This document shows, piece after piece, positions 1 to 6,125 of a stretch of 6,125 nt of DNA. The notes below the pieces were generated by a model. It was given only the letters and a program-made list of their open reading frames with translations, was not told the origin of the DNA and searched no databases. This DNA comes from a virus. Taxonomy: Duplodnaviria; Heunggongvirae; Uroviricota; Caudoviricetes. The stretch spans positions 1 through 6,125 of IMG/VR virus record IMGVR_UViG_2695420564_000002. One strand, 5' to 3'. Position numbers and translations under genes: made by a program. Every line of letters begins with the position of its first letter. The first letter of the stretch is position 1.

Positions 1-22
1 GGCAGCGGCAACCAGCGGCTGC

Positions 23-258
23 TGATATTCGCCAGATTATTGTCCAGTTGTTCGCGCACATCAGGACGAATACAAGAAATATGAATATGGAAATGGTTTT
101 GCGTACGCCCGGTTCGGGAGTTTATCGCCAGTGCTGCCTTCAATGCTTTGTGCGCCAACACGTGAAGCGGTCAGCGAGTGGTTGTACCGCCATCATGAGG
201 TTCCGGCAAACGACGATGAAACGCAGGCGCTCTTGCGTCGGGCGATTCGTTATAATCG
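23..258 (+). other. Coding-like open frame fragment of unknown identity, not in the frame of the downstream ydgH-like gene
   Basis: Frame 2 is open from the TGA at 20-22 through 258 and translates to protein-like text (…[56 protein letters not shown]). The frame that is clean downstream (48..734 in the ORF track) gives an Arg/Cys-rich, non-DUF1471-like translation here. N at 259, 263 and 266 separate this segment from the ydgH-like sequence. I do not recognise the protein. Confidence 0.25.
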
Positions 259-266
259 NGATNGAN

Positions 267-734
267 GCTAACCAGGGCGGCAACCAGCGCATTACTGCAT
301 TCATCTACAAACAAGATGCCAGGAAACGCGTAGTACAAAGCCCGGATGTGATCCCGGCTGATTCCGAAGCCGGACGTGCGGCACTGGCTGCCGGCGGCGA
401 AGCAGCGAAGAAAGTTGAAATCCCAGGCGTAGCTACCACCGCATCACCAAGTTCTGAAGTCGGTCGCTTCTTTGAAACCCAGTCATCAAAAGGTGGGCGT
501 TACACTGTCACGCTACCTGATGGCACGAAAATTGAAGAGCTGAACAAAGCGACTGCGGCAATGATGGTGCCGTTTGACAGCATTAAGTTCTCAGGAAACT
601 ACGGCAACATGACCGAAGTTTCCTACCAGGTTGCTAAACGTGCCGCGAAGAAAGGCGCTAAGTATTACCATATTACCCGCCAGTGGCAGGAACGCGGCAA
701 TAATATGACCATCAGCGCCGACCTGTATAAATAA
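267..734 (+). CDS. ydgH: 3' portion of a DUF1471 (YdgH/BhsA/McbA-type) periplasmic protein gene; 5' end not recoverable in this window
   Basis: Translation from 267 reads ANQGGNQRITAFIYK…PFDSIKFSGNYGNMTEVSYQVAKRAAKKGAKYYHITRQWQERGNNMTISADLYK, with the repeated '…KKGA.YY.I…GN…ADLYK' signature of DUF1471 repeats. Stop TAA at 732-734. Symbol assigned from family resemblance plus its position directly upstream of a ydgI-like gene, as in E. coli. The part upstream of the N cluster does not continue this protein in any frame. Confidence 0.7.
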   Translation, partial: ANQGGNQRITAFIYKQDARKRVVQSPDVIPADSEAGRAALAAGGEAAKKVEIPGVATTASPSSEVGRFFETQSSKGGRYTVTLPDGTKIEELNKATAAMMVPFDSIKFSGNYGNMTEVSYQVAKRAAKKGAKYYHITRQWQERGNNMTISADLYK

Positions 735-752
735 CTATTCAATTATTATGAT

Positions 753-783
753 AAGGCGGCTTCGTGCCGCCTTTCGCATTTTT
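753..783 (+). terminator. Candidate Rho-independent terminator downstream of the ydgH-like gene
   Basis: Perfect 8-bp stem AAGGCGGC (753-760) / GCCGCCTT (766-773) with a 5-nt loop TTCGT, followed by TCGCATTTTT ending in a T5 run at 779-783, 19 nt after the stop codon. The T tract is set 5 nt away from the stem, so the call is moderate. Confidence 0.5.
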
Positions 784-919
784 AGTCACAAATTTCCCTG
801 TGACCATTGCATGCAGTCACATCTCTCCGTAAAATCCCGCGCTTCAGCGGCAAACACCATTTTTATGCGTTTTGCCCCAATATTTATTCTTCCGAACACG
901 TTTTAATCACTGGATATCG

Positions 920-1345
920 ATGGAAAAGAAACTGGGACTGAGCGCACTCACCGCGCTGGTATTAAGCTCAATGCTTGGCGCAGGAGTTTTCAGTCTGCCA
1001 CAAAATATGGCGGCAGTTGCCAGCCCGGCAGCATTGCTCATCGGTTGGGGCATCACAGGCGCAGGCATTTTATTACTGGCCTTCGCGATGCTGATTCTTA
1101 CGCGCATTCGTCCCGACCTTGACGGAGGTATCTTTACCTACGCCCGTGAAGGTTTTGGCGAGCTAATCGGCTTCTGCTCCGCGTGGGGATACTGGCTGTG
1201 CGCGGTTATCGCCAACGTTTCCTATCTGGTGATCGTCTTTTCCGCATTAAGTTTCTTCACCGATACACCAGAACTACGCCTGTTTGGCGATGGCAATACC
1301 TGGCAATCGATCGTCGGCGCATCAGCATTATTGTGGATTGTTCAC
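920..1345 (+). CDS. ydgI: 5' part (about 142 codons) of an APC-superfamily amino-acid/polyamine antiporter (arginine:ornithine-antiporter-like); truncated at the N cluster
   Basis: ATG at 920 gives MEKKLGLSALTALVLSSMLGAGVFSLPQNMAAVASPAALLIGWGITGAGILLLAFAMLILTRIRPDLDGGIFTYAREGFGELIGFCSAWGYWLCAVIANVSYLVIVF…ALLWIVH, which I recognise as the N-terminus of E. coli YdgI with the typical first transmembrane helices of APC transporters. The ORF-track start at 872 adds an implausible 16-aa leader. The last unambiguous codon ends at 1345; after the N at 1346-1356 the frame runs into minus-strand phage sequence and stops at 1405. Confidence 0.8.
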
Positions 1346-1357
1346 NNNTTGATNCNG

Positions 1358-2623
1358 CGAAGGATTGATGGAAAGGCAAGCATTAGGAAAGGCAACCGGC
1401 CATGAGTCATCAACAACGACCATATTACCGTCGGTAGATTGCGGCACTGATACCATCTTCCACTGAAGCAGTGCTGTTCGTTGTACTCCACCAATTAATA
1501 CTGGAATAGTGATGTTACCTGCACTGCTGGCCAATGCTGTTGCAGCAGGCATTTTTGCCGCTTCTCCCAAACCAAGGTATGTGAGAAGACCAGCTACATC
1601 CTTTCCACTCAAATTAGTCAGCGTATTGTCCAGCGGTTGTTTACCTGCCAGTGCATTAAGCATTGTCGTGGCAAAGTTCGGGTCATTCCCCAGCGCCGCC
1701 GCCAGTTCGTTCAGTGTATCCAGTGCCGCAGGTGCAGAACCCACCATTGCCGCAATCGCCGATTTCACAAAAGCCGTAGTGGCAATCTGTGTATTGTTGA
1801 CCGACTGCGCCGCCGTGGGGGCTGTTGGCGTTCCGGTGAGTGCCGGACTCGACAGTGGCGCTTTCAGTGCCAGCGCATTGTTAATGGTGGTACTGAATTT
1901 CGGATCATTGTTAATGGCTACGGCTATTTCTTTCAGCGTGTCCAGCGTGGCTGGAGCACCATTAATAAGAGCCGTCAGTGCCGCCTGAACAAACGCGGTG
2001 GTCGCAACCTGCGTGGTGTTATTCCCCGCCGCTGGCGTTGGCGCTTTGGGGGTTCCGGTAAACGTCGGACTTTCTTTGGGTGCATACTGTGAATGCGGGT
2101 CCGGTGCGGCAAGATGTTTTGCCATCAGGTCATCCACGTACACCTTCAGCTCCAGTGCCTTGTCATCCACATACTTGCGGGTTGCCAGCACTACGGCAGG
2201 GTCGATTTTCAGTGTGATATTGTCCGTGCTGCTGGTAATCAACACCATACGCACGGTCTGGGTACGCCCGCTGCCTTCAGCCAGTTGCGGCTTATAGCTT
2301 TCCGGGCAGTTGCCCACGGCAATCAATGCCCCGGACTCATCAAACAGGCCCACTTCACGTATCCACCAACCGCCCTCGTTTTCAGGGATCACCTGTTCAG
2401 CAATAATCTGGCTGCTGTTCTGCGGGTCGATATAGAGCATATTCAGCGCAGCCCGGCGTTTCTCATTTACTAATGCTGTCTGCTTTGCGTTCGGCGTTGG
2501 CAATGTTCCGCCGCCATCGCCGACCGCCATATGGGTAATTTTTAAAGGCACACCGAGCGCGGCGGCGCTGGCAAGTTTCTCCGCGCCAATATCCGTCAGC
2601 AGGGTATAAAATTTTGTGCTCAT
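1358..2623 (-). CDS. H: P2-like tail fibre protein (gpH family), N-terminal about 420 aa only; distal receptor-binding part missing
   Basis: Minus-strand ATG at 2623-2621 overlaps the stop of the upstream I gene (ATGA). N-terminus MSTKFYTLLTDIGAEKLASAAALGVPLKITHMAVGDGGG… and the …ESYKPQLAEGSGRTQTVRMVLITSS… block match the conserved N-terminal domain of P2 gpH as I remember it. Two tandem 74-aa repeats follow. The frame runs into the N cluster at 1346-1356 and ends on a stop inside ydgI antisense sequence, so the natural C-terminus is absent. Confidence 0.8.
1648..2059 (-). repeat. Two diverged tandem repeats of about 222 bp (74 aa) inside the tail-fibre gene
   Basis: Protein repeats TGTPKAPTPAAGNNTTQVATTAFVQAALTALINGAPATLDTLKEIAVAINNDPKFSTTINNALALKAP… and TGTPTAPTAAQSVNNTQIATTAFVKSAIAAMVGSAPAALDTLNELAAALGNDPNFATTMLNALAGKQP…. 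On the plus strand both units end in …GGCGTTCCGGT / …GGGGTTCCGGT (about 1837 and 2059) and begin GCCAGTGCATTAAG / GCCAGCGCATTGTTAATGG (about 1648 and 1869). Coordinates are approximate. Confidence 0.7.
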
Positions 2624-3225
2624 GGATTCACTCTCATTGTGTCAATAACATGGACCGCCCCGCCTTCATGCGCGGTGCCGCCAGAAATAATTGTTTCGTT
2701 GATATACGGATAGATCGTGATTTCTTCGCCAAGATAGCTGGCGGCTCCCACCCAATGCGGGCCGCTGGTCTGCAGGTTGATGGACATGCCGATCATGTGA
2801 CGGCTACATGGTTTGGCATCGCTTATCAGTCGCTCAAGTTCCAGATAGGTATCTTCAGTGATGCCCTGGTCCTGCACGCCGATATCCAGGCGAAACGTGC
2901 CCGGTGTCTCTCCGGTCTGCCACCACTCAATAATGCGGATCAGAAAGCCGAACGGCTCCACCACCCGCCGCACGGCACTGGTGGTCCCTTTATGCTGATG
3001 AATATAAAAAGCATCCTTCACCACCTGGCGCTTGACGCTTTCTGTCCAGCCCTCGTCCCAGCGATCCACAGAGAACGCCCAGGCGAGATAAGGCAGGAAA
3101 CTGACCGGACAGGTTGCCGGATTCCACAAGTCACGCAGCGGCACCTGCAGATCAGTAATCCCGCTGCAGGTTTGCGCCAGTCGGCGCTCCAGTGAAGTTG
3201 AACCCGGTGGCAGCAGACTATTCAT
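2620..3225 (-). CDS. I: P2-like baseplate protein gpI
   Basis: 201-aa ORF starting MNSLLPPGSTSLERRLAQ…LWNPATCPVSFLPYLAWAFSVDRWDEGW…GTFRLDIGV…, closely resembling P2 gpI as I recall it. Strong Shine-Dalgarno GGAGGA 4-5 nt upstream of the ATG at 3225-3223. Its stop overlaps the H start (ATGA at 2620-2623). Confidence 0.85.
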   Translation of the reverse strand: MNSLLPPGSTSLERRLAQTCSGITDLQVPLRDLWNPATCPVSFLPYLAWAFSVDRWDEGWTESVKRQVVKDAFYIHQHKGTTSAVRRVVEPFGFLIRIIEWWQTGETPGTFRLDIGVQDQGITEDTYLELERLISDAKPCSRHMIGMSINLQTSGPHWVGAASYLGEEITIYPYINETIISGGTAHEGGAVHVIDTMRVNP

Positions 3226-4126
3226 CCGTTCCTCCGTTGGTTACGTGCCACTGCGTACATGATGCCGCCTGTGTTTTGTTCAGGACCACATCCGCCAGAG
3301 GAGAAGCCAGCTCCACACGCTGCACACCCTCAACATGCAGGGCGGCAAAGATGGCGCTACGGCGAATATCCCGACCAAGACGCGTCTGACTGGCGATGTA
3401 CTTCTGCAGGCTGACTTTTGCCGCTGCCATTACCGGCTCTGCTTCCGGTCCCGGATAAAGAAAAATGGTGGCTTCCACTCGGTACGGGATGATTTCTGCG
3501 CTGCGAACCGTCAGACGGTTAGCCACCGGGCGGACGTTCTCACTGTTCAGGGCGTTCTCCACCACATCCAGCAAGTCTTTTTCTGCTGTTCCGTCGCCTT
3601 CGCGGCTAAGGACAGTCAGCACCACCTCTGCAGGTGCCGGACTGGTTGCACTGGCATCCGCCACCCGACCGTCGGCGCTTCGTGCATGAAACTCATAAGC
3701 GGCAGTTGGCCCCGCAACAGAAAGCCCTTCAAAGGCTGCAGGCACACGCAGGCGTAATGCTTCATCACTTTCCATCACAGCCGCAACGGGCGGTACAGCG
3801 TCATCATCAGCAGGTGTCACCGTCAGGCGTTTCACGTTGTAGTTAGCAGCGAGCTGGTCAAGATCGCCGCCCATCGCGTAAGCCACCATCACCGCCTGCG
3901 CGGCTTCGTTAATGCGCTGGCGCAGAAGCAACTCACGATAAGCGTTCTCCTGCAACAATTTGGTAACAGGTTCAGATTCCAGTTCCAGCGTGCGGATCAC
4001 AGCTTCCTGCTCATCTTTCGGATGAAGCGCCACAAATTCTGCCTTGCGTTCGGCAAGCAGCGTCTCAAAGTCCGGCACATCCACAATCTGCGGCGCAGGC
4101 AACTGCGAAAGGTCAATCACTGCCAT
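3218..4126 (-). CDS. J: P2-like baseplate wedge protein gpJ
   Basis: The ORF track starts at 4165, but an internal ATG at 4126-4124 is preceded by GGAG with a 6-nt spacer and gives about 302 aa beginning MAVIDLSQLPAPQIVDVPDFETLLAERKAEF…, matching the length and N-terminus of P2 gpJ. Stop TAG at 3220-3218 overlaps the I start by 8 nt. Confidence 0.85.
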   Translation of the reverse strand: MAVIDLSQLPAPQIVDVPDFETLLAERKAEFVALHPKDEQEAVIRTLELESEPVTKLLQENAYRELLLRQRINEAAQAVMVAYAMGGDLDQLAANYNVKRLTVTPADDDAVPPVAAVMESDEALRLRVPAAFEGLSVAGPTAAYEFHARSADGRVADASATSPAPAEVVLTVLSREGDGTAEKDLLDVVENALNSENVRPVANRLTVRSAEIIPYRVEATIFLYPGPEAEPVMAAAKVSLQKYIASQTRLGRDIRRSAIFAALHVEGVQRVELASPLADVVLNKTQAASCTQWHVTNGGTDE

Positions 4127-4472
4127 TCTCTGCTCCTGTTGATACGGAAAGGGAAACAGGCACACCGTTATTACGCCGCCCGGTCAGCGCCACCACCATT
4201 GAACCGTCAAAATGGCTGTTGATGGTGATGGAATCCAGCGTCAGCCGTGGCTCCCAGCGACTCAGCGCCACATACACTGCCGACATGACCTGCAGGCGTA
4301 ACGCCGGATTTTGTGGCTGGTCTATCAGTGCCGACAGCAGGGAACCATATTCACGGCGAGCAATGCGGCTACCCTGCGGCGTCAGCAGAATGTCCCGCAC
4401 CGACTGGCGCAGATGGTCAATATCAGTAATGGCTTTACCGCTGGTATTGTTCATCCCGCTATAAAGCGTCAT
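4113..4472 (-). CDS. W: P2-like baseplate protein gpW (gp25/GPW family)
   Basis: 119-aa ORF MTLYSGMNNTSGKAITDIDHLRQSVRDILLTPQGSRIARREYGSLLSALIDQPQNPALRLQ…, with the GPW/gp25 signature and the size of P2 gpW. GGAGG lies about 7 nt upstream of the ATG at 4472-4470. The start overlaps the V stop (ATGA) and the 3' end overlaps the J start by 14 nt. Confidence 0.85.
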   Translation of the reverse strand: MTLYSGMNNTSGKAITDIDHLRQSVRDILLTPQGSRIARREYGSLLSALIDQPQNPALRLQVMSAVYVALSRWEPRLTLDSITINSHFDGSMVVALTGRRNNGVPVSLSVSTGAENGSD

Positions 4473-5047
4473 ACCGGGCCTCCAGTTGTGTCGCCGCCTT
4501 TCAGGACGCCAGTATGCTGATGCGCATCAACCTCGATCCCGTTAGAACTCATCGCTCCGCCGCCCTGGGTAACGCCACCATTGATCACCACTTCGCTGTT
4601 AATGCGCGTGCGGTCAGCCTCCAGTACAAACTCACTGGTTTTCATGGTGATGTTGTCAGCGGCCTCAATGACCATTGATTTGATGCCCCTGACATACCAG
4701 CGCCCGGTGGCGGGTTCGTATTCAAACCAGCTACCGTCAGGATGTTCTGTCACGCAGGCGTCCGCCGACGTCGACGGTGGTGCGAACTGATTCGAATAGA
4801 CAGCGGGCAGCGCAAAGGCGGTCTCCAGATTGCCGCCCAGACTCAGCAGCACCACCTGCTCACCTTCCGATGGTTTCCACCATGTCCGGGCATTACCCGC
4901 GCGCAGCGTCAGCCAGTTAATCCAGTTGGTTTCAAGGTCGCCCGTTTTCACCCGGCAAAGCCAGTTTTCCCGGTCCACTTCGGTGACTACACCTATGCGG
5001 ATCAGATTGGTGATAAGGCGCATGATTTCGGTTAGTTGTGCGTTCAT
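4469..5047 (-). CDS. V: P2-like baseplate spike protein gpV
   Basis: Start placed at the ATG at 5047-5045 (MNAQLTEIMRLITNLIRIGVVTEVDRENWLCRVKTGDL…WWKPSEGEQVV…HQHTGVLKGGDTTGGPV), which aligns with the N-terminus of P2 gpV. The 81 codons the ORF track adds upstream (to 5290) are antisense to the AT-rich block and are not phage-like. No Shine-Dalgarno precedes this ATG, consistent with loss of the normally coupled upstream gene S. Confidence 0.8.
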   Translation of the reverse strand: MNAQLTEIMRLITNLIRIGVVTEVDRENWLCRVKTGDLETNWINWLTLRAGNARTWWKPSEGEQVVLLSLGGNLETAFALPAVYSNQFAPPSTSADACVTEHPDGSWFEYEPATGRWYVRGIKSMVIEAADNITMKTSEFVLEADRTRINSEVVINGGVTQGGGAMSSNGIEVDAHQHTGVLKGGDTTGGPV

Positions 5048-5085
5048 AGATATATGATGACAGCTGAAAACTTGTTTATAACTTC

Positions 5086-5113
5086 TTGCAAATTGTGGTA
5101 TCGATGGTACAAA
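5086..5113 (+). promoter_or_regulatory. Candidate sigma70 promoter with extended -10 for the AT-rich ORF
   Basis: TTGCAA (5086-5091), 16-nt spacer, then TGgTACAAA (TG at 5105-5106, hexamer 5108-5113), about 40 nt upstream of the ATG at 5151. AGGTGG at 5140-5145 is the ribosome-binding site, 5 nt before the start. Pattern match by eye only. Confidence 0.35.
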
Positions 5114-5150
5114 TTGATAAAAGGATAAAAAACAACCAATAGGTGGATAA

Positions 5151-5957
5151 ATGAGTGTTATGAATCCAATAAGTTCTAATATATTTAATGCTGAATTTTT
5201 AAACACCCCGGCAGCGGCACTTGCCGCATGGATTTCCATTATTGGAGCTGTTATAACTTTGGTGACGATAGTTATAAGAGCACTATTCAAATATAGAAAA
5301 TCTCATGATGTAATTTTGAAAAAATCAGGAATACCTGCGTTTATATTAAATTTTTTTCTTATACGAATATCATTAAAAAGGCTGCCTACTATCACATGGG
5401 CTGAAAAATCAATCACGGTTCTCTTTTCACTTCTTTTTTTGTATGCAATTTATATTTTTGGTCCAGTTTTCATCCAAGCCATTAGAACCCCACCAAATAG
5501 CACATTGCTTTATTGGATAAAGTCCGGTGAATCATTTTATATGTCAAAAAAACTGGCGACTGCAGCTACAATATTAACCACTCCTGATTGGGAAATATCA
5601 AAGGATGATTGCGAAGAGTCATCCTCTGCCAGTACAGAGAAGTACAAATCATTAACTATCGAACATAAAGAAATTCTTTGTAAACTACTAACCACTGATG
5701 AAGGGAATGCTTACATTGATGAAGAAGTCAAGAATTTCGTTAAAGACAAATTCTTTATCTATTCCTTTGCCCCAACAACCATATTTATTCTATTATGGAT
5801 TTCTTTGGGTTTTATACTGACCATTCACTATTCTAAAAAAGTTAGGAAATATATTCTGACTGAACAAAAAAATGCAATTCATTGGGCATATGGTGAATTC
5901 AAGACAGAAGGAATCTATTCAATATATCAAGAGTTAGAACGTAAGACTCACCATTAA
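5151..5957 (+). CDS. Hypothetical 268-aa multi-pass membrane protein, AT-rich, no family recognised; candidate phage moron (accessory or defence-type gene)
   Basis: ATG at 5151 with a strong SD, stop TAA at 5955-5957. Hydrophobic stretches at about aa 21-46 ([26 protein letters not shown]), 60-75, 87-111 ([25 protein letters not shown]) and 206-227 ([21 protein letters not shown]). Basic loops (KYRKSH, KRLP, SKKVRKY) fit the positive-inside rule. An acidic soluble region of about 95 aa sits between helices 3 and 4. Two hand-counted 60-nt lines give about 28% G+C against about 60% in the adjacent tail genes. Opposite strand to the tail operon. Confidence 0.7.
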
Positions 5958-5984
5958 GACCCAACAAACGACGCTCTGCGTAAC

Positions 5985-6125
5985 GCACTTCCGCCACGAA
6001 GGAAGACTCCAGCACGCCAGCACGATGACCGCCAGTTGCGGCCGCCCACGCTTTAGCGATCGCCATTCCTTCGCCTTTCGGATCGTTTTCCGGGTGAACG
6101 GCAATCAGCGTCGGTACACCGAATC
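5985..6125 (-). CDS. ilvC: Internal fragment of ketol-acid reductoisomerase (no start, no stop; runs off the window edge)
   Basis: Minus-strand translation [45 protein letters not shown] matches an internal block of E. coli IlvC as I recall it (…[55 protein letters not shown]…). Similarity stops after …VAEV at plus position 5985. The 27 nt at 5958-5984 are unassigned and the frame reads on without a stop into the AT-rich ORF, so the end is not a natural gene end. Confidence 0.65.

Follow-up and report, generated by a model that had tools for sequence, protein, structure and literature searches.

The stretch of DNA analysed here (the window, 6,125 nt) passes from pieces of chromosomal genes through a block of P2-like phage tail and baseplate genes into a further chromosomal piece, and the question it raises is whether this succession belongs to a real genome or to the way in which the sequence was put together. 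An earlier note, made from the letters alone, had described it as a mosaic of unlinked loci. The mosaic is indeed present in the sequence, yet it is almost certainly a technical artefact and not biology. The window corresponds, reverse-complemented, to GenBank WGS contig CCBU01000400.1 in its entirety (contig 400, 6,125 nt; assembly GCA_000940615.1), and the sequence comparisons make it very probable that this is a chimeric contig from a fragmented draft assembly of a non-coli Escherichia carrying a P2-like prophage. Two of its pieces are genuine: a ydgH-ydgI piece of 1,080 nt, and a prophage piece of 4,637 nt that holds genes H-I-J-W-V, a DUF6216 gene and the end of S. Small fragments of four unlinked loci of the chromosome (five genes) have been attached in error to this 4.6-kb prophage piece.

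Overall organization of the contig

None of 5,426 complete E. coli genomes contains at least 80% of the window at one place; its segments match cdh, yegD, ydgH-ydgI, a P2-like prophage and ilvC separately, at five places, and the loci are unlinked in every one of the 5,426. The host pieces all come from the interior of genes, and three of them are 130-132 nt long. The contig has eight ambiguous bases in all (259, 263, 266, 1346-1348, 1354 and 1356), and these all lie inside two of its four joins, B and C, in keeping with the earlier remark that two of the discontinuities coincide with clusters of such bases; joins A and D have no N. Seven of the eight Ns fall where the two parent sequences disagree.

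The marks of a mobile element or of site-specific recombination (IS ends, target-site duplications, att-like repeats, integrase, tRNA) are not seen at the junctions. No tRNA genes, no direct or inverted repeats flanking any junction and no transposase- or integrase-like ORF were found in the window, which agrees with what had been noted of the junctions at first reading. What is seen is the pattern of an assembly chimera: the flanking segments are unlinked in closed reference genomes, the consensus is ambiguous at B and C and also at a bioF/tail-sheath join in a sister contig described below, and independent assemblies run colinearly through C and through the phage side of D, though D itself is common to the sister assembly. 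The accession numbers gave no match in the literature, and an exact look-up of the chimeric products gave none either.

Four abrupt discontinuities had been listed from the sequence. Those at about 259-266 and 1346-1357 are false joins, but 5047/5048 and 5957 are the natural edges of the DUF6216 region, and the list was not complete, a join between cdh and yegD at 131/132 having been missed.

Chromosomal fragments and joins A, B and C

The window begins with an internal fragment of cdh (CDP-diacylglycerol diphosphatase; 1..131, minus strand), 93.9% identical to E. coli cdh, with the match ending at 131. It is followed by false join A (131..132), which is blunt and free of Ns: in an in-register alignment the cdh reference diverges after 131 and the yegD reference matches from 132. 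The internal yegD fragment (132..261, plus strand; about codons 33-76) shares 99.2% identity with its counterpart in E. coli strain ET5 and gives way to ydgH within false join B (259..266, Ns at 259, 263 and 266). At each of these three Ns the yegD reference has a different base from the ydgH reference, and the bases between agree with one parent or the other.

The 3' half of ydgH, the intergenic region and the 5' part of ydgI (261..1359, plus strand) form a genuine chromosomal piece, with the ydgH stop codon at 732-734 and the ydgI start ATG at 920. This piece is 87-90% identical to its counterparts in 5,418 of the 5,426 E. coli genomes. Its best match is to E. whittamii, at 89.5%, and a locus search with ydgI found no species closer than E. 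whittamii and genomes of the E. coli group, at about 89%; the best identity in a search with the YdgH protein was 96%.

False join C, between ydgI and tail-fibre gene H, occupies 1343..1359 and has Ns at 1346-1348, 1354 and 1356. In-register alignment extends the ydgI match as far as 1359, and the phage match sets in at 1357. Of the five Ns, four stand at positions that distinguish ydgI from phage; the fifth, 1354, is C in both references, and an N at a position where E. coli ydgI and the phage agree requires the assumption that the host allele differs there. Searches of viral contigs with the join A pattern and with the join C pattern, Ns included, gave no match.

Join C is contradicted by two other contigs. 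A contig of 321 kb, L104, aligns gap-free with 1357-5993 at 99.94% identity, and ordinary prophage sequence, S, R and the sheath gene included, flanks the match on either side. The sister contig L003 (CDRK01000234.1, draft assembly GCA_000936005.1) is 100% identical to 1357-6125 (4,769 nt) and runs on normally through H to the left of 1357, giving a full 467-codon H followed by a tail-fibre assembly gene; it has a false join of its own, between bioF and tail sheath, which holds all four of its Ns. A 45-mer specific to this variant was found in viral contigs only in the sister contig and in one relative that is 94.7% identical; the assembly of the window itself was thus not located in IMG/VR.

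Prophage segment

The P2-like prophage segment (1357..5993) comprises H-I-J-W-V, the DUF6216 gene and, from S, the 31 codons at its 3' end, and is 99.8% identical to a prophage of E. coli GPEC1405 and 97% identical to that of E. coli B/BL21/C. Gene H, encoding a P2-type tail fibre (1357..2623, minus strand), is present as codons 1-422 of 467, its 3' end having been removed by join C, and matches PF12571 at 1e-64. The RefSeq annotation of the GPEC1405 prophage identifies the baseplate genes I (2620-3225), J (3218-4126), W (4113-4472) and V (4469-5047), all on the minus strand; the Pfam families on the source contig are Phage_tail_fib, Tail_P2_I, Baseplate_J, GPW_gp25 and Phage_base_V. The end of S, a virion morphogenesis gene (5899..5993, minus strand), was recognized from the annotation of GPEC1405 and BL21 together with the S translations, and overlaps the 3' end of the DUF6216 gene by 59 nt. 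With H-I-J-W-V colinear, families that match and S alongside, this is a P2-like tail/baseplate module. Such a block had been expected to be flanked by S and G: the 3' end of S does occur in the window, whereas G is absent from it and present in the sister contig, its absence here being due to the false join inside H.

Most E. coli prophages match the window only from 1553-1563 onward. At this point lies an inverted-repeat arm (1553..1587) of a putative invertible tail-fibre C-terminal segment, and the break in similarity at 1553 is a natural boundary, which appears to be the crossover site of that putative invertible end. In L003 an inverted copy of the repeat is found at 1077-1111, adjoining a resolvase-family gene, and in GPEC1405 the region corresponding to 1357-1587 stands in the opposite orientation.

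DUF6216 gene between V and S

Between V and S is a low-GC insert (5048..5957, plus strand) made up of a DUF6216 gene (5151-5957; PF19723 match) and its upstream region. The GC content drops from 0.56 to 0.33 at 5047/5048, and the gene lies on the strand opposite to V and S. V-DUF6216-S is contiguous in 111 complete E. coli genomes, and in about 900 other genomes that have this V the match ends near 5049, as it also does in the free phages of the phage collection (Cartapus, KP12), which are without the DUF6216 gene. Reading the contexts of the exact protein gave V-DUF6216-S-R in nine of ten and DUF6216-S-R in all ten. Deviant composition, an orientation of its own and presence/absence polymorphism together suggest that this gene is a moron, and 5047/5048 and 5957 are best read as the natural edges of a horizontally acquired gene in a variable V-S slot. 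The earlier note had made the moron reading depend on the linkage in this contig being real. It does not so depend, since V-DUF6216-S is found in the 111 complete genomes and in the contexts of the exact protein just given. The DUF6216 gene had no PADLOC match, and the sole literature match for DUF6216, a work on wastewater nitrogen removal, is not about this protein. The V-DUF6216-S arrangement is genuine and widespread, and studies of the accessory gene can use well-assembled genomes instead of this contig.

Join D

A further break had been placed at 5957-5985. Position 5957 is the DUF6216 stop and 5899-5993 is still prophage, but there is a true break about 30 nt away, at 5986-5993, where in-register alignment shows an 8-nt string, CACTTCCG, common to both parents. 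Beyond it is an internal fragment of ilvC (5994..6125, minus strand; about codons 168-214 of 491, counting the shared 5986-5993), which reaches the contig end; 5986-6125 is 92.9% identical to E. coli ilvC and has a KARI_N Pfam match. The join and an identical contig end are also found in the second assembly, GCA_000936005.1, in the sister contig. In an index of 153 billion genes the fused 74-aa product of the join is on two contigs only; the exact join pattern is absent from species-representative genomes and metagenome contigs, and its one match among viral contigs is again the sister contig.

Being common to the sister contig, the S/ilvC join is the only one that is not independently contradicted. 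Its phage side is contradicted by L104, by L091, which is 100% identical over 5899-5993 and runs on into the rest of an intact S past the point of the join, and by the 111 E. coli genomes. Join D is false, or at least unverified.

Recurrence in GCA_000936005.1 would favour a real junction if the two assemblies were independent. An 8-nt identity is also expected from microhomology-mediated recombination.

Origin of the joins

The proposal that fits these observations best is that an assembly or consensus step linked the ydgH-ydgI and prophage pieces to each other, and that the same step would have added fragments of about read length from cdh (131 nt), yegD (130 nt) and ilvC (132 nt). At the two joins with Ns, reads or contig ends of both parent loci may have overlapped by a few bases, the consensus N probably being written mainly at conflicting positions; the particular step in the software, or a chimera formed in vitro beforehand, is what we infer from this pattern. 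A chimeric contig was among the alternatives first offered, and it is the one supported, given the draft source, the scraps of about 130 nt, the Ns and the independent contigs through 1357 and 5993; a degraded remnant and a constructed sequence are not. An artificial benchmark composite was rejected on the identity of the window with a deposited contig. Ligation at restriction sites (GATC) was considered, both N clusters containing "gatn", and rejected, joins A and D being without such a site.

The joins might instead be physical chimeras made in vitro, by ligation, PCR or amplification in the library, and then assembled faithfully with no software mis-join. Template switching would give a blunt join such as A and one with 8-nt microhomology such as D, and the scraps, at 130-132 nt, are read-sized. 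Faithful sequencing, on the other hand, would not put Ns where the parents disagree, and a single molecule rarely attains consensus coverage; this origin is thus rather unlikely, and, being still an artefact, would change nothing biologically.

Less likely by a good margin is that D alone is real, A, B and C being artefacts: in this lineage an illegitimate recombination event mediated by microhomology would have cut the prophage short within S and linked it to ilvC. That the same junction and contig end occur in two assemblies, that identity at the join is perfect over 8 nt and that no N stands there all speak for it. Against this, the ilvC piece ends the contig in both assemblies and at 132 nt is in the size class of the cdh (131) and yegD (130) scraps, and the 100% identity of the two contigs over 4,769 nt, together with the N-marked false joins that each of them has, points to a strain, a read set or a pipeline in common. 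Moreover, the fused product is on no other contig in the 153-billion-gene index, S is intact in the closest prophages, and ilvC would be truncated at about residue 214. That D should be a genuine scar -- a prophage interrupted within S and continuing in frame into the N-terminal portion of ilvC, captured independently in assemblies of two isolates, in one non-coli Escherichia lineage -- is very unlikely. As for the whole arrangement being real, a rearranged and degraded prophage remnant among shuffled chromosomal fragments, it has nothing specific in its favour beyond presence in a deposited sequence and can be set aside with near certainty, for it needs five genes, cdh, yegD, ydgH, ydgI and ilvC, each to be interrupted internally and to leave pieces of 130 to 1,080 nt, there are no mobile-element ends, the sister contig speaks against join C, the Ns fall exactly at joins, and none of the adjacencies occurs in the 5,426 genomes.

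The chimeric contig, then, matters mainly as quality control. No biology is to be read from the adjacency of cdh, yegD, ydgH-ydgI, prophage and ilvC in CCBU01000400.1, and ORFs fused or truncated across the joins are likewise without biological meaning. The contig family has entered IMG/VR with a false host-phage junction, by which studies of integration sites or of host range could be led astray.

Comparison with known systems

The contig resembles other mis-joined contigs of draft bacterial assemblies in that unlinked loci are joined within genes, with ambiguous bases at joins and read-sized scraps at contig ends, and in that joins are contradicted by other assemblies; it differs in that the S/ilvC join is repeated in a second deposited assembly, which is unusual unless data were shared. 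The putative invertible tail-fibre end recalls the Gin/Cin/Pin-type segments (Mu G, P1 C): in L003 a resolvase-family invertase adjoins two opposed tail-fibre C-terminal cassettes bounded by the 35-nt inverted repeat, and one cassette is seen in both orientations in different genomes. The window, by contrast, has one repeat arm (1553-1587) and no invertase. The prophage segment follows the P2-like (Peduoviridae) tail/baseplate module in its order H-I-J-W-V, a low-GC non-structural gene, and S-R. The variable V-S slot of these prophages, which in P2 is the position of orf30, differs here in carrying a gene for a DUF6216 membrane protein.

Nature of the contig and anatomy of its joins

By exact look-up in the indexed public assemblies, the product encoded across the right-hand junction is found on only two contigs, CCBU01000400.1 (6,125 nt, assembly GCA_000940615.1) and CDRK01000234.1 (7,023 nt, assembly GCA_000936005.1). 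The former, when reverse-complemented, is identical to the window, which is therefore an entire deposited draft contig. None of 5,426 complete E. coli genomes carries at least 80% of it at one site (megablast), and its segments map separately: an internal, antisense fragment of cdh (1-131, 93.9% identity), an internal fragment of yegD (132-261), the 3' half of ydgH with the intergenic region and the 5' part of ydgI (261-1359, 87-90%, an adjacency seen in 5,418 genomes), a piece of P2-like prophage (1357-5993), and an internal fragment of ilvC (5986-6125, 92.9%). The mosaic is almost certainly an artefact of false joins, which bears out the possible misassembly proposed in the earlier note.

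To map the joins, the window was aligned in register against references in which each parent sequence runs on. At join A (131/132), overlooked in the earlier note, cdh gives way bluntly to yegD. Join B (259-266), from yegD to ydgH, has Ns at 259, 263 and 266, and the parents differ at all three. Join C (1343-1359), from ydgI to the tail-fibre gene H, includes a CAC...GCG common to both; Ns at 1346-1348 and 1356 mark a conflict between the parents (TTT/T vs AGA/A), and a further N lies at 1354, though both references have C there. Join D (5986-5993) is the 8-nt string CACTTCCG, common to S and ilvC; it has no Ns, and the S-ilvC fusion is in frame. (Gene callers report the S tail plus ilvC fragment, 5899-6123 on the minus strand, as a 74-aa partial product.) The ambiguous bases in the whole 6,125 nt number eight, all in joins B and C, in keeping with the earlier remark that two discontinuities coincide with such bases; two independent N clusters would both land by chance within the roughly 25 nt of junction with a probability of the order of 1e-5. 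As had also been noticed, tRNAs, flanking repeats and transposase or integrase ORFs are absent from all four joins. The junctions listed earlier at 259-266 and between ydgI and H stand, while those at 5047/5048 and 5957 are natural: what had been read as a junction at 5957-5985 is the stop of a DUF6216 gene, and prophage DNA runs on to 5993. With 1553, there are three natural boundaries beside the four true joins.

The false joins lie exactly at the ends of similarity to genuine loci, with Ns mostly at sites of parental disagreement. A consensus step may have placed an N wherever reads or contig ends of two loci clashed over a short chance overlap, with contig ends being extended by, or merged with, read-sized pieces; the primary error would lie in the software or in chimeric library molecules. 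The small host scraps are similar in size (1-131, 131 nt; 132-261, 130 nt; 5994-6125, 132 nt). These read-length-like sizes point to single reads or minimal contigs added onto contig ends.

The prophage block and the host pieces

The genuine content is an ordinary P2-like prophage module, already well represented: H, cut off (1357-2623), then I, J, W and V (to 5047), the DUF6216 gene (5151-5957, on the strand opposite to V and S) and the final 31 codons of S (5899-5993). Over 1357-5993 the window is matched by an independent contig of 321 kb, DAQCTW010000003.1, in a single ungapped alignment at 99.94%; the flanks of that contig on either side are ordinary P2-like prophage. E. coli GPEC1405 matches 1553-5993 at 99.8%, and the prophage of E. 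coli B/BL21/C is 97% identical.

In the prophage, identity to E. coli prophages reaches 99.8-99.9%, against only about 87-94% to E. coli in the chromosomal fragments; the ydgH-ydgI piece is about 89% identical to E. whittamii and likewise to the other Escherichia representatives returned. The host would for this reason appear to be a non-coli Escherichia, and the contrast would imply that it carried a recently shared P2-like phage, though the two identities could possibly come from a mixed sample. For the yegD fragment the one match, at 99.2%, is a single "E. coli" genome, that of strain ET5 (sediment, China); megablast did not pick it up in the remaining complete E. coli genomes, and the ydgH-ydgI piece matches none of them at more than 95%. 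This suggests a divergent yegD allele common to ET5 and the source species.

The sister contig and junction D

CDRK01000234.1, also present as IMGVR_UViG_2695420687_000004, is 100% identical to window 1357-6125, including junction D and the final base. To the left of 1357 it continues not into ydgI but into the remainder of H (467 codons), after which come a gene for tail-fibre assembly, a second cassette in opposed orientation, an invertase of the resolvase family and the beginning of the sheath gene; the 321-kb contig agrees with it there. Join C is thus directly contradicted. This sister contig has a false join of its own (positions 1-75), at which a 68-nt bioF fragment, 89.7% identical to E. 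coli, abuts the sheath gene with four Ns (69, 70, 73, 74), bioF and sheath differing at all four; the artefact signature therefore recurs in a second assembly, at another location. IMG/VR includes this contig among its viral genome fragments, with two false host-phage joins (bioF-sheath and S-ilvC), and studies of integration sites or of host assignment could be misled by it.

Junction D is the only join uncontradicted by another assembly of the same material, and might be read as a real microhomology-mediated scar. We consider this very improbable. The 132-nt ilvC piece ends both contigs and falls in one size class with the scraps of cdh (131 nt) and yegD (130 nt). Shared reads, strain or pipeline are likely, since the contigs show no difference over 4.8 kb and both assemblies have similar defects. 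The fused product is on no further contig of the index, and S is intact in the closest prophages, among them IMGVR_UViG_2695420564_000015, with 100% identity over 5899-5993. (It is a viral fragment of 3,150 nt from another genome in the same IMG batch, and its two ends coincide exactly with gene boundaries, one at the S stop and one where the head-completion gene ends; the contig it was taken from may be a further chimera or a member of the same strain set.) A chromosome excerpt, or the constructed sequence suggested earlier, is ruled out by the identity to a deposited contig.

Natural boundaries in the prophage

What shows as a break in similarity at 1553 is an arm (1553-1587) of an inverted repeat 35 nt long which, judged from sequence, bounds a putative invertible segment encoding the tail-fibre C-terminus, and is a natural boundary. 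E. coli GPEC1405 has the window cassette (1357-1587) the other way round. In the sister contig (positions 455-1138, 1077-1111 and 2451-2485) two opposed cassettes beside the invertase are enclosed by an inverted repeat of 35 nt (88.6%).

The drop in GC at 5048-5957 (0.33 vs 0.56) is the DUF6216 gene between V and S, a natural boundary and not a false join. The index has the exact protein in 747 blocks; V-DUF6216-S-R was seen in 9 of 10 contexts read and DUF6216-S-R in all 10. The contiguous V-DUF6216-S occurs in 111 of 5,426 complete E. coli genomes, so the earlier concern that a moron reading of the gene hinges on doubtful linkage is unfounded. In about 900 other E. coli genomes with the same V the match ends near 5049, and in isolated phages, Cartapus and KP12 among them, it is restricted to 1553-5049. 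The gene overlaps the 3' end of S by 59 nt, and its product has several hydrophobic stretches. A PADLOC search gave no hit for it, and the sole paper containing the term DUF6216 deals with wastewater nitrogen removal. It may be an accessory or exclusion gene; its place between S and V is the known variable slot of P2-like phages, the position of orf30 in P2.

What the first reader, a model, noticed from the sequence alone, without database searches (positions are those of the whole stretch)
1337..1365. Truncated antiporter gene meets truncated tail-fibre gene tail-to-tail exactly at a cluster of N bases
Seen in sequence: the ydgI-like frame reads …ALLWIVH up to 1345, then N at 1346-1348, 1354 and 1356. 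From about 1358 the minus strand encodes the tail-fibre region (…DDSWPVAFPNACLSINPS). Neither gene has its natural end: the antiporter lacks roughly two-thirds of its length and the fibre lacks its distal domain. Ambiguous codons 1349-1360 (ttg atn cng cga) could still encode the …FLILR… I recall following IVH in YdgI, so the breakpoint may lie a few bases right of the N's. Inference: a deletion or insertion breakpoint, or a read-end join.
Basis: partly seen in the sequence, partly recalled or inferred. Interest (0 to 1): 0.5.

Follow-up and report, generated by a model that had tools for sequence, protein, structure and literature searches.

The report
Chimeric contig join, not a rearrangement
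The place where a cut-off transporter gene meets a cut-off phage tail-fibre gene at a cluster of N bases is almost certainly a false join made during assembly of a poor draft Escherichia albertii genome, so it is an artefact and not biology.

Summary
ydgI stops after codon 142 of 460. Ns lie at 1346-1348, 1354 and 1356. From 1357 the minus strand encodes a P2-like tail fibre (H) that lacks only its last 45 of 467 residues.

The join is not biological. The window is the complete 6125-bp contig CCBU01000400.1 of draft assembly GCA_000940615.1. It is a patchwork of five unlinked pieces: cdh, yegD, ydgH-ydgI, a P2-like prophage block, and ilvC.

All five Ns fall on the columns where the true ydgI continuation (TTTTTGATTCTGCG) and the true phage sequence (GAATTGA-CCAGCG) disagree. 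A rule of "N at a mismatch, base at a gap" rebuilds window 1300-1400 exactly. Only 0.25% of random N placements can be rebuilt this way. The second N cluster (259/263/266) marks the yegD|ydgH join and fits the same pattern.

A sister contig, CDRK01000234.1, is 100% identical over window 1357-6125. It runs straight through the site with a full-length H gene. The E. albertii type strain has an intact ydgI.

Interest is very low.

The parts
1..131 (-). Internal fragment of cdh (CDP-diacylglycerol diphosphatase). It is joined bluntly to the next piece at 131/132.
   Evidence: 93.9% identical to E. coli cdh. The gene is on the minus strand of the matching locus, whose neighbours are tpiA and sbp. 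Junction panel.
132..267 (+). Internal fragment of yegD (chaperone). Its last bases, 259-267, are blended with the start of the ydgH piece.
   Evidence: 99.2% identical to yegD of E. coli ET5, where the neighbour is alkA. Panel.
259..267 (.). Junction B, the yegD|ydgH overlap zone, with Ns at 259, 263 and 266.
   Evidence: yegD CGA-AGAAG against ydgH A(A/G)ATCGATG. All three Ns lie on columns where the two parents differ. Column 260 needs a synonymous CAA>CAG difference in E. albertii, which I could not check.
260..734 (+). 3' half of ydgH (YdgH/BhsA-like, about 156 of 314 codons).
   Evidence: Positions 302-1345 are 99.6% identical to E. albertii NBRC 107761.
920..1359 (+). 5' third of ydgI (amino-acid permease, the putative arginine:ornithine antiporter). 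Codons 1-142 are unambiguous and ydgI-compatible bases run to 1359.
1346..1359 (.). Junction C, the finding itself: a 14-column blend of the ydgI continuation and the phage H sequence. Ns fall at the five mismatch columns and the ydgI base is kept at the one gap column.
   Evidence: panel; the merge model TTTTTGATTCTGCG x GAATTGA-CCAGCG gives NNNTTGATNCNGCG and reproduces window 1300-1400 exactly; 17 of 6930 random N placements can be reproduced.
1357..2623 (-). P2-like tail-fibre gene H, codons 1-422 of 467. Bases 1357-1552 lie inside the invertible (variable) segment.
1553..1587 (.). Right arm of the tail-fibre invertible segment, holding the Din-type crossover site TTCTCCCAAACCAAGGTATGTGAGAA.
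   Evidence: A 35-nt inverted repeat in the sister contig, L009 1077-1111 / 2451-2485. A resolvase-family invertase gene lies next to it in L009 and its relatives.
2620..5047 (-). P2-like baseplate genes: I (2620-3225), J (3218-4129), W (4113-4472) and V (4469-5047).
5151..5957 (+). DUF6216 gene, an AT-rich cargo gene (33-35% GC) between V and S of the prophage.
5899..5993 (-). 3' remnant of phage gene S (virion morphogenesis), cut off at the next junction.
5986..5993 (.). Junction D, phage S|ilvC. The two parents share 8 identical bases (CACTTCCG), so no N was needed.
   Evidence: The same junction and the same contig end occur in the sister contig.
5986..6125 (-). 140-bp internal fragment of ilvC (ketol-acid reductoisomerase), running to the contig end.

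Best explanation
The ydgI|H join is a technical chimera in a low-quality draft assembly and not a genomic breakpoint. The window is a whole contig in which five unrelated pieces of an Escherichia albertii genome were strung together. The pieces are two read-sized scraps of cdh and yegD, a 1.1-kb ydgH-ydgI piece, a 4.6-kb prophage piece, and a read-sized scrap of ilvC. Where the ends of two pieces were overlapped, the software aligned a few terminal bases. It wrote the shared base where they agreed, N where they conflicted, and the existing base opposite a gap. That produced NNNTTGATNCNGCG at 1346-1359 and NGATNGANG at 259-267. It produced no N at 5986-5993, where 8 bases happen to be identical. 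What is shown: the mosaic structure, the coincidence of Ns with conflict columns, and intact versions of both genes elsewhere. What is inferred: which program or step made the joins (scaffold/contig merging, or consensus re-calling after read mapping), and whether a physical library chimera seeded them.
For: (1) Source: the window equals the whole of CCBU01000400.1 (6125 bp) of GCA_000940615.1, at least the 400th contig of a fragmented draft. (2) Mosaic: 1-131 is cdh, 132-261 is yegD, 261-1345 is ydgH-ydgI, 1357-5993 is a P2-like prophage, and 5986-6125 is ilvC. In the reference genomes these genes have quite different neighbours: tpiA/sbp, alkA, pntA/folM and ppiC/ilvY. That gives four junctions and seven truncated genes in 6.1 kb. 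(3) At junction C all five Ns are columns where E. albertii ydgI and the phage sequence differ, and every called base in 1346-1359 fits both parents once one gap is allowed. An explicit overlap-merge model reproduces window 1300-1400 exactly. Only 17 of 6930 random placements of five Ns in the same 11-base span can be reproduced by any such model. (4) The same behaviour appears at junction B, where 3 of 3 Ns lie on yegD/ydgH conflict columns. It also appears in the sister assembly's contig, where 4 of 4 Ns lie on bioF/sheath conflict columns. In total 12 of 12 Ns lie on conflict columns at chimeric joins. (5) The sister contig CDRK01000234.1 is 100% identical to window 1357-6125 and continues leftwards through the site as normal phage: full-length H (467 aa), tail-fibre assembly genes, invertase and sheath. 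(6) E. albertii NBRC 107761 has an intact 460-aa ydgI that is 99.6% identical in DNA to the window piece. (7) In a collection of 153 billion gene positions, the chimeric 431-aa H product occurs only on this contig. The chimeric S/ilvC product occurs only on this contig and its sister.
Against: No reads are available, so the absence of spanning reads is not shown directly. The phage|ilvC junction is shared by two separately deposited assemblies, which could be read as independent confirmation of that one junction. However, both contigs also stop at the identical ilvC base 140 bp later, which points to the same data or the same deterministic artefact. Junction B fits the merge rule only if E. 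albertii ydgH has G at window position 260 (E. coli has A). In the sister contig one conflict column (L009 position 71) was called as a base and not as N, so the rule is not perfectly uniform. The ungapped register at junction C would predict nine Ns, so the exact fit depends on allowing one gap.
Confidence: 0.93

Rival explanations
1. A real illegitimate-recombination breakpoint. A decaying P2-like prophage remnant has been fused to ydgI by deletion or rearrangement, and the Ns are merely poor base calls at the junction.
For: P2-like prophage remnants with internal deletions exist in E. coli: BL21 and MFDS1001074 carry truncated tail genes. Short imperfect similarity exists at the site, with TCAC and GCG shared in the ungapped register.
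Against: A clonal real junction has defined bases. Here the Ns coincide exactly with the columns where the two uninterrupted parents differ. The same contig has three more junctions to unlinked loci (cdh, yegD, ilvC), two of them delimiting read-sized scraps. An identical phage copy with an intact H gene exists in the sister assembly. No other assembly carries the chimeric product.
Confidence: 0.03
2. The Ns are scaffold-gap placeholders between two contigs that are truly adjacent (linked by read pairs), so the two genes are real neighbours with a small unsequenced gap.
For: Ns in draft assemblies often mark gaps. Both N clusters sit at piece boundaries.
Against: The Ns are interleaved with called bases (TTGAT, C, GCG) that match both parents in register, which a gap filler would not produce. 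A gap of a few bases cannot hold the missing 318 codons of ydgI and 45 codons of H. The adjacency contradicts synteny in E. albertii and E. coli and the sister contig.
Confidence: 0.02
3. Recombination by the prophage's Din-family invertase at a secondary (quasi) crossover site inside the invertible tail-fibre segment joined H to chromosomal DNA.
For: The junction lies inside the invertible segment. A resolvase-family invertase and 35-nt inverted repeats are present in the intact phage.
Against: The junction is 194-207 bp away from the crossover site at 1553-1587. The sequence at 1340-1365 in either parent has no AAACC..GGTTT-type dyad like the crossover site. This idea also does not explain the Ns or the other three junctions.
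Confidence: 0.01

Closest known systems
Chimeric contig (misjoin / 'relocation' misassembly) in a draft short-read assembly, with consensus conflicts written as N
   Same: It joins loci that are megabases apart in every reference. Read-sized scraps are attached to the contig ends. Ambiguous bases are confined to a few columns at the joins and coincide with parent disagreements. The same region is assembled correctly in another assembly.
   Different: Nothing essential differs. The program that made the joins is not identified.
P2-like prophage tail-fibre module with a Din-type invertible segment (as in Mu G, P1 C and e14 P segments)
   Same: The gene order is V-W-J-I-H. The 3' end of H lies in a segment flanked by 35-nt inverted repeats. 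Alternative fibre ends plus tail-fibre assembly genes and a resolvase-family invertase are present in the intact copies.
   Different: This module is genuine but has nothing to do with the N-cluster join, which lies about 200 bp inside the segment and not at a crossover site.
Cryptic or deleted P2-like prophage remnants in E. coli (for example the E. coli B/BL21 remnant next to ybjL)
   Same: The baseplate and fibre genes are 97% identical, and real internal deletions are annotated there as partial genes.
   Different: Those remnants have defined junction sequences, sit at a constant chromosomal site, and recur in many independent genomes. The window's junctions are unique to one or two drafts and carry conflict Ns.

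Membership tests
Assembly chimera (misjoined contig) | The joined sequences are not adjacent in closely related complete genomes. | tested here: met
   ydgI is followed by folM in E. coli, and ydgI is intact in E. albertii NBRC 107761. H is followed by tail-fibre assembly genes in every intact phage copy.
Assembly chimera (misjoined contig) | The same sequence is assembled without the join elsewhere. | tested here: met
   Sister contig CDRK01000234.1 is 100% identical over 4769 bases and runs through the site with a full-length H gene.
Assembly chimera (misjoined contig) | Ambiguous bases at the join reflect a conflict between two superimposed sequences. | tested here: met
   12 of 12 Ns at three joins lie on parent-mismatch columns. 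The window is reproduced exactly by a merge model. Only 0.25% of random N placements can be reproduced.
Assembly chimera (misjoined contig) | There are multiple independent misjoins or read-sized fragments in the same contig. | tested here: met
   Four junctions and pieces of 131, about 130 and 140 bp.
Assembly chimera (misjoined contig) | No reads or read pairs span the junction at normal depth. | not testable with these tools
Real microhomology-mediated deletion/rearrangement junction | A defined junction sequence with a short perfect microhomology, recurring in independent assemblies of the lineage. | tested here: not met
   The junction is a 14-column blend with 5 Ns and one gap, with only 8 of 14 columns matching. 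The chimeric product is found on this contig only.
Din-invertase (Gin/Cin/Pin/Hin family) site-specific recombination product | The breakpoint lies at a 26-bp crossover site or quasi-site. | tested here: not met
   The crossover site is at 1553-1587 and the junction is at 1346-1359. There is no similar dyad at the junction in either parent.
Prophage attachment junction (attL/attR of a P2-like phage) | The junction lies at the phage att core next to the integrase, with phage genes intact. | tested here: not met
   The junction cuts H at codon 422, and the other phage end cuts S. No integrase or att region is present in the window.

The most novel reading that the evidence does not exclude
The strain, or a subpopulation of it, really carries a scrambled region. 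A P2-like prophage fragment would be fused on one side to ydgI and on the other to ilvC by illegitimate recombination, and the Ns would reflect a mixture of rearranged and wild-type cells in the sequenced culture.
Probability: 0.03. Interest if true: 0.2.

Novelty: not a real feature. Interest (0 to 1): 0.03.

Why it matters
It matters only as quality control. Contig CCBU01000400.1, and its sister CDRK01000234.1 (which has entered IMG/VR as a viral contig), contain false joins. These create fake truncated genes (ydgI, H, S, ilvC, ydgH, yegD, cdh, bioF) and fake phage-host junctions. Such joins could be misread as prophage integration sites, pseudogenes or gene fusions. A practical rule follows: a tight cluster of isolated Ns interleaved with called bases at a change of synteny is a signature of two superimposed contig ends.

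Tried and rejected
(1) Looked for the window's own contig. It is absent from IMG/VR, from JGI metagenomes and from the GTDB representative genomes, where only the intact E. albertii ydgI was found. It was finally found by exact protein look-up.
(2) Literature search for the accession numbers found no paper.
(3) Exact cluster look-up of the three chimeric products found nothing in the protein collection.
(4) Considered Din-invertase recombination. Rejected because the junction is about 200 bp from the crossover site.
(5) Considered ligation of restriction fragments (GATC sites). GATC lies near two junctions in one parent (ydgH about 260-263, phage 1340-1343), but not at the joins and not at the other two junctions. 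Rejected.
(6) Tested an ungapped superposition at junction C. It predicts 9 Ns, not 5. The one-gap alignment fits exactly.
(7) Could not obtain E. albertii ydgH bases for window 257-301, because locus L006 ends at window position 302. One column of junction B (260) therefore stays unverified.
(8) The first Pfam call failed on a frame error and was repeated.

Full report
**Observation.** The window has eight non-ACGT bases, at 259, 263, 266, 1346-1348, 1354 and 1356.

- The + strand ORF from 920 encodes 142 residues ending ...ALLWIVH at base 1345. This is an amino-acid permease N-terminus (Pfam AA_permease_2). It is identical to the first 142 of the 460 residues of YdgI in Escherichia albertii NBRC 107761, which continues HFLILRG.
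- From 2623 down to 1357 the - strand encodes 422 residues of a P2-like tail fibre ending ...DDSWPVAFPNACLSINPS.
- The description is therefore correct: two convergent, truncated genes meet at the N cluster.
- One correction: the fibre lacks only its last 45 of 467 residues, not a whole distal domain.

**What the window is.** The window is the reverse complement of an entire contig, CCBU01000400.1 (6125 bp), of NCBI assembly GCA_000940615.1. BLAST against 5,426 complete E. coli genomes shows a patchwork.

| Window | Content | Best match |
|---|---|---|
| 1-131 | cdh | 94% to E. coli |
| 132-261 | yegD | 99% to one strain (ET5) |
| 261-1345 | 3' half of ydgH plus 5' third of ydgI | 90% to E. 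coli; 99.6% to the E. albertii type strain over 302-1345 |
| 1357-5993 | P2-like prophage block H-I-J-W-V-DUF6216-S' | 99.8% to a prophage of strain GPEC1405 from 1553 on; 100% to MFDS1001074 for 1357-1600 |
| 5986-6125 | ilvC | 93% to E. coli |

In the reference genomes these genes have unrelated neighbours: tpiA/sbp, alkA, pntA/folM and ppiC/ilvY. The finding is thus one of four junctions in 6.1 kb. Three of the five pieces are only 130-140 bp long.

**What the Ns are.** I lined the window up with the two uninterrupted parents, E. albertii ydgI (L006) and the intact phage (L003/L009).

- ydgI continues CAC TTTTTGATTCTGCG CGG.
- The phage reads CACA GAATTGACCAGCG AAGG.
- With one gap (GAATTGA-CCAGCG), the 14 columns 1346-1359 have eight agreements (TTGA, C, GCG), five disagreements and one gap.
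- The window shows the agreed base at every agreement, N at every disagreement, and the ydgI base at the gap.
- An explicit enumeration of overlap-merge models (N at a mismatch, base opposite a gap) reproduces window 1300-1400 exactly.
- If five Ns are dropped at random into the same 11-base span of any clean ydgI/phage junction, only 17 of 6930 cases (0.25%) can be produced by any such model.

The same pattern recurs at other joins.

- At the yegD|ydgH join, Ns 259, 263 and 266 are all parent-conflict columns: yegD CGA-AGAAG against ydgH A(A/G)ATCGATG. Column 260 needs a synonymous difference from E. coli that I could not verify.
- At the phage|ilvC join the parents share 8 identical bases (CACTTCCG), so no N appears.
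- In the sister assembly's contig, Ns at 69, 70, 73 and 74 lie on bioF/sheath conflict columns.
- In total, twelve of twelve Ns sit on conflict columns at chimeric joins.

A clonal, real junction would have defined bases. Ns that record the disagreement between two sequences which never meet in nature are a signature of computation.

**Intact versions exist.** The IMG/VR contig IMGVR_UViG_2695420687_000004 is the same sequence as CDRK01000234.1 of GCA_000936005.1.

- It is 100% identical to window 1357-6125 and ends at the same base.
- To the left of the site it simply continues as phage...GTAGATCACAGAATTGACCAGCGAAGG....
- It encodes the full 467-aa H protein, tail-fibre assembly genes, a 1.3-kb invertible segment flanked by 35-nt inverted repeats, a resolvase-family invertase and the end of the sheath gene.
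- ydgI is intact in the E. albertii type strain.
- In a collection of 153 billion gene positions, the chimeric H product exists only on this contig. The chimeric S/ilvC product exists only on this contig and its sister.

**Mechanism.** The best explanation (confidence about 0.93) is that a scaffolding, contig-merging or consensus step joined unrelated contig ends and single reads.

- Where it overlapped the ends, it wrote conflicts as N.
- The specific program is unknown, and a physical library chimera may have seeded a join. These steps are inferred.
- The shared phage|ilvC join in two deposited assemblies is not independent support. Both contigs stop at the identical ilvC base 140 bp later, which a single-copy gene gives no reason for. 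That points to common data or a deterministic artefact.

**Rivals.**

- A real illegitimate-recombination breakpoint with poor base calls (about 0.03) does not explain the coincidence of Ns with conflict columns, the other junctions or the intact sister copy.
- Ns as gap placeholders between truly adjacent contigs (about 0.02) fails for two reasons. The Ns are interleaved with in-register bases, and a gap of a few bases cannot hold the 318 + 45 missing codons.
- Din-invertase recombination at a quasi-site (about 0.01) fails because the junction is about 200 bp from the crossover site at 1553-1587 and has no similar dyad.

**Genuine features in the window.**

- The window carries a normal P2-like baseplate and tail-fibre module.
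- The 3' end of H lies in a Din-type invertible segment. This is why the best genome match starts at 1553: strain GPEC1405 has the segment in the other orientation.
- An AT-rich DUF6216 cargo gene (33-35% GC) lies between V and S.
- All of these are ordinary and widely shared.

**Verdict.** The feature is an assembly artefact, so novelty is "not a real feature" and interest is about 0.03. Its only use is as a quality flag for these two database records.

Noticed in passing
It marks a join between an internal yegD fragment and the middle of ydgH, and shows the same 'N at parent conflict' pattern.
   Followed up: yes
window 131/132: A blunt join, with no Ns and no shared bases, between a 131-bp cdh fragment and a roughly 130-bp yegD fragment. 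Both are read-sized scraps.
   Followed up: partly
window 5986-5993; L009 6884-6891: Phage gene S is cut and joined to an internal part of ilvC through 8 shared bases (CACTTCCG). The identical join and the identical contig end 140 bp later occur in a second deposited assembly (CDRK01000234.1), which has entered IMG/VR as a 'viral' contig with bioF and ilvC scraps on its ends.
   Followed up: partly
window 1553-1587; L009 1077-1111 and 2451-2485: A Din-type invertible tail-fibre segment. It has 35-nt inverted repeats containing TTCTCCCAAACCAAGGTATGTGAGAA, 1339 nt apart, next to a resolvase-family invertase. Relatives carry the segment in either orientation: GPEC1405 is inverted relative to this contig.
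   Followed up: partly
window 5151-5957 (+): An AT-rich (33-35% GC) DUF6216 gene lies between baseplate gene V and gene S. It encodes a predicted membrane protein, and its 3' end overlaps the 3' end of S. The exact protein is indexed in 747 blocks of the public assembly collection. From memory, this position corresponds to the orf30 cargo hot spot of P2. Its function is unknown.
   Followed up: no
window 132-261: The yegD fragment is 99.2% identical to only one 'E. coli' genome (strain ET5, from sediment). The adjoining E. albertii-type pieces are about 90% identical to all E. coli. This may reflect interspecies recombination at yegD in ET5, or an unusual allele.
   Followed up: no
L009 69-74: The sister contig has its own N cluster (69, 70, 73, 74) at a bioF|tail-sheath join. 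One conflict column (71) was called as a base and not as N, so the N rule is not perfectly uniform.
   Followed up: yes

Follow-up and report, generated by a model that had tools for sequence, protein, structure and literature searches.

A DUF6216-family membrane-protein gene as accessory cargo between the tail genes S and V of P2-like prophages, with a putative role in superinfection exclusion

Background

Situated between the tail completion gene S and the baseplate gene V, the orf30 region of P2-like phages is recognised as a place where genes are acquired horizontally (PMC3091744; PMC6823313). In P2 itself, this slot is occupied by orf30 (protein accession NP_046770), a nonessential gene of 31-37% G+C that is oriented against the late genes; the original prediction for the locus studied here had put an AT-rich P2 gene at this place, and rightly so. 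The gene described below shares slot, orientation and AT-richness with orf30, and the two proteins (260 aa in Orf30 vs. 268 aa) have three transmembrane (TM) helices, two cysteines in the TM2-TM3 loop, and a short basic tail in common. The cysteine region and TM3 of both proteins can be paired in weak collinear alignments, all of them below significance (BLASTP E = 0.62; hhalign probability 6%, E = 0.006 in a single comparison; DUF6216 profile 2.5 bits), and no deeper profile of Orf30 could be built, because all its relatives in phage records and the protein database share at least 80% identity. Differences concern the lack of a Pfam family for Orf30, the arrangement at gene S, which orf30 does not overlap and from which it is separated by a terminator, and the frequency in E. 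coli, where orf30 is the commoner one (464 genomes vs. 111).

The P2 accessory genes old, tin and Z/fun and the genes of the P2 defence hotspots are likewise AT-rich, independently transcribed and nonessential cargo in fixed slots that is swapped between otherwise near-identical phages (Rousset 2022, PMC9122126; Vassallo 2022, PMC9519451). They differ from the present case in that their slots lie elsewhere, one separating gene A from the portal gene and one downstream of the tail-fibre genes, and in that their anti-phage activity has been shown experimentally. In the sections of the hotspot papers searched, the S-V slot is not mentioned and no anti-phage test of it was found; the only hotspot named there by a 2026 survey is one 'within the tail genes', downstream of gpL.

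Concerning membrane proteins, Kunado (YmfE) of the cryptic prophage e14 blocks T5-like phages after adsorption; its anti-T5 phenotype has been demonstrated, and it has been proposed to be an exclusion protein that blocks injection at this post-adsorption stage (preprint 10.64898/2026.09.05.749240). Like the DUF6216 gene, the Kunado gene is a lone AT-rich gene of a prophage that encodes a multi-pass membrane protein, diverges from its neighbour, and is bound and silenced by H-NS. Homology between the two was considered and rejected: Kunado gives no Pfam hit, scores -1.3 bits against the DUF6216 profile, has four hydrophobic segments, and does not possess the two-cysteine loop. T4 Imm, P22 SieA and HK97 gp15 are small single-gene inner-membrane proteins of phages or prophages that stop DNA entry while leaving adsorption unaffected. 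The DUF6216 protein shares its general design and genomic logic with these three; searches of BFVD and PDB detected no relationship in sequence or fold, and the DUF6216 protein is larger and has a distinct conserved domain, predicted to be periplasmic and of disulfide type.

Organization of the S-V slot

The stretch of DNA analysed (hereafter the window) comprises 6,125 bp of an IMG/VR virus record and contains, in this order, gene V, the cargo gene, and a fragment of gene S:

4469-5047, minus strand: gene V (baseplate spike), which opens the late operon divergent from the cargo gene; the annotated V of matching prophages is 579 bp long
5050-5947, no strand: AT-rich cargo cassette in the S-V (orf30) slot, delimited as the stretch without homology to the empty-slot prophage L048, by G+C content and by change points
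5151-5957, plus strand: DUF6216-family gene, 268 aa, stop codon included, according to the list of open reading frames (ORFs), PF19723, the RefSeq annotation and dN/dS (0.12-0.26)
5899-5993, minus strand: 3' fragment of gene S (tail completion), whose codons at 5899-5957 overlap the cargo gene and which is cut off at about 5993

The G+C content amounts to 32.6% in 5048-5957, as compared to 56.5% (4000-5047) and 60.1% (5958-6125) in the flanks, which bears out the initial description of a block with about half the G+C of its surroundings. A two-change-point maximum-likelihood fit places the low-GC segment at 5022-5968. In a blastn comparison with L048, a close relative of the window prophage with nothing in the S-V slot, similarity stops at 5049 and restarts at 5948. 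The boundaries had been placed exactly at 5047/5048 and 5957/5958; because the homology to L048 breaks at 5049 and 5948, they are good to about 2 bp on the left and about 10 bp on the right. The right edge is not clean, as the end of gpS overlaps the ORF. The cassette itself brings along the late promoter of gene V, which Ogr activates, and the final 16-19 or so codons of gene S.

The neighbour gene of the cargo ORF matches Pfam Phage_base_V. A longer listed ORF (4469-5290) was rejected as gene V, since it represents an upstream TTG extension and the 579-bp gene agrees with the annotation of the prophages. On the other side, the translated gpS fragment equals the C-terminus of gpS in intact prophages and can be aligned with that of P2 gpS; the match of the window to the intact prophages, which are 97-99.8% identical, annotated in RefSeq and show the same gene order, runs out at 5993. 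In 16 of 18 IMG/VR loci, a full-length V lies directly upstream of the homologue, the exceptions being a truncated V (L015) and a remnant (L023), and S follows downstream in all except L026, where a capsid-gene fragment has replaced it. The exact protein is encoded in 10 assemblies, eight of which have the V-S arrangement, while two (L033 and L038) are without V-H but keep S and R.

Promoter region of the cargo gene

The left 100 bp or so of the block hold the upstream region of the ORF together with the activator box of the gene V late promoter:

5086-5091, plus strand: candidate -35 hexamer TTGCAA of an own sigma-70 promoter; CTTG-AA shows no change across 11 loci, among them orphan copies without gene V
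5094-5111, minus strand: TGT-N12-ACA dyad, the only one in the window; predicted activator (Ogr) box of PV, from which the late operon V-W-J-I-H is transcribed, overlapping the cargo promoter
5105-5113, plus strand: candidate extended -10 element TGgTACAAA, with a 16-nt spacer from the -35 hexamer and conserved in 11 loci, including orphans
5141-5146, plus strand: ribosome-binding site AGGTGG, 4 nt before the ATG, with its GG core invariant in 11 homologous loci

The ORF starts with ATG and its reading frame is intact, such that the 268-aa ORF and its AGGTGG site are both present as first described. TTGCAA and GATGGTACAA (5103-5112) are almost unchanged across the 11 homologous loci; within the latter, TGGTACAA is invariant and the leading GA near-invariant, orphans included. 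A scan of the window for consensus sigma-70 promoters did not report the TTGCAA/TGgTACAAA pair, because the -10 hexamer TACAAA ends in A and the final T is absent. The original prediction of an own promoter with extended -10 thus fails the consensus scan, but its elements are conserved across homologues. Activity of the promoter is supported by this conservation and by RNA-seq of BL21 hns stpA mutants (see below). A consensus scan for terminators found none after the cargo gene.

In alignment, the dyad of the window falls on the activator-binding site annotated for P2 PV, and its centre is situated 55.5 bp from the V start codon, both in the window and in the empty-slot L048. All five slot variants have such a dyad at the corresponding aligned position upstream of V, with a spacer of N12, but N11 in P2. 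Decay of the TGT half-site to TAT is seen in copies without functional V, namely the orphans L005 and L006 and the remnant L007, though the -35 hexamer and the extended -10 element are kept in the orphans. The left part of the block, at first considered as upstream region of the ORF, does carry its ribosome-binding site and candidate promoter, but houses the gene V activator box too. From the sequence, the cargo gene is directly predicted to possess a ribosome-binding site and a conserved sigma-70-type promoter of its own, the latter interleaved with the Ogr box of the divergent PV.

Family assignment and database searches

The protein had been regarded as novel and as belonging to no recognisable motif or family. 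This does not hold: Pfam DUF6216 (PF19723) is matched with 44.6 bits (gathering cutoff 27.3; E = 1.5e-11), with aa 73-237 aligned to profile positions 115-265 of 270, and RefSeq applies the label 'DUF6216 family protein' to the gene in 111 of 5,426 complete E. coli genomes, REL606 and BL21 among them. All close homologues bear precomputed PF19723 matches, and the three TM helices with two conserved cysteines in the TM2-TM3 loop that characterise DUF6216 are found in a 44-sequence alignment. The block is a real accessory gene, already catalogued as DUF6216 and uncharacterised. The family is small and confined to Enterobacterales, with 50 clusters among 1.84 billion representatives.

Neither the PADLOC-DB v2 defence models (0 families at E up to 1) nor PHROGs (nothing below E = 0.1) gave a match, and a search of NCBIfam yielded nothing meaningful. 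The AlphaFold2 model found no fold relatives in BFVD (nothing below E = 0.39) or PDB. A reading of TM1 as a holin was rejected, as the HP1 family PF16080 reaches 14.5 bits at a cutoff of 28.8 and covers aa 23-52 only; the PHROG holin match has E = 0.26. Searches of the literature found no functional test of any DUF6216 protein. Among the INPHARED phage isolates, neither the block nor the protein had a match in DNA and tblastn searches. The DUF6216 gene is known only from prophages and IMG/VR viral contigs.

Topology and conserved domain

Hydropathy and the AlphaFold2 model (mean pLDDT of the whole protein 79.8) agree on three TM helices (aa 22-45, 87-108 and 201-224) instead of the about four originally proposed, since a fourth hydrophobic stretch (aa 63-75) comprises 13 residues only. 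The following parts, all on the plus strand, are distinguished:

5214-5285: TM helix 1 (aa 22-45), with the N-terminus predicted to be periplasmic; Kyte-Doolittle maximum 2.58, AlphaFold2 helix 20-46
5286-5408: predicted basic cytoplasmic loop (aa 46-86; 9 K/R vs. 2 D/E) with a conserved short amphipathic segment
5409-5474: TM helix 2 (aa 87-108); Kyte-Doolittle maximum 2.35, AlphaFold2 helix 83-112
5475-5750: predicted periplasmic alpha/beta domain (aa 109-200), acidic (net charge -4), with Cys154 (5610-5612) and Cys177 (5679-5681)
5751-5822: TM helix 3 (aa 201-224); Kyte-Doolittle maximum 2.07, within AlphaFold2 helix 183-246
5823-5954: predicted basic cytoplasmic tail (aa 225-268; net charge +3), whose last 19 codons are dual-coding with gpS

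An acidic soluble domain of about 95 aa and a basic C-terminal tail had been anticipated, and both were recovered (92 aa in the case of the domain). TM1 has no K/R before the helix and five immediately after it, and all three helices are predicted to obey the positive-inside rule, from which the periplasmic placement of aa 109-200 follows. The protein is thus directly predicted to be an inner-membrane protein with its N-terminus outside, followed by TM1, a basic cytoplasmic loop, TM2, a periplasmic alpha/beta domain of about 90 aa, TM3 and a basic cytoplasmic tail.

In the 44-sequence alignment (14-94% identity), C154 and C177 are the sole invariant columns, whereas P114, F129 and W147 are near-invariant; the two cysteines probably pair as a disulfide. 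For aa 109-200, AlphaFold2 models four strands plus helices at a pLDDT of about 80-90. In the cytoplasmic loop, the residues G60, P62, F64, L66, N67, F69, I73, L78 and P79 are invariant in an alignment of 23 sequences, and the amphipathic motif is still discernible in the 44-sequence consensus. The tail motif GEFK.EGIY.IY.ELE exists only in the close subfamily (at least 50% identical), including some derived ybjL orphans, and is absent in the relatives of 234-246 aa.

Distribution and slot variants

Homologues recur between S and V of P2-like prophages down to 18% identity: those at 47-50% (L008, L025 and L026) and the one at 18% from Tatumella (L044) adjoin V, and S is found on the other side in each of them save L026 with its capsid-gene fragment. 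Concerning close relatives of the window prophage, L050 and L051 contain unrelated AT-rich cargo in the slot that is empty in L048. The gene is present in 111 genomes vs. 1,047 with the same V-gene type, i.e., absent from about 90%, and one V-type genome without it, when examined, had an empty slot within an otherwise intact tail-lysis block. Because related prophages go without it, the gene is dispensable for phage growth. A horizontally exchanged accessory ('moron') cassette in the orf30 position, as originally proposed, is supported by the location of the cassette in the S-V slot and by close relatives that are empty there or possess other AT-rich cargo. Judged from the sequence, it is predicted to travel among P2-like phages by recombination in the flanking genes V and S, bringing its own PV region and gpS C-terminus. 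No defence genes are known among the other cargos of the slot (L050, L051 and Orf30), and guilt by association is unavailable, because these are equally uncharacterised.

Orphan copies are situated at the ybjL-rcdA prophage site, amid prophage debris only, in at least six enterobacterial lineages. They are intact in Citrobacter youngae, C. sedlakii, Scandinavium, Franconibacter, Enterobacter kobei, Cedecea and further Enterobacteriaceae, and their loci still hold debris of V, S, ogr, CI and int. In the tree, the orphans are interspersed with phage-borne copies, and the G+C content of older ones has risen to 41-47%. The capture of a chromosomal ybjL-locus gene by imprecise excision was considered and rejected, since the gene is located amid the late genes and not beside att, and the orphans hold phage debris. 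Full-length ORFs are kept from 100% to 18% identity, and dN/dS values of 0.12-0.26 indicate purifying selection. As the gene stays intact and under purifying selection when the prophage decays, it probably confers a benefit to the host.

DUF6216 relatives are mostly tied to cargo slots of temperate phages; some distant members sit in non-phage contexts. In a lambdoid prophage, one relative (33% identity) occupies the interval from the Q antiterminator to the holin gene, which it shares with a ParE/HTH pair and a DNA methyltransferase; its presence there shows the family to be general temperate-phage cargo. This Q-to-lysis locus is the position of stx and other morons. The lambdoid relative has late-gene orientation and would be read from the late promoter, whereas the window gene is divergent and, as predicted, self-promoted.

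H-NS silencing in E. coli B

The near-identical gene of BL21 lies under an H-NS ChIP-seq peak and is derepressed in an hns stpA mutant, in which RNA-seq finds it transcribed; in BL21, it is H-NS-silenced together with retron Eco1 (preprint 10.64898/2026.09.05.749240). Silencing by H-NS and retention in decayed prophages are consistent with a host-beneficial, possibly defensive, role. E. coli B is the classical host of T1-T7. That it carries the gene constitutes an objection to an exclusion function, which is weakened because H-NS silences the gene.

Possible function

A defence role of the cargo protein, most likely in superinfection exclusion, is plausible and is here regarded as putative. 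We tentatively favour, at less than even confidence, a single-gene exclusion factor: the DUF6216 protein would reside in the inner membrane with its conserved domain facing the periplasm, and this domain would interfere with the genome delivery of an incoming phage, possibly by targeting phage ejection or tape-measure proteins or an inner-membrane component that these use. Sensing of the infection in the cytoplasm would not be part of such a mechanism. An action in the envelope is suggested by the three positive-inside TM helices and by the fact that the only two invariant residues are both cysteines in the predicted periplasmic loop, and exclusion is suggested by analogy to Kunado, also an AT-rich, H-NS-silenced single gene for a membrane protein. 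Against exclusion count the lack of a PADLOC or PHROGs match, the absence from INPHARED isolates and the distant relatives in non-phage contexts; furthermore, a benefit to the host need not be anti-phage, and domain location and disulfide are predictions only.

A benefit of another kind would be provided by an envelope factor for lysogenic conversion or fitness that is unrelated to phages (stress or serum resistance, colonisation, bacteriocin or tailocin immunity), comparable to the lambda morons bor and lom. The long retention as a chromosomal orphan near rcdA in several genera, with a G+C content climbing toward that of the host, would fit such a factor, as would the purifying selection, the relatives outside phage contexts and the empty defence-database search. 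We consider it rather unlikely, as the Pfam search gave no adhesin, enzyme or transporter signature, and the small, Enterobacterales-confined family is mostly found in temperate-phage cargo slots, where exclusion genes are common. If the protein instead acted in abortive infection, it would be silent in the lysogen and depolarise or permeabilise the inner membrane upon a phage trigger, similar to RexB-type or to retron and CBASS transmembrane effectors. It is indeed a multi-pass prophage membrane protein, silenced by H-NS as toxic genes often are, and its TM1 bears the likeness to HP1-family holins mentioned above; that match, however, is below threshold and spans 30 residues only, a sensor partner is absent in all contexts examined, conservation peaks in the periplasmic domain and its cysteines rather than in the helices, and the single gene is tolerated as a stable chromosomal orphan, all of which makes such an effector improbable.

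The location between tail-completion and baseplate genes, beside the lysis cassette region of P2-like phages, the position directly upstream of the holin gene in one lambdoid prophage, and the physical coupling of the 3' end to gpS could also indicate an accessory of the phage life cycle, e.g., a modulator of lysis timing or of tail and baseplate assembly that is not directed at the host. This is very improbable for a gene oriented against the late operons, with a sigma-70-type promoter of its own, missing from most genomes with the same V type (one of them with the empty slot in an otherwise intact tail-lysis block), and retained after the loss of all structural genes, the more so as the P2 occupant of this slot, orf30, is annotated as nonessential. 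Finally, AT-rich DNA has few G+C-rich stop-free constraints and a function is unassigned, such that a chance ORF or a decaying pseudogene in an AT-rich spacer might be invoked; the full-length conservation down to 18% identity, the dN/dS values, the conserved ribosome-binding site and promoter, the confident AlphaFold2 model and the transcription in BL21 hns stpA effectively refute it.

Returning to the favoured reading as an exclusion factor, its extension to the entire family is doubtful. DUF6216 would then be a new family of single-gene anti-phage proteins that sit in the inner membrane, face the periplasm and are carried in the S-V slot, as a third and hitherto unmined cargo slot of P2-like phages, and in the lambdoid Q-lysis slot; it would have been repeatedly domesticated by enterobacteria at ybjL-rcdA and be H-NS-silent in laboratory strains such as BL21 and REL606, such that its phenotype went unnoticed, and P2 Orf30 would be a distant member with the same role.

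Significance

P2-like phages have three regions long recognised as foreign DNA, of which the S-V (orf30) slot is one. Many defence systems have come from the other two, whereas no S-V cargo has a known function. DUF6216 is what is left after prophages at ybjL-rcdA have decayed in several enterobacterial genera, which is a strong hint of a function at the level of the host. Since the gene is present and H-NS-silenced in the E. coli B strains REL606 and BL21, this is directly testable with standard strains and phage panels. If the gene does not encode an exclusion factor, it would be an ordinary uncharacterised moron; if it does, the defence catalogue would gain a new membrane-protein family, and P2 orf30 might find its explanation.

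Gene content and mosaic structure

Genes of P2 type and the 268-aa ORF in the window (coordinates, strand, product)
1328-2623, minus strand, H, tail fibre, truncated (431 codons versus 467-576 in intact relatives)
2620-3225, minus strand, I, P2-type baseplate/tail-fibre set
about 3218-4126, minus strand, J, P2-type baseplate/tail-fibre set
4113-4472, minus strand, W, P2-type baseplate/tail-fibre set
4469-5047, minus strand, V, P2-type baseplate/tail-fibre set
5151-5957, plus strand, 268-aa ORF, from the ORF list

Window positions 1553-5993 align collinearly with P2-like prophages of E. coli: the one in strain GPEC1405 is 99.8% identical, and the defective one carried by E. coli B (REL606 and BL21) is 97.2% identical. 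In these prophages the ORF, named 'DUF6216 family protein' in RefSeq, has V (annotated 'phage baseplate assembly protein V') on one side and S ('phage virion morphogenesis protein') on the other. The original prediction placed the AT-rich block beside the tail genes; this adjacency is real, given that the same order is found in E. coli prophages, the two adjoining in 111 of 5,426 complete E. coli genomes.

The P2 segment (about 1357-5993) is flanked by unlinked host-gene fragments, i.e., the window is a mosaic.

Host-gene matches in the window
1-131, cdh (94% identity)
132-261, yegD
261-1345, ydgH and the 5' part of ydgI (about 89% identity)
5986-6125, ilvC (93% identity)

Ns occur at two junctions (259, 263, 266 and 1346-1348, 1354, 1356), H runs into the N-containing junction with ydgI, and S and ilvC meet in an 8-bp overlap. 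In no complete E. coli genome does a single region cover more than 73% of the window. Such a mosaic suggests either a chimeric assembly or extensive rearrangement in the genome of a non-E. coli Escherichia, and the outer context of the window should not be trusted; the window itself is one more truncated prophage remnant. The closest prophage has no match to the distal part of H (about 1357-1552), which is unsurprising because the receptor-binding end is variable.

The S-V slot and the distribution of the family

A V gene of the same type is present in 1,047 complete E. coli genomes; the slot between S and V is occupied by DUF6216 in 111 and P2 orf30 DNA is present in 464. Four V-positive genomes sampled showed four slot states: empty (L048), DUF6216, a 288-aa AT-rich soluble protein without family (L051, 2475-3341, 33% G+C), and a membrane-type ORF interrupted by IS1 (L050, 2472-4010). 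None of the other slot cargos tested matched PADLOC or Pfam, and those of L050 and L051 might be worth testing beside DUF6216. Phage R18C is reported to carry yet another ORF, of 741 bp, in the slot (PMC6823313), and the orf30 region has been grouped with the TO and Z regions as sites of horizontally acquired genes in P2-like phages (PMC3091744). In the large papers on P2 defence hotspots, the sections that were searched centre on the A-portal and Z/fun hotspots, plus int-proximal sites, and contain no mention of the S-V slot; those of a 2026 survey name only a hotspot located within the tail genes, downstream of gpL.

The original prediction placed orf30 correctly between S and V in P2. P2 Orf30 resembles the window protein in length (260 aa), orientation, composition, three transmembrane segments, a basic tail and two loop cysteines (C177 and C194 in Orf30). 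The alignment of the two proteins is collinear and non-significant (BLASTP E = 0.62, hhalign probability 6%, profile score 2.5 bits), and a search for diverged Orf30 family members for a better profile found none.

Of the 18 viral contigs from IMG/VR, 16 have a full-length V immediately upstream, and only L026, where a capsid-gene fragment replaces S, lacks S on the downstream side; V is truncated in L015, and L023 is a remnant. The order V-ORF-S is likewise found in eight of ten assemblies with the exact protein, whereas in the other two (E. coli assemblies L033 and L038) ogr is followed by a deletion of V through H and then by DUF6216, S and R, showing an intermediate state of prophage decay. 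Proteins of 47-50% identity also occupy the slot in Buttiauxella and metagenomic prophages (L008, L025 and L026, the last with its capsid-gene fragment), as does a Tatumella protein of 18% identity (L044), such that the association with the slot is old. Homologues thus recur between S and V genes in most IMG/VR contigs and down to 18% identity, a recurrence about which the original prediction had asked. In a lambdoid prophage (L027, 5492-8741; L028), a member of 33% identity belongs to a cargo cluster that separates the Q antiterminator from the holin gene and also comprises an HTH/ParE toxin-antitoxin pair and an N6/N4 DNA methyltransferase, and two distant members are found in non-phage neighbourhoods. 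Four loci (L034, L037, L040 and L041, about 19100-20800) combine an identical DUF6216 gene with differing cargo in the portal-proximal defence hotspot (including SIR2 with a ParA-like ATPase, HIRAN, and a PDDEXK protein), indicating that the two slots assort independently.

Family, topology and structure of the protein

No family had been recognised originally, but the protein belongs to Pfam DUF6216, its score of 44.6 bits exceeding the gathering threshold of 27.3. Close homologues, sharing at least 50% identity, form 32 clusters at 90% identity, all named ones from Enterobacterales. When 1.84 billion representative proteins were searched exhaustively with the profile, only 50 clusters emerged at E < 1e-3, with named members from Cedecea, Franconibacter, Enterobacter, Tatumella and Kosakonia.

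Instead of about four transmembrane helices, three are convincing (aa 22-45, 87-108 and 201-224); the hydrophobic stretch at aa 63-75 comprises 13 residues only and appears in the AlphaFold2 model as a short helix separate from the three long ones. The acidic soluble domain (aa 109-200, net -4) and the basic C-terminal tail (aa 225-268, net +3) were confirmed. Following the positive-inside rule, the N-terminus is predicted outside, as no K/R precedes the first helix, the loop aa 46-86 (9 K/R) and the tail inside, and the domain aa 109-200 outside. In an alignment of 44 sequences (14-94% identity), Cys154 and Cys177 are the sole invariant columns, and Pro114, Phe129 and Trp147 are near-invariant; all five are situated in the loop between the second and third helices. 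Two invariant cysteines in a predicted extracytoplasmic domain suggest a structural disulfide. The AlphaFold2 model is confident (mean pLDDT 79.8, pTM 0.62; pLDDT 79.2 for the domain modelled alone) and exhibits three long helices and, at aa 113-182, a small four-stranded sheet with helices; the BFVD contained no structural relative below E = 0.39. This is a predicted three-pass inner-membrane protein, whose most constrained part is the two-cysteine domain, predicted to be extracytoplasmic.

Boundaries of the cassette

The AT-richness of the block is evident, with a G+C content of 32.6% (5048-5957) versus 56.5% in the left and 60.1% in the right flank; a likelihood two-change-point fit places the low-GC segment at 5022-5968. 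Homology to L048, a near-identical prophage with an empty slot (68 bp from the S stop to the V start), ends at window position 5049 and restarts at 5948, so that the boundaries first proposed are correct to within 2 bp (left) and 10 bp (right). The cassette is a replacement module and not a simple insertion. In a dual-coding, convergent overlap of 59 bp (5899-5957), the final 19 codons of gpS on the minus strand run over the final 19 codons of the ORF; this gpS stretch aligns with the genuine C-terminus of P2 gpS (...LLGFTGEDVQMIEEIILAHLER) and differs from that of the empty-slot phage (...LLGVNDDVEAMTRDMILQWLAG). The overlap corresponds almost exactly to a C-terminal extension of the ORF, GEFK.EGIY.IY.ELE, which is restricted to the close, mostly P2-borne subfamily (identity of at least 50%) and is absent from relatives of 234-246 aa; it may be the reason for the strong conservation of the DUF6216 tail in that subfamily.

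Expression signals and regulation

As originally described, the ORF starts with an ATG at 5151, preceded by the ribosome-binding site AGGTGG (5141-5146). A consensus scan called neither a sigma-70 promoter before the ORF nor a terminator behind it, but the proposed promoter element is conserved: in an alignment of 135 bp upstream from 11 loci, with protein identities from 94% down to 47%, CTTG-AA (-35 TTGCAA, 5086-5091) and GATGGTACAA (TGn and -10 TACAAA, 5105-5113, spacer of 16 nt) are almost invariant, with variable sequence between them.

P2 late promoters have an Ogr/Delta activator box of the form TGT-N12-ACA. The only such dyad of the window (5094-5111) lies within the 103-bp spacer, its centre 55.5 bp from the V start codon both here and in the empty-slot L048, and aligns with the P2 site annotated 'activator binding site; activation of pV promoter', PV being the late promoter of the V-W-J-I-H operon. 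An equivalent dyad is found at the same aligned position in five of five slot variants (DUF6216, two other cargos, P2 orf30, empty), with N11 in P2. Outside the dyad the spacer is unrelated between variants and, like the gpS C-terminus, variant-specific, which indicates that each cargo carries its own PV and gpS C-terminus and implies that cargos would be exchanged by recombination inside V and S.

The Ogr box is situated inside the putative cargo promoter (5086-5113), its ACA being part of the -10 hexamer, such that the divergent cargo promoter and PV are predicted to be physically interleaved. In loci without functional V (orphans L005 and L006, remnant L007), the -35/-10 elements persist, whereas the TGT half-site has changed to TAT, the pattern of a promoter serving the cargo gene and not V. 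Late in infection, bound Ogr could hinder transcription of the cargo gene, and the arrangement suggests mutually exclusive use of the two promoters in the lysogen and in late infection.

The regulation of the gene has independent experimental support from BL21, whose DUF6216 protein is 99% identical to that of the window: in the P2-like remnant of BL21-AI, three H-NS ChIP-seq peaks cover the retron Eco1 RT gene, its Ndt effector gene and 'DUF6216', and transcription of all three regions is raised in an hns stpA mutant, i.e., the gene is bound and silenced by H-NS (preprint 10.64898/2026.09.05.749240).

Orphan copies and selection

At ybjL-rcdA, the integration site of the E. coli B-type P2-like prophage, several enterobacterial genera possess intact DUF6216 genes accompanied by prophage debris only: V, S and R fragments in C. 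youngae, a 28-aa S fragment in C. sedlakii, an ogr remnant in an uncultured Enterobacteriaceae MAG, and V, S, CI and int fragments in Scandinavium (L007). In Franconibacter, Cedecea (L042), Enterobacter kobei (L030, where no rcdA match was found at the locus) and the metagenomic L043, the gene abuts rcdA or adjacent locus genes. The region (L029, L030, L042, L043, L005, L006) is a graveyard of P2-like prophages. Since in L030, L042 and L043 newer int, orf89 or CI debris lies between ybjL and the DUF6216 gene at the rcdA end, serial integrations are suggested, the older remnant being reduced to this gene alone. In the Scandinavium remnant (6836-7432 and 9861-11846), genes for a GIY-YIG nuclease domain, a CI repressor and an OLD-like protein (AAA ATPase and TOPRIM) are kept beside the DUF6216 gene, several defence-type genes thus surviving together in a decayed prophage.

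Phage-borne and orphan copies are interspersed in a neighbour-joining tree, which is indicative only (no bootstrap). Pairwise dN/dS is 0.12-0.26 among diverged pairs including orphans and remnants, and G+C content is 41-47% in the deepest or older orphans versus 33-39% in the copies closest to that of the window, most of them phage-borne. These data are most simply explained if prophages decayed repeatedly and selection kept the DUF6216 gene.

Possible function

The cargo gene is dispensable, has its own conserved promoter, is under purifying selection and is retained after prophage decay; a non-functional ORF is thus hardly credible, and we infer that the gene benefits its host. As to how, superinfection exclusion is tentatively the most likely activity, considering that the conserved surface is predicted to face the periplasm and that the gene would act singly: a single-gene inner-membrane protein would block an incoming phage at the genome-delivery step. 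The exclusion proposed here resembles that proposed for Kunado/YmfE of e14, which is non-homologous and likewise silenced by H-NS. E. coli B, the classical host of T1-T7, carries the gene, an objection to exclusion that is weakened by the H-NS silencing data.

A fitness function of the envelope unrelated to phages appears unlikely but deserves more weight than an abortive-infection membrane effector, which is improbable; an accessory role in the phage life cycle is more improbable still. What probability remains is left to functions not thought of here.

The feature is real and was well described by the original prediction. The gene belongs to a family that is already catalogued, though uncharacterised, and occupies one of the recognised variable slots of P2-like phages, so that it is not a new kind of element. 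The present analysis adds where exactly the cassette begins and ends, its dual-coding overlap with gpS, the interleaving of promoter and Ogr box, the three-helix topology with its conserved, predicted periplasmic two-cysteine domain, and the repeated domestication at ybjL-rcdA. The function of the gene is directly testable in BL21 or REL606.
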